A DNA stretch of 64,000 nt. It comes from Trueperaceae bacterium. GTDB taxonomy: Bacteria > Deinococcota > Deinococci > Deinococcales > Trueperaceae. This document shows, in pieces, positions 1 through 64,000 of this stretch. Made by a program: the position numbers and the translations under genes. Location: positions 224,001-288,000 of the forward strand of contig JAXHNB010000006.1 of the NCBI GenBank assembly GCA_034520945.1. Direction: 5' to 3'. How positions within the stretch are numbered: the first letter of the stretch is position 1; each line of letters starts with the position of its first letter. Under the pieces are notes generated by a model, which ran no database searches, was not told the origin of the DNA, and worked only from the letters and a program-made list of their open reading frames with translations.

Positions 1-785
1 ATGGCGAGGTGCCGGATGTCGGCCGGTTCGGCGCCGGCGTCGGCGGCGGCGGCGGTGATCACGTCACGGAAGGTGGCCAGGCTGCGCTCCTCCAGCCGCG
101 CCTTCATGCCGCCAGGGTCGGGCACCTCCAGGCGGAAGCGGTGCGCGTTGTCGGCCGTGACGGGCTCCACCGTGCCGCCCACCGGCACCCGCACGTCCAG
201 CGAGAAACTGCCGTCGGTCACGATATGGCTGCGCAGGATGGCGTGACCGGCCCCGCGGCGCACGACCATGGCGCCGCCGCCCGCGCCGAGGGCGTACATG
301 AACCGCACGTTGGGATCGCGGTAGTCGATCAGGTCGCCGTTGCGGTAGCCGCCGGCCACCAGGACGACGCTCACGCGATCGTCGGCCGTGATCAGGTCGC
401 GGGCGAGCTTGAGCGCCAGCACCGAGGTGCCGCACTTCTGGCCCACGTCGAACGCCCAGGCGCGGCTGGCGCCAAGGTCGTACGCCATCTTGATGCCGGC
501 GGTCCACACCGGGTACTCCTTGTACTCCTCGGTGATGCTGACCACCACGTCGACGTCGGCCGCGTCGACCCCGGCATCCTCCAAGGCGCGCTGGGCCGCC
601 CAGGTCCCCATGGCGGCGGGATGATCATGGGGACCGGGATCGGTCTTGCTGGCGACGCCGAGCTTGTCGCGCACCACCCAGGCGGGCAGGCCGCTGGCCT
701 CGGCGATCTGCTCGGCGCTGAGGCGGCCTTCGGGCAGGTAGGTGCCGAGGCCGGCCACGCCGACGTGAGGGGTGGCCGCACTCAC
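1..785 (-). CDS. 3-oxoacyl-ACP synthase III (FabH)-like protein, partial (runs off window start)
   Basis: Manual translation from GTG 785 (GTGA overlap with tetR stop): VGVAGLGTYLPE...AAQRALEDAG...AFDVGQKCGTSVLAL, with a catalytic Cys. Not in the ORF track because it is truncated. Confidence 0.85.
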   Translation of the reverse strand, partial: MSAATPHVGVAGLGTYLPEGRLSAEQIAEASGLPAWVVRDKLGVASKTDPGPHDHPAAMGTWAAQRALEDAGVDAADVDVVVSITEEYKEYPVWTAGIKMAYDLGASRAWAFDVGQKCGTSVLALKLARDLITADDRVSVVLVAGGYRNGDLIDYRDPNVRFMYALGAGGGAMVVRRGAGHAILRSHIVTDGSFSLDVRVPVGGTVEPVTADNAHRFRLEVPDPGGMKARLEERSLATFRDVITAAAADAGAEPADIRHLA

Positions 786-1414
786 GCGGTCCCCCCGCTC
801 TGCGCTGCCTCGTCCGCGGCCGACGCCTCCGGCGCCAAGGCACGATGCACGAACGCCAGGGCGCCCTCCCATTGGGCCGGGTCGGGGCGGCCGCCGGCCC
901 AGATCGCCCGCAGCCCGAGGAAGTGCGCCACGCCCATCAGGGCCCATGCCTGCGCTTCGGGATCGCCGGCATGGATCTCGCCGCGGTCGCGGGCCGCTGC
1001 CAGGCCGTCGGCGTACCGGCGGGCGAGGCCCTCGTAGTACTCGCGGTAGATCGCCTCGTCCACGAACTGCGACTCCATCACCACGCGGTAGAGGTTCTCG
1101 TGCTCGCAGGCGAAGCGGACGAACGCCTGGAAGCCGAGCCGTTCTGCGTCCAAGCGGTCCTGGGCCCCCTCGGCGGCGGCCGCCAGCGTGCGGCGGAGCA
1201 TCCGGCCCATGTGCCGAACCAGCTCCCGCATGGTGTCTTCCTTGCCGGGGAAGTACAGGTAGAAGGTGCCTTGCGCCACGCCGGCGCGGCGGGTGATCGA
1301 CGCCACCGAGGCGGCGTGGTAGCCCTTCTCGCCGAACTCGTGCTCGGCGGCGTCCAGCAATTTCGCGCGGGTGGCTTCTCCCCGCGCGGTGGCGGGTCGG
1401 CCGGGATGCGGCAC
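782..1414 (-). CDS. TetR/AcrR family transcriptional regulator
   Basis: N-terminal HTH LLDAAEHEFGEKGYHAASVASITRRAGVAQGTFYLYFPGK; GGAGG RBS upstream. Confidence 0.93.
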   Translation of the reverse strand: MPHPGRPATARGEATRAKLLDAAEHEFGEKGYHAASVASITRRAGVAQGTFYLYFPGKEDTMRELVRHMGRMLRRTLAAAAEGAQDRLDAERLGFQAFVRFACEHENLYRVVMESQFVDEAIYREYYEGLARRYADGLAAARDRGEIHAGDPEAQAWALMGVAHFLGLRAIWAGGRPDPAQWEGALAFVHRALAPEASAADEAAQSGGTA

Positions 1415-1456
1415 GGTGTCCTCCAGGGACCGACGGAGTGCCGAAGGTCGGGAACA

Positions 1457-1477
1457 TGACGACTGATTCAGGTGTCA
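1457..1477. promoter_or_regulatory. Imperfect palindrome, candidate TetR autoregulatory operator
   Basis: TGACgaCTGAtTCAGgtGTCA (16/21 symmetric), about 45 bp upstream of tetR. Confidence 0.5.
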
Positions 1478-1863
1478 GAAGAATACGGGAGCCGGGCCGC
1501 GGCGTCAAGTGTGCTCGTTCCGCGGCGCAGCTCGGCCGGACGTCTCGGCACGGTGGGATGGGGACGTGTGCAGCGCCCCCTCGGGAACGGCGCGGTGTTC
1601 GCGGTGAATGCGCCGGGTCCGGCGCACCCCCTCGCCTACCTCGGCGGCCTCGAGGATCGATCCGCGCCGTCCCTCACAGGATCTCTCGGGAACTATGCGT
1701 GCATGCTTTAGCGTATGCACAGGCGCGCAGGTGCAAGGGGACGCGACGAAGGCGATGCCCGCGCCGGTCCCCCTCCACCTTCGTCATGGCGTCGTGGGGA
1801 GCGGCCGTGAAATAGTGGGTCCATGATCAGACTCGCTTGTCCTCAGTCCGGCGCGGGCGCCTC

Positions 1864-3318
1864 GTGACCGCGCTGCCGATGATCTTCCAGGGGGGGATGG
1901 GCGTCGCCGTCTCCGATTGGCGCTTGGCCCGTGCCGTGTCGACCGAGGGGCAGCTCGGGGTGGTGTCGGGCACCGGCATCGACTCGGTGCTGGTGCGCCG
2001 CCTGCAGGACGGCGACCTCGGGGGGCACATGCGTCGCGCCCTGGCCAGCTTCCCCTTCGCAGACGTGGCGTCCCGCGCCTTGGAGACGTACTTCCGCCCC
2101 GAAGGGCGCGCGCCGGGCCAGCCGTACGCGCGCCTGCCGCTGCCCACGGTCAAGGGCAGCACCTTCGCACGCGGGATGACCATGCTCGCCGCGTTCAGCG
2201 AAGTGTTCCTGGCGAAGGAGGGGCACGACCAGCCGGTCGGCCTGAACCTCCTCACCAAGGTGCAGCTGCCGAACCTGGCGACGTTGTACGGCGCGATGCT
2301 GGCCGGTGTCGACGCGGTGCTGATGGGGGCGGGCATTCCGCGCGAGGAGCCCGGCGCCCTGGACCGCTTGGCGGCGCAGCGGCCCGCCTCGCTGAACGTG
2401 GACGTGGCGGGCTCCGCCGGGTCCGGGCCTGCCCCCACCGTGGCGTTCGACCCGGCCGAGTTCGGCGGGGACGCCATCGGTCCCCTCCGGCGGCCGGCGT
2501 TTCTGCCGATCATCTCCTCGCACGCGTTGGCGAAGATGCTGCTGAAGCGCGCGACCGGCGCCATCCAGGGCTTCGTGGTCGAGGGACCGACCGCCGGTGG
2601 TCACAACGCCCCGCCTCGCGGGAAGGCCGCCCTGGACGAGACCGGCCAGCCGGTGTACGGCGAGCGGGACGTGCCCGACCTGGCGGCGCTGCGGGCGATG
2701 GGGCTCCCGTTCTGGTTGGCGGGCGGGACGGGCTCGCCCGAGGGTCTGCGCCGGGCGCTCGACGACGGCGCGACCGGCATCCAGGTGGGCACGCTGTTCG
2801 CGTACAGCGACGAGTCGGGGCTGGAGGCGGATCTCAAGCGACGCGTGATCGCACGTGCGCTGGCCGGCCAGCTGGAGGTGCGGACCGACCCGCGTGCCTC
2901 GCCGACCGGGTTCCCGTTCAAGGCCGTGTCGTTGCCCGGCACCAACGCCGAGGTCGAGCCGTACCGGAGGCGCACGCGCGTGTGCGACCTGGGCTACCTG
3001 CGCGAGCCGTACCGGACGCCCGCGGGGACGATTCAGTATCGCTGCGCCGCGGAACCGGTCGACGCCTACGTGGCGAAGGGCGGCCGGGTCGAGGACACCG
3101 TGGGACGCAAGTGCTTGTGCAACGCGCTGATGGCGGACGTCGGCCTGCCGCAGGTCCAGCGCGATGGGCAGACCGAGCGGCCGCTGGTCACCAGCGGGGA
3201 CGCGCTCGCGTCGTTGCCCCGTTTCCTGCGCCAGGGGGCGGCGGAGTACACGGCGGGCGACGTTGTGCGGTTCCTGCTGGGACGCTCCGACGCCCGGGTG
3301 GGCGCGTCGCCGGCCTGA
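1864..3318 (+). CDS. Nitronate monooxygenase / 2-nitropropane dioxygenase-family flavoprotein
   Basis: IFQGGMGVAVS, VEGPTAGGHNAP, FWLAGG, GIQVGTLF. Start uncertain (TTG 1837, GTG 1864 or ATG 1879). Confidence 0.85.
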   Translation: MTALPMIFQGGMGVAVSDWRLARAVSTEGQLGVVSGTGIDSVLVRRLQDGDLGGHMRRALASFPFADVASRALETYFRPEGRAPGQPYARLPLPTVKGSTFARGMTMLAAFSEVFLAKEGHDQPVGLNLLTKVQLPNLATLYGAMLAGVDAVLMGAGIPREEPGALDRLAAQRPASLNVDVAGSAGSGPAPTVAFDPAEFGGDAIGPLRRPAFLPIISSHALAKMLLKRATGAIQGFVVEGPTAGGHNAPPRGKAALDETGQPVYGERDVPDLAALRAMGLPFWLAGGTGSPEGLRRALDDGATGIQVGTLFAYSDESGLEADLKRRVIARALAGQLEVRTDPRASPTGFPFKAVSLPGTNAEVEPYRRRTRVCDLGYLREPYRTPAGTIQYRCAAEPVDAYVAKGGRVEDTVGRKCLCNALMADVGLPQVQRDGQTERPLVTSGDALASLPRFLRQGAAEYTAGDVVRFLLGRSDARVGASPA

Positions 3319-3388
3319 ACGTGCTGGGGCGCCGGTCCGAGGTGCACGTCCGCCTTGGACGTCGGGGGCCGCGCGGTAGGCTGACGTC

Positions 3389-4096
3389 ATGCCGCTGACC
3401 GACGTCGAGGCGCGGGTGCTGGGGTCGCTGGTCGAGAAGGAGAAGACCACGCCCGACGCCTACCCGCTCAGCAGCGCCGGGTTGCTGGCCGCCTGCAACC
3501 AGAAGAGCAACCGCGAGCCGGTGATGGACCTGCATCTGCGAGAGGTCGAGGAGGCCGTGCTGCGGTTGCGGGAACGCGGGCTGGCGGCCACCGTGCACGG
3601 CGCGGGCGACCGCGTGCCCAAGCATCGCCACCGCCTCGGCGACCAGCTCAGGGTGAGCCACGGCGAGGTGTCGCTGTTGGCGGTGCTGCTGCTCCGCGGG
3701 CCCCAGACGGTCGCGGAGCTCCGCGCGCGCACGGAACGCTACGGCGTGCGCGGGGACGCGTCCGTGGTGGAGGAGGCGCTGGCCGGGTTGGCGGCACGCA
3801 CGGCGCCGCTGGTGGCCAACGTCGGCCGTGGGCCCGGGCAGAGCCAGGACCGCTGGGACGAACTGCTCACCGGGTCGGAGGATCGGCTCCGGCCGCGCGC
3901 CCGTAAGCCACGGGACGACCAGGCGCCGGCGGGTGCCCCGGCGGCGGGCGATGCGGACCCGGAGGACGCGACGCAGGACGCCGCGGCCCCGGAGGCGGGC
4001 CCGGCGCGCGGCCAGCTGGAGGCGCGCCTGGCGCGTCTGGAGGCGCGGGTGGCCGCGCTGGAGGGGCGCGTCGGGGTGGCCGCGCAGGACGACTGA
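3389..4096 (+). CDS. YceH / DUF480 family protein
   Basis: EARVLGSLVEKEKTTPDAYPLS...ACNQKSNREPVM, LLLRGPQT.AELRARTER. Confidence 0.9.
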   Translation: MPLTDVEARVLGSLVEKEKTTPDAYPLSSAGLLAACNQKSNREPVMDLHLREVEEAVLRLRERGLAATVHGAGDRVPKHRHRLGDQLRVSHGEVSLLAVLLLRGPQTVAELRARTERYGVRGDASVVEEALAGLAARTAPLVANVGRGPGQSQDRWDELLTGSEDRLRPRARKPRDDQAPAGAPAAGDADPEDATQDAAAPEAGPARGQLEARLARLEARVAALEGRVGVAAQDD

Positions 4097-4134
4097 CGCC
4101 CGCTCGGACGGCGGGGCGTTCGGGCCCGGCGGCG

Positions 4135-4791
4135 TCAGGCGGGGTGCAACCGGCCCGCAGCCAGGCGCCAGGCGCGGAGGCCCAGCGTCCGTTCCAGGTG
4201 CCGTTCGTGGCCCACGACCACCATCGCTTGCGGCAGGTCCGCCAGGATCCCGACCAGGCGCCGTTCATTCTCCTCGTCCAACCCCAGCAGCGGCTCGTCC
4301 AGCAGCAGCACCTCCGGGCGCATCGCCAGTACCGTCGCCAGCGCGACCAGGCGCGCTTCGCCGCCGGACAGGCGGTGCGTGGCGCGCGACGCCAACGCCT
4401 GCAGGCCCAGGGCGGCCAGCGTCTCGTCGCAGCGCGCGTCGGCGTCGGCCGGGCCGAGCCCTTGGTTGCGGGGGCCGAACGCGACGTCCTCGCGGACGGT
4501 CGGGCAGAACAGTTGGTCCTCGGGGGTCTGGAACAGGAGGCCGGTGCGGAGGCGAACCTCGTGAAAGTCGCGCGGCCGTAGCCGCTCGCGGCCGTACGCC
4601 CACACGCGCCCGGCCGAAAGCCGTTGCAGGCCCATCATGGTTCGCAACAGCGTGCTCTTGCCGGCCCCGTTGACGCCGCCGATCGCCAGCCGGTCGCCGG
4701 CGGCCACGTCCAGGTCGACCCCGTCCAGCACCGTGCGGCCGTCGCCGTACGCCACGCGCACGCCCTGAAGGCGCAGCAGCGGCGCGCTCAC
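4135..4791 (-). CDS. cbiO: ECF-type Co/Ni transporter ATPase (CbiO/NikO)
   Basis: Walker A GVNGAGKST, Q-loop FQTPEDQLFCPTVREDVAFGP, LSGGE, LLLDEP; GTG 4791 overlaps the cbiQ stop. Confidence 0.9.
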   Translation of the reverse strand: MSAPLLRLQGVRVAYGDGRTVLDGVDLDVAAGDRLAIGGVNGAGKSTLLRTMMGLQRLSAGRVWAYGRERLRPRDFHEVRLRTGLLFQTPEDQLFCPTVREDVAFGPRNQGLGPADADARCDETLAALGLQALASRATHRLSGGEARLVALATVLAMRPEVLLLDEPLLGLDEENERRLVGILADLPQAMVVVGHERHLERTLGLRAWRLAAGRLHPA

Positions 4792-5549
4792 GGCGCCCCG
4801 CCCGCCACGAACGCCAGCAGCAGGACCGCGGCCACCGTCAGCAGGACCCTGTCGCGCCCCGGCAAGGGGGCAGCGGCCACCGGGAGGAAGCGGCCGTCGA
4901 ACCCGCGGCAGCGCATGGCGTCCAGGACCCGTTCGGCGCGCTCGAAGGCGCGCACCACCAGCGCCCCGATTAGGTAGCCCAGGGTGCGGTACCCGTGCGC
5001 GGTGCTGCGCGGCCGGAAGCCGCGGGCGCGCACGCTTCGGTGCAGCCGTTCCACCTCGCGTTCGAGGACGGAGAGGTAGCGCGCCGCGAACGCCACCGTC
5101 TGTACCAGGCCGCCCGGCACGCGCAGCTGCGCCAGGGTGCGCGCCAGGACGGACACGTCCAGCGTGCCCAGGAGGCCCAGTACCGCCAGCGAGATCGCGT
5201 TGGCGCGCAACGCCACGCTCGCGGCCCGGGCCAGGCCGGCCTCGCTGAGCGTCAGCGGCCCCAGCGTCGCCACGGGTTCGCCCGGCACCGTGAAGGGCAG
5301 GGTGCAGACCACCAGCAGCACCAGCCCTTCGACCGCGGCCAGCCTCCGTCGCAGCGCGCCGGGGGGGTGCCGCGACAGCCCCAACGATGCGAGCGCCGCC
5401 GCCAGCGCCAGCGCAAGGCGGAGCAGGTCCGGCTGCGCCGCGACGGCGACCGCGAACCCGATGGCCAGCAGCACGCGGGTGCGCGGGTCCAGGCCGTCGA
5501 TCGGCCCCCGGCCCGCCCGCTCCGATGCGCGTACCGTGACGACGGCCAT
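4788..5549 (-). CDS. cbiQ: ECF transporter T component (CbiQ/NikQ)
   Basis: LDPRTR N-terminus, RARGF and MRCRGF coupling motifs, hydrophobic helices. Confidence 0.9.
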   Translation of the reverse strand: MAVVTVRASERAGRGPIDGLDPRTRVLLAIGFAVAVAAQPDLLRLALALAAALASLGLSRHPPGALRRRLAAVEGLVLLVVCTLPFTVPGEPVATLGPLTLSEAGLARAASVALRANAISLAVLGLLGTLDVSVLARTLAQLRVPGGLVQTVAFAARYLSVLEREVERLHRSVRARGFRPRSTAHGYRTLGYLIGALVVRAFERAERVLDAMRCRGFDGRFLPVAAAPLPGRDRVLLTVAAVLLLAFVAGGAP

Positions 5550-5552
5550 CCC

Positions 5553-6125
5553 TCAGCCGCGTTTCCGGCGCCACGCCAGTGCGATCAGCCCGGTGAGACC
5601 GAGCAGGTAGCCCACGCCCCCGACGATGTCCTGCAGGCCGCGGCGCGCCTCGGCCACGGCCAGCTCCTCCCGCAAGCGGTCGACGTGGCGCGCCACCGCG
5701 GCGTCCACGAGCGCCTCGAGCGCCGCCGCGTCGACCTGCGGCGCGGGCGCCCCGCCGGGCGGTTCCGCCGCCTGGGGGGCGGCCTCGGCGGCGTCCGGAC
5801 CGTCGTTTCTTGCCCCCGCCACCGCCCACACGGCGCGGTGGCCGTCGGCGGTCGTCACCTCGACCCGGGCGGCGGCCTCCTCGTCGTCCAGCGCCGCGCG
5901 CACGACTCGGAAGCGGCCCTCGTCGTCGGTGGTGGTCTCGTCCGCGACCTCGTCGTTCACGATCAGGCGCGCGGCCGCACCGCGGGCCGGCGCGCCCCCC
6001 GTGAAGTACGCCCGGCCCTGCAGGGCGTTCGCCTCGATCGTCACGAACACGTTCAGGCCGTGCGCGCCGGCCGTTCCGGCCAGGGCCAGCAGCAGTGCCA
6101 CGAGGGCCGCAGGCAGGCTACGCAT
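5553..6125 (-). CDS. NikL/CbiL-like accessory membrane protein
   Basis: Signal peptide then AHGLNVF; DGHRA motif; C-terminal DIVGGVGYLLGLTGL TM segment; located between M and Q genes. Confidence 0.7.
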   Translation of the reverse strand: MRSLPAALVALLLALAGTAGAHGLNVFVTIEANALQGRAYFTGGAPARGAAARLIVNDEVADETTTDDEGRFRVVRAALDDEEAAARVEVTTADGHRAVWAVAGARNDGPDAAEAAPQAAEPPGGAPAPQVDAAALEALVDAAVARHVDRLREELAVAEARRGLQDIVGGVGYLLGLTGLIALAWRRKRG

Positions 6126-6732
6126 GGGCCGGCCGCCACGGGAGGAGTTCGGGCTTGGCGCGGGCGATCGCCACGACGGACGCGGCGGTGACGAACGCTT
6201 CGGCGAACAGCACGGGCCCGTGCGCGGCAAGGACCGCGCCGGCGGCGGGCAACAGTTCGCGACCGCTGAGGCCCAGGAGAACGGCCAGCACCAGCCCGGA
6301 GCCCAGCACGCCCGCCGCGCCCAGCAGCGCCGCGACCGGCGTCAGGCGGGCGGGACGGTCGCCGCGAAGCCAGCGTCGGGCCACCGCGTGGCACGCGACC
6401 GCCGGCACGGCGAACACCAACAGGTTGGCGCCCAGCACGGTGAGGCCGCCGTAGCCGAACAGCAGCAGTTGCAGGATCAGCGCCGCCAGGAAGGCGGGAA
6501 ACGCCGCCCAGCCCAGCAGGATCCCGACCAGGGCGGTGAGCAGCAGGTGCGCGCTGGCGACGCCCACGGGCACGTGCACCAGCGAGGCGACGAAGAACAG
6601 GGCGCTGGCCATCCCCACGCGCGGCACGTCGTCGGGGTCGAGTCGACGTAACGCCACGCTCAGGCCGGCGCCCGCGACCGCCGTGGCGCCCAACAGGACC
6701 GGGCCCGAGAGGACGCCGTCGGCGATGTGCAT
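6118..6732 (-). CDS. cbiM: ECF transporter S component (CbiM/NikM)
   Basis: Metal-binding N-terminus MHIADGVL; SAHLLL; LLLFGYGGLTVLGAN. Confidence 0.92.
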   Translation of the reverse strand: MHIADGVLSGPVLLGATAVAGAGLSVALRRLDPDDVPRVGMASALFFVASLVHVPVGVASAHLLLTALVGILLGWAAFPAFLAALILQLLLFGYGGLTVLGANLLVFAVPAVACHAVARRWLRGDRPARLTPVAALLGAAGVLGSGLVLAVLLGLSGRELLPAAGAVLAAHGPVLFAEAFVTAASVVAIARAKPELLPWRPAHA

Positions 6733-6733
6733 C

Positions 6734-7519
6734 TCACTCCACCGCGCGGGCGTGCAGCCACAGGAGGCCACCGAGCTCGACGTCCCACGGCTGGCCGTCG
6801 GGGCCGGTCATGGGTTCCTCGCCGTCCACCAGCGCGGCGAAGCCCCACCAGCCGGCACGCGGCATCGCGTAGGCGAAGGTGCCGTTGGCATCGGCGCGAA
6901 TCGCCTGGGTCGCGAACACGAAGGCACCGGCGTCGACGCTGCCGTCGTTGCGCCACTCGACCTCGACCTCGGCGAAGGGTACCGGGGCGCCGTCCCGCAG
7001 CACCACGCCGCGGAACAGGTTGCCTGCCCACAGGTCGTACGGACGCGCCAACGGCCGGATCTCGACCGGCAGCCCGACGGGCTGCGCCCAGCCGTCGCTC
7101 AGAGCGTACGCGTTCACGATCACCTTGGCGTAGTGCACGATCGCCTTGCCTTCGGCCTCCTCGAAGTAGGGCGCGGGCTCGACGTAGAAGACGTGATCGC
7201 CGGGTGCTGCGACCTGGTAGCGGGCGCGGTATGCCGGTTGTCCCCCCACACGAACGGATTCCAGGGACTCGGACAGGTCGACCGTGCGGCCGCCGACGAT
7301 CACGCCGAACGCCGAGGGCCTCTCCATGGCCATCGTCGGCCCGCCCGCGAAGGGATGGGTGAACGTGAGCGACAACGCGAGGTCGGGGCCCGTGTCGTGC
7401 GTGACGAGGTCGTGTCCGGGGATCAGCTCCAGGAAGTGGGCGTGCGCCAGCGCGGCGAGCGCCGCCACGGCGAGCGCGACCCGCGCGGATCGGAGGGCGA
7501 GAGGGCGGAGGCGAGGCAT
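6734..7519 (-). CDS. DUF4198 / NikK-like exported Ni/Co transport protein
   Basis: Signal peptide then [39 protein letters not shown]. Confidence 0.8.
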
Positions 7520-7646
7520 CGGGCTCCCTTCGGCGCGCCACCGACCCGCACGGCGCGTTGCCCGAATGGTAGTGCCGGGCGGTGCATCGGGACAGGGGTT
7601 GAACGTCCCCGGGTAGGCCGTGAGCGCACGCGCTGCCCGGGGGCGT

Positions 7647-8432
7647 TCAGCGGCCCGTGGACCCCGCCTCCGCGCCATCACGAACGGCGGCGACGACCTC
7701 GTTCGCCCGTGCGCGCAGGTGGCCGAGGTCGGTGTCCGCCGTCACGAAGCCGAAGCCGCGCGCCAGCATCTCGCGCGCGTAGGCGGGGGACTTGCAGAAG
7801 ATGCCGGCGGGGACCCCGTGCGCCGCCGCGCGCTCCAAAAGGTGATCGAGGGCGTCCGGCACGGGCCCATCGCGGAAATCGGCGCCCGGAGGGCCGCCCA
7901 GGGCTTGCGACAGGTCGGCGGGCCCGACGAACACCATGTCCAGCTCGGGCACGCTCAAAACCTCGTCCAGCGCGTTCAGCGCGGCGCGGGTCTCGATCAT
8001 GGCGATGGCCAGGACCGTGTCGTTGGCCTCCGCGGCGTAGTCCGGCCCGCCGTAGAACGCGGCGCGGGTGGGGCCGTAGCTGCGGCGGCCGCGCGGGGGG
8101 TAGCGGCAGGCGGACACCAGGGCTCGCACGTCGTCGGCCCCTTCGATCATGGGGGCGATCACGCCGTACGCGCCGAGGTCCAGGGCCTTCATGATCCGGC
8201 CCGGTTCGTTCCAGGCGACCCGCACCAACGGCACGGTGTCGGTGGTGGAGAGGGCCTGCAGGGCGCTCAACAACTCGGCGTCGTCGACCGCCCCGTGTTG
8301 CTGATCCACGGTGACGGCGTCGAAGCCGGCGTGCGCCAACGCTTCGGCGACGAGGGGGTGGCCGGCCGTCAACCAGCCGGAGAGCACCGGACGGCCGTGT
8401 CGGAGGGCTTGCTGGACAGGATTCGGGCGCAT
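7647..8432 (-). CDS. HpcH/HpaI aldolase family protein
   Basis: [50 protein letters not shown]. Confidence 0.9.
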
Positions 8433-8513
8433 GGCTCAGCCTATCGTGCCCGGCAGCGTGGCGCGACGGTCGAGGGGGCACATGCCCCCCGGCTGCGGCG
8501 GTAGCGTGGGGCC

Positions 8514-9704
8514 ATGTCCCGTGCCCTGATCGACCACCTCGGCCAGCAGCTCGAGGCCCTCCGCGCCGAAGGCCTCTATAAGCACGAACGGGTGCTCACC
8601 TCCGCCCAGCAGGCCGAGATCACCGTGTCGGACGGCGCGGAGGTGTTGAACCTGTGCGCCAACGACTACCTGGGCCTCGCCAACGATCCCCGCATCAATG
8701 ATGCGGCCAAGCGGGGGATCGACACGCGCGGGTTCGGGCTGGCCTCGGTGCGGTTCATCTGTGGGACGCAGGACGTGCACAAGGAGCTCGAGGCGCGCCT
8801 GGCCGACTTCGTCGGCTGCGAGGAGGCGATCTTGTACGCCTCGTGCTTCGACGCCAACGGCGGACTGTTCGAGACGTTGCTGGGCCCCGAGGACGCGGTA
8901 ATCAGCGACGCGTTGAACCACGCCAGCATCATCGACGGCATCCGCCTGTGCAAGGCGCGCCGCTTGCGGTACGCCAACGACGACATGGCCGACCTCGAGG
9001 CCAAACTCCGCGAGGCCCAGGACGCCCGCTTCCGGCTGATCGCCACCGACGGCGTGTTCTCGATGGACGGGATCGTCGCGGATCTGGAGGCGATCTGCGA
9101 CCTGGCCGACCGCTACGACGCGTTGGTGATGGTGGACGACTGCCACGCCACCGGCTTCATGGGGGCCGAGGGGCGGGGCAGCGCGGAGCATCGCGGCGTG
9201 CTGGGCCGCGTCGACATCGTCACCAGCACGCTGGGCAAGGCGCTGGGCGGGGCGAGCGGCGGCTTCACCGCCGCCCGGGGCGAGATCGTGCGCTGGTTGC
9301 GGCAGCGCAGCCGGCCGTACCTGTTCTCGAACAGCGTCGCGCCGCCGGTGGTCACGGCGTCGCTGGCGGTGCTGGACCTGCTGGAGGGGTCGGACGAGCT
9401 GCGCGCGCGCTTGCAGGACAACGCCGCGTGGTTTCGCGCCGAGATGGCGGCGGCCGGGTTCCGGCTGGCGGGCGAGGGTCACCCGATCGTGCCGGTGATG
9501 ATCGGCGACGCCGCGTTGGCCTCCCGCATGGCCGAGCGGCTGCTGGAGGAGGGGATCTACGCCATCGCGTTCTCGTACCCGGTGGTGCCCCGGGGCGAGG
9601 CCCGCATCCGCACGCAGATGTCGGCGCTGCACACGCGTGCGCAGTTGCAGCGCGCGGTCGACGCGTTCGTACGCGTCGGCCGCGAACTCGGGGTGGTGGC
9701 ATGA
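8514..9704 (+). CDS. kbl: Glycine C-acetyltransferase (2-amino-3-ketobutyrate CoA ligase)
   Basis: [48 protein letters not shown]; adjacent to tdh. Confidence 0.96.
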
Positions 9705-9729
9705 CGCCCTGCGCCCCCTGGAGGACGGC

Positions 9730-10764
9730 GTGAAGGCCCTGGCGAAGTCGGAGCCCCGTCCCGGGTTGTGGCGCATCGACGCGCCCGAGCCCGAACCGGG
9801 CCCGCGTGACCTGCTCTTGGACGTCACGCACACCTCGATTTGCGGCACCGACCTGCACATCTACGACTGGGACGACTGGGCGCGCCGCACGGTGCCCGTG
9901 CCGATGATCATCGGACACGAGTACGTCGGCGTGGTGCGCGAGGTGGGCGCCGAGGTCCAGGGTTTCGCGGTGGGCGACCGGGTGGCCGGCGAGGGGCACC
10001 TCACCTGCGGGCACTGCCGCAACTGCCGGGCCGGGCGCCGGCACCTGTGCCGCAACACCCGCGGGGTGGGCGTGAACGTGCCGGGCGCGTTCGCGGAACG
10101 GTTCGTGCTGCCCGCCGGCAACGCGTTCCGGGTGCCGCCCGGCATCCCCGACGCATGGGCCGCCCTGTTGGACCCGTTCGGCAATGCGGTGCATACCGCG
10201 CTCACCTTCGACCTGGTCGGTGAGGACGTGCTGATCACGGGGGCGGGACCGATCGGCGTGATGGCGGCGGCGGTGGCGCGCTTCGCCGGGGCGCGCTTCA
10301 TCGTGATCACCGACGTCGCGGCCGACCGTCTGGCGCTGGCCGAGCGGATGGGCGTGGTGGACAAGGCGGTGGACGTCTCGGGCGACGCGCCCGACCTGCG
10401 CGAGGTGATGGGCGAGCTCGGCATGACGGAAGGCTTCGACGTGGCGCTCGAGATGTCCGGCGCCGCGGCCGCCTTCGAGGACATCCTGGGGTCCATCAAC
10501 CACGGGGGGCGGGTGGCGCTGCTGGGCATTCCGTCCGCCCCGATCGCGATCGACTGGAACCGGGTGATCTTCAAGGGGCTCACCCTGCGGGGGATCTACG
10601 GTCGGCGCATGTTCGAGACCTGGTACAAGACCGCCAACCTGCTTCAGTCCGGCGTCGACCTGGCGCCCGTCATCACGCACCAGCTTCCCGCCGACGCGTT
10701 CGAGGAGGGGTTCGACGCGATGCGGACGGGTCGGGCCGGCAAGGTGATCCTGGATTGGACCTGA
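9730..10764 (+). CDS. tdh: L-threonine 3-dehydrogenase
   Basis: [51 protein letters not shown] before GTG 9730. Confidence 0.96.
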
Positions 10765-10777
10765 GGCGCCCCTCGCG

Positions 10778-12027
10778 TCAGTTCGCGAGGTCACCGATCG
10801 CGCTGCGATAGAAGGCTTCGATCTCGTCCAGTACGACGTCCTGCCGGTATCGCCCCTGCGCCCGGCGGCGCGCCCGGTCGCCCAACGTCGCGCGGAGCGT
10901 GGGATCCTCCAGCAGGCGCACGATCCTCGCCGCCAGCCCGTCCACGTCCGGTGGGTCGTACAGCAGGCCGGCGTTGCCGTCGTCCAACAGCTCGACCATG
11001 CCGCCGGCCGCGCTGCCGACGATCGCCTTGCCGTAGGTCATCGCTTCGAGGCAGGTATAGCCGAACGCCTCGAAGATCGAGGGCAGCACGCAGACGGCGG
11101 CCGGCGCGTAATACTCGCTCAGCGCTTCGTGCGGCACCTGTCCCACCAGCTCCAGCTTGGGCTGCAGGGCGGGGGGTAGCAGGCTGCGAAGGTACGCGCC
11201 CGTGGACGGGAAGTCGCCCACGGGGATCTGATCGTTGCCGACGAACACGAACCGCGCCTCGGGGACGCGCGCCAGAACCTGCGGCATGGCCCGCACCAGC
11301 AGGTGGACGCCCTTCATGCGTTGCAGGCGCCCGACGAACAGCACGATCGGCGGGTCCGCTTCCGCGGTGGGGTGCGTCACGGGGGCGTAGGTCGGCGGGT
11401 TCGGGTGGACACGGATCGGGCGGTTGCCCAGGCGCATCTCGTCGCGGAACGCCCGGACACACGCGGCGCCTGGCGCGCTCAGGTGCGTGGACGACAGGAG
11501 GTAGCGCCGTTCGATGGTGCGTACCATGCGGCGAAGCGCCTCCGGGAGGGTCGGTTCGACCTTCTCGGTCATGGTCAACGGGGTGTGGAGGCGCACCACG
11601 AACGGCACGTGCGGGTGTCGCGATGGGCGGTAGCGGATCGGTTCGGCCATGTGGTCGGCCGCCTCGATCAGGTCGATCGCCTCCTCGTGCACCAGTTGGT
11701 GCAGCTTTGCGGCGATCGCGCCACGGTAGCGCCACTCCCGCCGTGCGACCCGCGCGGCGAAGCGCGCGCTGCGGACGCCGCGCAGGTCGGTGGGCAGCTC
11801 CGGCCGGGCCGGCGTCACGCGGTGCACGACGACCCCCGCCTCACTGCGGACGTCGTCATGATCGCCACGCGTCACCACGTGGACGCGGTGGCCACGATCA
11901 CACAGGCCGTGGGCCAGCGCCTTGGTGTAGGCGCCGATCCCGGCGCTGAACGGATCGGGTGGGTATTCGATGGAGGCCAGTGCGATGCGGAGAGGCGCTT
12001 CGATGCGCGGATGATATCCGTGTTCAC
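10778..12027 (-). CDS. Glycosyltransferase family 4 (GT-B); 5' end apparently frameshifted or lacking an in-frame start
   Basis: FVGRLQRMKG, EAFGYTCLEAM (Ex7E). The in-frame N-terminal motif LRIALASIEYPP...GIGAYT...GHRVHVVT lies upstream of the first in-frame GTG (11878). GTG 12027 is out of frame by one base. Confidence 0.8.
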
Positions 12028-12031
12028 TGCC

Positions 12032-13027
12032 CTACGCGCCGCCGCCGCGGGCCCGGCCCGCCAGGCTCCGTGCCAGCATGGTGCCGCCCAGCACCGGTCC
12101 CAGCAGCAGCGCCAGATAGTGCCCCGTGAGCCGCCACGCCAGCACCGCGGGCGCGATGAGCGCCGGGTCGGCCGCTCGGGTGAACATGGCGGCGGCCGCG
12201 AGCTCCATGTAGCCGCTCCCGCCCGGCGTGGGGACGAGGTAGGCGCCGATCGACACCAGGAGCACCACCATCAGGGTCGGCAGCAGCGCCAGCGGCGCGC
12301 CCAAGCCCAGCGTGGCGTAGGCGAAGAAGATGGCGTGGAGCGAAAGGTGCATGCCCGCCGTGAGGAGGTTCAGCGCGGCGTGCGTGAGGTAGGTGCCACC
12401 CGTGACCGTGGCGGTGGCCTCCTCCAGCTCCAGCACGAAACGCGTGGCGTGCCGCCGGCGTCTCCGGAGCAGCGGAAGCGAGAACGCCCGCAGGACCCGC
12501 CGCCCGAACCAGCGCAGCCGGAACGCCAACAAGAACCAGAGCGCCACGAACGCCGCGCCCAGCGGGGCCGCCAGCCAGACCAGGGAGCGATCCACGATCC
12601 CTCCGCCGAGCGCCAACCCGACGACGGCGAGCGGCACCGACCAGGCGAAGAACGCCAAGTCCAGGATGGTGGTGTACACCGCGATCGACCAGGACGTGGC
12701 GTGCGTCATCCCCTCGCGGCGCAGGGTGAGGGCGATCGCCGGGTGGTTCCCGCCGCCGCTCGGCGTCACGGCCGCGGCGAACAGCCCCAGCAGGTGGGCG
12801 CGTGCGCCCCGCAAGACGGAGAGGCGCACCCCCGCCGCGCGGGCCAGCAACGCCAGGCGGGCCCCACCACAGGCGTAGCTCGCCATCAGCAGCCCCAGCG
12901 CGACCCGCAGGGCGGCGCGGTCCTGGTGCCACAGGCGCAGCAGATCCGCCGGTTCGCCCAGCAGCACGGCGACCAGCACCAGGCTGGCCGCGCTGAGGAT
13001 CACCGACGCGAGGATGGTGCGGATCAC
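12032..13027 (-). CDS. Lysylphosphatidylglycerol synthase TM region / flippase-like membrane protein
   Basis: AAVTPSGGGNHP, VPTPGGSGYME, AWRLTGHY; multi-TM; GTGA overlap with the GNAT stop. Confidence 0.85.
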   Translation of the reverse strand: MIRTILASVILSAASLVLVAVLLGEPADLLRLWHQDRAALRVALGLLMASYACGGARLALLARAAGVRLSVLRGARAHLLGLFAAAVTPSGGGNHPAIALTLRREGMTHATSWSIAVYTTILDLAFFAWSVPLAVVGLALGGGIVDRSLVWLAAPLGAAFVALWFLLAFRLRWFGRRVLRAFSLPLLRRRRRHATRFVLELEEATATVTGGTYLTHAALNLLTAGMHLSLHAIFFAYATLGLGAPLALLPTLMVVLLVSIGAYLVPTPGGSGYMELAAAAMFTRAADPALIAPAVLAWRLTGHYLALLLGPVLGGTMLARSLAGRARGGGA

Positions 13028-13866
13028 CGGGTGGGGGTCGTCTCTGCGCGCCGCCGAACGTCGCGGTGGCACACGCCGACGAACCGCTCGACCTGGCGGA
13101 AGCCGAGGCGCCCGTAGATCCGATCGGCGCTCGCGCCCTCGTCGGCCATGATCACCAGGCGCGCCGCGCCGAGCCGTGCGAAGCCGTCGCGCGCGACCGC
13201 GTGCACCATGGCGGACGCCACCCCGCGCCTGCGCAGCGTCGGCACCACGCGCACGTCCTGAAACCGGCCCAGTCCCTCGCGTACGTACAGCCCCATGGTG
13301 CCCGCCGGCTGGCCGTCCAGGGTGGCGAGGTACCAGCCGCCGTGGAGGCCCGGGGGCCCACCGTCGCGCACCCAGCGAAGGGTGCGCGCCAGGACGCGCC
13401 GCAGGAAGCGGGCGTAGGCTTCGGGCGCCTCGTCGGTGTCGCGTACGCCCGAGTGCTGCACTGCACGGAACGCACGCCACGAAGGCGCGTCGTCGACGCG
13501 GCGCAGCGCGAATCCCGGCGGCTGGGGCGGCGCGGCCGCCAGGTCGCGCGGCGTCGCGGTGCGAACGGTGTTGCGGTCGACATCGTAGCCGGCGTCCTCG
13601 AACGAAGCCAGGTCACCTTCGCGTCCATGGGGGTCGTCCCACGCGAAGGTGGCGTGGGTGACGCCCGGGTCGCGCGCGAAGGTCTCGGCGAAGCGTGCCT
13701 CCCAGCGTCCGCGATCGCCCGCCCCGGGGGGTCCCGCGAAGGCGAGGAGGTTGCCCCAGTGCGCGTCGGGGATGGAAGGCGTACGCAGGGCGAGGGCGTC
13801 GCCGAGGTCGTCGACCTCCTCGACGAACCAGGCTTCGGTGCGCAAACCCAGCGAGCGTGGCGTCAC
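13024..13866 (-). CDS. GNAT family N-acetyltransferase
   Basis: RFQDVRVVPTLRRRGVAS acetyl-CoA motif, IYGRLGF; GAAAGGA RBS before GTG 13866. Confidence 0.85.
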   Translation of the reverse strand: MTPRSLGLRTEAWFVEEVDDLGDALALRTPSIPDAHWGNLLAFAGPPGAGDRGRWEARFAETFARDPGVTHATFAWDDPHGREGDLASFEDAGYDVDRNTVRTATPRDLAAAPPQPPGFALRRVDDAPSWRAFRAVQHSGVRDTDEAPEAYARFLRRVLARTLRWVRDGGPPGLHGGWYLATLDGQPAGTMGLYVREGLGRFQDVRVVPTLRRRGVASAMVHAVARDGFARLGAARLVIMADEGASADRIYGRLGFRQVERFVGVCHRDVRRRAETTPTR

Positions 13867-13991
13867 GAACGTCCTTTCGTGGCGAAGGTGCTGCGCGCAC
13901 GAGAACGCGCCACCGCGCGTGCGGGGGCGTGTGGGACGTGCTGCGGTTTGTACGAGCGAGGCGGGGGTGGGCACGACGCGAAACGCATGCC

Positions 13992-14145
13992 AACGGAATC
14001 CCTCGTTCACCTATTCCATGCTCCGTCGCGTCCCGATACCGTCGCCCGTAGGGGCCGTTCGGATCAGCTGTCGAGCCTCAAGTGGGAACGAGGAATTCCG
14101 TTCAAGGATCGGTTCGAGGTCTCTTCGATACGAACCTCCTTTCAC
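13992..14145 (-). ncRNA. Candidate structured RNA (5' hairpin plus ~110-nt rod)
   Basis: 17-bp stem 14086-14102/13992-14008 (its one mismatch is G-U on the minus strand); nested inner stems; second hairpin 14104-14141; TAGGAT -10 at 14151-14156. Confidence 0.35.
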
Positions 14146-14250
14146 CTGTGATCCTACGCCCCGCGCCGGCAGGGCGCAGTGAAGCACGATCCAGCGTTCG
14201 GCCGGCGAATGCGCTATGATGAGTTTTTGGGGCGCGGTCGCGGTCGCCGC

Positions 14251-14661
14251 TCAGCCTCGGATCGATGCGTCGTCGAGGCCGATGCCGGCGATGTCAGCGA
14301 TACGGGCCATGTCGACGTCCTGAGCAAGCAGCGTAGCCCCGGTGCGCAGGGCTACCGTCGCAATCATGCAATCGATCAGTCCCCGTGGCGTGATGCCGGC
14401 GCGGCGGCAGGTGCGATAGATGCGGGCGGCCCCTTCGAAGTCCGTGACGGAATCGAAGCCCAGGAGCCGGAAGCGTAGGAGCAGGCGACGCAGTTCCGAC
14501 GCACTGCTCTCGTCTCGCGCGCCGGCGAGAACCTCCATCAGGACTGGCTCCGTCACGGCGATCTCGTCGTTGTCCGCGATCAGCTTCGTCAGCCGCTGAT
14601 CGACAGGGCTTCCGTTCCCGCGGTCGTACTCCACCCACGCCGAGGTGTCGGCGAGGATCAC
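14251..14661 (-). CDS. vapC: VapC PIN-domain toxin
   Basis: ILADTSAWVEY, EPVLMEVLAG, LIDCMIATVA, LLAQDVD. Confidence 0.92.
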   Translation of the reverse strand: MILADTSAWVEYDRGNGSPVDQRLTKLIADNDEIAVTEPVLMEVLAGARDESSASELRRLLLRFRLLGFDSVTDFEGAARIYRTCRRAGITPRGLIDCMIATVALRTGATLLAQDVDMARIADIAGIGLDDASIRG

Positions 14662-14870
14662 GAGTCGCCGCGCGGTCCGGCATCGGGCGGGATACGCCGG
14701 ATCGCCCGGACGCCCCGCATTTGGAGGGCTTCCTCGCGGCTCATCGGCTGACCGGCGAGGTGCCGGAGCGCAACGTCGACGGCCTCGGTCTTGGTCCGGA
14801 CCCCGAAGCGCTGCATGATGACCTCCACGTAGGCATCCTCGATCTCGATGTTGGTACGGGTACGACTCAT
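14658..14870 (-). CDS. vapB: VapB antitoxin
   Basis: MSRTRTNIEIED...TKTEAVDVALR; 70 aa; GTGA overlap with vapC. Confidence 0.9.
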   Translation of the reverse strand: MSRTRTNIEIEDAYVEVIMQRFGVRTKTEAVDVALRHLAGQPMSREEALQMRGVRAIRRIPPDAGPRGDS

Positions 14871-14908
14871 ACACGTATTATACACCTGCCGTGTAAGAAT
14901 GGTGTAAT
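14871..14908 (-). promoter_or_regulatory. vapBC leaderless promoter/operator
   Basis: TATAAT 6 nt before ATG; TACAC-N5-GTGTA inverted repeat and repeated TTACAC/GTGTAT elements overlapping the promoter. Confidence 0.7.
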
Positions 14909-15100
14909 GGGACGTACGCCTTGCTTCACCCGACGCGACGTCCACGCGCCCGCAGAAGTCCCACATGATCGGCTTCACGATTGGCGTCACGGCTCACGTG
15001 CTCGAGGCACGCTCTTAAAACGGCTTCGGAGGCCTTTGCGCGTTCGTGCGTGCGGCCGCGCACGGCCTGGCTGTGTAATGCGGCGGGTACGTCGTCTTCG

Positions 15101-15817
15101 TCAGCGGGCGGGCAGGTCGGCGGAATCGCGGGGCGCGTAGCGCACGTCCAGCTCGCCCAGGCCGTCGATGTGCCCCCGGAGGTGGGCGTTCGGGCCGACG
15201 GGACCGACGCCCGCGGGGGTGCCGGTCATGATCAGGTCGCCCGGGGCGAGTTCGACGAGGGTGCTGAGGTAGGCGAGGGTCTCGGGCACCTTCCAGATCT
15301 GTTGCGCCAGGTCGCCGTCCTGACGCCGTTCGCCGTCCACCTCCAGCCAGATGGCGCCGTGCTCCAGATGGCCGGTCTCCTGGACGGGCGTGATGGGCCC
15401 GATGGGGGCCGATTGGTCGAAGCCCTTGGCGGTGTCCCACGGCCGGCCCATCTTCTTGGCGGTCGCCTGCAGGTCGCGGCGGGTCATGTCGAGTCCGACG
15501 GCGTAGCCGTAGATGTGCGCCAGCGCTTCTGCGACCACGATGTCACGGCCGCCGCGCGCCAGGGCGACCACCAACTCGATCTCGTGGTGGAGATCACGGG
15601 TCGCGACCGGGAACGGCAACGCGCCCCCTTCGGGGACGATGGCATCGGCGGGCTTGGTGAAGAAGAAGGGCGGTTCCTTGTCGGGGTCGTGGCCCATCTC
15701 GACGGCGTGGGCGGCGTAGTTCCGGCCGACGCAGTAGATGCGGCGCACCGGGAAGCGGGCCTCCTCGCCGCGAACGGGCAGGCTGGGAACGGGCGGGGGG
15801 TCGATGACGTAGCGCAT
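15101..15817 (-). CDS. Fumarylacetoacetate hydrolase family protein
   Basis: [53 protein letters not shown]. Confidence 0.93.
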
Positions 15818-15904
15818 GACGAAACCTCGATTCCAGGGTGCAGGGACGGAGAGGGATCCTACCGCGGGGGCGCAGGCGCGGGCCGAGGTGGGGCGGCCGG
15901 CGGT

Positions 15905-16456
15905 TCAGCGGCCGGCGGCGTAGAAGGCGACGCGGCGTTCGAAGTAGGCAACCACCTCGGAGGCGACGTACGCGAAGGCGAAGACCACGATGAGCAGGGC
16001 CCAGAACTGTGGCATCACGAAGTTGCGATTCGGAATGTCCAGGAAGGTGGCGTGGACGTTGCCGCGCAGCAGGGCGGTGGCACGGACTTCGCTGCCGGGC
16101 ACGTAGCTCAGCTCGCTGAATTCGATCCCTTCGACCTGTTCGGTGAAGCGCGCGGCGGCTTCGGTGCCGGAGCCGCGGGTGTGGACCGTGAACGGTGCGC
16201 CGATGCCGATGTCCACCTGGCGGTTGGCGACCGCCTGCGTGGCCAGGTCTTCGCCGGTGAGCTCCACCAGCTCGATGTCGTAGCCGCGCTCCCGCATTCG
16301 CTCATGGGCCACGAACAGGTTGAGCGTCTCGACGGCTTCGATGTCGCCGAGGCCGATGCGGGCGTCCTGGGCCACAGCCTGCTGGCCGATCAGGACGGCC
16401 GCCAGTACGACGACGACGAGGGTCGTGAACCGGTGGGGTGTACGGGCGTGACGCAT
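15905..16456 (-). pseudogene. Collapsed NitT/TauT-type ABC transporter remnant: substrate-binding protein fragments fused in frame to a permease C-terminus
   Basis: Signal peptide, SBP-like segments (QAVANRQVDIGIGAP; VHTRGSGTEA; SYVPGSEVRA), then permease-like tail (MPQFWALLIVVFAFAYVASEVVAYFERRV); only 183 aa. Confidence 0.65.
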
Positions 16457-16523
16457 ACGCATCCTCCTCCGAGATCGCAGGGACGGTTTGTGTCTTGGCT
16501 TCGCATCGTAGATCAAGATGTGT

Positions 16524-16617
16524 ATTGGTTCCAAAAAATTCGAGGATCTATGCAGATATTGCCGGCTGTGAGCGTTAAATGGTATGCAACCAATGTGAAC
16601 CAATCGTCCGTTGGTTT
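16524..16617. promoter_or_regulatory. AT-rich divergent promoter with FadR-type TGGT...ACCA boxes
   Basis: TTGGTTCCAA, TGGTATGCAACCA and AACCAA-N6-TTGGTT-like elements upstream of the GntR/FadR gene. Confidence 0.55.
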
Positions 16618-16653
16618 CGTGTGTTCAGGTGGCGCCTCGCTTCGGGGGCGTGC

Positions 16654-17355
16654 ATGAGCGCGCCTCGTCCCCGTGAGCAGGTGCTGGCGACCCTGCGCGC
16701 GCAGTTCGCGGAACAGCGGTTTCGGCCCGGCGACCGGCTCCCGCCGGAGCGCACGTTGGCGGCCGAACTCGGCGTGAGCCGGGCCGTGCTCCGTGGCGCC
16801 CTCGCGGTGCTGGAGGCGGAGGGACGGATCTGGCGCGGTGTCGGGCAGGGCACGTTCGTGGGGGGGCGACCGGTCGACGCGCCCGACCGGGTGGCCGACG
16901 TCGCGGACCTCACCAGCCCGGCGGAGGTGATGGAGGTTCGCCTGGCGCTCGAACCGGAGCTGGCCCGGCTGGCTGCGCACCGCGCCAACAACCGTGAACT
17001 GGACGAGGTCGCACGGTGTTGCGGCAAGGCCGCCAGCGCGCGCACGCAAGGAACCTACGAGCAGTGGGACGGACGCTTCCACCACGCCATCGCGACGGCG
17101 GCCCACAACCGCCTGTTCCTGGCATTGTTCGAAGCGCTGAACGCGGTTCGGACGCACACCGCCTGGGGACGGGCGCGCGAGGCGCGCCGCTCCGCCTCGT
17201 GGCAGCGCCGCACCGCGAAGCAGCACGACGAGATCCTCCAGGCGCTACGGCGCCGCAACGCCGCCGCCGCCCAAGCGCTGATGCGTACGCACCTCGAGGC
17301 CGTTCGCGAGCACCTGCTGGACGCAGAGGGCGCACGCATCGACGCCGCCAATTGA
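16654..17355 (+). CDS. GntR/FadR family regulator (FCD domain)
   Basis: PGDRLPPERTLAAELGVSR...GQGTFV; WDGRFHHAIA; QHDEIL; MRTHL. Confidence 0.92.
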   Translation: MSAPRPREQVLATLRAQFAEQRFRPGDRLPPERTLAAELGVSRAVLRGALAVLEAEGRIWRGVGQGTFVGGRPVDAPDRVADVADLTSPAEVMEVRLALEPELARLAAHRANNRELDEVARCCGKAASARTQGTYEQWDGRFHHAIATAAHNRLFLALFEALNAVRTHTAWGRAREARRSASWQRRTAKQHDEILQALRRRNAAAAQALMRTHLEAVREHLLDAEGARIDAAN

Positions 17356-17380
17356 CGCTCTGGACGCCGAAAGGGCCTGC

Positions 17381-18196
17381 ATGCCGATCTTCGTTCTTCT
17401 CCTCGGACTCCTGATCGCCGGCGCGTTCGCCGGGCTGCTCGCCGGCCTGCTCGGCATCGGCGGCGGCATCGTGATCGTGCCGGCGTTGTTCACGCTGTTC
17501 TCCGTGCTGGAGGTCGACCCGGCCGTGCGCATGCCGTTGGCCGTGGGCACCTCCCTGTCGACCATCATCGTGACCGCCACCATGTCGGCGCGGTCCCACT
17601 ACCACCGCGGGGCGGTCGATCTCGCGCTGCTGCGATCCTGGGCGCCGTGGATTCTCGTCGGCGTGATCATCGGTTCGGTCGTCGCGCGCTTCGCGCCGCA
17701 AGGGGTGATGTTGCTGGTGTTCGCCACCGTCGCCCTGATCGTGGCGGGCTACATGGCGTTGGCGCCGGAGGGCGTGCGCCTGGCCGACGACCTGCCGCGC
17801 GGACCGGTGCGGTGGGTGATCGCCAGCCTGATCGGCGGCGTGTCGTCGATCATGGGGATCGGCGGTGGCACGCTCTCGGTGCCGACCTTGACGCTGTGCA
17901 GCTACCCCGTGCGTCGCGCGGTGGGCACGGGCGCGGCGATCGGCCTGCTGATCGCGGTTCCGGCGACGGTGGGCATGATGGCGGCCGGTTGGGGCCGGGT
18001 CGGACTGCCCACGGGCAGCATCGGCTTCGTCAACGTGCTCGGGTTCGCGGTGCTGGTGCCGATGACGGCGCTGATGGCGCCCGTCGGGGTCCGGTTGGCC
18101 CACCGGATCCCGCCCCGTTGGCTCCGGCGGGCCTTCGCGGCGTTTCTGTTGCTCACCGCGCTGCGCATGTACGCGGACTGGTTCGCGTTGGCGTGA
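17381..18196 (+). CDS. Sulfite exporter TauE/SafE family protein
   Basis: Two GLLGIGGG / IMGIGGG repeats, AVGTSL; multi-TM. Confidence 0.9.
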   Translation: MPIFVLLLGLLIAGAFAGLLAGLLGIGGGIVIVPALFTLFSVLEVDPAVRMPLAVGTSLSTIIVTATMSARSHYHRGAVDLALLRSWAPWILVGVIIGSVVARFAPQGVMLLVFATVALIVAGYMALAPEGVRLADDLPRGPVRWVIASLIGGVSSIMGIGGGTLSVPTLTLCSYPVRRAVGTGAAIGLLIAVPATVGMMAAGWGRVGLPTGSIGFVNVLGFAVLVPMTALMAPVGVRLAHRIPPRWLRRAFAAFLLLTALRMYADWFALA

Positions 18197-18256
18197 CGGG
18201 GCGCGGCGCACGGCCGCCGCTCGCCCCGAAGGTCCGGCAGCCACGACCGATGCGCG

Positions 18257-18284
18257 AAAAGGGCGCGGCCATTCGGCCGCGCCC
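18257..18284 (-). terminator. Intrinsic terminator of hppA
   Basis: 10-bp stem GGGCGCGGCC/GGCCGCGCCC, 4-nt loop, then TTTT on the minus strand. Confidence 0.7.
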
Positions 18285-18316
18285 CTCCTACGTGCGATGC
18301 GGCGGACGCCCGGGCG

Positions 18317-20398
<2,082 letters not shown>

Positions 20399-20583
20399 GG
20401 GGCCTCCAAGCGGGGTTCGAACCCCTCACGATCGACGGACCGTTTTTCTCCTTCGCGTCGGAGGCGGGTCCGTCGTCGCTCGGGTCGTCGGCGGCATGCT
20501 ATCACGCCTGTCACGCCCTGGACGCGCGTCCAGGACGCCCCAGGTCGCAGGCGCCGGCACGCGCCCGTGGCTGCCCCCCGGCG

Positions 20584-23500
20584 TCAGTCGGCGGGGCTGG
20601 CTGTGCCGGCCGTGCCGCGTTTCGTCGCGTCGCGCCCCGGTGGCTCGGGGCTGCCGGTGCGGAAGCGGCGACGTTCGAAGCGGTAGAACGCCGCTGGCAC
20701 GACGAACAGGGTCAGAAAGGTCGACGACACCACACCGCCCGTGATGACCAGGCCGAGGGGCCGGCGGAACTCGGCGCCTTCACCCAGACCCAGCAGGAGC
20801 GGCACGCTGATGATCACCACGGTCGACGCCGTCATCAGGATTGGCCGGAGCCTGAGGCGGCCCGCGCGGACCAGCGCCTGTTCCAGCGTCTCTCCCTCCT
20901 CCAGTCCGCTGACCACGACGTCCAGCAACAAAATCGCGTTCTTGGTGACCAGGCCGATCAGGATCACCACCCCCAGCACGCTGATCACGTCCAGGGCCGT
21001 GCCGGTGAGGAAGAACAGCCAGAAGGCGCCCACCAGCGCCAGCGGGACCGTCGCCAGCAGGTACAAGGGGTAGGTGAAGCTGTTGAACTGGCTGGCGATC
21101 ACCAGGTAGTTCAGCGCCAGCGCCAGCGCGAACGCGATCGGACCGTAGAACGCCAGGTCGCCCAACAGGTCGGGCCCCACACCGGTCGTCACCTGGACCT
21201 GGTCGTCGGTGATCCCCTGCTCGGCGAAGGCCTGCTCCAACTCGCTGCGGACCTGGAACTGTCCGGGCGAACCGGGCACGAGGTCCGCCTCCAGGGTGGC
21301 GATGTAGGCCTGGTTGGCGCGGTCGATCGAGAGCGGCCCTGCCTGCACGCGAAATCCGCCTATCGCCCCCAGGGGAAGCCAACTCCGTAGCGCCGGGGCG
21401 TAGATCGGCAGGCTGAGCAGCGACTGCTCGTCCGTGATGGAGCGAGGATCGCCGCGCACGACGATGGGGACCTCCTGGCCCCCGGCGCGGAGCGTGCTCG
21501 CCCGCGTGCCGACGGCGTAGTTGCGCAGCGTGGCGCCCACCTCGGCGACGCTCAGGCCGGTCCCGGAGAGGCCGGACGGGTCGGGCTCGAAGACGCGCTC
21601 GGTGACCGTGCCTTCGAGGGAGGAGGCGACGTTTCGCAGCCAGGGATGGTCCCGCATCACCGCGCGGGCCCGTTGGTCGCGGGCCTCGAGAAGATCGCGG
21701 TCGTTCGCGCGGAGGCTGAGCGACAGCCCGGTCTCGACCGGCACGGCGCCGCCGTCGTCGCTTCCCACCGACACGTCGGCCTCGGGGGCGATCTGGGCCA
21801 GGTGCGATTCGATCCGGGGCCTCAGCGTGTCCGCGATGTCGAACGACGATCGCGTTCGTTGCGCCAGGGGCGCCAACTCGAGCGTCAACGTGGATCGTTG
21901 GGCGTCGGCGGTGCCCAACAGCCCGCCGCTGCCGACCCGCGCGACGACCTGATCGACCCCGGGCTCGCTGCGGACCAGGCGCTCGACCCCCGCGGACACC
22001 ACGTCGGTACGTTCCAGCGGCGTGCCGGGCGGCAGCTCGATCGATACGTTCACCACGCCCGCATCCACGTCGGAGACGAAGTTGAACTGGGTGCGGGGCA
22101 CCACGAACGCCAGACTGGCCACCAGCGCCACGGCCGTCAGCAGGATCGCCAGACTTCCTTTCGGCGTCAGCACGCGAGCCAGCGCCGTGGCATAGCGGTC
22201 GCGAAGGCCACGCACGCCCGCGTCGGTGGCGCGGTGCAGGGTTCCCAACACCGCGCCCAGCATGGTGGTGACGATGCGGAGCGGGAACCCCAGCAGCGGC
22301 CGAAGCCACGGCAGCGCGGCCGCGGCGGCCATGCCGGCGACGGCGAGCATCAGCGCCGCCGCGGCGCCCGCCTCGAGCGACAGCGCCCCGCTGAGGAGCC
22401 CCCCGCGCGCGCCGTCCGCTGCGCCCGCCGCCGCCAGCGTGAAGGCCAGCACGCCCAGCCAACGACGCTGGTAGGCGCGCAGCGCGGCGTGGACGTCGCG
22501 CGGCCAGGCGCCGAGCGTCGTGCCCACGTCGGACCAGCTCGGCGGGTACGGGTCGGGCAGGTAGGCCAGCCGGACCGTCAGAAAGAACATCGCCTCCAGG
22601 TAGCTGACGAAGATGGTGGCGGCCAGCGCGAGCCCGAACTGGCTGAAGAACTGCCCGACGAGTCCGGGCAGGAACGCGATGGGGAGGAACACCGCCAGCA
22701 GTGACAGCGTGGCGCTCAACACGGCCGTGGCGACCTCGCCTGCGCCCCGGAACACCGAGGTCATCAGGTCCAGCCCTTTGGCGCGCCAGCGCGCCACGTT
22801 CTCGGTGATCACGATCGAGTCGTCCACCACCAGCCCGACCGCCACCGTGATGGCCAGCAGCGTGACGGTGTTGAAGGTGAACCCGAGCAGCCCGAAGATG
22901 ATGATCGCACCGGTGAGCGTGATGGGGATGGCGATCACCACGCTGCCGGTGGATCCGAGCCGGCCGATGAACAACGACACCACCAGGGCGACCGCCAGCA
23001 CGGCCAGGCCGGTCTCGCGCAGCGTGTCCCGCACCGAGTTCTCGACGAACACGGAGGTGTCGCCGACCACGGCGACGGAGACGCCGCTGGGAAGGTCGAG
23101 CGCCGGCAGGCGCGCCTTCAGGTCACGGGCGGTCTGAACCGTGTTGGCGCCGGACGTCTTGCGGACCTCGAGCACGATCACCGCTTCGCCGTCCAGGCGC
23201 GTGAAGGCGTCGGGATCGGCGGCCGTGTCCACCACGCGGGCCACGTCCCGCACGCGCACGCCGCGCGCGGGATCGACGATCGTGTCCGCGATGTCGTCGG
23301 CCGAGGACGGGCGGCTGCGGATGGACAACAGGATCCGCTCGCCACCGACGTTCAACGACCCTGCCGGAAGTTCGGCGCTGGCCGCGGCGATCGCGTCGGC
23401 CACCTGGCGGACACCGAGGTCGAAGGCCTCGAGCTCCGAGGGGTCGGCCAGCACCTGGATTTCCCGCGTCACCGGCCCCACCACGGCGACGTCGGCGACG

Positions 23501-24012
23501 CCGTTCACGCGCTGCAACGACGGCTCGACGCGCGACTCCGCGATCTCCTGCAACTCCTCCAGCCGCAGGCCCGGGCCGGTGACGGCCAGGGAGAGGATCG
23601 GCTCGTCGTTGGGGTCGAACTTCTGCACCACCGGCGCGTCGGCGTCCTCGGGAAGGTCGCCGCTGATGCCGTCCACGCGTTGCTTCACGTCGATGGCGGC
23701 CTGATCGACGTCGACGGCGTACTCGAACTGTGCGATCACGAAGCTGAAGCCCTCGCCGCTGAAGCTGCTCACGTCCGTGACGCCGGGCACGGTGGTGACC
23801 GCGTCCTCGATCGGCTCGCTGACCTGCTCGGCGGTCTCTTGTGAGCCCGCCCCGACGTAGGTGGTGTTGATCGATACGATCGGCACGTCGAACTCCGGCA
23901 ACAGGTCGATGCCCAAGCGGGTCGCGGCGGAGAGGCCGAACAGCACGATCGCCAGGAACAGCGCGATCGAGAACACGTAGCGCCTCACGAAGAAGCGGAT
24001 CAGCCCGCTCAC
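20584..24012 (-). CDS. RND efflux permease (AcrB/AcrD/AcrF family)
   Basis: VGLVVDDSIVITEN, GLVTKNAILL, RLRPILMT; 1142 aa. Confidence 0.93.
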   Translation of the reverse strand: MSGLIRFFVRRYVFSIALFLAIVLFGLSAATRLGIDLLPEFDVPIVSINTTYVGAGSQETAEQVSEPIEDAVTTVPGVTDVSSFSGEGFSFVIAQFEYAVDVDQAAIDVKQRVDGISGDLPEDADAPVVQKFDPNDEPILSLAVTGPGLRLEELQEIAESRVEPSLQRVNGVADVAVVGPVTREIQVLADPSELEAFDLGVRQVADAIAAASAELPAGSLNVGGERILLSIRSRPSSADDIADTIVDPARGVRVRDVARVVDTAADPDAFTRLDGEAVIVLEVRKTSGANTVQTARDLKARLPALDLPSGVSVAVVGDTSVFVENSVRDTLRETGLAVLAVALVVSLFIGRLGSTGSVVIAIPITLTGAIIIFGLLGFTFNTVTLLAITVAVGLVVDDSIVITENVARWRAKGLDLMTSVFRGAGEVATAVLSATLSLLAVFLPIAFLPGLVGQFFSQFGLALAATIFVSYLEAMFFLTVRLAYLPDPYPPSWSDVGTTLGAWPRDVHAALRAYQRRWLGVLAFTLAAAGAADGARGGLLSGALSLEAGAAAALMLAVAGMAAAAALPWLRPLLGFPLRIVTTMLGAVLGTLHRATDAGVRGLRDRYATALARVLTPKGSLAILLTAVALVASLAFVVPRTQFNFVSDVDAGVVNVSIELPPGTPLERTDVVSAGVERLVRSEPGVDQVVARVGSGGLLGTADAQRSTLTLELAPLAQRTRSSFDIADTLRPRIESHLAQIAPEADVSVGSDDGGAVPVETGLSLSLRANDRDLLEARDQRARAVMRDHPWLRNVASSLEGTVTERVFEPDPSGLSGTGLSVAEVGATLRNYAVGTRASTLRAGGQEVPIVVRGDPRSITDEQSLLSLPIYAPALRSWLPLGAIGGFRVQAGPLSIDRANQAYIATLEADLVPGSPGQFQVRSELEQAFAEQGITDDQVQVTTGVGPDLLGDLAFYGPIAFALALALNYLVIASQFNSFTYPLYLLATVPLALVGAFWLFFLTGTALDVISVLGVVILIGLVTKNAILLLDVVVSGLEEGETLEQALVRAGRLRLRPILMTASTVVIISVPLLLGLGEGAEFRRPLGLVITGGVVSSTFLTLFVVPAAFYRFERRRFRTGSPEPPGRDATKRGTAGTASPAD

Positions 24013-25301
24013 GGTGCGACCTGGACCCGGCTGCCCTCACGCACGTCGAGGGGGCGGGGGTGGATCACGACGTCGTCTTCGTCCAGGCCGCGGACCGCGG
24101 CCGTGCCGCCCGCCTCGGCCAGGACCTCCACGGCCACGCGGGTGGCGACGCCGTCCCGGACGAGGTAGACCCAGGTGCCGCCCGCCTCGGCCGCGATGGC
24201 GCCGGAGGGGATCCGCATGCCCTCCGCGAGGGGCAGGCGATAGCGCACCTCGCCCACGACGCCGTTGGGCAGGTCGCTGGCGTCGTCGGCCTCGATGCGG
24301 CCGGTGAGGCGTACCTGACGCGGCCGTTCCGCCTGCCGCGAGGAGGCCACGATCTCGGCCGGCAGTTCGCGCCCCGCATACCGGAGCGTCACCGTGCCCG
24401 TAGCCCGCAGGCGGGCGGCATCCTCGGGGGGTACGTCCAGCACGATCTCGCGCGCATCCACGCTCTGGAGTCGGAACGCCCGCACCCCGGGCGCGGCCTG
24501 CTCGCCGACCTCGAGATACAGCTCTGCGACCTCGCCCGTGAAGGGTGCCACGATGAGGGTGTCCTCCACCGCGTCCTCGGCCTGCTCCACCTGCACCTGA
24601 GCACGCTCGAGTTGCAGCGCCAGCAACGCGACGTCCTCGCTCTCGCCGCGCCGGGCCCGCGCCAGGGCGTCCCGCGCCTGCACGGCCTGGGACTCGGCCT
24701 GCTCGAGCTGCACGCGCAGGTCGCTCAGATCGCGCCGCGCCGCACCGCCCGCCGCGACGAGGGCCTCGAGGTCCGCCACCCGGTCGCGAAGCGCCGCTAC
24801 GTTGGACTCGGCGGCCCGCAGCGAGGCGCGGGCCTGCGCGGCGCTCTCGTCGTTGGCGCGGCTGGCCCGCTCCAGCTCGATCTCGGCCTGGCGGAGGGAC
24901 AGGCGGGCCGTGCGGAGCTGCTGCGTGGCCTGGGTATCGTCGGTGATCACGACCGGGTCCCCGGCCGCCACCAGATCGCCGGGGCGCGCCTCGACCCGTT
25001 CGACCCGCCCCGAAGCGTTGCTGGCCACGATGGCGTCCTGAAGGGGCCGGACGGTGGCGCTGACGCTCCGGGTCGCCTCCAGCGTGCCCTGGGTGGGCCG
25101 AACGGTACGCACGGTGCGCGGCGCCTCGACCTCCTCGCGCTGGGCGGCGGCGCGCTCGTTCGTCCCGTCCGTGTTGGAGGTTCCCTCCGGGCTGCCGCAC
25201 GCGCTCAGCGCCAGGAGCAAGGTGGCGATCCGGGCGATCCTGGACACGCGTCGGCCGCGCACCGAGCCCCAGCGAAGGGCGGGCCGAACGTCAGAAGCCA
25301 T
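24009..25301 (-). CDS. RND periplasmic adaptor (membrane fusion protein), probable lipoprotein
   Basis: Lipobox LSAC, lipoyl halves (SGRVERV...PGDLV; IVAPFTGEV), long coiled coil; start uncertain. Confidence 0.88.
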   Translation of the reverse strand: MASDVRPALRWGSVRGRRVSRIARIATLLLALSACGSPEGTSNTDGTNERAAAQREEVEAPRTVRTVRPTQGTLEATRSVSATVRPLQDAIVASNASGRVERVEARPGDLVAAGDPVVITDDTQATQQLRTARLSLRQAEIELERASRANDESAAQARASLRAAESNVAALRDRVADLEALVAAGGAARRDLSDLRVQLEQAESQAVQARDALARARRGESEDVALLALQLERAQVQVEQAEDAVEDTLIVAPFTGEVAELYLEVGEQAAPGVRAFRLQSVDAREIVLDVPPEDAARLRATGTVTLRYAGRELPAEIVASSRQAERPRQVRLTGRIEADDASDLPNGVVGEVRYRLPLAEGMRIPSGAIAAEAGGTWVYLVRDGVATRVAVEVLAEAGGTAAVRGLDEDDVVIHPRPLDVREGSRVQVAP

Positions 25302-26313
25302 CGAGCCCGTCCAGCGGGATGCCGGCGTCCGCCTGCAGGTCGAACAGGGCCCGCACCACGTCGTGCACCGCCGTGCGTTCGGCCACCTCGGCCTGCCGGG
25401 TCGCGAGGCGCGTCGAGTCGAACGAGATCTCGGCGATGAGGCCGGCCTCGAGCCGTTGGCGGTCGATCTCTTCCTGGTCGAGGGCGTTGGCGCGCGCGTC
25501 GCGGGCGACCGCGAGCGCTTCGCGGGCGGAGGCGACCCGGTCCCGCAGGCTCTGCAGCTGCAGGATCAGTCCGCGCCGCGTCTCGCGGAGCGCCTCTTCG
25601 GCCTGAGCGATGCGTAGCTCGGCCTGATCGATGTCGCGCCGGGGGGCGTAGCTGGGATCCAGCACCTCCCGGGACGCCTCGGCGAGGGCCAGGCGGTGGC
25701 GCGCCTGCAGCAGGGTAGGCGCCTCCTCGAGCCGCGCGTGCAGGGTGTCATCATTGGGGATGGGCGTGTCGATCCACGCGTCGGGGACGGGCTCGAGGTC
25801 GTCGGCGGGCATGCCGATGAGCGACGCCAGCGAGGTGCGGGCGAGGTCCAGGCCCTGCCGCGCGTCGGTGGCCTGGTTTCGGGCATCCGCCAGCTCGTTT
25901 TCGGCCTCACGGACCTCGAGGGCCGTGCCCGCACCACGCTCGACGCGGATGCGGGCGATCTCGAGGCTGCGTTCGGCCAGGGCGACGCCCATCTCGGCCA
26001 CGGCGTGCTGGCGCTCCACCGCCAACACCTGCATGTAGGCGTCGGCGATCTCGGCGTAGGCCCCGAAGCGCGCCGACCGAAGTTCGGCCGCGGCCAGTTC
26101 CGCGGTCTGGGCGGCTTGGAGCCGGTCGATGCGGAGTGCCAGCGGGTCAGCTTCGGTCCGCTGGCGGGTGCGCTCGGCGTCGTCCAGCTCCAGCTGGGCG
26201 TTCACGACCGCGGTACGAGACGCGGCCGCCTGGAGGGCCCCAGGGAGGTCCAGGGCGGCGGCGTGCGAGGCGAACAAAAGGGTCAGCAGGGCCAGGGTGC
26301 GGATCGCGATCAC
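25291..26313 (-). CDS. TolC-family outer membrane efflux protein (short)
   Basis: Signal peptide; helical repeats RVERGAGTALEV and RLEAGLIAEISF. Confidence 0.8.
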   Translation of the reverse strand: MIAIRTLALLTLLFASHAAALDLPGALQAAASRTAVVNAQLELDDAERTRQRTEADPLALRIDRLQAAQTAELAAAELRSARFGAYAEIADAYMQVLAVERQHAVAEMGVALAERSLEIARIRVERGAGTALEVREAENELADARNQATDARQGLDLARTSLASLIGMPADDLEPVPDAWIDTPIPNDDTLHARLEEAPTLLQARHRLALAEASREVLDPSYAPRRDIDQAELRIAQAEEALRETRRGLILQLQSLRDRVASAREALAVARDARANALDQEEIDRQRLEAGLIAEISFDSTRLATRQAEVAERTAVHDVVRALFDLQADAGIPLDGLDGF

Positions 26314-27716
26314 GGGAGGACCTCCGAGAGGGGCACGGCGAGTTCGAGGTAGGCGCGCAACTGCGCGGACAGGCGTTGGTCATGGGCGGAGGCGAGGGCG
26401 AGCGCCGCCTGCCGGGCAGCCACCTCGGCCCGCCGAACCTCCAGCGGGGAGGTCAGTCCGAGTTCCTCGCGGCGCCGCGCGTCGTCGGCCTCGGCGCGCG
26501 CCAGGGCGAGATCCTGCTCGGCCAGCGCCACCTCCGCCCGCGCCGCCCGCGCCGCCTCCTGGCGGTCGGCGCGGGCCAAGTCCGCCTCCCGCCGGGCAGC
26601 CTGCATCCCGGCTTCGGCGGCCGCGCGGCGGGCCTGGGCGGCATCGCGGGCGGCGAACGGTTCGCCGCCGAAGGCGACGGAGAGGCCGACCGAGAGGGTG
26701 CTGTCCACGCGCGGTTCGATCCCTTCGGGCACGTCGACGTCGGCGGTCGCGCCGCTGAAGCTGCCGGGCGTGGCGTACGACACGGTCGGTTGGAAGGTGC
26801 GGCTCTCCAGCGACAGGCTCAGTGAGCCGTCCCCGGTGTTCCAGGCGTAGCTCGCCTGGGCGGTGGGCAGCAGGTCGCGCTCGGCGCCGCGGACGGCCAG
26901 CTGGGCCATCGCCAGGTCGTGCGCCGCATCCTGCACTTCGGGGGGAACGCCGCCGACGTCGGGCACCTCGGGAATGCCGGCGAGGCCCCGGTCGGGCCCG
27001 ACCAGCGCCTCCAAACGCCGCACGGCCTCGTCGCGTCGGGCTTCGGCGCTGCGACGCCGCTGTTCGGCGCGCGCCAGTTCCAGCGCCGCCCGTTGCTGGT
27101 CGCGCTCGCTGGCTGCGCCCAGGCGCGCCCGGGTGCGTGTGGCGTCACGCGCCCCGCGCGCGACCTCCAGGGCCCGCTCGGCGACGCGGACGCCCTCCTC
27201 GGCCATCCAGGTGGCGCTGGCGGCCTGCAGCGCGCGCGCCTCCAGCATGGCGCGCATCTCGCGGCGTCGCCGCTCGGCCTGCACGACGGCCAGGCGTCGC
27301 TGTGCCTCCAGATCGGACAGGTCGCCGACCAGGAACGGCCGCAGACGGGCCCGGACGGTGGCGCTGCGGGTCCATTCGTGATCTGGAACGGCGCCAAGGA
27401 CCTCGTCGGGCACGCCAGGATCCGCGTCGACGGAGATGCTGGCGCGGGTGGCCCCCACCTCCGCCTCCAGCGAGACGGGGAAGCGTACGCCGTCGAGCTC
27501 GCGCCGGGCCGCCTCGACGGCGGCGCCCGCGGCACGCAGGCTGGGATGATCGTTCACGCCTGCCAACACGTGCAGCACGGCCTCCGCGCCGGGCCTCGGG
27601 GGCGATGCCTGCCCGAAGGCCGCCCCGGCCGTCAACGCCATGGCCACGGCCAAAACCGGCGCCCAGGAGCGCGCGCCACGCGTGGGGGCGGGTGCCAGCG
27701 CGGTGCGTCCGGTCAC
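26310..27716 (-). CDS. TolC-family outer membrane efflux protein
   Basis: Signal peptide; HPSLRAA; RARLGAASERD and REELGLTSPLEV repeats; operon context. Confidence 0.78.
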   Translation of the reverse strand: MTGRTALAPAPTRGARSWAPVLAVAMALTAGAAFGQASPPRPGAEAVLHVLAGVNDHPSLRAAGAAVEAARRELDGVRFPVSLEAEVGATRASISVDADPGVPDEVLGAVPDHEWTRSATVRARLRPFLVGDLSDLEAQRRLAVVQAERRRREMRAMLEARALQAASATWMAEEGVRVAERALEVARGARDATRTRARLGAASERDQQRAALELARAEQRRRSAEARRDEAVRRLEALVGPDRGLAGIPEVPDVGGVPPEVQDAAHDLAMAQLAVRGAERDLLPTAQASYAWNTGDGSLSLSLESRTFQPTVSYATPGSFSGATADVDVPEGIEPRVDSTLSVGLSVAFGGEPFAARDAAQARRAAAEAGMQAARREADLARADRQEAARAARAEVALAEQDLALARAEADDARRREELGLTSPLEVRRAEVAARQAALALASAHDQRLSAQLRAYLELAVPLSEVLP

Positions 27717-28201
27717 GTCGACCCCACCAGGACGCGGTAGATCCGGACGAGCTGTCGGAGGTCGTCGTCGCTCAACGCGTGGGTCTTGGCCCGCCCGGCC
27801 TCGAGCCAGGCCTGCGCGAAGCGCTCCGTCATGGCATCACCGTCGGGGGTCGGCTCGACCAGCACGCGGCGCCGATCGTCGGGATCGGGCCGCCGCTGCA
27901 CCAGTCCGCGGGCTTCGAGGTCGGCCAGCAGGTTCGACATCATCGGCGGTGGCGTGTCCAGCAGTTCGGCCAGTTGCTTCGGGGAGCGCGTGCCGGTCGT
28001 GATCATGCCCAGGACGAGGGCCTTCACGGGCGTGAACCCGAGCGGTTCGAACACGCGGACGGCCTCTTGGCGAAGCGACCACATCATCGGCAGCGTCAGT
28101 TCGCTCAGTTCGTGCAACAGGGCGTCACGCGTCGGGCGCCCCTGGGGGCCGGCGCCGATGTCGTCGGAGGAGGGCTGGGTCGTGGGCATGCCCGCCATCA
28201 T
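27713..28201 (-). CDS. MarR family regulator
   Basis: LAELLDTPPPMMSNLLADLEARGLVQRRPDPDDRRRVLV. Confidence 0.9.
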   Translation of the reverse strand: MMAGMPTTQPSSDDIGAGPQGRPTRDALLHELSELTLPMMWSLRQEAVRVFEPLGFTPVKALVLGMITTGTRSPKQLAELLDTPPPMMSNLLADLEARGLVQRRPDPDDRRRVLVEPTPDGDAMTERFAQAWLEAGRAKTHALSDDDLRQLVRIYRVLVGST

Positions 28202-28322
28202 GCGGCAGGGCCCGGTGCGTCACCGGACCCTGCGCGACATTCGTTTGGTTGTATGAACTATTGCCGAGCGTGAATCGTCGGCGGGGTGCGTTGCAGACGA
28301 GGTGCGCCCCGCGCCGGATCGC

Positions 28323-29702
<1,380 letters not shown>

Positions 29703-29939
29703 CGTGCGACCTCGCTTTCCATGGCTTTCCATGCCGCACACGCGGACCACACGGGCCACCCGGATGACGGGCGACACTCGTGCGCGCGTGGGCTCGTGAT
29801 GACTCGAATGGGACGCCGCTCACGCCGAAGCGCGTCGTTTCGGGACGATCGTCGTCCCCGTCCTGCCGAACCATAGCACGTACGCAGACGGGCTTCGTGC
29901 CCGGCGCGACACTGCTACCATTCCCTCCAGGAGGTCGAC

Positions 29940-31577
29940 ATGCCCGATTCCCTCGCAGGGCGCCCCGCACCGCCGGAGCGTCTGGTGCACGTTCCTCGAC
30001 TGGTGTCCGCCTATTATACCGAAGCTCCGGACCCACACGACGCGACCCAGCGTGTCAGGTTCGGGACGTCGGGCCACCGCGGGTCGGCGCGTACGCGCAC
30101 CTTCAACGATGCCCACGTCGCGGCGGCCGCCCGCGCCGTCGCCGACGTCCGCGCGGAAGAGGGCGTGAACGGCCCGTTGATCCTGGGCGCCGACACGCAC
30201 GCCCTGTCGGAGCCCGCGTTCCGCACTGCGCTGGAGGTGTTCGCGGCGGCAAACGTCGAGGTGATCATCGAGGCCGATTTGGACTACGTGCCCACGCCGG
30301 TCGTGTCGCATGCAATCCTGACGCGCAACGCGCTCGGCGGCGCGCGGGCCGACGGGGTGGTGATCACCCCTTCGCACAATCCACCCGAGGACGGCGGCTT
30401 CAAGTACAACCCGCCGCACGGCGGTCCCGCCGGCACCGAGATCACCGCGCGGATCGAGCGCCGCGCCAACGAGCTCCTCGCTGCCGGACCGAACGCGATC
30501 GATCGCATGGCGTACCGCACGGCGTTGGCGGCCGGCACCACCCACCGGGTCGACCTGGCCGGCCCGTACATCCACGACCTCGGCGAGATTCTCGACCTGG
30601 ATGCCGTCGCGGCCGCCGAGCTGCGCTTGGGCGTCGATCCGATGGGGGGCGCCGCCGTGGGGATGTGGGGACGGATCGCGGAGCGCTACCGCCTGGACCT
30701 CGAGGTCGTCAACGCCCGCGTCGACCCCGCCTTCGCCTTCATGCGGCTGGACGGGGACGGCAAGATCCGCATGGACTGCTCTTCGCCGCACGCGATGGCG
30801 GGCCTGATCGCCATGGGCGATCGTTTCGACGTGGCGTTCGGCAACGATCCCGACGTGGACCGGCACGGCATCGTGGTGGGGGGCGAACTGATGAACCCCA
30901 ACCACTACCTGGCGGCCGCCGTCGACTACCTGTTCCGCCGGCGCAATGATTGGCGTGCCGACGCCGCGATCGGCAAGACCGTCGTCACGTCGGCGCTTCT
31001 GGATCGGATCGCCGATGATCTGGGCAGACCGCTGCGGGAGGTGCCGGTCGGGTTCAAGTGGTTCGTGGACGGCTTGCTGGACGGCAGTACCGGCTTTGGG
31101 GGCGAGGAATCCGCCGGGGCCACCTTCCTACGGCGCGACGGCAGCGTGTGGACCACCGACAAGGACGGCATCGTGATGGGGTTGCTGGCCGCCGAGATCA
31201 CCGCGGTGGACGGCGAGGACCCCGCCGCCCGTCACCGGCGGGTGGCCGCGCGGTTGGGCGAGAGCGCGTACGCCCGCAGCGACGCCCCGGCCACCGACGC
31301 GCAGAAGAAGGCGCTGGCGACGCTGGACGCGTCGGCCGTGCGCGACGAGACGCTGGCGGGGGAGCCGATCACGGACGTCCGCACGCGCGCCCCGGCCAAC
31401 GACGCGCCGATCGGCGGCCTCAAGGTCGCCACCGCCAACGGCTGGTTCGCGGCGCGTCCCTCGGGCACGGAGGCGATCTACAAGATCTACGCGGAGAGCT
31501 TTTTGGGCGACGCGCACCTGGCCAAGCTCATGGACGAAGCCCAAGCGTTGGTCGAGCGGGCGTTCGAAGGCGTATGA
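29940..31577 (+). CDS. pgm: Phosphoglucomutase
   Basis: FGTSGHRG, TPSHNPPEDGGFKYN, DPDVDRHG, GGEESAG, RPSGTE. Confidence 0.95.
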   Translation: MPDSLAGRPAPPERLVHVPRLVSAYYTEAPDPHDATQRVRFGTSGHRGSARTRTFNDAHVAAAARAVADVRAEEGVNGPLILGADTHALSEPAFRTALEVFAAANVEVIIEADLDYVPTPVVSHAILTRNALGGARADGVVITPSHNPPEDGGFKYNPPHGGPAGTEITARIERRANELLAAGPNAIDRMAYRTALAAGTTHRVDLAGPYIHDLGEILDLDAVAAAELRLGVDPMGGAAVGMWGRIAERYRLDLEVVNARVDPAFAFMRLDGDGKIRMDCSSPHAMAGLIAMGDRFDVAFGNDPDVDRHGIVVGGELMNPNHYLAAAVDYLFRRRNDWRADAAIGKTVVTSALLDRIADDLGRPLREVPVGFKWFVDGLLDGSTGFGGEESAGATFLRRDGSVWTTDKDGIVMGLLAAEITAVDGEDPAARHRRVAARLGESAYARSDAPATDAQKKALATLDASAVRDETLAGEPITDVRTRAPANDAPIGGLKVATANGWFAARPSGTEAIYKIYAESFLGDAHLAKLMDEAQALVERAFEGV

Positions 31578-31600
31578 AGCGCGCCTGAGGGGCGCGGAAC

Positions 31601-32440
31601 TCAGTCCTCGGCGCGATGCGGCACGCTGAGGATCGGGACCGGACTGGAGCGCAGGAGGGCGTCGGCCCGGCTGCCGAGCAGCAGGCCGATGGCGCTGGCG
31701 TGATGCCGAACGCCCACGCAGATCACGTCGGCGTCGATCTCGTGTGCGACCTCGGGCAGCACGTGGATCGGGTCGCCCTGGCGCAGGATGTGCTGCTTGG
31801 CACGGTCGTGCGCCATCTCCGACATGGCCTCGGAGGCACGACGGGCGTAGTCGGTGTCTTCGCGGTAGCGCGGATCGTCCACGACGTGCACCAGCGCGGT
31901 CTCGATCCCGTGATCATTGAGGCGGTCGGCGAAGTGCCAGGCGTAGCGGCTGGCGTCGCCGAAGTCGGTCGCGACCAGCACGCGGCGCACCACGAGGTCG
32001 GTGGTTTCGTCACGCACGGTGAGGACCGGCACCGTGCTGCGGCGCACCATGCGGCCGGCCAGACCGCCGAGGAAGTACGCGTCCAACCGGTTCTGGCCGT
32101 GCGCACCCATCACGATGAGGTCGAATCCCTCCGCGGCCTCCAACAGCTCCTGGACGGGCCGGCCCCAGCGAAGCTCGTGCGTGCCGCCCTCGGAGGACAG
32201 GTTGCGAAGCCGTTCGTGAATGCGTCGCACTTCGGTCTTGCGCGCCTCCTCGATGCGGGCCAAAAGTTCGGCGTTCAGGTTGTCGAAGCTGGGTTGGAGC
32301 CATCCACGCTGACCGTTCTCGAAGCGCTGCTGCACATGGACGATGTGGAGGCTCCCGTCGGTGCGGTGCATCAGGTCCAGCGCCATGGCGCGGGCCTTCT
32401 CGGCGGTGTGCGAAAAGTCGGTGGGGTGGAGGATCTTCAT
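31601..32440 (-). CDS. Universal stress protein (tandem USP domains)
   Basis: KILHPTDFS...DLIVMGAHG; second domain RVLVATDFG...LLLGSRAD. Confidence 0.92.
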   Translation of the reverse strand: MKILHPTDFSHTAEKARAMALDLMHRTDGSLHIVHVQQRFENGQRGWLQPSFDNLNAELLARIEEARKTEVRRIHERLRNLSSEGGTHELRWGRPVQELLEAAEGFDLIVMGAHGQNRLDAYFLGGLAGRMVRRSTVPVLTVRDETTDLVVRRVLVATDFGDASRYAWHFADRLNDHGIETALVHVVDDPRYREDTDYARRASEAMSEMAHDRAKQHILRQGDPIHVLPEVAHEIDADVICVGVRHHASAIGLLLGSRADALLRSSPVPILSVPHRAED

Positions 32441-32729
32441 GGCGGCACCCTTCCTGAGCGCTCGGGGCGGACCGTGCGGAGCCGACCCGGTGCGTAGTGC
32501 GCTCACGGTAGCACGCGACCGCAGTGGCGTCTCAGCCGCGTCACCGACAGCACCGTCGACCGTTCTCTGCGACGTCCCCGCCTTCGGGGCGCGGCGCGGC
32601 GACCTCGGTCGCGACAGCAAACGACCCCCGTGGTGGCGGGCTGCCGGGGGGCGCCACGGGGGTCGTGGGTCCGGTGCGGTCGTGCCGCGTCCGGACAGGT
32701 CCATGGGAGCACGCGTACCGCCGGGCCGC

Positions 32730-32748
32730 TGTCGGTCCTTATCCGACA
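32730..32748. promoter_or_regulatory. TGTCGG-N7-CCGACA palindrome between divergent USP genes
   Basis: Perfect 6-bp arms; a related copy at 34052-34070. Confidence 0.45.
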
Positions 32749-32850
32749 CGGGGCGTGGTGTCTTCGTGCTCCCCCGGTGGGCGCGAACGTGCCATCCTGG
32801 GGGCACGGACGAACTGGGTGGCCGGCACGACCGGCCGGGGAGGTGAAACC

Positions 32851-33312
32851 GTGTACGACCGTATCCTCATGCCGACCGACGGCAGCGCATGCGCACGTCA
32901 CGCGACCAAGGAAGGGCTCGAGCTGGCGAAGCGGTTGGGCGCCACCGTCACGTTCCTGCACGTGGTGGAGAACCCCTTGGTCGCCGGCTACGCGGCGCCG
33001 GAGGCGCTGCCGTACTCGGCCCAGCTGTACCAGGACCTGAAGAAGGCCGCCAACGACATTCTCGAAGAGGCGTTGGCGCGGGCGGAGGCGGCGGGGGTCG
33101 ACGCCGAGGCGACGCTGGTCGAGGACCGGCGGCCCTCGGATGCGATTCGGGACGCCGAGCCGGGCCACGATCTGGTGATCATGGGTACGCACGGGAGGCG
33201 TGGCCTCGACCGCTTCATGTTCGGCTCGGTCACCGAGGGGGCGTTGCGCGGCGCGACCAAGCCGTACCTGATCATTCGTGCTCAGGACGACGAGGAGGCG
33301 CGCAATGGCTGA
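32851..33312 (+). CDS. Universal stress protein
   Basis: YDRILMPTDGS...DLVIMGTHGRRGLDRFMFGSVTE; GGAGGTG RBS. Confidence 0.94.
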   Translation: MYDRILMPTDGSACARHATKEGLELAKRLGATVTFLHVVENPLVAGYAAPEALPYSAQLYQDLKKAANDILEEALARAEAAGVDAEATLVEDRRPSDAIRDAEPGHDLVIMGTHGRRGLDRFMFGSVTEGALRGATKPYLIIRAQDDEEARNG

Positions 33313-33835
33313 GGTGCGGATCCTGGTGCCGCTGGACGGCTCCGAGTTCAGCCAGCGCGCCTTGGACGTGCTCGGGCGCCTGTTCTCCGCGGACCGTGAC
33401 CGCGTGACGTTGTTGCGCGTGGGTACGGCGCCCGGTTCGGTCGGCGGCCCGCCGCCGCGCCGGACGGTGACGTCCGAGCTGATGCTGGACGAACCCGAGG
33501 AGCCGGTTCGCGTGTACGACAGTCAGGAGTGGGACAGCGCCCGCGGCGAGCTGCGCGACGCCTTGGGCCCCGCCGCCCGCCGTCTCGAGAGCGAGGGGTG
33601 GCGCGTCGAACGGGCGACGGCGTTCGGGGATCCGGCCGAAGAGATCGAGGCGATCTGCCGTGACGAAGGCATCGACGTGGTGGTGATGGCGACGCACGGC
33701 AGGACCGGTCTATCGCGCGCCCTGTTGGGCAGTGTGGCGGAGCGCGTCCTGCGTCGGCTGGAGGTGCCAGTGACGATGGTGCGGCCGAGCGAAGTGCGAA
33801 CGGGGGAGACGCAGGCGTCTGAAACGCACGCGTAG
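33305..33835 (+). CDS. Universal stress protein
   Basis: RILVPLDGSEFS...VVMATHGRTGLSRALLGSVAE. Confidence 0.94.
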   Translation: MAEVRILVPLDGSEFSQRALDVLGRLFSADRDRVTLLRVGTAPGSVGGPPPRRTVTSELMLDEPEEPVRVYDSQEWDSARGELRDALGPAARRLESEGWRVERATAFGDPAEEIEAICRDEGIDVVVMATHGRTGLSRALLGSVAERVLRRLEVPVTMVRPSEVRTGETQASETHA

Positions 33836-33925
33836 CCTCTCGGCGGGCCGACGCGCGCCGCCGCGCGGGACCGGAGCGGGCCCCGCGCGGCGGCGGGTGT
33901 GTGCTCGGCGGTACGCGCGGTGCGC

Positions 33926-34017
33926 AAAAAAAAGCGGCCCCCGTGGCTGCGGGCTGCCGGGGGGACGCCACGGGGACCAGTTGCCCGGGAGCGGGGGGGT
34001 CGCCTCGTCCCCCGGGC
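33926..34017 (-). ncRNA. Candidate small RNA with two C-rich-loop hairpins and a U8 terminator
   Basis: Minus strand: 9-bp stem with a C7 loop, 12-bp stem with a C6 loop, then T8. Both flanking genes are on the plus strand. Confidence 0.55.
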
Positions 34018-34190
34018 CACCTACAGCAAACCACGAAATCGCGCGTAAGGATGTCGGTGTTCTTCCCACGGCGCCTGTCCGCCGGTCGTGACTGTCCCGC
34101 GGCGCAGGCATCGCGTAGCATGATCGCGGCGCGGGCGCCGAGGCAGCTTTCGCGACGTGGGCCGGCGGATTCCGGTCCGAGGAGACCACC

Positions 34191-35300
34191 GTGCGACACC
34201 TGACCCGCTCGCCGACCGCCGTGCCGGCACGGGACGCCGCCGCGCGGCGCACGCACGAACTCGAGACGTTGCACGCCCTGGGACGCGAGCTGGCCCGGGC
34301 TTCGGACGTGTCCGAGGTGCTGGCGTGCAGCCTGCGCGATCTGGTCGACATGGGGTGGTTCTCCTGCGGCGAGGCCTACCGGCTCGTGAACGGGGCGCCG
34401 GTACCCGTGGCGCTGGGTCGTTGCCGCTATGCCGACGTCGAAGCGTGCGGCATGCGCGGCGTTCTGCTCGAACGCGCCGGCCAGTGGATCGATGCCGAGG
34501 CGATCGGCGACCAGGACGGCTGGACGTTCGTGCCGATCGACCGGCGCGCGTTGTTGGCCCTCGCGCAGACCGATCCGCCCGCCGATACCTCGACGAGCTT
34601 CCTGCAGGCGGTGGTCGAGATCGTGTCCTCGGCGCTGAAGCGCGCCTCGCTGCACGGGCGCTTGGCCGACAAGGAGCGGCAGCGCTCCCGGCTTCTGGCC
34701 GCGCTCCTGAACGCCCAGGAGGAGGAGCGGGCCCGCATCTCCCGCGATCTTCACGATCAGATCGGGCAGGCCCTCACCGCCCTGCTGCTCGGGCTGGACG
34801 AGTCGATCGCGCGACCGGACGCGCACCGCCTGACGAAGCTGAAGGAGCTGACCTCCGTGACGCTGGACGACGTGCGCCGGATCGCGCTCGACCTCAGGCC
34901 GTCCCTCCTGGACGAGTTGGGGCTCGAGGCGGCGGTGCGGCGGTACGCCCGTGATGTGCGGGAACGCTACGCGCTCGAGGTCGGGGTGGAGGTCCATCTG
35001 CCGCGTCTGTCGAGGCAGAGCGAGACGGTGCTGTACCGCGTCGCGCAGGAGGCCCTCACCAACGTGGTGCGGCATGCACGGGCCTCGTCGGCGTCGGTGG
35101 TGGCGATGCTCGCCGAGGGGACGGTCCAGTGGGTCGTCGAGGACGACGGTATCGGGTTCGACGCGTCGTCCCTCGAATCGGCCGAACGGGTCGGCCTGAT
35201 CGGCATGCGGGAGCGCCTGGAGCTTCTGGGCGGGTCGTTGCGGATCGAGTCGGCGCCTGGACGCGGGACCACGGTGCACGCGCGCCTTCCCCGCCGCTGA
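34191..35300 (+). CDS. Cytoplasmic sensor histidine kinase (HisKA_3, NarX/UhpB type)
   Basis: QEEERARISRDLHDQIGQ, QEALTNVVRH, EDDGIGF, GLIGMRER; no TM segment. Confidence 0.93.
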   Translation: MRHLTRSPTAVPARDAAARRTHELETLHALGRELARASDVSEVLACSLRDLVDMGWFSCGEAYRLVNGAPVPVALGRCRYADVEACGMRGVLLERAGQWIDAEAIGDQDGWTFVPIDRRALLALAQTDPPADTSTSFLQAVVEIVSSALKRASLHGRLADKERQRSRLLAALLNAQEEERARISRDLHDQIGQALTALLLGLDESIARPDAHRLTKLKELTSVTLDDVRRIALDLRPSLLDELGLEAAVRRYARDVRERYALEVGVEVHLPRLSRQSETVLYRVAQEALTNVVRHARASSASVVAMLAEGTVQWVVEDDGIGFDASSLESAERVGLIGMRERLELLGGSLRIESAPGRGTTVHARLPRR

Positions 35301-35342
35301 ACGTCCCTTCGCCCGCTGAGCGCGTTCTTGTACGCTGAGTGC

Positions 35343-35984
35343 ATGAAGAAGCCGTTGCGGCTGTTCGTCGTCGACGATCACGCCATCGTCCGGGCCGGGG
35401 TCTGCATGTTGTTGGACGCCCGGGACGGCTTCGAGGTGGTGGGCGAGGCGGACAGCGGCGAAGAGGCGCTTCGAGCCGCGCCGGAGTTGGCGCCGGACGT
35501 GGTGGTGCTGGACCTGTCCCTGCCGGGGATCAACGGGATCGAGACGGCGCGCCGCCTGCGAACGCTTCTGCCCGGCGCGCACTTCGTGGCGTTGTCCATG
35601 CACGAGGACCCGGCGTACGTGCAGGGGTTCCTGGAGGCGGGCGGCTCGGGCTACGTGCCCAAGAGCTCGCTGGAGACGCAGTTGGAGGACGCCATCCTGG
35701 CGGTGTCGCGCGGGGAGTACTACGCGCCGGCCCGCCTGTTGGCGGAGCTGGCACGCGACATGGCCAACGGTGATCCCCAACGTCAGGCGCGCCTGACCGG
35801 TCGGGAGTCGGAGGTGGTGCGCCAGATCGCGCACGGAAGTACCTACCGGGAGATCGCCGAAGCGCTCGGCATCAGCGAGAAGACCGTGGCCACCTACCGT
35901 GAGCGTGCCAGCGAGAAGCTCGGCGTGCGTACGCGTGCGGACTTGGTTCGCTGGGCGCTCCGCAACGGCATGCTGGACGACTGA
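35343..35984 (+). CDS. NarL/LuxR family response regulator
   Basis: VDDHAIVR, VVLDLSLPG, LTGRESEV...EIAEALGISEKTV. Confidence 0.94.
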   Translation: MKKPLRLFVVDDHAIVRAGVCMLLDARDGFEVVGEADSGEEALRAAPELAPDVVVLDLSLPGINGIETARRLRTLLPGAHFVALSMHEDPAYVQGFLEAGGSGYVPKSSLETQLEDAILAVSRGEYYAPARLLAELARDMANGDPQRQARLTGRESEVVRQIAHGSTYREIAEALGISEKTVATYRERASEKLGVRTRADLVRWALRNGMLDD

Positions 35985-36043
35985 CGTCGAGGGGCGCGCG
36001 CGGGGCGACGGCGGGGCTCGCCGGCCCGTGCTAAAACTTCCGC

Positions 36044-36493
36044 ATGGAACTATCTGCCCGGCAGGTCGCGTTTCTGGAGTTCGCGCGCGGCCTGTTGCGC
36101 CTCGACCGAAGCGTGCACGAGGTGATCGACCGGGCGGTCGCGACCGAGCTCGGCCTTCGGGCCCGTCAGGTGTTCGTGCTGGCCGCGTTGGAGCGCGGTG
36201 CCCGCCACCCGGGCGCGGTGGCCCGGCGGTTGAACCTTCCCGCCCCGAGCGTGACGCGGACCGTGGAGGGCCTGGTCGCCGCCGGCCACGTGACGCGTCG
36301 GCGCAGCACCGGCGACCGGCGCCGGGTCGAGCTCGCGCTCACCGATCGGGGACAGGCGTTGTTGGCTCGCGCCCGCGGCACGTTGTCGCAGGGCCTGGCG
36401 GACGCCTGGCCCCACCTCGACACCGCGCGGGTGGCGGATCTGGCCGAGGGTCTCGCGGAGATGGTCGACGCCCGGGAGGACCCCGTTGGCTGA
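36044..36493 (+). CDS. MarR family regulator
   Basis: PSVTRTVEGLVAAGHVTR...DRRRVELALTDRG. Confidence 0.88.
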   Translation: MELSARQVAFLEFARGLLRLDRSVHEVIDRAVATELGLRARQVFVLAALERGARHPGAVARRLNLPAPSVTRTVEGLVAAGHVTRRRSTGDRRRVELALTDRGQALLARARGTLSQGLADAWPHLDTARVADLAEGLAEMVDAREDPVG

Positions 36494-38069
36494 CGCCACG
36501 CACCGAGAGAAGCTGTTGGCGTTCGGGGGCGTGCTGGCGGTGCTGTTCCTGTCCTCGCTGAATCTGACGGTGGTGGGCACGGCCTTGCCGCGCATCATCG
36601 CGGAGTTGGAGGGCTTCGACCTCTACGCTTGGGCGTTCACGAGCTTCTCGTTGGCGTCGACCGTCACGCTGCCGATCTACGGCCGCATCAGCGACGCCAT
36701 CGGCCGGCGGCCCGTGCTCCTGTTCGGCATCGTGTCGTTCACCACCGCCTCGGTCCTGACCGGACTCAGCCAGTCGATGCTGCAGTTGGTGGTGTTCCGT
36801 GCCGTGCAGGGGCTGGGTGGCGGTGCGCTGATCAGCATGACCTGGGCCGCGATCGGCGACATCTTCACGCCCCGCGAGCGCGGGCGCTACCAAGGGCTCA
36901 CCGGCGCCGTCTTCGGCGTGTCCAGCGTGATCGGGCCGCTGATCGGGGGCCTGTTCACGGACACCATCGGCTGGCGATGGGTGTTCTTCGTGAACGTGCC
37001 GGTCGCATTGGCTGCCTACGAAGTGGTCCGACGCTACCTGCCGAAGTCCGTCCGGCGCCCTGGATCCGGCATCGACCTGGCCGGGACGGTGTTCCTGGTG
37101 GCGGGAACGGTGCCGTTGCTGTTGGCCCTGACCTGGGCCGGCACCACCCGGCCGTGGGGCGACCCGGTGGTGATCTGGGCCTTCGCCGGGTCGGCGGTGG
37201 CGCTGGCGGCCTTCGTCGTCACGCAGATACGGAGTTCCCACCCGACGTTGGATCCCGCGGCGTTCCGCGACCCCACCTACGCGCTGGCCAACGCCGCCGC
37301 CTTCCTGACCGGCATCGGCCTGTTCGGCGCGATCATCTACCTCCCGCTGTACATCCAGGGGGTGCAGGGCGGGAGTGCGGCCGCGTCCGGGTTCGTGCTG
37401 GCGCCGTTGATGATCGGCGTGGTGGTGGGGTCCACCGTGAGTGGATGGTTGGCCAGCCGCACCGGCCGCTACCGCCGCTGGATCGCGATGGGGATCGCGT
37501 TCATGACCGTCGGATTCGTGCTGGCCGCCCAATTCGGCCCGTCCACGTCCACCTGGGTCGTGGTGGCGGTGATGGTCGTGCTCGGCGCTGGGATCGGACC
37601 GACCAACTCGCTGCTGACGCTCGCGGTGCAGAACGCCCTTCCCATTGCGCAGTTGGGCGTGGCGACCGGCGCCAACCAGTTCTTCCGTCAGATCGGCGGC
37701 ACGCTCGGCGTGACGGTGTTCGGCACCATGGTGGCCGGCCACGTCCGCAACGGCCTTCCCGGGTTGCTGCCGGGGGGTGGCGAGGGGTTGCCTGCGGGGC
37801 TGGCCTCGACCTTGAGCGATCCGAACCTTCTGACCGACCCGGTCCGGCTGGCCAGGGTGCGGGCGACGGTCGAGCCGTTGCTGGACGAGGGCGCGTTCGA
37901 GACGTTCCTGGCCTCGCTCCGCGCCTTGCTGGGCACGGGCCTCAGCGAGGTGTTCCTGGTCGGCGCGGCGGTGAGCCTAGTGGCGCTGGGGCTCGCGGCC
38001 TGCATGCCGTCCGCCGCGCTTCAGGACACCGTGGTCGCCCCAGAGCGGTCGTCCGCGTCCACGTCGTGA
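36486..38069 (+). CDS. MFS drug:H+ antiporter (DHA2, 14-TM)
   Basis: TVVGTALPRI, YGRISDAIGRR, GPLIGGLFTDTIGWRWVFFVNVP, FFRQIGG. Confidence 0.92.
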   Translation: MADATHREKLLAFGGVLAVLFLSSLNLTVVGTALPRIIAELEGFDLYAWAFTSFSLASTVTLPIYGRISDAIGRRPVLLFGIVSFTTASVLTGLSQSMLQLVVFRAVQGLGGGALISMTWAAIGDIFTPRERGRYQGLTGAVFGVSSVIGPLIGGLFTDTIGWRWVFFVNVPVALAAYEVVRRYLPKSVRRPGSGIDLAGTVFLVAGTVPLLLALTWAGTTRPWGDPVVIWAFAGSAVALAAFVVTQIRSSHPTLDPAAFRDPTYALANAAAFLTGIGLFGAIIYLPLYIQGVQGGSAAASGFVLAPLMIGVVVGSTVSGWLASRTGRYRRWIAMGIAFMTVGFVLAAQFGPSTSTWVVVAVMVVLGAGIGPTNSLLTLAVQNALPIAQLGVATGANQFFRQIGGTLGVTVFGTMVAGHVRNGLPGLLPGGGEGLPAGLASTLSDPNLLTDPVRLARVRATVEPLLDEGAFETFLASLRALLGTGLSEVFLVGAAVSLVALGLAACMPSAALQDTVVAPERSSASTS

Positions 38070-38093
38070 CGGCCGGTCGAGCTCCCACGTCGG

Positions 38094-38117
38094 GCGGGGC
38101 GCCCGAAGGCGCCCCGC
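38094..38117. terminator. Hairpin between convergent genes
   Basis: 10-bp stem GCGGGGCGCC/GGCGCCCCGC; cUUCGg loop on the minus strand; no U-tract. Confidence 0.5.
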
Positions 38118-38146
38118 GATCGTGCATGGCGTAGGTCCCCGCCCGC

Positions 38147-38533
38147 TCAGTCCCGTACGAAGGTCACCTCTTTGGCGTCGAGGTCGGCCGACTCCACCTT
38201 CCACCCGGCCGACAACCAGGTGAGCGCCTGCGAGTGCGTATCGGTGTTGGCCCACCAGGCGCGGTGGCGGTGCGCCGAAGCGGGCAGCGCGCGCCCGATG
38301 ATCTCCTCGATCCGATCGAACGACAGCGTCGTTTCCTCCCCGCTCGCGTCCTGCAAGTGGGTGCCGATCGCGGCGTAGCTGCTGGCCGAGGGCCCGCTGG
38401 AGCGGCGCGATCTGCGCGCCCCCCGCCGCACCGACGGCAGCGTCGTCTCGCCCGCCAGCCACCGGCCCACCAGCGCGTAGAACTCTGCGGCGCGCTCGGC
38501 CGGGATCAGCACTTTGGCTTCTACTTGATTCAT
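38147..38533 (-). CDS. Hypothetical protein with a DUF7662-like C-terminal domain
   Basis: LSFDRIEEIIGRALPASA...AWWAN...WLSAGWKV...VTFVR; GGAGG RBS. Confidence 0.7.
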   Translation of the reverse strand: MNQVEAKVLIPAERAAEFYALVGRWLAGETTLPSVRRGARRSRRSSGPSASSYAAIGTHLQDASGEETTLSFDRIEEIIGRALPASAHRHRAWWANTDTHSQALTWLSAGWKVESADLDAKEVTFVRD

Positions 38534-38705
38534 CGAAACACCTCCGGACTCGACCCGTGAAGGTCGACCTGGAGTGTACGACATCGGCGCCTCTCATGGG
38601 TGGGTCGCCGCATACACGTATGCCGAACCGTACCGACTCCGGGCCCGAGCAGGTACACCGTACGGGCGACCACGAACCCGGAACGGGCTGGCCCACGAGA
38701 AGGCG

Positions 38706-39452
38706 TCAGTCGTGGGGGGTGAGGTCGTAGAACCGCTCGACGCGGAGGCCCTCCTCGAGCCGGGTGTGCAGGTGCGCGTCCTGCTTCGCCCCCGCGGCCA
38801 TCCGCGCGAACATCGACTTGGTCTGGCTCGCGTGCGCTTCGAGCGCCCGTCGCTTTCGGTCGGCGTACGGGGCGACGTCCACGCAGGCGTCCGGGGGTCC
38901 CAAGGCCGCCTCGACCCCGTCGTGCTCGCCGACGGCGACGGCCCATAGGCGTGGCCGTCGCGCGGCGGGCACGCCTGCCACCGCTCGCCGCGTCGCCTCG
39001 CCCAACGCGTCGTGATCGGGATGAACGCCCCAGCCGGGATAGAAGGTGATCACCAGGTCCGGCGTCGTCTCTTCGATCACCGCTCCGACGCGGCCGGCCA
39101 GCTCGGCGGGGTCCTCGAACTCGACCGTCTTGTCGCGCAGGCCCATCAGGCGCGGGTCCGCCCCGAGGATTCGGCAGGCGGCGCGCAGCTCGGCCTCGCG
39201 GACATCCCGCAACGTCTCGCGGTTGGCGAAGAACGGCACGCCCATGTTGCGGCCCATGTCGCCGAAGGTGCCGCACAGATAGGTGACCGGCACGCCTGCG
39301 TCGGCATGGAGCGCCATGGTGCCGCCGGCCGAGAAGCTCTCGTCGTCCGGATGCGGCAGCACCACCAGCAGGTGCCGCTGCGCCACCGGGGCGGTGATCT
39401 CGGCCGGGCCGGCGCTCGCGTCCGCCGAGGCGCCCGGGTCGGACCCCCTCAC
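38706..39452 (-). CDS. bshB2: Bacillithiol biosynthesis deacetylase BshB2 (PIG-L family)
   Basis: PHPDDE, GDMGRNMG.PFFANRETL, HPDHDA, AHASQ; downstream of yojF. Confidence 0.88.
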   Translation of the reverse strand: MRGSDPGASADASAGPAEITAPVAQRHLLVVLPHPDDESFSAGGTMALHADAGVPVTYLCGTFGDMGRNMGVPFFANRETLRDVREAELRAACRILGADPRLMGLRDKTVEFEDPAELAGRVGAVIEETTPDLVITFYPGWGVHPDHDALGEATRRAVAGVPAARRPRLWAVAVGEHDGVEAALGPPDACVDVAPYADRKRRALEAHASQTKSMFARMAAGAKQDAHLHTRLEEGLRVERFYDLTPHD

Positions 39453-39808
39453 GCCGCCCCCTCGCGGAAGGGGGCCTCGCTGAGCTGGAGTGCCATGCGG
39501 AGGCGGCCCTGGTCGTCGTAGCCCGCCATCAGCAGCCGTCCCGGCGAGGGGCGTTCGGCGTGCGTGAGTCCGTGCCCGTACACCCAGCCCTCGTCCATCT
39601 TGAGCCCCACGCGGTAGGGGCCGTCCCCCCGGACGGCGCCACGGTCATAGCGGATGCGTGCGTTGCGGACGAACGCCACGCACGGTGGGACCGGATCGGG
39701 TCCCATCGCCGAATAGGTGCCGGTGGTCGTCTCCAGGTGAAGGTACACGTCGCGTCCCGCCAGGCCGTCCAGCGCCTCCTGCACGGAGCTCGGATCGATC
39801 GGTTCCAA
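39449..39808 (-). CDS. yojF: YojF / DUF1806 family protein
   Basis: VYLHLETTTGTY, AFVRNA, GPYRVGLKM..GWVY..GLTH. Confidence 0.85.
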   Translation of the reverse strand: MEPIDPSSVQEALDGLAGRDVYLHLETTTGTYSAMGPDPVPPCVAFVRNARIRYDRGAVRGDGPYRVGLKMDEGWVYGHGLTHAERPSPGRLLMAGYDDQGRLRMALQLSEAPFREGAA

Positions 39809-39949
39809 GGCGTTCGCACCTCCTCGCCGGAGGGGAGGATACCCCGACCGTCCCGGGCGCGCCGTCCGCCAGCGCGCGTGGCGTCCGGCAGGAACAGGGG
39901 GTGGCGCGGCAGCGTGGCCGCGTCGATGGCCGGTGCAGGGACGGCCACG

Positions 39950-41689
39950 TCAGTCGCGCACGTCCTGCTTGGCGAGGAAGCGCCGGAGGCGCGGCAGGGG
40001 CCAGGTGTTGATCACGTCCTCCGCGCGCAGCCAGGCGCGCCGCGCCTGCAGCACGCCGTGTTCCGCGAGATCCAGGTCCGCGGCGGCGTGGGCGTCGGTG
40101 TTCACGGCGATCCACGCCCCCACCTGCCGCGCGCGCCGGGCCCAGACGTCGTCCAGGTCCAGGCGGGCGGGGTTGGCATTGATCTCCAGTGCGACGCCGT
40201 AGCGCTGGGCCGCGCGGGTGACGGCGTCCAGATCCAGCGCCATCCCCTCGCGCCGGCCCAGCATCCGACCCGTAGGGTGGCCCAGCACGTTGACGGCGGG
40301 GTGCGCCAACGCCCGCAGCACGCGGCGCGTCTGCTCGGCTTCGGGCAGGTCCAGGCGACCGTGCACGCTGGCGATCACCACGTCCATGCGGTCCAGCATG
40401 TCGTCGTCCATGTCCAGCGAACCGTCCGCCAGAACGTCGACCTCCATGCCGCGCAGCACCTCGAGGCCGGACGCCACGGGTTCGAGTTCGTCCAGCGCCT
40501 GCCATTGACGTTCGAGCTTGGCGCGGTCGAGCCCGCCGGTCATGGCCAGGGCGGGGCTGTGGTCGGTGACGGCCACGGCGCGCAGCCCACGATCCCCCGC
40601 GGCCTGCAGCATGGTGCCCAAGGCGTCCCGGCCGTCGCTCCAGTCGGTGTGCAGGTGGAGGTCCGAGCGCAGGTCGCCGACCTCGATCAGTTCGGGCAGC
40701 GTTCCCTCGGCGGCGGCCTCGATCTCCCCGCGGTCCTCCCGCAGCTCGGGCGGGACCCAGGCCAGGCCGAGCGCGGCGTACACCGCCGCCTCGTCGCGCG
40801 CGTCGGCCGCCGGCGCCTCACCGTCGGACGCGTGCAGGCCGTACTCGTTCAGGCTGGCGCCCATCTCGCCCGCCCGGCCGCGCAGCCGGACGTTGTGCGC
40901 CTTGCTGCCGGTGAAGTAGATCCACGCGGCGCCGAACGACGCCTCCGGCACGACGCGGAGGTCGACCTGCAGGCCGCCTACCAGCACCAGGCGGGTCTTG
41001 TCCGGGCCCGCGGCGAGAACGGTCTCCACCTCTTCGTAGTCGCGAACGTGCGCCATCACCGCCTCGGGCGCGTCGCTGACGGCCAGCAGGTCCAGGTCCC
41101 GGACCGTGTCGCGGCCGCGGCGGAAGCTGCCGCCCACCTCCACGCGTTCCGTGGCCGGCGCGTCGTGGAGCCACGCCAACAGCGGCGCCAACGCGCGGGC
41201 GGCGACGGCGCGGCGGCGCCGCGTCGCGGCCTGGCGGGCGCTGGCCACCCCGTCCAGGATCTTGGCCTGCGAGGTGGGGCCGAAGCCGGACAGGGCCGCG
41301 ATCCGCCCGTCCCGGGCGGCGCGCTCCAGCGCGTCCAGGCCGTCCACGCCGAGCTCGGCGTGGAGCCGCCGGGCGCGCTTGGGGCCGACCCCCTGCACGC
41401 GGGTCACCTCGAGCAGGCCGGTCGGCACGCGCTCGCGCAGTTCGAGCAGCGCGTCCATCTCGCCCCCTTCCAGCTTGGCGGCGATCTGGGCGGCGATGTC
41501 GTTGCCGATCCCCTTCAGCGCGCGCAGGTCCTCGCCCTGTCGGGCCATGTCGCGGAGGGGCTGCGGGTGGTCGCGAACGGTGCGGGCGGCGTTCCGGTAG
41601 GCGCGCACGCGGAACGGGTTCGCGCCCTCCAGCTCGAGCAGATCGGCGATCTCGTCGAGATCGTGGGCGATGCGTCCGTTGCTGGCCAT
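39950..41689 (-). CDS. polX: DNA polymerase/3'-5' exonuclease PolX
   Basis: ANPFRVRAYRNAA, GSFRRGRDTVRDLDLL, YFTGSKAHN; PHP domain DLHLHTDWSDG/TDHS/NTDAH. Confidence 0.95.
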   Translation of the reverse strand: MASNGRIAHDLDEIADLLELEGANPFRVRAYRNAARTVRDHPQPLRDMARQGEDLRALKGIGNDIAAQIAAKLEGGEMDALLELRERVPTGLLEVTRVQGVGPKRARRLHAELGVDGLDALERAARDGRIAALSGFGPTSQAKILDGVASARQAATRRRRAVAARALAPLLAWLHDAPATERVEVGGSFRRGRDTVRDLDLLAVSDAPEAVMAHVRDYEEVETVLAAGPDKTRLVLVGGLQVDLRVVPEASFGAAWIYFTGSKAHNVRLRGRAGEMGASLNEYGLHASDGEAPAADARDEAAVYAALGLAWVPPELREDRGEIEAAAEGTLPELIEVGDLRSDLHLHTDWSDGRDALGTMLQAAGDRGLRAVAVTDHSPALAMTGGLDRAKLERQWQALDELEPVASGLEVLRGMEVDVLADGSLDMDDDMLDRMDVVIASVHGRLDLPEAEQTRRVLRALAHPAVNVLGHPTGRMLGRREGMALDLDAVTRAAQRYGVALEINANPARLDLDDVWARRARQVGAWIAVNTDAHAAADLDLAEHGVLQARRAWLRAEDVINTWPLPRLRRFLAKQDVRD

Positions 41690-41758
41690 GACGCGAGCAT
41701 ACGGCCCGCGCCCCGCGTAGCGGCCGACGCGGCGGGGCGTCCGGGCGATACTCGGGGC

Positions 41759-42166
41759 ATGAGGCATGGCGGTCGGTCGCTTCGGGGGTGGGCGTACGCG
41801 GCGCTCGACCTGGTGCGGGGCTTGGTCGTGCTGAGCCTGTTCTGGGCGGCCGGGGCGGGGCTTGCGACGCTCCTGCCCGCGGTGCCGTTCACCGGCTCGT
41901 TGTGGGGGATGGTGCTGTTGTTCGCGGCGTTGGCCAGCGGGCGGCTGCCCGAAGCCTGGGTGGCACGGGCCGCCCGGGCGTTGGTGGGCGTGCTGGGGCT
42001 GCTGTTCGTCCCGGTCGGCGTGGGCATCGCCGCCTACGGATCGTTGGTCGTCGACAACGCGGCGGCGTTGGCGGTGGCGCTGGGTTTGGGCTCGGCGGCG
42101 ACGCTGGCGGCGACCGGGTGGGTGGTGCGCGCGTTCGAGGCGCGCCGCAGGGGCGGCCCATCATGA
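41759..42166 (+). CDS. CidA/LrgA family membrane protein
   Basis: GSLWGMVLLF, LLFVPVGVG; four TM segments; ATGA overlap with lrgB. Confidence 0.85.
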   Translation: MRHGGRSLRGWAYAALDLVRGLVVLSLFWAAGAGLATLLPAVPFTGSLWGMVLLFAALASGRLPEAWVARAARALVGVLGLLFVPVGVGIAAYGSLVVDNAAALAVALGLGSAATLAATGWVVRAFEARRRGGPS

Positions 42167-42849
42167 TCGCGCTGGCCGCGCTGCTCGGCACCGTGGCCGC
42201 GTACCTCCTGGCGGTGCGGATCGACCTCGCGGTGCGGCGTCCCTGGACCAACCCCGTCGGCCTGAGCGTATTGGCGTGGGTGGGGGTCGTTGCCGCCGGG
42301 GTGGTGAGCCTGGACGTCTACCAGCAGGGGACACGGCCGCTGGTGTGGGCGCTGCGGCCGGCGGTGGTGGCGTTGGGGTGGGTGATGTACCGCCAGCGTG
42401 CGGCGCTCGCGCGGTGGGGGCTCCCGCTGGTGGCGGGCGTCGGGGCCGGCAGCGTGGTCAGCCTGCTGGCCACGCCGCTTCTGGCGCGGGCGCTGGGCGC
42501 CGACGCGGTCTTGCAGCGCGCCTTGGCGCTCAAGTCGGTGACCTCGGCGGTGGGGGTGGACCTGGCCGGCCGGCTCGGCGCGGACGCGGCGTTGGCGGTG
42601 CCGTTCATCATCGTGACCGGCATCCTGGGGGCGGCGTTCGGGCCGCCGCTCCTCCGCCTGCTCGGTGTGCGCCGTCCCGAGACGCTCGGCGTGGCGTTGG
42701 GCACCAACAGCCACGGCATCGGCACCGCCGCCGTCGCGGCGACGGGGCACGAGCGCGCGGTGGCGCTGTCGGGCCTGGCGATGGGCCTTGCGGCGGTGGG
42801 TACGGCACTCCTGGCGCCATGGGCGTTCGCGCTGTTGGGGTTGGGCTGA
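42163..42849 (+). CDS. lrgB: LrgB family membrane protein
   Basis: PAVVALG, KSVTSAV, GTNSHGIGTA. Confidence 0.88.
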   Translation: MIALAALLGTVAAYLLAVRIDLAVRRPWTNPVGLSVLAWVGVVAAGVVSLDVYQQGTRPLVWALRPAVVALGWVMYRQRAALARWGLPLVAGVGAGSVVSLLATPLLARALGADAVLQRALALKSVTSAVGVDLAGRLGADAALAVPFIIVTGILGAAFGPPLLRLLGVRRPETLGVALGTNSHGIGTAAVAATGHERAVALSGLAMGLAAVGTALLAPWAFALLGLG

Positions 42850-42856
42850 CGCTGGG

Positions 42857-43282
42857 TCAGTCCGAGTCGCCGGGCACGTCGCCGGCGTCCCGCAACAACC
42901 GGGCGGCCTGGGCGCGCAGCTCCTCGCGGCGCGTATGGGCGGCGCGTTCGCGGTCGCGCGCGCGCTCGTCGCGCCGCGCCTCGCGCATCAGGTAGTGGCG
43001 CGACACCGGCAGCGTCGGCGCCTCGAACGTCATGGGCGGGGGCGTCAGGTCGCAGCGCGCGTCCAGCTCCTGCTTCAAGAGGGTGCGGAAGCCCAGCGCG
43101 TGGCCGGGCTCGTCGACGCGTTCGCGGGCGCGGGCCATCAGCGCCTCCAGTTCGTCCATTGCCAGGTCGGCCCAGGCGGCCCGTTCGGGGGCTTCGTTCA
43201 GCAGCGTCTCGTACAGCGGGCCGAAGGCGGCCCGTAGCCGACGGGGGACCTCCCCAGGGGTGCGCGGAGCAGGACGAACCAC
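42857..43282 (-). CDS. Hypothetical protein
   Basis: 141-aa helical ORF filling the gap; TATGCT -10 six nt before GTG. Confidence 0.6.
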   Translation of the reverse strand: MVRPAPRTPGEVPRRLRAAFGPLYETLLNEAPERAAWADLAMDELEALMARARERVDEPGHALGFRTLLKQELDARCDLTPPPMTFEAPTLPVSRHYLMREARRDERARDRERAAHTRREELRAQAARLLRDAGDVPGDSD

Positions 43283-43321
43283 GCCTTCAGCATACCGCCG
43301 CGCCCGTGCGCGTCCGGGCGC

Positions 43322-44359
43322 TCACGCCAGCAAGACCAAGGCGAAGCCGCTGGTCAGTGCGGCGGCGAAGGCCAGGACGAGGTACCACGCGAACACGCTG
43401 CGCCGGACCAGGGGCAGCACGGCCATCGCGGCCGGGATGCTGGTGGCGCCGCCGGCCACCATGAACGCCAGGCCCGCGCCGGCCGGGAGGCCCAACTCCA
43501 TCAGCCCCGCCACGGTCGGGATGGCGGCGTAGCCGTTCAGGTAGGCGGGCACGCCCAGCACCGCCGCGGCGGGCACCGAGGCCCAGCCCGCGCCGAGGGT
43601 CGCGCCGATGGCGTCGGCCGGGATCCAGGCCAGCATCAGGCTCTCCAGCAAGAACGCCAGGGCGAGCCACACCAACAGGTAGCCCCCCACCTCACCCGCG
43701 GCGCGCACGAACGCCGCCCGGCGCGCAGGCTCCCGCCAGAAACGCCCCACGGTCTCGCCCGACAGGGCGGCGTCGCAGGCGCACTGGATGCGCCGCAGCG
43801 GGTTGGCGAATACGTGGCTGCGTTGCAGCGCCCAGGTGGCGTAGCCGGCCAGGAGGCCGGTCCCGATCGCCGCGGCCAGGCGTGCCAGCGCGAAGGTCGT
43901 GCCGAGTTCGCCCAGGGTGAGGACGAACATCTCGGGATCCATCAGCGGCGACGCCAGCCAGAAGGCCATCACGCCCGGCAGGGGCGTGCCTGCTGCCAGC
44001 AGCGCTGCGACGACCGGCACCACACCGCAGGAGCAGAAGGGACTGATCGCCCCGAACAGGGCGGCGACCGGCACCACGACGGCCAGCCGCCCGGCGAAGG
44101 CGCGGGCTGCCAGGCGGTCCAGGCCGCTGGCGCGGCTCCAGGCGGCGAACACGACCGACACGGCGAGAAAGGGGGCCAGCCGCAGCAGGCTCTCGGCGGT
44201 GAACGCGAGGCTGCGCGCCGCCTGGTCCGGCGCCGTCGCGCTCAGGAGGGCCAGCGTGAGCGGGATGGCCCACAGCGCCTTGTCGGCGCGACGGACGGCC
44301 TGGGCGGCCGTGGTCGCGGCGCGGCGAAGGGCGGGGGGTACGGGCGCGGCGTCGAGCAT
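43322..44359 (-). CDS. ArsP/DUF318-family permease
   Basis: SPFCSCGVVP, FWLASPLMDP, YLNGYAAIP, GGATSIPA; next to arsR. Confidence 0.88.
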   Translation of the reverse strand: MLDAAPVPPALRRAATTAAQAVRRADKALWAIPLTLALLSATAPDQAARSLAFTAESLLRLAPFLAVSVVFAAWSRASGLDRLAARAFAGRLAVVVPVAALFGAISPFCSCGVVPVVAALLAAGTPLPGVMAFWLASPLMDPEMFVLTLGELGTTFALARLAAAIGTGLLAGYATWALQRSHVFANPLRRIQCACDAALSGETVGRFWREPARRAAFVRAAGEVGGYLLVWLALAFLLESLMLAWIPADAIGATLGAGWASVPAAAVLGVPAYLNGYAAIPTVAGLMELGLPAGAGLAFMVAGGATSIPAAMAVLPLVRRSVFAWYLVLAFAAALTSGFALVLLA

Positions 44360-44376
44360 CGGCGACCTCCTGTGTC

Positions 44377-44390
44377 ACTAGATAACTAGA
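44377..44390. promoter_or_regulatory. Candidate ArsR operator upstream of the permease
   Basis: ACTAGATAACTAGA, a near-copy of the palindrome at 44809-44824. Confidence 0.6.
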
Positions 44391-44452
44391 GATGTAGGTA
44401 GTTTAGGCCAAATCGAAGCGGCGCGACCTCGGGACGCGCCGCGTGTCGGTCC

Positions 44453-44773
44453 TCAGGCAGCGTCGTGGGAGGCGGCGGTCGCCCGTTCGTCGGCGCAACA
44501 CTCCGCGGTCAGGTAGCCCACCAGGGCATCCATGGTCTCGTAGCGTGCGTGGCAGACGACGGTGGCGCCGCGCTTCTCCTGGCCCACCAGTCCGGCGGCG
44601 ACGAGCTTGTTCAGGTGGTGCGACAGGGTCGAGCGCGGCACGCCCCCAAGCGAGCGTTGTAGCTCGTTGATGGAGGACCCCGTGCGGCCGGCCCGCATCA
44701 ACTCCCGGTAGGCACCCAGTCGGAACGGGTGTCCGAGTGCTTGCATGGCGTCGACGGCGTCCGAGCTCTTCAT
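44453..44773 (-). CDS. ArsR/SmtB family regulator
   Basis: ALGHPFRL, STLSHHLNKLVAAGLV; C-terminal ECC. Confidence 0.92.
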   Translation of the reverse strand: MKSSDAVDAMQALGHPFRLGAYRELMRAGRTGSSINELQRSLGGVPRSTLSHHLNKLVAAGLVGQEKRGATVVCHARYETMDALVGYLTAECCADERATAASHDAA

Positions 44774-44780
44774 GGCGCCG

Positions 44781-44824
44781 AAGGTAGCACGGCCCCGTGC
44801 GGCGTGTCAACTAGATATCTAGTT
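44781..44824 (-). promoter_or_regulatory. arsR promoter (TTGACA-N18-TACCTT) with an overlapping perfect 16-bp palindrome
   Basis: AACTAGATATCTAGTT at 44809-44824 overlaps the -35 (44805-44810); -10 at 44781-44786, 7 nt before ATG. Confidence 0.75.
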
Positions 44825-44872
44825 ATGTCGTGTCTACAGTGCCGCGCGAGGGCGTCCGCACGACGCCGTCCG

Positions 44873-45547
44873 TCACTCGTCCCATGCGGCCTCGATCGCC
44901 CGGATGGCCGGCGTCACCGGGCGGCCCAGCCCTTCGGTCCGGTGGCTTGGCACGCCGTCGCCATCGAGCACGGTGATCAGGTTCGAGTGGCTGAACATGC
45001 CGTTGCCTGCGGGGCGGTAGCGCACGCCGAGAAGCGCAGCCAGCGCGCGCGTGTCGTGGGGCGCGCCCACGGCGAAGCGCCAGCGTGGATCGTCGAGGTC
45101 GTTCTCACGCACGTAGCGTGCCAGGCGCGCTGGTGCATCGCGTTCCGGGTCGAAGCTGACGATCAGCACGCGGGTGTCGTCCTGCACCTCGGGGGGAAGG
45201 GCGCCGAAGGTGCGGGCGGCGTCGCGCACCAGGATGGGGCAGGCGGTCTCGCAGCTGGCGTAGATCATGGTGATCAGCACCGGATGGCCGCGAAGGTCGG
45301 CCAACTGGAACGATGCCCCGTGCGAATCGGTCCAGGTCGCGTCCAGGTGGTACAGCGACGTGCCGGGAAGGCTGGAGGTGGCGGGCGGCGAACCGGGCCG
45401 GTTCACGTGGACCGCGCCGGTAGGGTCGGGGCCCGGTTCCGCCCTCGGGGCGTCGCCGTAGCCCGTGGCCAGCGTCAGCAGCACCGCCGTGGCCAGGGCG
45501 AGCTTGGGGGGAAACCGGCGGAACGTGCGGCGAACGAGGAGAAGCAT
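44873..45547 (-). CDS. SCO1/SenC family copper chaperone
   Basis: YASCETACP (CxxxC), SFDPERD, FSHS. Confidence 0.9.
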   Translation of the reverse strand: MLLLVRRTFRRFPPKLALATAVLLTLATGYGDAPRAEPGPDPTGAVHVNRPGSPPATSSLPGTSLYHLDATWTDSHGASFQLADLRGHPVLITMIYASCETACPILVRDAARTFGALPPEVQDDTRVLIVSFDPERDAPARLARYVRENDLDDPRWRFAVGAPHDTRALAALLGVRYRPAGNGMFSHSNLITVLDGDGVPSHRTEGLGRPVTPAIRAIEAAWDE

Positions 45548-45561
45548 GACTGACCTCCGAG

Positions 45562-46386
45562 TCAGCGTGCGCAGCGGAAGCCGAGGGCGGCGGCGGCCGA
45601 GGCAGGAGAGAGGCTGGTGCGCATGGCGTAGCGCATGAAGGCGGGGTAGTCGGTGCGGTCGCGCGCGCCAATGCTGGCACCGCCGCACACGCGGGCCACG
45701 TCGACATCTCCTGCGTTGCGGCTGTCGGCCTGGGTGATCGAGGCCCAGGGATCCTCGACCCATTCCCACACGCCCTCGTGCAGGTCCTGGATTCCGAACG
45801 CGTTGGGCAGCCCGTGGCCGACCGGCACGGGGTCGCTGCTCCGGGAGGCGTAGATCGCCATCAGCTCGGTCGTGCGCGTGCGATCCCCGCTGGCGTCGGT
45901 GCGGGTGTGGTCGGCGCGGGCCGCGACCTCCCATTCGTCTTCGCTCGGGAGTCGCAGGCCGGCGGCGTCGCAGTACGCCGCGGCGGCGAACCAGGAGACA
46001 TAGCTGACCGGCGCGTCGGGATGGGCGTCGCCGAGGTCGTGCGGCCCCGCCCAGTGCGCCAGGTACGCCGGGTTGGCGAACACCTCCGGCGGAGCGCCCT
46101 TGGCCCATTCGGGGTGCGTGCGGACGAAGGCGAGGTAGTCCGCGTTCGTGACCGGCAGCACCTGCATCTCGAAGGCGGGCACCGCGTGCGCGCCCTCGCC
46201 CGCCACCGGATAGAACGGCGCCAGTCGTGTCGCGGGTACCGTCGCCAGCGCGGGGTCGGCGCGGTCGGCGCCGTCTTCGGCCAGCGCGCAGGCCGCGGCC
46301 GCCCAAACGAGCGCGAGCAGGGCGGCACGAACCGCGCGCCGCGCGGGACGTCGAAGCGGGGTGGGGCGGGCGATCGGACCGGGCAT
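45562..46386 (-). CDS. FGE-sulfatase domain protein (NirV-like)
   Basis: PVTNADY, PVSYVSWFAAAAYC, RLPSEDEWE, VWEWV, LGFRCA; downstream of nirK; start uncertain. Confidence 0.87.
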   Translation of the reverse strand: MPGPIARPTPLRRPARRAVRAALLALVWAAAACALAEDGADRADPALATVPATRLAPFYPVAGEGAHAVPAFEMQVLPVTNADYLAFVRTHPEWAKGAPPEVFANPAYLAHWAGPHDLGDAHPDAPVSYVSWFAAAAYCDAAGLRLPSEDEWEVAARADHTRTDASGDRTRTTELMAIYASRSSDPVPVGHGLPNAFGIQDLHEGVWEWVEDPWASITQADSRNAGDVDVARVCGGASIGARDRTDYPAFMRYAMRTSLSPASAAAALGFRCAR

Positions 46387-46469
46387 GGGGACACTCCTCA
46401 TCGGGGCGGGGTGGGACCGTTGGCGGCCCGGACCTGGGAAGGGCCGGGCCATTGGGCTACGCTCCGGGG

Positions 46470-47696
46470 TCAGTTCGGCAGGTCGGGGGCGTCGGCCGGG
46501 TCGAAGGGGCGTTCGAACTGTCGCTCGGTGAACAGTTCGTGGTTCTCTTCGCCGTTCACCACGATCTGCCCCAGCGTGCCCTTGTGGAAGGTACGGAAGA
46601 TGCTGTGGTCGACCAGGTTGAGGGTGGAGGGGACCTCGACGCCGAACTCGACCATGACCGAGCCGCCCGCCGGGATCAGCGTCGTCTGCACGTTCTCGTT
46701 GACCTGCGAGCCGCCTTCCACGTAGACGCGGTCGAAGATCTCGCCGATCACGTGGAAGCTGGAGGCCAGGTTGGGGCCGCCGTTGCCGACGAACATGCGG
46801 ATCGTCTCGCCGACCTCGGCACGGAGGGCGTTATCGCCGGCGATGGCGCCCACGCTGCCGTTGAACACCACGTAGGACGGGTCCTCGTCGATCGCGCGTT
46901 CCATGTCGAACGGCTGGTGCCCCTTCTCGCCGTAGTCGCCGGGGGTGTAGAAGTCGCCCTGCACCACGTAGAACTCGCGGTCGACCTCGGGCCAACCGCC
47001 CTCCGGCTCGACGACGATCAGGCCGTACATGCCGTTGCCGATGTGCATCCCCACCGGCGCCGTGGCGCAGTGGTAGATGTACACGCCGGGATTCAGCGCC
47101 CGGAAGGTGACGCCGGTCTCGTGTCCCGGCATGGTCAGGGTGGCTTCGGCGCCGCCGCCGGTACCGGTGACGGCGTGAAGGTCGATGTTGTGCGGCATGG
47201 TGCTGTCGTGCGCGTTCTTCATGGTCAGGCGAACCGCATCGCCCTCGCGGACCCGAATCATCGGCCCCGGCACGCTGCCGTTGAAGGTCCAGAAGGTGTA
47301 GTCCACGCCATCCGCCATGCGCATGGTCTCTTCGGTGGTGATCAGCTCGACGTCGACCAGGGCGGGGTAATCGCGGTCGACGGGCGGTGCGGCCGCGGGG
47401 GCGTACCCGAGCTCGGCCTCGACGACGGGAAGCTCGTCCACCGCGGTCAGGGCCATGGGGTCGAAAGCTTCGAGGGGCAGCGTCAGGTCGTGTCCCGTGG
47501 CGTCCGCCTCGGCGGACGGGGGTTGGGTGTCGGTGGAGGGGGCGGTGGACTCGGCGTGGGCGACGCCGCCGGGGGTGCCCGTGAGCGCAGCGGTCAGGCC
47601 GAGGGCGCCCAGCACGGCGATGACCATCGCGGCGACGATCCAGACGCTGGAGGGCAGATGGCTGGCGGTGGGGCGGGGATCATTGGGGTCGGACAT
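46470..47696 (-). CDS. nirK: Copper-containing nitrite reductase
   Basis: [38 protein letters not shown]: type 1 and type 2 Cu ligands plus catalytic Asp/His; N-terminal TM/signal. Confidence 0.95.
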
Positions 47697-47748
47697 GGGG
47701 TTCTCCCTTCGAGGATCGGTGGGGTCCGATCGCGATGGAGGGAGACTA

Positions 47749-47770
47749 ACTAGGATGTATACCTCCAAGT
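47749..47770. promoter_or_regulatory. 22-bp imperfect palindrome upstream of nirK
   Basis: ACTAGGATGTATACCTCCAAGT, 18/22 symmetric, AT-rich within a GC-rich context. Confidence 0.55.
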
Positions 47771-47842
47771 AGGGACGCACGTCCCCATCTTGAGCCGCAT
47801 GGACGCGCGCGCCCGCTTGGACCCGCGCGGTACCCTTCGGCC

Positions 47843-48976
47843 ATGGAGGATCCCACCGCACTCCTGGCCGACCTCGTCCGCATCGATTCGGTCAATCCGG
47901 GCCTGGAGCCGGGACGGCCCGGCGAGGCCGCCATCGCCCGCTACGTCCGCGACTGGGCCGAAGCGCGCGGCCTGCAGACGCGGTGGATCGAGCCCGCCCG
48001 CGGACGGCCCGGCGTGATCGTGCGCGCGCCGGGGCGGGGCGGAGGCCGCACGCTGATGTGGAACGCGCACCTCGACACCGTCGGCGTGGCCGGCATGGAG
48101 GCGCCGTTCGAGCCCGCCGTTCGCGACGGACGCATGTACGGACGGGGCACCATGGACATGAAGGCCAGCCTGGCGGCCGCGCTGAGCGCGTTGCAGGCCG
48201 TCGCCCCGCTCGGCCTCGCCGGGGACGTGGTGCTGACCGCCGTGCCCGACGAGGAGGAGGGCAGCGTCGGCACCATGGCGGTCGCGCGCGAGGTGTCCGC
48301 CGACGCCGCCATGGTGCTGGAGCCGACCGACCTCGACCTGCACGTCGCCCATCGTGGCTTCACCATCGCCGAGGTGACGTTGTACGGCAAGGCGTCGCAC
48401 ACCTCGCGGCCACACGAGGGGGTGAACGCCGTCACGCACCTCGGTCGCCTGCTGGCCGCGGTCGAAGCGCACGACGCCGCCCTCCGGCGCGCCGAACCGC
48501 ACCCCCTGCTCGGGCACGGCGCGCTGCAGGCGGTCGCCGCCGAAGGGGGCCGCGAGTTGTTCACCACGCCGGATCGTGCGCGCGCGGTATTGGAGCGACG
48601 GACCCTGCCCCGTGAACGCCCCGCGGCGGTGCGAGAGGAGGTGCTGGCGTTGCTGGGGGAGCTGCGCCACGCGGACGGCGCCGTGCAGGCGGAGGCGACC
48701 TTCCCCCTGGAACGCGCCGCGTTCGAGACGCCAGCGGAAACCGACATCGTGGAGATGCTGGCCGCCGCCTGCGAACGCGTCACCGGACGGACGCCCGCGC
48801 GGCGCGGCGCGCCCTACTGGACCGACGCCGCCCTCCTCGGCGAGGCCGGCGTGCCGGCGGTGCTGTTCGGGCCCGTCGGCGGCGGCATCCACCAACCCGG
48901 CGAATGGGTCGACCTGGCCTCGGTGGACACGCTCCGCCGCGTCCTCGAGGAGAGCGCGCGGGCGTACTGCGGGTAG
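47843..48976 (+). CDS. M20 family metallopeptidase/deacylase (ArgE/DapE-like)
   Basis: [31 protein letters not shown]. Confidence 0.9.
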
Positions 48977-48983
48977 GCGGCGC

Positions 48984-50522
48984 TCAGCTCGGTTCGGCGT
49001 TCACGCCGGCCAGCCACGCGCCGGCCGGGACCTCTTCCTCCACCACCGAGGCGCGCCCATCCGCACGGAACACCGAGAACAGACCCAGAACTTCGGATCG
49101 CATGGTCTCGAGGCAGTTGGAGACCAGATCGTTGCGGTAGCCGCGGTCTCCGAACTCGATCACGAACTCCATGGTGATCACGCGCCCGAGCACGCGCCCA
49201 AAGTCCACCACGTTCCGCTGAATCATGTCCGGCTCGATGCGGACGTCGAGGACGTCGCCGAGGTGTTCCGCCGCTCGGCTGGCGGGCTCGAAACCGCGGA
49301 GGAACGCCCCCAGGTTCGTCTGCTTGGCGCGGCGCATCTGCTTGAGGACCGCTTCCGCCAGTTGTTCGTACAGGATGTCGTTGCTGCCTTCGAAGATCTG
49401 GAACGGCCGGCTGTCGACGGTGGCGCGGCCCGCGATGTGGTCCAGGCGGTACCCCTTGGCGCCCACCAGCTGCAGCAGGGATTGTGACGCGTCGTGCATC
49501 ATGTCGGTCAGCACGGCCTTGGTGGCGTTGGCGGTGACGCTCTCCTTGGAAAGGTCAGCGCCAACGTGCGCCGTCTCCGCCGCATGCACGCACATGGCCG
49601 CAGCCGCCGTCACCGACGCTTGGAGGTGGGCCACCCGGCGCTGGACCTGGTCGTACCCCAGAAGGCTCCGCCCGCCGACGTAACGCTCGCGGACGTGCGT
49701 CAATGCCTCGTCCGCCATGCGGCGCAGGAAGCCGAGACCCATGCCGGGAAACTGGATGCGGCTGCGGTGCAGCATGTCGAGCATCATTTTGACGCCGGTC
49801 CGGTCGGGCTGCAGGCGCTGCGCCTCCGGGACCCACACGTCGACGCGGTTGCGTCCGTAGGGGATCAGGTACAGGCCCAGGTTCTCGAAACGTTCCTCGA
49901 CCTGGACCTGTTGCGGCGGCCGGTGGGCGTCGCACACGAAGAAGCCCACGTCGCGGGTCAGTTGCCCGTCCTCGCCGCGGGCACGCGCCGTCATCAGCCA
50001 GTAGTCCGCCAACCCGGTGAGCCCGGCCCAATGCTTGGTGCCGCGGATGCGGTAGCCGTCCGCTTCGGGCACGTACGCGGTCTCCATGCTCAGCGCGTCC
50101 GAGCCGTAGTCGGGTTCGGTCATCATCAGGCCGCCCATGTTCTGGTGCTCGAGGAAGCGCGTGAAGATCTCGCCCTTGATCTCCTCCCGCCCGTACTTCG
50201 ACAGCGGCTGAAGGAACAACGCCCCGTTGATGCCGATCGTCAACGACAGGGCCAACGATTCGTAGGCGGCTGCTTCCAGCACGGCGAGCCCCTCGTGCAC
50301 CTTCTCGCCCCGCCCTCCGTACGCGCTGGGGATGAACACCGACAGCGGCCGACGGGCCAGGATGGCGCGCAACTCCGACGGCGGAAGACCCCGAACCAGG
50401 TGCATCCGCTCCGGCTCGGGGGGCTGGCGGAACACGCGGTGCAGCACCTGGCGGAACTCGGCCAGGAACGCGTCGAGGTCGGTCGTGTGCGCGGCGGTCT
50501 CTCGGGGTCGGGTCTGATCCAT
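48984..50522 (-). CDS. Acyl-CoA dehydrogenase family protein
   Basis: MTEPDYGSD, GTKHWAG, VGAKGY, QIFEGSNDI. Confidence 0.9.
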   Translation of the reverse strand: MDQTRPRETAAHTTDLDAFLAEFRQVLHRVFRQPPEPERMHLVRGLPPSELRAILARRPLSVFIPSAYGGRGEKVHEGLAVLEAAAYESLALSLTIGINGALFLQPLSKYGREEIKGEIFTRFLEHQNMGGLMMTEPDYGSDALSMETAYVPEADGYRIRGTKHWAGLTGLADYWLMTARARGEDGQLTRDVGFFVCDAHRPPQQVQVEERFENLGLYLIPYGRNRVDVWVPEAQRLQPDRTGVKMMLDMLHRSRIQFPGMGLGFLRRMADEALTHVRERYVGGRSLLGYDQVQRRVAHLQASVTAAAAMCVHAAETAHVGADLSKESVTANATKAVLTDMMHDASQSLLQLVGAKGYRLDHIAGRATVDSRPFQIFEGSNDILYEQLAEAVLKQMRRAKQTNLGAFLRGFEPASRAAEHLGDVLDVRIEPDMIQRNVVDFGRVLGRVITMEFVIEFGDRGYRNDLVSNCLETMRSEVLGLFSVFRADGRASVVEEEVPAGAWLAGVNAEPS

Positions 50523-50736
50523 GAATGTCCGTTCGCAGTGGGATTCGCTGCGCCTCGCAGGCGAGCAGGTCGTGCGGCCGGGCGGCCTAGGGCCCTGATC
50601 CGCGGGCTGTACGTACGTGTGTGGCGCGGGCCCTCGGGCGAGGCCTGCGCCCAACGCACTACTGCTCCGAGGGTACCGCATGCGGCACGCCCGGCGCGAG
50701 CGCAGGAAGCCCCCGCCGCAGCGGTAGCATGTGCAC

Positions 50737-51540
50737 GTGGGGTTCAAGGAGCGGCTCGGACACATCATCTTCGAGACCGACACGCCTGCTGCACGGGCGT
50801 TCGACGTCGCGCTGCTGTGGGCCATCGTCGTCAGCGTGCTCCTGGTCGTGCTCGAGAGCGTGGCGTCGGTGCGGGCGCGCTACGGCGAGCTGCTGCGCAC
50901 GCTGGAGTGGGGCTTCACCGTCTTGTTCACCCTCGAGTATGCGCTGCGCGTCTACGCCGCCCGCCGCCGCCTAGGCTACGTGCGCAGCTTCTACGGTGTG
51001 GTCGACCTGCTGGCGGTGGTGCCGACCTACCTGACCCTGGTGCTGGCCGGCACGCAGTACTTCGTGGTGCTGCGCTCGCTGCGCCTGCTCCGCGTCTTCC
51101 GCGTGTTCAAGCTCTCCCGCTACCTCGGCGAGGCGGGCGTGCTGGCCACGGCGCTGCGCGCCAGCCGCGAGAAGATCATCGTGTTCCTCACCGCCGTGTT
51201 GTCGGTGGTGCTGATCATCGGCGCGACCATGTATCTGGTGGAGGGGCCGGCGCACGGGTTCGACAGCATCCCGGTCGCGATCTACTGGGCGATCGTCACG
51301 CTGACCACCGTCGGGTACGGCGACATCTCGCCCGTCACGCCGTTCGGCAAGGCGCTGGCAGCGGTGGTAATGATCCTCGGCTACGGCATCATCGCGGTGC
51401 CGACCGGCATCGTCACCACCGAGCTGACGCGTGCGGGCTTCGGCGGTCCGCCGCGCGTCCATCGCCCCTGTCCCTCCTGCGGCACCGAGACGCACGAGGC
51501 GGACGCCACCCACTGCCGGCGGTGCGGCACCACGTTGTGA
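50737..51540 (+). CDS. Voltage-gated potassium channel-like ion transporter with C-terminal Zn ribbon
   Basis: S4 RSLRLLRVFRVFKLSR, filter TTVGYGD, CPSC...CRRC. Confidence 0.92.
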   Translation: MGFKERLGHIIFETDTPAARAFDVALLWAIVVSVLLVVLESVASVRARYGELLRTLEWGFTVLFTLEYALRVYAARRRLGYVRSFYGVVDLLAVVPTYLTLVLAGTQYFVVLRSLRLLRVFRVFKLSRYLGEAGVLATALRASREKIIVFLTAVLSVVLIIGATMYLVEGPAHGFDSIPVAIYWAIVTLTTVGYGDISPVTPFGKALAAVVMILGYGIIAVPTGIVTTELTRAGFGGPPRVHRPCPSCGTETHEADATHCRRCGTTL

Positions 51541-51563
51541 GCGGACCCCCGGAACCCAGCGCC

Positions 51564-51591
51564 GGTTGAGCGCGCTGGCGCGCGCTCAACC
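51564..51591. terminator. Hairpin at convergent gene ends
   Basis: 12-bp stem GGTTGAGCGCGC/GCGCGCTCAACC, 4-nt loop. Confidence 0.5.
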
Positions 51592-53643
51592 GCCGTCCGG
51601 CGTGAACGAGCGCACCAGCGCATCGAGTCGCTCCCGCGCCGCCACGCGCTCGGCGTGCAACGCCTCCAGTGCCGTGTCGATCTCGTCCAGTTCGTTCTCC
51701 TGCGCCTCCAGGTCGGACACGTAGCGCCGGTACAGCGACGCGTTCCGGTCCAGCGCCCCCATGTTGGCGCGAATGCGTGACTGCTCCTCGAAGATCTGCT
51801 GGCGCCGCCGTTCCCGCTGGGCGATGGCGCGGTCCAGCTCGGCGATGCGGCGCTTGACCTCCACGAGCTGCTGCAGCACCTCCCGGTCCGCATCGCTCAG
51901 CTCGACGTTCTCCAGGAAGGTCACCAGCCGGTCCGGCGTCACGCCGCCCACGGTAAGGGTCCGCCGCTCCTGGCGTTCCTCGACCACGCGCAGCACGCAC
52001 GCCTCGTCGGCCTGGCAGCGCGCCTGCGCCGGCACCTCCGCGTCGTCCTCCACTTCGCCCAACGCCACGCCGAAGCGCGCCGCCTGCTCGGTTCGGACGG
52101 GCGGCGGCTCAGCGCCGACCACCGCGAAGCCCGAACGGACGGGATGCTCGATGATGAGCAGGCGGTCGACGTCGCCCGCGGGTTCGACGGTGTAGCGGGT
52201 GGTGCGGCGCCGCAGCACGCGGGTTTCGATCACGCCGCCTCGCAGCGAAACCGACGTGACCCGTTCGGGCGCTTGGTCGCTGTCGCTGCGGATCCGCAAG
52301 TCCAGATCCTCGGCGTAGGTGATCAGGCGCGTCTCGCCCGGCGGGACGTCCCCCAGTCGTGCGTTGCCGGCGAAGCCGCCCGCGTCGAACACGCTGATCG
52401 TGCCCGCCGCCAGGCGCACGCCCGCATCGTTCAAGACGCGCAATCCTCGCAGCGGGCCGGCACCCGACGTCGGGTCCAGCACCGATACGTCGTGCGCCGG
52501 GACCGTCGCCTGCACGATGGGGATCATGGCGGAGGAATACCGCCGCACCGTCACCGGCTCGTCGACGTCGTACACGAAGCTGGCGCCGACGTCCGAACCG
52601 GACGCCATCGCCTCCACGCCCGCGCCGGACAGGGCGGGGGCCGCCTCGGCGCGCGCGCCGGCCGCGTCGGCCGCCATGCGTTGCTCGGGCTCGGCCTGCA
52701 GGGCGGCGGCGGGGAACGCGCCCTCGTCGGCTTCGGGGACCACCGACGCTTCGGCGTCTACGGAGACGCGACGCCGCTCGACGTAGACCGGCTCGAACAA
52801 CTCCGTCACGAACGAGATCGGCCGGCCGGCCACGAACGACACCTGGACGTCGATCAGGTCCTGCCGCGTGGGGTTGTCGAGGATGGCCCAGCCCTGCAGC
52901 GTGGCGGTGCCGTCCTCGCCGGCGACCAGCCGGTAGCTGGTCTTCCAGACCGGCATCTCGCGGACGTAGCCGATGCGCACCCGCCGCTCGCCCTCGCCCT
53001 CGAAGCGCAGGTGCACCCGGTTGGTGTCGTCGTCGCGGGCGCGGGCGATCTCCGCCAGGGCCGCCTCCAGCTCGCGTTGAAGTTCTTCGCGGGCGAAGCG
53101 CACGCTGCGCACCTCCTGGAACGCCACCCGACGCAGCCCGTCGCGCCCTGAGAGCACCAGGTAGGTGGTCTCACCCTCCTCGCCAGGTTCGTGTTCGATC
53201 CCCAGCAGGGTGCCGCGCAACGCACGGTCGGTCTGCACCTCGACCTCTTCGCCCCGCGCCTGCGTCAGCAGCTCCGCCAGCGTGGGCCGCCCGGTGAGGT
53301 CCAGCGGGTAGCTCCCGAGGATCCGCGACAACGGATCGCGCGTGCCGTAGCGGACCGGCCGGACGGTGCCGCCGCCGAAGTCCTGCAACACCAGGCTCTG
53401 CAGCAGGTCGTCCATGTCCTCGGTGGGGACGTCCAGCACCAGCTCGCGATCGCCACGAACGGTGCCCTCGTGCTCGAAGTAGGCGATCCCGGCGGTGGAC
53501 GCCACCACGCGGGTGATGGGGAGCTCGGCGGGCTCGGCATCGGCCGGTGTTTGCGCCGCGGCGAGGGAGCCCGCCAAGAGCAGCGCAGCCAGCCCACCGG
53601 CAAGCGCACCGCGCACGGTGTGTCGCACCTGGGATGAGGTCAT
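51586..53643 (-). CDS. DUF4139-like exported protein
   Basis: Signal peptide, LPITRVV...GIAYFEH, PVWKTSYRL, C-terminal coiled coil. Confidence 0.72.
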   Translation of the reverse strand: MTSSQVRHTVRGALAGGLAALLLAGSLAAAQTPADAEPAELPITRVVASTAGIAYFEHEGTVRGDRELVLDVPTEDMDDLLQSLVLQDFGGGTVRPVRYGTRDPLSRILGSYPLDLTGRPTLAELLTQARGEEVEVQTDRALRGTLLGIEHEPGEEGETTYLVLSGRDGLRRVAFQEVRSVRFAREELQRELEAALAEIARARDDDTNRVHLRFEGEGERRVRIGYVREMPVWKTSYRLVAGEDGTATLQGWAILDNPTRQDLIDVQVSFVAGRPISFVTELFEPVYVERRRVSVDAEASVVPEADEGAFPAAALQAEPEQRMAADAAGARAEAAPALSGAGVEAMASGSDVGASFVYDVDEPVTVRRYSSAMIPIVQATVPAHDVSVLDPTSGAGPLRGLRVLNDAGVRLAAGTISVFDAGGFAGNARLGDVPPGETRLITYAEDLDLRIRSDSDQAPERVTSVSLRGGVIETRVLRRRTTRYTVEPAGDVDRLLIIEHPVRSGFAVVGAEPPPVRTEQAARFGVALGEVEDDAEVPAQARCQADEACVLRVVEERQERRTLTVGGVTPDRLVTFLENVELSDADREVLQQLVEVKRRIAELDRAIAQRERRRQQIFEEQSRIRANMGALDRNASLYRRYVSDLEAQENELDEIDTALEALHAERVAARERLDALVRSFTPDGG

Positions 53644-53708
53644 GCGCCATGCTACGAAATGTGGGCACCGGCCGCGGTGAGCCGTGCACGCGGCGCCCGC
53701 CGTCCCGT

Positions 53709-54437
53709 TCAGGCGGGCGCCACCCGGCGGGCCTGTGCCAGGCGCTCGTCGTCGGTCAGGTTCAGGCGCAACGGCGTCAGCGAGACGTAGCCCTGCTCGA
53801 TCGCCCAACGATCGGTGTTTTCTTCGACGCGCTCGCGCGGCTGCTCCGCGAACCAGTAGTGCGTGCGCCCCATCGGGTCCTTGCCGGGGATCACCAGCCC
53901 CTCGTAGTGGCGGACCGACATGCGGGTCCAGCGCATGCCGACGGGCCGCTCGGGGAAGTTCACGTTTAGCAGGGGCAGGTCCGGGTGCTCCAGAAACAGG
54001 TCGATCACCTTGCGCACGTACGGTGCGTATGCGTCGTAATCGACGGAGTCCTCGCTGGCCGGCGCGCTGAACGCGATGGCGGGGATGCCGAGGAAGCTGG
54101 CCTGCTTGGCGGCCGCCACCGTTCCCGAGTGCCACACGTTGTGGCCGATGTTCAGCCCCAGGTTGATGCCGGTCAGGACCAGGTCCACCTTGTCCCAGTG
54201 ATGCGCGCCCAGCGCCACGCAATCGGCGGGCGTACCGTCGACGCGGTAGGCGGTCAGCCCCTCGATCTTGGTGCTGGCGTAGTGCAGGGGCCGCCGCACC
54301 GTGATGGCGTGGCTCATCGCGGACTGCTCCACGTCGGGCGCCACCACCCGGACGTCGCCGTACCGCTCCGCGACCCGTGCGAGCGCGTGGAGGCCCGGGC
54401 TGTGCACGCCGTCGTCGTTGCTGACCAGGATGCGCAT
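53709..54437 (-). CDS. surE: 5'/3'-nucleotidase SurE
   Basis: MRILVSNDDG, GTPADCV, GINLGLN...HSGTVAAA. Confidence 0.95.
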   Translation of the reverse strand: MRILVSNDDGVHSPGLHALARVAERYGDVRVVAPDVEQSAMSHAITVRRPLHYASTKIEGLTAYRVDGTPADCVALGAHHWDKVDLVLTGINLGLNIGHNVWHSGTVAAAKQASFLGIPAIAFSAPASEDSVDYDAYAPYVRKVIDLFLEHPDLPLLNVNFPERPVGMRWTRMSVRHYEGLVIPGKDPMGRTHYWFAEQPRERVEENTDRWAIEQGYVSLTPLRLNLTDDERLAQARRVAPA

Positions 54438-54546
54438 GGTGCCGGTGATGCTACCCCGGGGACCCGCCTCCGTGCACGCGGCTGGCACCCGCCGCCGCGC
54501 CGGCCGTCTCGCGCAGGCGGGCGATCGTCGAGTACGCTGGTGTCGC

Positions 54547-57516
54547 ATGGCGCACTCGGCACGGGCGCTTCACGCCGACCTTCTCGGTCGGCCGCAGCTA
54601 CGGTGGAACCGCGCGCCGCTGACGTTGGCGGCCGTCAAGCCACGCGCGCTGGTCTACGTGCTGGCCGTGCGCCGTGAACCGGTCCCCAAGGCCACGCTGG
54701 CCGAGCTGCTGTGGGGCCCGGACAAGCTCGGCAACCTGCGCTCCGCTTTGTACACGCTACGCAAGCAGGCGCACGCGGAGGCTTGGCTTCACGAGGCGGA
54801 CGGCGGGCGTGCCTTGCAGGTCGAGGTCGGGACCGACCTGGCGGCGTTCGAGCACGCGGCCGCCCACGGGGACGTCGCCGGGGCCCTCGCCTGCTGGCAC
54901 CGTGCCGGCGTGAGCGGACGTGCGGGGACGGTCTTGCTCGAAGGGACCTACGTGCCCGCCGCACCGGCGTTCGAGGACTGGTTGGCGCTCGAGCGGGCGC
55001 GGGTGGCGGTCGTCTACCGCGAGTGCCTGTCCCGGCGGGCCGCCGAGTTGGAGGGCGGGGGACGCTGGGAGGAGGCGCGGGCCGTCTTGGAGGAGCTGGT
55101 GCTGGAGGATCCCTTGCACGAGGAGACGTACCGTCGCCTCATGCTCGCGTGCTGGCGCCTGGGACGCGTGGACGCGGCGCTGGCGCACTTCGAGGCGTGC
55201 CGCCGGACGCTGGCGGAGGAACTGGGACTCCAGCCGGTGTCCGCCACCCACGAGCTCTACGAGTCGCTGCGGGCGCACGCCAGCGGCGGCGTGCCGCCGG
55301 GCGCCGCCTTGGACGCGGATGGCGGCGCGCTGGGGTTCGTGGGGCGCCGCGCCGAACTGGGGGCCCTGGACGACGCGCTGCGCAGGCACCGGGTGGTGAC
55401 GGTGGTCGGGCCGGGGGGCGTCGGCAAGACCCGTTTGGCCCGCGAGGCGATGCGCCGCGCCGGCGTCGCGACCTCGCGGGCGACCTGTTTCGTTTCGCTG
55501 GGGACGCTGGGCAGCGGCGCGTTCGCGGTGGCGGCCATCGCGAACGCGTTGCGGGTCGGCTTCGAAGGGCCCCGCGACCCCTTGGCCCAGCTCGGAGCCG
55601 CCCTCCGGCAGCGGCCGACGCTGCTGGTGCTGGACGAGGTGGAGCACCTGCTGGAGGTCGATGCGATCGTGGCCTCGCTCCTCGAGGCCGCCCCCGAGAC
55701 CACGGTGCTGATCACCTCGCGCCGGACGCTGCGTCGCCTCGGGGGCGCCGTGCTCCGCCTGGAGGGGCTCGACCGCCCCGCCGGCCCGGACGATCCGGAG
55801 GCGCGCACGCGCGATGCGGTGCGGATGTTCGTGAGCGCTGCGCAGCGAGTCGACCCCGACTTCGTGCTCGCCCCCGCCGTGGTGCCAGCCGTCGTGCGCG
55901 TGTGCGAGCTGCTCCGTGGGCATCCGCTCGGCCTGCAGCTCGCGGCCGGATGGCTCCGCTTCCATGACGCTCACGCGTTGGCCGAGCTGCTTCGCCGCGA
56001 CCCGCTGCGGCTCGAGAACCCGGGCCTGCCGTTGGACGAGCGCCACGCCAGCCTCCGACGCGTGATGGAGCGCTCGTGGGCGTTGCTGGGCGAGGAGGAG
56101 CGCCGCGTCATGTGCGCGTTGTCCGTGTGCCAAGACGGCGTCGACGCCGAAGCGGCGCACGCCATCGCCGGCGCGGACGCGCGCACGCTGCTGGACCTGG
56201 TCGGCAAGTCGTGGCTGAAGCCGGGCCCCGACGGCCGCTACGAGCTGCACCCGCTGGTCCGCGCGTTCGGGCGCACGCAGTTGGCCGCGCGCCCCGACGC
56301 GGAGGCGGTCGCCGCCGCCCACGCGCGCGTCTACCTGGGGCGATTGGCAGAGCAGCGCGCCCACGCCCTGGGGCGCCGACCCGGCCAGGTGCTGGACGCG
56401 ATCACGAACGACTTCGAGAACGTGCGCGAAGCGTGGCGGACCGCCGTGCGGCAGCGGCGCTGGAACGCCCTGCGTGGTGCCGCCGAAACGCTCAGCCTGT
56501 ACGCCGACATGCGGGCCCGCTTTCACGACGCCGTGGCGTTGTTCGACGAGGCCGCCGCCGTCGCGGCGTCGGACCCGGACGCGGACGCGGAGTCGCGGGC
56601 CGTGCTGGCGATCGGCAAGGGGACGCACCTGTTCCGGCTCAGCCGCTTTGGCGAAGCGCTTGCCCTCACCGACGCGTTGGGGTCCGCCTCGTCGGCGGAG
56701 GTCGGGGCGGAGACCCGGCTGCAGGTCCTGGAGCTGCGGGCCAACGTCTTCGTGCGGATGGGCCGCTACCCCGAGGCGCAGTGCCTGTACCAAGATGCGC
56801 TGGCCTTGGCGCGGACCGACGTCCCCGACCGCCTGAGCCGCGAGCTGCGCTCGTTGGCCAACGTCGAAGCCGCGCTGGGGCACGCCGCGGACGCCGAGGC
56901 GCACTACCGCGAGGCGATCGCCCTGAACCGGTGCGAGGGCTACCTGGTGGGCCTGGCCATCGACCTGAACAACCTGGCCGAGCTGCTGATCCTGCAGGAC
57001 CGGCTGGACGAGGCCGACGCCATGATCCAGGAGAGCCGTGGCTACGCGGAAGGTGTCGACGTGCACCTCGTGCCGTACCTGGACCTCAATGCGGCCGTCC
57101 TCGCACACCGGCGGGGCGACCCGGACGACGCCGCCCGGCATGCGCACGCCTGTCGCGCCCAGGCGGAGCGGTTCGGACAGGTGGGCCTGCAGTGCCGCGC
57201 GGCGACCCTGCTGGGGCGGATCGCGCTTCAGGGCGGCGAGGAAGCGCACGCCGCCGCCTGGTTGGCCGATGCCGTCGCCACCGCGCATGGCGCCCAAGAA
57301 CTGGCGTGTCTGATGCACGCCTTCCTGGGGTGGGCCGAGCTGCTCCAGGCGCGAGGCGAGGCCACACAGGCGGCAGGCTACCTGGCGTGCGTGCAGGACC
57401 ACCCCGCCAGCGAAGCGGAGGATCGCGCCGCCGCGGCGCGCCGCGGCGAGGGGCTGGAGATACCCGAGCATGCGCCCCCGCTGGCGGCGCTGGTCGAGCC
57501 CATCGCCAGCACCTGA
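54547..57516 (+). CDS. AfsR/SARP-like regulator: BTAD + NB-ARC/STAND ATPase + TPR
   Basis: BTAD (FEDWL..ER; DPLHEETYRRLM; ELGLQP), GPGGVGKTRL, LLVLDE, ITSR, GHPLGLQLAA, LHPLVR, C-terminal TPR-like repeats. Confidence 0.88.
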   Translation: MAHSARALHADLLGRPQLRWNRAPLTLAAVKPRALVYVLAVRREPVPKATLAELLWGPDKLGNLRSALYTLRKQAHAEAWLHEADGGRALQVEVGTDLAAFEHAAAHGDVAGALACWHRAGVSGRAGTVLLEGTYVPAAPAFEDWLALERARVAVVYRECLSRRAAELEGGGRWEEARAVLEELVLEDPLHEETYRRLMLACWRLGRVDAALAHFEACRRTLAEELGLQPVSATHELYESLRAHASGGVPPGAALDADGGALGFVGRRAELGALDDALRRHRVVTVVGPGGVGKTRLAREAMRRAGVATSRATCFVSLGTLGSGAFAVAAIANALRVGFEGPRDPLAQLGAALRQRPTLLVLDEVEHLLEVDAIVASLLEAAPETTVLITSRRTLRRLGGAVLRLEGLDRPAGPDDPEARTRDAVRMFVSAAQRVDPDFVLAPAVVPAVVRVCELLRGHPLGLQLAAGWLRFHDAHALAELLRRDPLRLENPGLPLDERHASLRRVMERSWALLGEEERRVMCALSVCQDGVDAEAAHAIAGADARTLLDLVGKSWLKPGPDGRYELHPLVRAFGRTQLAARPDAEAVAAAHARVYLGRLAEQRAHALGRRPGQVLDAITNDFENVREAWRTAVRQRRWNALRGAAETLSLYADMRARFHDAVALFDEAAAVAASDPDADAESRAVLAIGKGTHLFRLSRFGEALALTDALGSASSAEVGAETRLQVLELRANVFVRMGRYPEAQCLYQDALALARTDVPDRLSRELRSLANVEAALGHAADAEAHYREAIALNRCEGYLVGLAIDLNNLAELLILQDRLDEADAMIQESRGYAEGVDVHLVPYLDLNAAVLAHRRGDPDDAARHAHACRAQAERFGQVGLQCRAATLLGRIALQGGEEAHAAAWLADAVATAHGAQELACLMHAFLGWAELLQARGEATQAAGYLACVQDHPASEAEDRAAAARRGEGLEIPEHAPPLAALVEPIAST

Positions 57517-57628
57517 GCGGTCGTGCGGTCCGGGTGTGCCGCGGGGCGCCATGATGCGACGAGGCTACCGTTGCGGCGTCAAAACCCCGTCAATGGGCCG
57601 CTCCGCGGACAGCGCTAGGCTGGGCGTG

Positions 57629-58327
57629 ATGCTGGTGTACTTGGACCAGAACTACGCTTCGCGCGTGGCCAAGTACCTGCGTGGTCAGCCCGGCCACGCG
57701 GCGTTCGGCCAGGCGTACCGCGCCCTCGAGGAGGCCGCGCCGTTGGTGCCGCCCAGCCCGTTTCACGTGCTGGAGACGCGCGGCGGCTACCTCCTCCCGA
57801 CGCTCCGGACCTTGTACGAGCGCTTCTCGGGCGGTTGGTGGGTGCGTCCCTACCAGGACGTGGTGCGACGTCAGGTCCGGCGTGGCGGCGCGGTGGCGCG
57901 CGAAGATCTGCTCACCCGTCACGGCGACTGGTCGGTGCCGGCCACCTTGGATCCGCTGGACGACCTGCTGAGCGTCCGGTTCGAGGGCGACGCATCGGCG
58001 CGCACGGGAGCCGTGACCCGGGTCGTCGCGGCACGCTTCGGACTGCCGGCGGGGCAGGCCGAACGGATGCCGTTCGTCCGCCTGCTGGCCCGGTTGGTCG
58101 CGTTCCGGGCGTTGGACGACGCGCGGGCGCCGCGGCCCAGCGACCTGACCGACCTGGTGATGGCGGCGACGGTGGCACCCTATGTCGACGTGCTGGCCAC
58201 CGACCGCTACCTGCGGGAGACGTTGCAGCGCGTCGGGGTTCGCACGCCCACCTTTTCGGGGCGGCGGCCCGACGTGCTGCGCTTCGCGCGGTGGCTCCGC
58301 GCCGCGGCCATTGCCGCGTCCGAGTAG
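57629..58327 (+). CDS. Hypothetical protein with PIN-like acidic motifs
   Basis: VYLDQN, SPFHVLE, SDLTDL, DVLATD; own -10 TAGGCT. Confidence 0.6.
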   Translation: MLVYLDQNYASRVAKYLRGQPGHAAFGQAYRALEEAAPLVPPSPFHVLETRGGYLLPTLRTLYERFSGGWWVRPYQDVVRRQVRRGGAVAREDLLTRHGDWSVPATLDPLDDLLSVRFEGDASARTGAVTRVVAARFGLPAGQAERMPFVRLLARLVAFRALDDARAPRPSDLTDLVMAATVAPYVDVLATDRYLRETLQRVGVRTPTFSGRRPDVLRFARWLRAAAIAASE

Positions 58328-58346
58328 GGGACCATCCGGCAAGACG

Positions 58347-58372
58347 CGGCCCGAGCGCGATGGCTCGGGCCG
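58347..58372. terminator. Hairpin between convergent genes
   Basis: 10-bp stem CGGCCCGAGC/GCTCGGGCCG, 6-nt loop. Confidence 0.45.
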
Positions 58373-58409
58373 ACGGATGCTGAGCGGGCGTACGTCGCCC
58401 TACCTACGC

Positions 58410-58976
58410 TCAGAAGGTCTGGATCGACTCCGGATCCACCGTGGCCCCGACGCCGATGCCGAAGCGCTCCAAGGTGCCGCCCTCGGCCGCCAACAGCCAA
58501 CGGTGCGGTTCGGGGATGGAGAGGCGGGTGGCGCCGAGCGAGGCGACGTGCGTGGCCACCACGTTGCCGTCGGGATCGATCGCGGCGTACTCGACGGGGG
58601 CGCGGATGCCCTCCACGGAGTAGCTGGCGCGGCTGGTGGTGGGGCGCGTCAGGACGTACATCAGGAACTGGTTGTCGATCGCGTCCTCGCCGACGCCCTT
58701 GAAGCCGGCGCTGCGGTTGGCGCTGGTGTTGGCGACGCGCAGCGGCAGGAGGGCGGAGGTGCCGTCCACGGTGGTCAACTCGACCATCCCGGTCGGCATG
58801 CTCAGGTAGCTGTTGGGCAGGTGGTTCGCTTGGCGGGCCGCCATCTGGGGCGCCACGATGTACAAAGCGACGAGGAACACGATCGCGGCGATGACCAGGG
58901 TCTTGAGCCAGGGCCCCAGGCGGGTGTCCCACTGGACACGATCTGCGAAGCTCTTGTTGCCGGTGGACTGAGCCAT
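58410..58976 (-). CDS. Membrane-anchored divergent DUF192-like protein
   Basis: N-terminal TM; LRVANT.ANRSAGF; PVEYAAIDPDG.VV; GTLERFGIGVG; AAGGAG RBS. Confidence 0.6.
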   Translation of the reverse strand: MAQSTGNKSFADRVQWDTRLGPWLKTLVIAAIVFLVALYIVAPQMAARQANHLPNSYLSMPTGMVELTTVDGTSALLPLRVANTSANRSAGFKGVGEDAIDNQFLMYVLTRPTTSRASYSVEGIRAPVEYAAIDPDGNVVATHVASLGATRLSIPEPHRWLLAAEGGTLERFGIGVGATVDPESIQTF

Positions 58977-59069
58977 GATGTTCTCCTTTCGTCGCGCGAG
59001 CGGATGCGCTCCCGGGCCTCGGTCACGGACCGGATCCGGTGCGACGTGAGGCAAGGGTAGGCGGGGGGC

Positions 59070-59086
59070 GTTAAGCCAGCATGAAG
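59070..59086 (-). promoter_or_regulatory. OmpR/PmrA-type direct-repeat box upstream of the DUF192-like gene
   Basis: CTTCAT-N5-CTTAAC, 10 nt before a TACCCT -10 (59054-59059). Confidence 0.5.
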
Positions 59087-59173
59087 CGTGTGCGCGCGGG
59101 GCATTCGCCTCGTAACGAACGCGTATCGTGAGGTCGGCCGCCGTTCAGCGTCGCGGCCGGGGAGCGTCGACAC

Positions 59174-59830
59174 ATGCGCCTGCTACTCGTCGAGGACGAG
59201 GACAACCTGGCCGCCGTGCTGCGCGACGGCTTGCGTGCGCACGGCTTCGAACCGTCGTGGGCGGCTAGTATGGACGAAGCCTGGCAGTTGGCGTGGGAGG
59301 CTCCGTTCGATCTGTTCGTCTTGGACGTGATGCTGCCCGAAGGCCCGGAAGCCGGGTTCGAGTTCGCTCGGCAGATCCGCGACAGCGGCTTTCGGCAGCC
59401 GATCCTCTTCCTCACCGCCCGCGACGCTGTGCCGGACAGGGTCGCCGGGCTCGAGATCGGCGACGATTACCTGCCGAAGCCGTTCGCGTTTCCCGAACTG
59501 GTCGCGCGCCTGAAGGCGCTGTACCGCCGCGGCGAGGTGCGGCCCGAGGTGGTCGCCTGGCGCGATGTGACGCTGGTGCCCGAAGAGCGGCAGGTCCGCC
59601 GCAGCGGCGTGCCGGTGAAGCTGACCAAGAAGGAGTACGAGGTGCTGGCACTGCTGATGCAGAACCCCGGCCGCGTCTTCACCCGTCCCGACCTGCTGGA
59701 CCGGATCTGGGGGCTGGGGTTCGACGTCAACTCCAACCTGCTGGACGTGTACGTCAGCAACCTGCGCGGCAAGCTGGGCGAGGAGATCGTCGAAACCGTC
59801 CGCGGCGTCGGGTACAGGTTCCCCGGCTGA
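59174..59830 (+). CDS. OmpR family response regulator
   Basis: LLVEDE, LDVMLP, DDYLPKPF, IVETVRGVGY. Confidence 0.95.
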   Translation: MRLLLVEDEDNLAAVLRDGLRAHGFEPSWAASMDEAWQLAWEAPFDLFVLDVMLPEGPEAGFEFARQIRDSGFRQPILFLTARDAVPDRVAGLEIGDDYLPKPFAFPELVARLKALYRRGEVRPEVVAWRDVTLVPEERQVRRSGVPVKLTKKEYEVLALLMQNPGRVFTRPDLLDRIWGLGFDVNSNLLDVYVSNLRGKLGEEIVETVRGVGYRFPG

Positions 59831-61125
59831 TGCGCCGACGTTTGGGCCGGTTCGACCTGCGCGCCAAGCTGGCGCTGGTGGCGTTCGGGGTGACGCTGCT
59901 GGGCATCGTGGTGGGGCTGGCGCTCATGTACGTGGCGCTGCTGAACGCGCGATTGGCGGCGATCGACAATGAGGGACGCCTGCTTGCGAACGTGATCCTG
60001 GGGGGCGCGACCCTGCGCGAAGACGAAGCGGTGCGCGTCCCGCAGGTGGTGGAGAGCTACCTGACCGACCTGGGGGGCGTCAGCGTCGCGCACGTGTACG
60101 TCGACGGCACGCTGGTGTGGGAGGGCGGCGTGGTGGATGCGCCGCGCCCGCTGGACCCCGGGCACCTCCTGGTCGGTGGCGGCAGCCGTAGCGTCGAGGA
60201 ATGGCGCGTATTCACAGCCCGCGATGAGGATGCGGGCGTGGTGGTGCAGGTCGGACAACCGTTGCAGGCGGTGCGAAGCGTGCTACGTCCCTACGCCTCG
60301 ATCTCGGTCGGGGTGACGTTGCTGGTGGCGGTGCTGTCAGGGTGGCTGGCCTGGTCCAGCGTCGGGGTGGCGTTGCGGCCGTTGCGACGCCTGTCGGAGG
60401 CGGTGGAGGGGTTCGGGTCGACGACGACCGTGCCCGCCCTTCCGGGGCGGGACGAACCGGCCCGTTTGGCCCGAACCTTCACCTCACTCTTGGAGCGGTT
60501 GCGCCGGGAACGCGAGCGCGAACAGACCTTCCTCGCCTACGCCGCGCACGAGCTTCGCACACCCGTCACGGCCCTGCGCTCCGGCCTCGAGGCGTTGCAC
60601 GCCGGGCGCCTGGACCCCGACCGGGAGATGTTCGGACGCCTGTTCCGCGAGGCGGTCCGGCTGGAGACCCTGGCGCAGAACCTGCTGGTGCTGTCCCGCG
60701 CTGCCGCCCGCGACACGCGGGAGGCCCCCCTCGATCTGGAGGAGTTGGCGTCGGAGGCGTACGACCGGTTCCAACCGCTGGCCTCGGAACGGGGTCTGTC
60801 GCTGAATCTCGACACCGCAGCGGTGACGCTGCGCGGCGACGTCCGGTTGTTGACGCAGGCGCTCGACAACCTGATCGACAATGCGTTCCGAGCCGCCGGC
60901 CGTGGTCGGGTCACGCTGCGCAGCGGCGTTCTGGACGGAGAACCGTTCCTGGAGGTGGCCGACAGCGGTCCGGGTCCTCCCGACCCCGTACGCGACGGCT
61001 TGGGGTTGCGGGTGGTGCGGAACGTCGCGCGGGCGCACGACGCCCGCTTCGAGCTCACGAACGACGGCGGGGCGCGCGCCCGGATCACGTTCCCCGCGCC
61101 CGACGCGCAGGGGACGTCCGCCTAG
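59830..61125 (+). CDS. HAMP-domain sensor histidine kinase
   Basis: Two TM segments, AAHELRTP, NLIDNA, DSGPG, GLGL. Confidence 0.92.
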   Translation: MRRRLGRFDLRAKLALVAFGVTLLGIVVGLALMYVALLNARLAAIDNEGRLLANVILGGATLREDEAVRVPQVVESYLTDLGGVSVAHVYVDGTLVWEGGVVDAPRPLDPGHLLVGGGSRSVEEWRVFTARDEDAGVVVQVGQPLQAVRSVLRPYASISVGVTLLVAVLSGWLAWSSVGVALRPLRRLSEAVEGFGSTTTVPALPGRDEPARLARTFTSLLERLRREREREQTFLAYAAHELRTPVTALRSGLEALHAGRLDPDREMFGRLFREAVRLETLAQNLLVLSRAAARDTREAPLDLEELASEAYDRFQPLASERGLSLNLDTAAVTLRGDVRLLTQALDNLIDNAFRAAGRGRVTLRSGVLDGEPFLEVADSGPGPPDPVRDGLGLRVVRNVARAHDARFELTNDGGARARITFPAPDAQGTSA

Positions 61126-62408
61126 GAGGGGTCCCTGGCGTGGTGCCTCCGGTGCGGCGGCGACGCGAACACGAAGAACAGCGACGCGGTGGCCACCATG
61201 CCGGCCAGCACCGTGAACGCCAACCGGTAGTCGCCCAGCGCATCGGCCAGCGCGCCGGCCAGCAGCGGCCCGACCATCTGCCCGACCATGACGAACGAGA
61301 AGCTGATTCCCATGATGGTCGCGAACGAGCCCCGACCGAAGTAGTCCGCGCGGAGGGCCTGCATGATGGGGCCCCGCGTGCCCCATGCCAGGCCGTGCAC
61401 CACGGCGAAAAACCATACCCAGGCCATGTTCGTCGCGAACGCCACGGCCAGCAGCGCCACCGCGTGCGCCAGCATCGCGGCGGTGGCGATGGTGCGTTTG
61501 GGGAAGCGGTCGCCCAGGAAGCCGCCCAGCAGCTGGCCCACCATGGTGGCGCCGGTCATCAACGCCACCACCAGCGCCGCGGTCTGAATGGTGTAGCCCA
61601 GCCCTTCGTTCAGGTGCACGACCAGGTGGACGGTCACGGCCGCGACGAGCGTCACCGCCAGCGAATGCCCGGCCGTGATGAACCAGAACGCCCGCGTGCG
61701 CAGCGCCTCTCGGGCGCGGAAGTCGGGTTCGGCGGCCTCGTGGGCACGGGCCTTGGCCGCTGCGGCCTCATCGTCCGGCGGCGGGTCGCCGTCCGGTCTC
61801 AGCCCGTACGCTTCGGGGCTGCTGCGCATCAGGCCGCTGAGCGGCAGGCCCGCCACCAGCACGGCGGCGGCAGAGATCAGGGCCGTGGCGCGCCACCCCT
61901 GGGTGGTGAGCAGCCACGCGACCAGGGGGACGGCCAACCCACCGACGCTGATGCCGAGCTGCATCAACGCCAGCGCCGAGGAACGGCGTCGCTCGAACCA
62001 GTTCACGATGGTGGTGGTGAGGGACAGGAACCCGCTGAGCCCGACGCCCAACGCGACCACCAGGAACGACAGGTAGAACTGGAGCTGCGTCTCGAACCGG
62101 CTCAACAACGCCAGACCGAGCGCCAGCACCACCAGGCCCACGCGGATCACCAGCTTCGGTCCCAGCCGCTTCAGCAGCCAGCCCTGCATGGGGCTCAGGA
62201 TCGCCATCACCCCCCGCTGGAGGGCGAACGCCCATGCGAAGGCGGTTTTGCTCCACCCGAACTCGGCCTGCCACACCGCGACGTAGGTTCCGTACGCCTG
62301 CATCACCAGGCCCGCCACCAGGATCTGAATCCCGATGGTGCCGGCCACGATCCACCACCCGAAGTAGGCGTGGCTGGCCCCGACCCGCAACCTGTGCAGC
62401 GTGTTCAA
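61122..62408 (-). CDS. MFS transporter
   Basis: YFGWWIV, WFERRRS, LRADYFGR; about 12 TM segments. Confidence 0.9.
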   Translation of the reverse strand: MNTLHRLRVGASHAYFGWWIVAGTIGIQILVAGLVMQAYGTYVAVWQAEFGWSKTAFAWAFALQRGVMAILSPMQGWLLKRLGPKLVIRVGLVVLALGLALLSRFETQLQFYLSFLVVALGVGLSGFLSLTTTIVNWFERRRSSALALMQLGISVGGLAVPLVAWLLTTQGWRATALISAAAVLVAGLPLSGLMRSSPEAYGLRPDGDPPPDDEAAAAKARAHEAAEPDFRAREALRTRAFWFITAGHSLAVTLVAAVTVHLVVHLNEGLGYTIQTAALVVALMTGATMVGQLLGGFLGDRFPKRTIATAAMLAHAVALLAVAFATNMAWVWFFAVVHGLAWGTRGPIMQALRADYFGRGSFATIMGISFSFVMVGQMVGPLLAGALADALGDYRLAFTVLAGMVATASLFFVFASPPHRRHHARDPS

Positions 62409-62740
62409 CGGACCTCGCTTTCGTGCACCATCAAGGCGGCGTACCCGACGGGGTCGGGCGGCGGCAAGACGTCAGTGTACCCCCAGAACGTCGCTGCGCG
62501 GGCCGCGGGGTTCTCGTCCAGGAACGCCTGATTGGCGGTCACGCGAATGTCGTTGGCGCTGAAGCCGAGCCTCACGGGGTCGGTGACGGCGAGGTAGAAG
62601 ATGGGCGGCGCCAGCGTACGGGCGGGTTGGGCGAAGGCCGCGGATGCGACGTACAAGAAAACGGCCCGACCTGCGAGGCCCCCCAGGCGTGACGCCCGAG
62701 CGGTGCGATGACGCATCAACCGATTCATGGGCATGGACAT
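62405..62740 (-). pseudogene. Short remnant resembling fragments of a glycine betaine/proline ABC substrate-binding protein (ProX-like)
   Basis: Signal peptide, then PPIFYLAV joined to TDPVRLGFSANDIRVTANQAFLDENPAAR; only 111 aa. Confidence 0.5.
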
Positions 62741-63024
62741 GCGAAACTCTTCCTCGCCCAAAGCCAGCATGGGTGCGAAGGGGGGCGGACGTAGACATGA
62801 TGTCTGCATGTGGGGTAGGCGCCGTGTCATCCCGGTCGTCCCTGGCGGGGCGGCTTGTGGTAATGAGTCGGTGGGGCGCCCCCGCGCGTGCAGGGGGGAG
62901 TAGGCGTGCACGGGGGAAGTCGTTGCGTACGGACCGGGCAAGCTGGACGGCCCCACGCCCTGGCCGTTGCCCGTACAATGGCGGCACGCCGCCCGCGCTA
63001 CGTGACCCGCGAGAGGAGCCGCCG

Positions 63025-63468
63025 ATGGAGGCCAGCAAGTCGGTTCGCCAGTTGTTGACGGACAAGGGGGGCGAGGTCCGAACCATCGCCCCGGACGCCA
63101 CCGTGTTCGAGGCACTCGAGAAGATGGCAGCGCACGACATCGGAGCCCTGATCGTGAGCGAGGGCAGCCGCGTGGTCGGCATCTTCTCCGAGCGCGACTA
63201 CGCGCGCAAGGTCATCCTGCACGGCAAAGCGTCGCGCGACACGCCCGTCCGCGACATCATGACGTCCCGCTTGATCGACGTGACGCCGGAAAAGCGCATG
63301 GAGGACTGCATGCGCCTGATGACGGAGCATCGCATCCGCCACCTCCCGGTGATGGACGACGGACGCCTGGTCGGCGTGGTCTCGATCGGCGACGTCGTCA
63401 AGGCGGTGATGGCCGAGCAGCGGTTCCTGATCGAACAGCTGGAGAGCTACATTCGCGGTGCGAGGTAG
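63025..63468 (+). CDS. CBS domain pair protein
   Basis: DIGALIV...GIFSERDYARKV, RIRHLPV...VSIGDVVK. Confidence 0.92.
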   Translation: MEASKSVRQLLTDKGGEVRTIAPDATVFEALEKMAAHDIGALIVSEGSRVVGIFSERDYARKVILHGKASRDTPVRDIMTSRLIDVTPEKRMEDCMRLMTEHRIRHLPVMDDGRLVGVVSIGDVVKAVMAEQRFLIEQLESYIRGAR

Positions 63469-63543
63469 GTCGGCAGGGCCGGCGCTGTGGCCCGCGCTGC
63501 GCGAAGGCGCCGCCGCCTTGCCGCACAGGAGAGGAGCGATGAG

Positions 63544-64000
63544 ATGAGCGACCCGAACGCCTCGGCCAGCGGCACGTTCGCCATCGGGGGCGATCTCGAG
63601 GTTCATCGCCTGGGCTTCGGGGCGATGCGCGTCACCGGCCCCGGTATCTGGGGGCCGCCCGAGGACCCGGCCGAGGCGCGGCGCGTCCTGGCGCGCCTGC
63701 CGGAGCTCGGCGCGAACCTGGTGGACACGGCCGACGCCTACGGCCCGTTCGTGAGCGAGGACCTGATCCGCGAGGTGCTGCATCCCTATCCCGGCACCGT
63801 GATCGCCACCAAGGGCGGCCTGACGCGCCACGGGCCGGACGTCTGGAAGCCCGTCGGCCGGCCGGAGTACCTGCGGCAGTGCGTGTTGATGAGCCTGCGC
63901 CGCCTCAACGTGGACCGCATCGATCTGTGGCAGCTGCACCGCATCGATCCCGCCGTGCCGCGCGACGAGCAGTTCGACCTGCTCCGCGCCGTCCAGGACG
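63544..64000 (+). CDS. Aldo/keto reductase, partial (runs off window end)
   Basis: Manual translation: [37 protein letters not shown]. Confidence 0.92.

What the first reader, a model, noticed from the sequence alone, without database searches (positions are those of the whole stretch)
33926..34070. Antisense sRNA candidate with two C-rich loops inside the USP / two-component locus
Seen: the minus strand of the 355-bp gap between a USP gene and the kinase (both plus strand) reads as two hairpins and a tail. Hairpin 1 (34017-33983) has a 9-bp stem and a loop containing CCCCCCC. Hairpin 2 (33978-33936) has a 12-bp stem and a loop containing CCCCCC. GC-T8 follows. Both stem mismatches are G-U on the minus strand, and no minus-strand gene nearby needs this terminator. 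Known: exposed C-rich loops are the anti-Shine-Dalgarno seeds of RsaE/RoxS and cuckoo-type sRNAs. Inference: a ~95-nt trans-acting sRNA that pairs with G-rich RBSs. In a genome rich in leaderless mRNAs it would act only on the leadered subset.
Basis: partly seen in the sequence, partly recalled or inferred. Interest (0 to 1): 0.75.

Follow-up and report, generated by a model that had tools for sequence, protein, structure and literature searches.

The report
Conserved small RNA beside stress genes
The flagged hairpins are a second, lineage-specific copy of a small structured RNA gene that is conserved next to a stress-protein and sensor-kinase cluster in Truepera-like bacteria and is probably switched on by that cluster's own regulator; what the RNA acts on is still unknown.

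Summary
On the minus strand there are two hairpins (34017-33983 and 33978-33936), then GC and T8. T8 is the only A/T run of 7 or more in this 71.8% GC window.

It is not an isolated oddity. A paralogue (copy B, about 32696-32611, minus strand) lies 1.3 kb away. Copy B's orthologue is present in 26 of 31 informative Trueperaceae loci, always antisense to the kinase and about 200-300 nt from the first USP gene.

Hairpin 2 covaries: 95.3% of cells pair, 9 of 15 stem pairs change on both sides, and 0 of 500 shuffles reach these values. U-G wobbles fix the strand, and the apical motif CCCCCGGCA(G/A)CCCGC is conserved.

Upstream lies a conserved palindrome, TGTCGGA-N6-CCGAC(A/G), between two divergent promoter-like sites. 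Copy A is a duplicate of this whole module and occurs only in the window.

Best reading: a regulator-controlled small RNA of about 90 nt. Hairpin 1 and its C7 loop are not conserved. No anti-Shine-Dalgarno pairing with neighbouring genes was found. No Rfam family matches. Expression is untested.

The parts
34052..34070 (.). Copy A regulatory palindrome (minus strand CGTGGGAAGAACACCGACA), a near-intact version of the family box TGTCGGA-N6-CCGAC(A/G)
   Evidence: it has 2 mismatches to the box. Only this site and 32730-32748 match at 2 or fewer mismatches in 64 kb. Matches at 3 mismatches are at chance level (24 observed against 31 expected). The TGTGGGA variant of the left half occurs naturally in L013, L024 and L035.
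34025..34033 (-). Copy A extended -10-like block TGgTTTGCT. The predicted transcription start is about 34019-34017, at the foot of hairpin 1.
   Evidence: TGnTnnnnT lies 17-18 nt after the palindrome in 14 of 27 rows (shuffled expectation 0.01). The start site is inferred, not measured.
33983..34017 (-). Hairpin 1 of copy A (9-bp stem, loop with C7): a variable 5' stem-loop
   Evidence: A 5' hairpin is predicted in 26 of 27 family rows, but its sequence is lineage-specific.
33936..33978 (-). Hairpin 2 of copy A (12-13 bp stem). The conserved apical motif CCCCCCGGCAGCCCGC is at 33949-33964, and the fold predicts an inner CGG/CCG stem capped by CAGC.
   Evidence: The stem covaries and the apical motif is nearly invariant in 27 sequences.
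33926..33933 (-). U8 tail, giving a canonical intrinsic terminator together with hairpin 2
   Evidence: the only A/T run of 7 or more in the window.
34116..34121 (+). TAGCAT -10 hexamer on the plus side of box A, 45 nt from the palindrome. It is the predicted promoter for the kinase and regulator genes, giving a leader of about 60 nt with GAGGAG at 34179-34184 before GTG 34191.
   Evidence: the same geometry (box, 43-45 nt, then [T/C]AnnnT) precedes USP1 in 22 of 27 rows (shuffled expectation 0.10).
32730..32748 (.). Copy B regulatory palindrome TGTCGGATAAGGACCGACA (perfect)
32703..32711 (-). Copy B extended -10-like block TGcTCCCAT. The predicted start is about 32697-32695.
32611..32696 (-). 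Copy B RNA body: hairpin 1 (32696-32669), hairpin 2 (32666-32621, apical motif 32636-32651) and a weak U-rich tail UUGCUGUCGC (32620-32611). This is the copy that has orthologues in relatives.
   Evidence: (D19).
32793..32798 (+). CATCCT -10-like hexamer on the plus side of box B, the predicted USP1 operon promoter
34191..35984 (+). HisKA_3 histidine kinase (34191-35300) and NarL/LuxR-type response regulator (35328-35984), the candidate regulator of the box
   Evidence: Pfam; the regulator matches VraR at 1.9e-31, DevR at 1.5e-26 and NarL at 1.6e-26; the kinase core is DesK-like.
31601..33835 (.). USP genes of the cluster: tandem USP (32440-31601, minus), USP1 (32851-33312, plus) and USP2 (33278-33835, plus)

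Best explanation
The flagged region is the window-specific second copy of a module conserved in Trueperaceae.

The module has a 19-bp palindrome, TGTCGGA-N6-CCGAC(A/G). This is most likely the binding site of the adjacent NarL-type response regulator. It sits between two divergent promoters. The plus side drives the USP or kinase-regulator genes. The minus side places the palindrome centre at about -43, overlapping the -35 position. It would transcribe a small RNA of about 90 nt (up to about 120 nt in some lineages).

The RNA has three parts:
- a variable 5' stem-loop, probably only protective;
- a conserved 3' stem-loop, with a C-rich internal loop and a short CGG/CCG stem capped by CA(G/A)C, which is the functional surface;
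- a U-rich tail.

In copy A the tail is a perfect U8, so transcription stops before it runs antisense into the USP genes.

Shown: the structure, its strand, its conservation and covariation, the palindrome, and the fixed geometry.

Inferred: that the promoter fires, that the regulator binds the palindrome, and that the RNA is released as a discrete species.

Most speculative (about one chance in three): the C-rich apical motif base-pairs with G-rich mRNA segments, as in 6C or RsaE-type sRNAs. A protein partner is about as likely.
For: 1. Paralogy. Copy B has an identical 16-nt apical motif, a compensated stem and the same two-hairpin layout.

2. Orthology. A motif scan of all 80 fetched loci (1.24 Mb) gave 30 hits at 2 or fewer mismatches. 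Of these, 25 lie at one conserved site in 25 Trueperaceae-type loci, always on the strand opposite the kinase. With the filters-off model hit in L026 (19.2 bits, E 1.6e-4), 26 of 31 loci that include the USP1 upstream region carry it.

3. Covariation in hairpin 2:
- 95.3% of 446 cells are paired, against 87.0 +/- 0.8 in shuffles (0 of 500 reach it).
- 9 pairs change on both sides, against 4.5 +/- 1.0 (0 of 500).
- The covariation score is 0.217, against 0.100 (0 of 500).
- Slid controls pair only 25-48% of cells.
- RNAalifold finds the same helix independently.
- L026 adds a fourth, entirely different stem around the same loop core.

4. Strand. Pair 14-52 is U-G in 14 of 26 distinct rows, and other wobbles occur. 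These would be C-A mismatches on the other strand.

5. Promoter geometry. TGnTnnnnT lies 17-18 nt after the palindrome in 14 of 27 rows (shuffled 0.01). By eye, most of the others carry TCCACT, TCTCAT or TTCACT at the same place. The same spacing of box, 20 nt, then TATCAT precedes the kinase gene in L010.

6. Box specificity. At 1 mismatch or fewer there are 24 hits in 556 kb of Trueperaceae loci, nearly all upstream of USP or kinase genes, against 2 in 680 kb of loci from other phyla.

7. Independence from the downstream gene. The downstream same-strand gene lies 60-170 nt away, or 600-740 nt away, or is a different gene.

8. Terminator. U8 is unique in 64 kb. Family tails hold 3.4 U per 10 nt against 1.4 expected.

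9. Precedents, read as passages. DosR-regulated DrrS has a binding site overlapping -35, 'similar to class II' promoters (PMC5360333). 6C sRNA binds G-rich mRNA regions through C-rich loops (PMC6486639).
Against: - There are no expression data of any kind.
- The sigma-70 consensus scan found 0 promoter-like sites in 33000-35000. The minus-side hexamer usually lacks the A at its second position, and there is no -35 element. The promoter reading therefore depends on an activator.
- 13 of 27 rows fail the strict TGnTnnnnT pattern.
- Outside copy A the tails are poor U-tracts (2-5 U in 10 nt), so termination in relatives is uncertain and read-through into downstream genes is possible.
- No pairing above chance with the translation-initiation regions of the seven conserved neighbour genes: 1 of 24 for USP1 and 0 for the others.
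- The hairpin-1 C-loop is not conserved.
- 5 of 31 informative lineages lack the RNA but keep the gene cluster, and four of these five still carry a box (L010, L020, L027, L028; L030 has none upstream of USP1). The RNA is therefore dispensable there.
- The double changes separate only three or four lineage types, so independent compensatory events are few. One measure, further pair types, was not significant (108 of 500).
- The rows were chosen by their loop motif, which inflates the apparent conservation of the loop, though not of the stems.
- The regulator is no closer to DosR/DevR than to VraR or NarL.
Confidence: 0.5

Rival explanations
1. The conserved apical motif is a docking site for a protein (or another non-mRNA partner). 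The RNA would act as a decoy, sponge or scaffold rather than by base-pairing with ribosome-binding sites.
For: The conserved part is a small, defined shape: an asymmetric C-rich internal loop, a 3-bp stem and a CA(G/A)C cap, invariant in 27 of 27 sequences at the inner pairs. In the L006-type lineage hairpin 1 carries a similar CCCGACAGCCCGAC motif, so that lineage has two such sites. No base-pairing target was found among the neighbours.
Against: No candidate protein was identified. An invariant loop is equally expected for a seed. The second motif copy is confined to one lineage. L026 has one C fewer in the loop, which would leave the predicted inner stem with only a 3-nt cap.
Confidence: 0.2
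2. The element is a cis-acting 5' leader or attenuator of the downstream same-strand gene (the tandem USP). Hairpin 2 would be a conditional terminator.
For: In 12 loci the tandem-USP start lies only about 60-170 nt downstream on the same strand, as it does for window copy B (about 170 nt). The tails are weak, so read-through is plausible.
Against: The downstream gene is not constant. It lies 600-740 nt away in L001, L022 and L024. In the ten L006-type loci no tandem USP was found, and in L020, one of them, the next same-strand gene is a small zinc-ribbon protein. By eye, several relatives and window copy B have a separate canonical extended -10 between hairpin 2 and the tandem USP. Copy A has no downstream same-strand gene at all and has a full terminator. 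No alternative (antiterminator) pairing was seen.
Confidence: 0.13
3. Copy A in particular is a passenger. The module was duplicated to give the kinase-regulator pair its own box-controlled promoter. On this view the RNA half is dispensable, and U8 was selected only to stop antisense transcription into the USP genes.
For: Copy A carries the complete plus-side promoter (box, 45 nt, then TAGCAT) in front of the kinase. L010 independently has a box directly upstream of its kinase with no hairpins. No relative has a copy A.
Against: Hairpin 2 of copy A keeps the full 16-nt apical motif and a fully paired stem although the flanks have diverged. The need for a strong terminator itself implies that the minus-side promoter is active.
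Confidence: 0.15
4. It is only a terminator, bidirectional or otherwise, for the USP operon.
For: There is a strong GC-rich hairpin in the gap after a USP gene.
Against: The U-tract is on the minus strand only. The plus strand reads A8, then the hairpins, then AGUUGCCC. No credible minus-strand gene ends there. The conserved copy in relatives lies upstream of the USP1 promoter, where nothing terminates. A terminator does not need an invariant 15-nt loop.
Confidence: 0.03
5. It is a DNA-level element, such as a cruciform or paired protein-binding sites, and not an RNA.
For: In two lineage types each stem arm (GGTCACCGTGACC) is itself nearly palindromic, so it could be a duplicated dimer site.
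Against: The window-type arms (GGTCCCCGTGGC) are not palindromic. U-G wobbles in 14 of 26 rows at one pair, and others elsewhere, are tolerated only in RNA of one strand. The four stem types differ while staying complementary.
Confidence: 0.04

Closest known systems
6C sRNA (B11) of Actinobacteria
   Same: It is a small RNA of a high-GC organism with C-rich loops displayed on hairpins. In that family the loops bind G-rich, often ribosome-binding-site-proximal, mRNA segments without a chaperone (PMC6486639: abstract and passages). Window copy A, with C7 and C6 in its two loops, looks alike.
   Different: No Rfam model matches, even at E up to 10. The phylum is different. Only one of the two loops is conserved here. 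The conserved motif is CCCCCGGCA(G/A)CCCGC with an inner stem, not a plain C-run. The functional hairpin doubles as the terminator. No target is known.
DrrS (MTS1338), the DosR-regulated sRNA of Mycobacterium tuberculosis
   Same: It is an sRNA that belongs to the regulon of a NarL-family response regulator linked to USP genes. Its regulator site overlaps the -35 region, 'similar to class II' promoters (PMC5360333: passages). Here the palindrome centre is about 43 nt from the predicted start.
   Different: There is no sequence or structural relationship (no Rfam hit). [quoted passage not shown] The box sequence differs from my recalled DosR consensus. The regulator here is not specifically DosR-like.
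RsaE/RoxS and 'cuckoo'-type sRNAs
   Same: The concept of C-rich unpaired motifs acting as anti-Shine-Dalgarno seeds.
   Different: There is no Rfam match. CCCCC is not a perfect complement of the GGAGG-type sites seen before the neighbouring genes. Pairing with neighbour ribosome-binding sites is at chance level.
Rho-independent terminator
   Same: Copy A's hairpin 2 plus U8 fits the definition fully.
   Different: The loop is long (19 nt) and conserved across a bacterial family, which termination does not require. Orthologues have only weak U-tails.

Membership tests
Structured RNA (generic test) | Base pairs maintained by compensatory changes on the transcribed strand | tested here: met
   95.3% of cells are paired, 9 of 15 stem pairs show double changes, and 0 of 500 shuffles reach the observed values on four of five measures. 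Slid controls pair 25-48%. Wobble pairs fit the minus strand only. One search agrees independently. The changes fall into only 3-4 lineage types.
Rho-independent terminator | GC-rich stem followed immediately by a U-tract | tested here: met
   Copy A has a 12-13 bp stem, then GC and U8. For the 26 other family rows, the 10 nt after the stem hold 2-5 U, which is inconclusive for them.
6C sRNA | Match to the curated covariance model in Rfam | tested here: not met
   No 6C hit at gathering score in the window. None at E up to 10 around both copies or around two relatives' elements.
6C sRNA | Two conserved C-rich hairpin loops | tested here: not met
   Only the hairpin-2 motif is conserved. Hairpin-1 loops are GUUCU, CUAC, AACA and so on in other lineages, and L022 appears to lack hairpin 1. 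C7 plus C6 is private to copy A.
6C sRNA / RsaE-type mechanism | C-rich loop pairs with G-rich mRNA sites at or near ribosome-binding sites | not testable with these tools
   Only seven neighbour genes could be compared across loci, and none paired above chance. No whole genome was available for a CopraRNA-type prediction.
Response-regulator-activated sRNA (DrrS-like arrangement) | Regulator site overlapping the -35 position of the sRNA promoter | tested here: inconclusive
   The palindrome lies at a fixed 17-18 nt from a TGn + T-N4-T block in 14 of 27 rows. The same spacing precedes a canonical TATCAT for the kinase in L010. The start site and the regulator's binding are inferred.
Response-regulator-activated sRNA | Discrete small transcript induced by the regulator | not testable with these tools
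   No transcript data are available.
cis-regulatory 5' leader / attenuator | Constant downstream gene on the same strand | tested here: not met
   The downstream gene and its distance vary. There is none for copy A.
Bidirectional terminator | U-tract after the stem on both strands, at the end of a transcription unit | tested here: not met
   On the plus strand the hairpins are preceded by A8 and followed by AGUUGCCC. The orthologous site lies in a divergent promoter region.
Interspersed repeat / mobile element | Many dispersed copies | tested here: inconclusive
   There are only two copies in 64 kb and one per related 20-kb locus. Whole genomes could not be searched.

The most novel reading that the evidence does not exclude
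The invariant apical motif may not be a generic anti-Shine-Dalgarno seed. It could instead be a dedicated recognition surface that ties an RNA into the USP/two-component stress circuit.

In the window's lineage, duplication has placed the exact complement of this motif into the plus-strand spacer between USP2 and the kinase. RNA from either copy could then form a 16-nt kissing complex with read-through operon mRNA just upstream of the kinase. That would be a newly evolved, self-targeting feedback loop on the sensor-regulator pair.

More broadly, this would be the first described family-wide regulatory RNA of Trueperaceae, with a partner (protein or RNA) of a kind not yet known.
Probability: 0.12. 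Interest if true: 0.7.

Novelty: new member of a known kind. Interest (0 to 1): 0.5.

Why it matters
Regulatory RNAs of the Deinococcus-Thermus lineage are poorly known. My two library searches found nothing on Truepera sRNAs, and no Rfam family matches.

This locus offers three things:
- a compact RNA supported by covariation;
- a clear candidate operator and candidate regulator beside it;
- a natural experiment, with two diverged copies in one genome and five related lineages that lost the RNA but kept the gene cluster, four of them with a box upstream of USP1.

That makes the regulator-to-sRNA link, the terminator requirement in a 72% GC genome and the role of the C-rich motif directly testable. 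The palindrome also gives a handle for defining the regulon of a USP-linked NarL-type system outside the Actinobacteria.

Tried and rejected
- Rfam at gathering score on the whole window, and at E up to 10 on 32300-34300, L015 8300-9000 and L009 1100-1700. Only chance-level hits appeared (SECIS_3, mir-623, sbcD, P17).
- Small-protein reading. The 69-aa minus ORF 34230-34021 is Arg-rich, has no Pfam family at E up to 1, and has GC3 of 0.66 against 0.88-0.90 in real genes. Other ORFs overlapping the gap have no family.
- Repeat or mobile-element reading. The 43-nt hairpin at 3 or fewer mismatches occurs once. The 16-nt motif at 2 or fewer mismatches occurs at the two copies plus one unrelated site at 44102.
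- Consensus promoter and terminator scan of 33000-35000: 0 and 0. The terminator was missed because of the tool's loop limit.
- Covariance model R1 over the window plus 80 loci (1.3 Mb) gave 54 matches at E up to 1. They were the 27 training sequences, 22 opposite-strand echoes of the same sites, and 5 weak hits (17.8-23 bits in L046 twice, L051, L005 and L059) that I did not pursue. With filters off, L010 had none.
- Pairing of the apical loop with the -45..+12 regions of USP1, USP2, kinase, regulator, tandem USP, PGM and MFS against mononucleotide shuffles gave 1 of 24, 0 of 3, 0 of 8, 0 of 6, 0 of 19, 0 of 6 and 0 of 4 at p below 0.05. Only genes whose match began within residues 1-3 were used.
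- Listing of G-runs of six or more in the window as possible targets was inconclusive. A crude gene caller and a set of 279 ORFs were made but not used further.
- A cross-lineage alignment of hairpin 1 gave no consensus helix.
- Calling the system DosRS: the regulator matches VraR, DevR and NarL about equally, and only the kinase's catalytic core matches solved structures. I therefore call it only a NarL-family system next to USP genes.

Not checked:
There was therefore no genome-wide or cross-phylum search for further copies of the RNA or the box.
- No paper supplements were read.

Full report
**Observation.**
- Hairpin 1 is at 34017-33983: a 9-bp stem with one G-U, and a 17-nt loop containing C7.
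- Hairpin 2 is at 33978-33936: a 12-bp stem with one U-G, and a 19-nt loop containing C6.
- GC and T8 follow.

The fold is -53.7 kcal/mol, but only z = -1.94 against shuffles (9 of 200 fold as well). The plus strand gives z = -0.53. What is exceptional is T8. The window is 71.8% GC, and this is its only A/T run of 7 or more. The 69-aa minus ORF that ends 4 nt before hairpin 1 is not a gene. It is Arg-rich, has no Pfam match, and has GC3 of 0.66 against 0.88-0.90 in the real genes. No Rfam family matches.

**A second copy.** The repeat search showed an 81%-identical stretch at 32610-32651 (family D19). Reading it and aligning it gave a paralogue, copy B, on the minus strand. It has a shorter hairpin 1 and a hairpin 2 whose 16-nt apical motif CCCCCCGGCAGCCCGC is identical. 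Its stem carries a G-C to A-U exchange. Its tail is only weakly U-rich. Copy B lies in the divergent gap between a tandem-USP gene (32440-31601, -) and USP1 (32851-33312, +).

**Relatives.** A scan of one genome per species with the kinase returned 80 loci.
- L001-L035 are Trueperaceae or Deinococcales-type contigs, with 52-71% kinase identity.
- L036-L037 are Thermus.
- The rest are other phyla.
- The window's own genome was not among them.

A fuzzy search for the apical motif over all 80 loci (1.24 Mb) gave 30 hits at 2 or fewer mismatches. Of these, 25 lie at one site in 25 of L001-L035, always on the strand opposite the kinase. Mapping the window's proteins onto the loci shows that this site is the orthologue of copy B. 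It lies between the tandem USP (-) and USP1 (+), about 200-300 nt from the USP1 start.

Four loci lack the upstream region (L005, L014, L023, L029). Of the 31 informative loci, 25 have the element. L026 has a divergent one that the model accepts with filters off (19.2 bits, E 1.6e-4). L020 has hairpin 2 deleted. L010, L027 and L028 keep only the palindrome, and L030 has none.

No relative has a second copy. The USP2-kinase gap is about 160 nt or less in relatives, except in L010. Copy A is therefore a duplication private to the window's lineage.

**Structure.** On the 27-row alignment A3, the hairpin-2 structure read from the window copy gives these values:
- 95.3% of 446 cells are paired, against 87.0 +/- 0.8 in shuffles.
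- 9 of 15 stem pairs change on both sides, against 4.5 +/- 1.0.
- The covariation score is 0.217, against 0.100.
- For each of these, 0 of 500 shuffles reach the observed value.
- Slid controls pair 25-48% of cells.
- One measure, further pair types, is not significant (108 of 500).

RNAalifold finds the same helix. The inner CGG/CCG pairs and the motif CCCCCGGCA(G/A)CCCG are invariant. The U-G wobble at pair 14-52 in 14 of 26 distinct rows would be a C-A mismatch on the other strand, so the RNA is the strand antisense to the kinase.

Caveats:
- The rows were picked by the loop motif, so loop conservation is inflated.
- The double changes separate only three lineage types, plus L026 as a fourth.

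Hairpin 1 is a hairpin in 26 of 27 predicted RNAs. The exception is L022, where the RNA seems to start at hairpin 2. Its sequence, length and loop are lineage-specific. Within the L006-type lineage it has one covarying pair (GC:4, AU:3, GU:2) and several wobbles. Across lineages no consensus is found. The C7 loop is private to copy A.

**Promoter architecture.** Upstream of every element is a palindrome, TGTCGGA-N6-CCGAC(A/G). In the window it matches at 2 or fewer mismatches only at 32730-32748 and 34052-34070. At 1 mismatch or fewer it occurs 24 times in 556 kb of Trueperaceae loci, nearly all upstream of USP or kinase genes, against 2 times in 680 kb of loci from other phyla.

On the minus side, 17-18 nt after the palindrome, 14 of 27 rows have TGnTnnnnT (shuffled expectation 0.01). 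By eye, most of the others carry TCCACT, TCTCAT or TTCACT at the same place. This puts a start at the foot of hairpin 1 and the palindrome centre near -43.

On the plus side, 43-45 nt after the palindrome, 22 of 27 rows have [T/C]AnnnT (shuffled 0.10). Examples are TACGCT, TAGGCT and CATGCT. A leader of about 50-60 nt and a GGAGG site follow before USP1.

Copy A has all of this, with TAGCAT at 34116-34121 ahead of the kinase. In L010 the spacing of box, 20 nt, then TATCAT precedes the kinase gene itself. In L027 and L028, which lack the RNA, a box precedes a TATGAT promoter of the tandem USP.

The adjacent regulator is NarL-family, matching VraR, DevR and NarL about equally. That it binds the box is an inference from co-location. 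The consensus promoter scan found nothing in this region. The minus-side hexamer lacks the usual A at position 2 and has no -35, so it would need an activator.

**sRNA or leader.** The downstream same-strand gene varies.
- The tandem USP lies 60-170 nt away in 12 loci and 600-740 nt away in three.
- In the L006-type loci there is no tandem USP downstream, and in L020, one of them, a small zinc-ribbon gene follows instead.
- By eye, several loci have a separate extended -10 between hairpin 2 and the tandem USP.
- Copy A has no downstream gene and has a full terminator.

Family tails hold 3.4 U per 10 nt against 1.4 expected, but only copy A has a true U-tract. A simple rationale is that only copy A would otherwise run antisense into the USP operon.

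**Mechanism.** I rank a discrete, box-controlled small RNA first. Its functional surface is the hairpin-2 apical motif.

Pairing with G-rich mRNA sites, as shown for 6C sRNA (PMC6486639: abstract and passages), is plausible but unsupported here. The loop pairs no better than chance with the initiation regions of the seven conserved neighbour genes. A protein partner is about as likely.

A regulator site overlapping -35 of an sRNA promoter has a precedent in DosR-regulated DrrS (PMC5360333: passages).

In the window lineage, read-through USP2-kinase mRNA would carry the exact complement of the motif, so a cis-antisense or kissing interaction is possible. This is inference only.

**Novelty.** There is no Rfam match. 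Searches for 'Truepera' with 'sRNA', and for Deinococcus, small noncoding RNA and universal stress protein, found no description (listings only). It is a new family of a familiar kind.

**Unchecked.**
- Whole-genome copy number.
- Other phyla.
- Metagenome and viral collections, which were closed.
- Any expression evidence.

Noticed in passing
window 32730-32748 and 34052-34070; L001-L035 upstream of USP1 (for example L015 8763-8781): On the USP1 side, a further GTCGG half-site recurs about 4-6 nt beyond the palindrome (for example ...TCCGACA TGGGCGTCGGCG...). This suggests tandem regulator sites, as described for DosR promoters.
   Followed up: partly
L010 8046-8585 and 9600-10000: This lower-GC relative carries several copies of a short interspersed repeat (units like CCCATTACTCATTAC... 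next to GGTGCTGCGAAGG) in both the USP1 upstream region and the USP2-kinase gap. It looks like a MITE-type element.
   Followed up: no
L020 about 8600-8760 (minus strand): The box, the promoter-like block and the 5' half of hairpin 1 are intact, but the rest of hairpin 1 and all of hairpin 2 are missing compared with its close relative L019. This is either a clean deletion or an assembly collapse.
   Followed up: partly
whole window: G/C homopolymers are strongly avoided. There are only 4 runs of 7 or more (all G on the plus strand) in 64 kb. Runs of 6 or more are asymmetric, with 31 G against 13 C on the plus strand.
   Followed up: no
L027 7926-8640, with similar sequence in L028 and L030 (plus strand): A flavodoxin-like ORF is inserted between the tandem USP and USP1 in the lineages that lack the RNA. 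L027 and L028 then have two boxes, one for each USP promoter.
   Followed up: partly
L020 about 8370-8500 and L010 about 8046-8180 (minus strand): A small zinc-ribbon protein (MIAVACPICEALIEID...; it resembles LysW by recall) is the next same-strand gene after the element, or after the box alone in L010.
   Followed up: no
window 32570-32595 (minus strand): A further small GC hairpin (CCCCG AAGG CGGGG) lies between copy B's tail and a TGcTACCGT extended -10 (about 32513-32505) that precedes the tandem-USP gene. L004 has a comparable GGGGGCG-AGG-CGCCCCC hairpin at the same place.
   Followed up: no
window 36044-36493 (+): An ORF of 149 aa between the regulator and the MFS transporter has a coding-like GC3 of 0.89. 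It was not scanned itself. The overlapping 220-aa ORF at 35899-36561 has no Pfam family.
   Followed up: no
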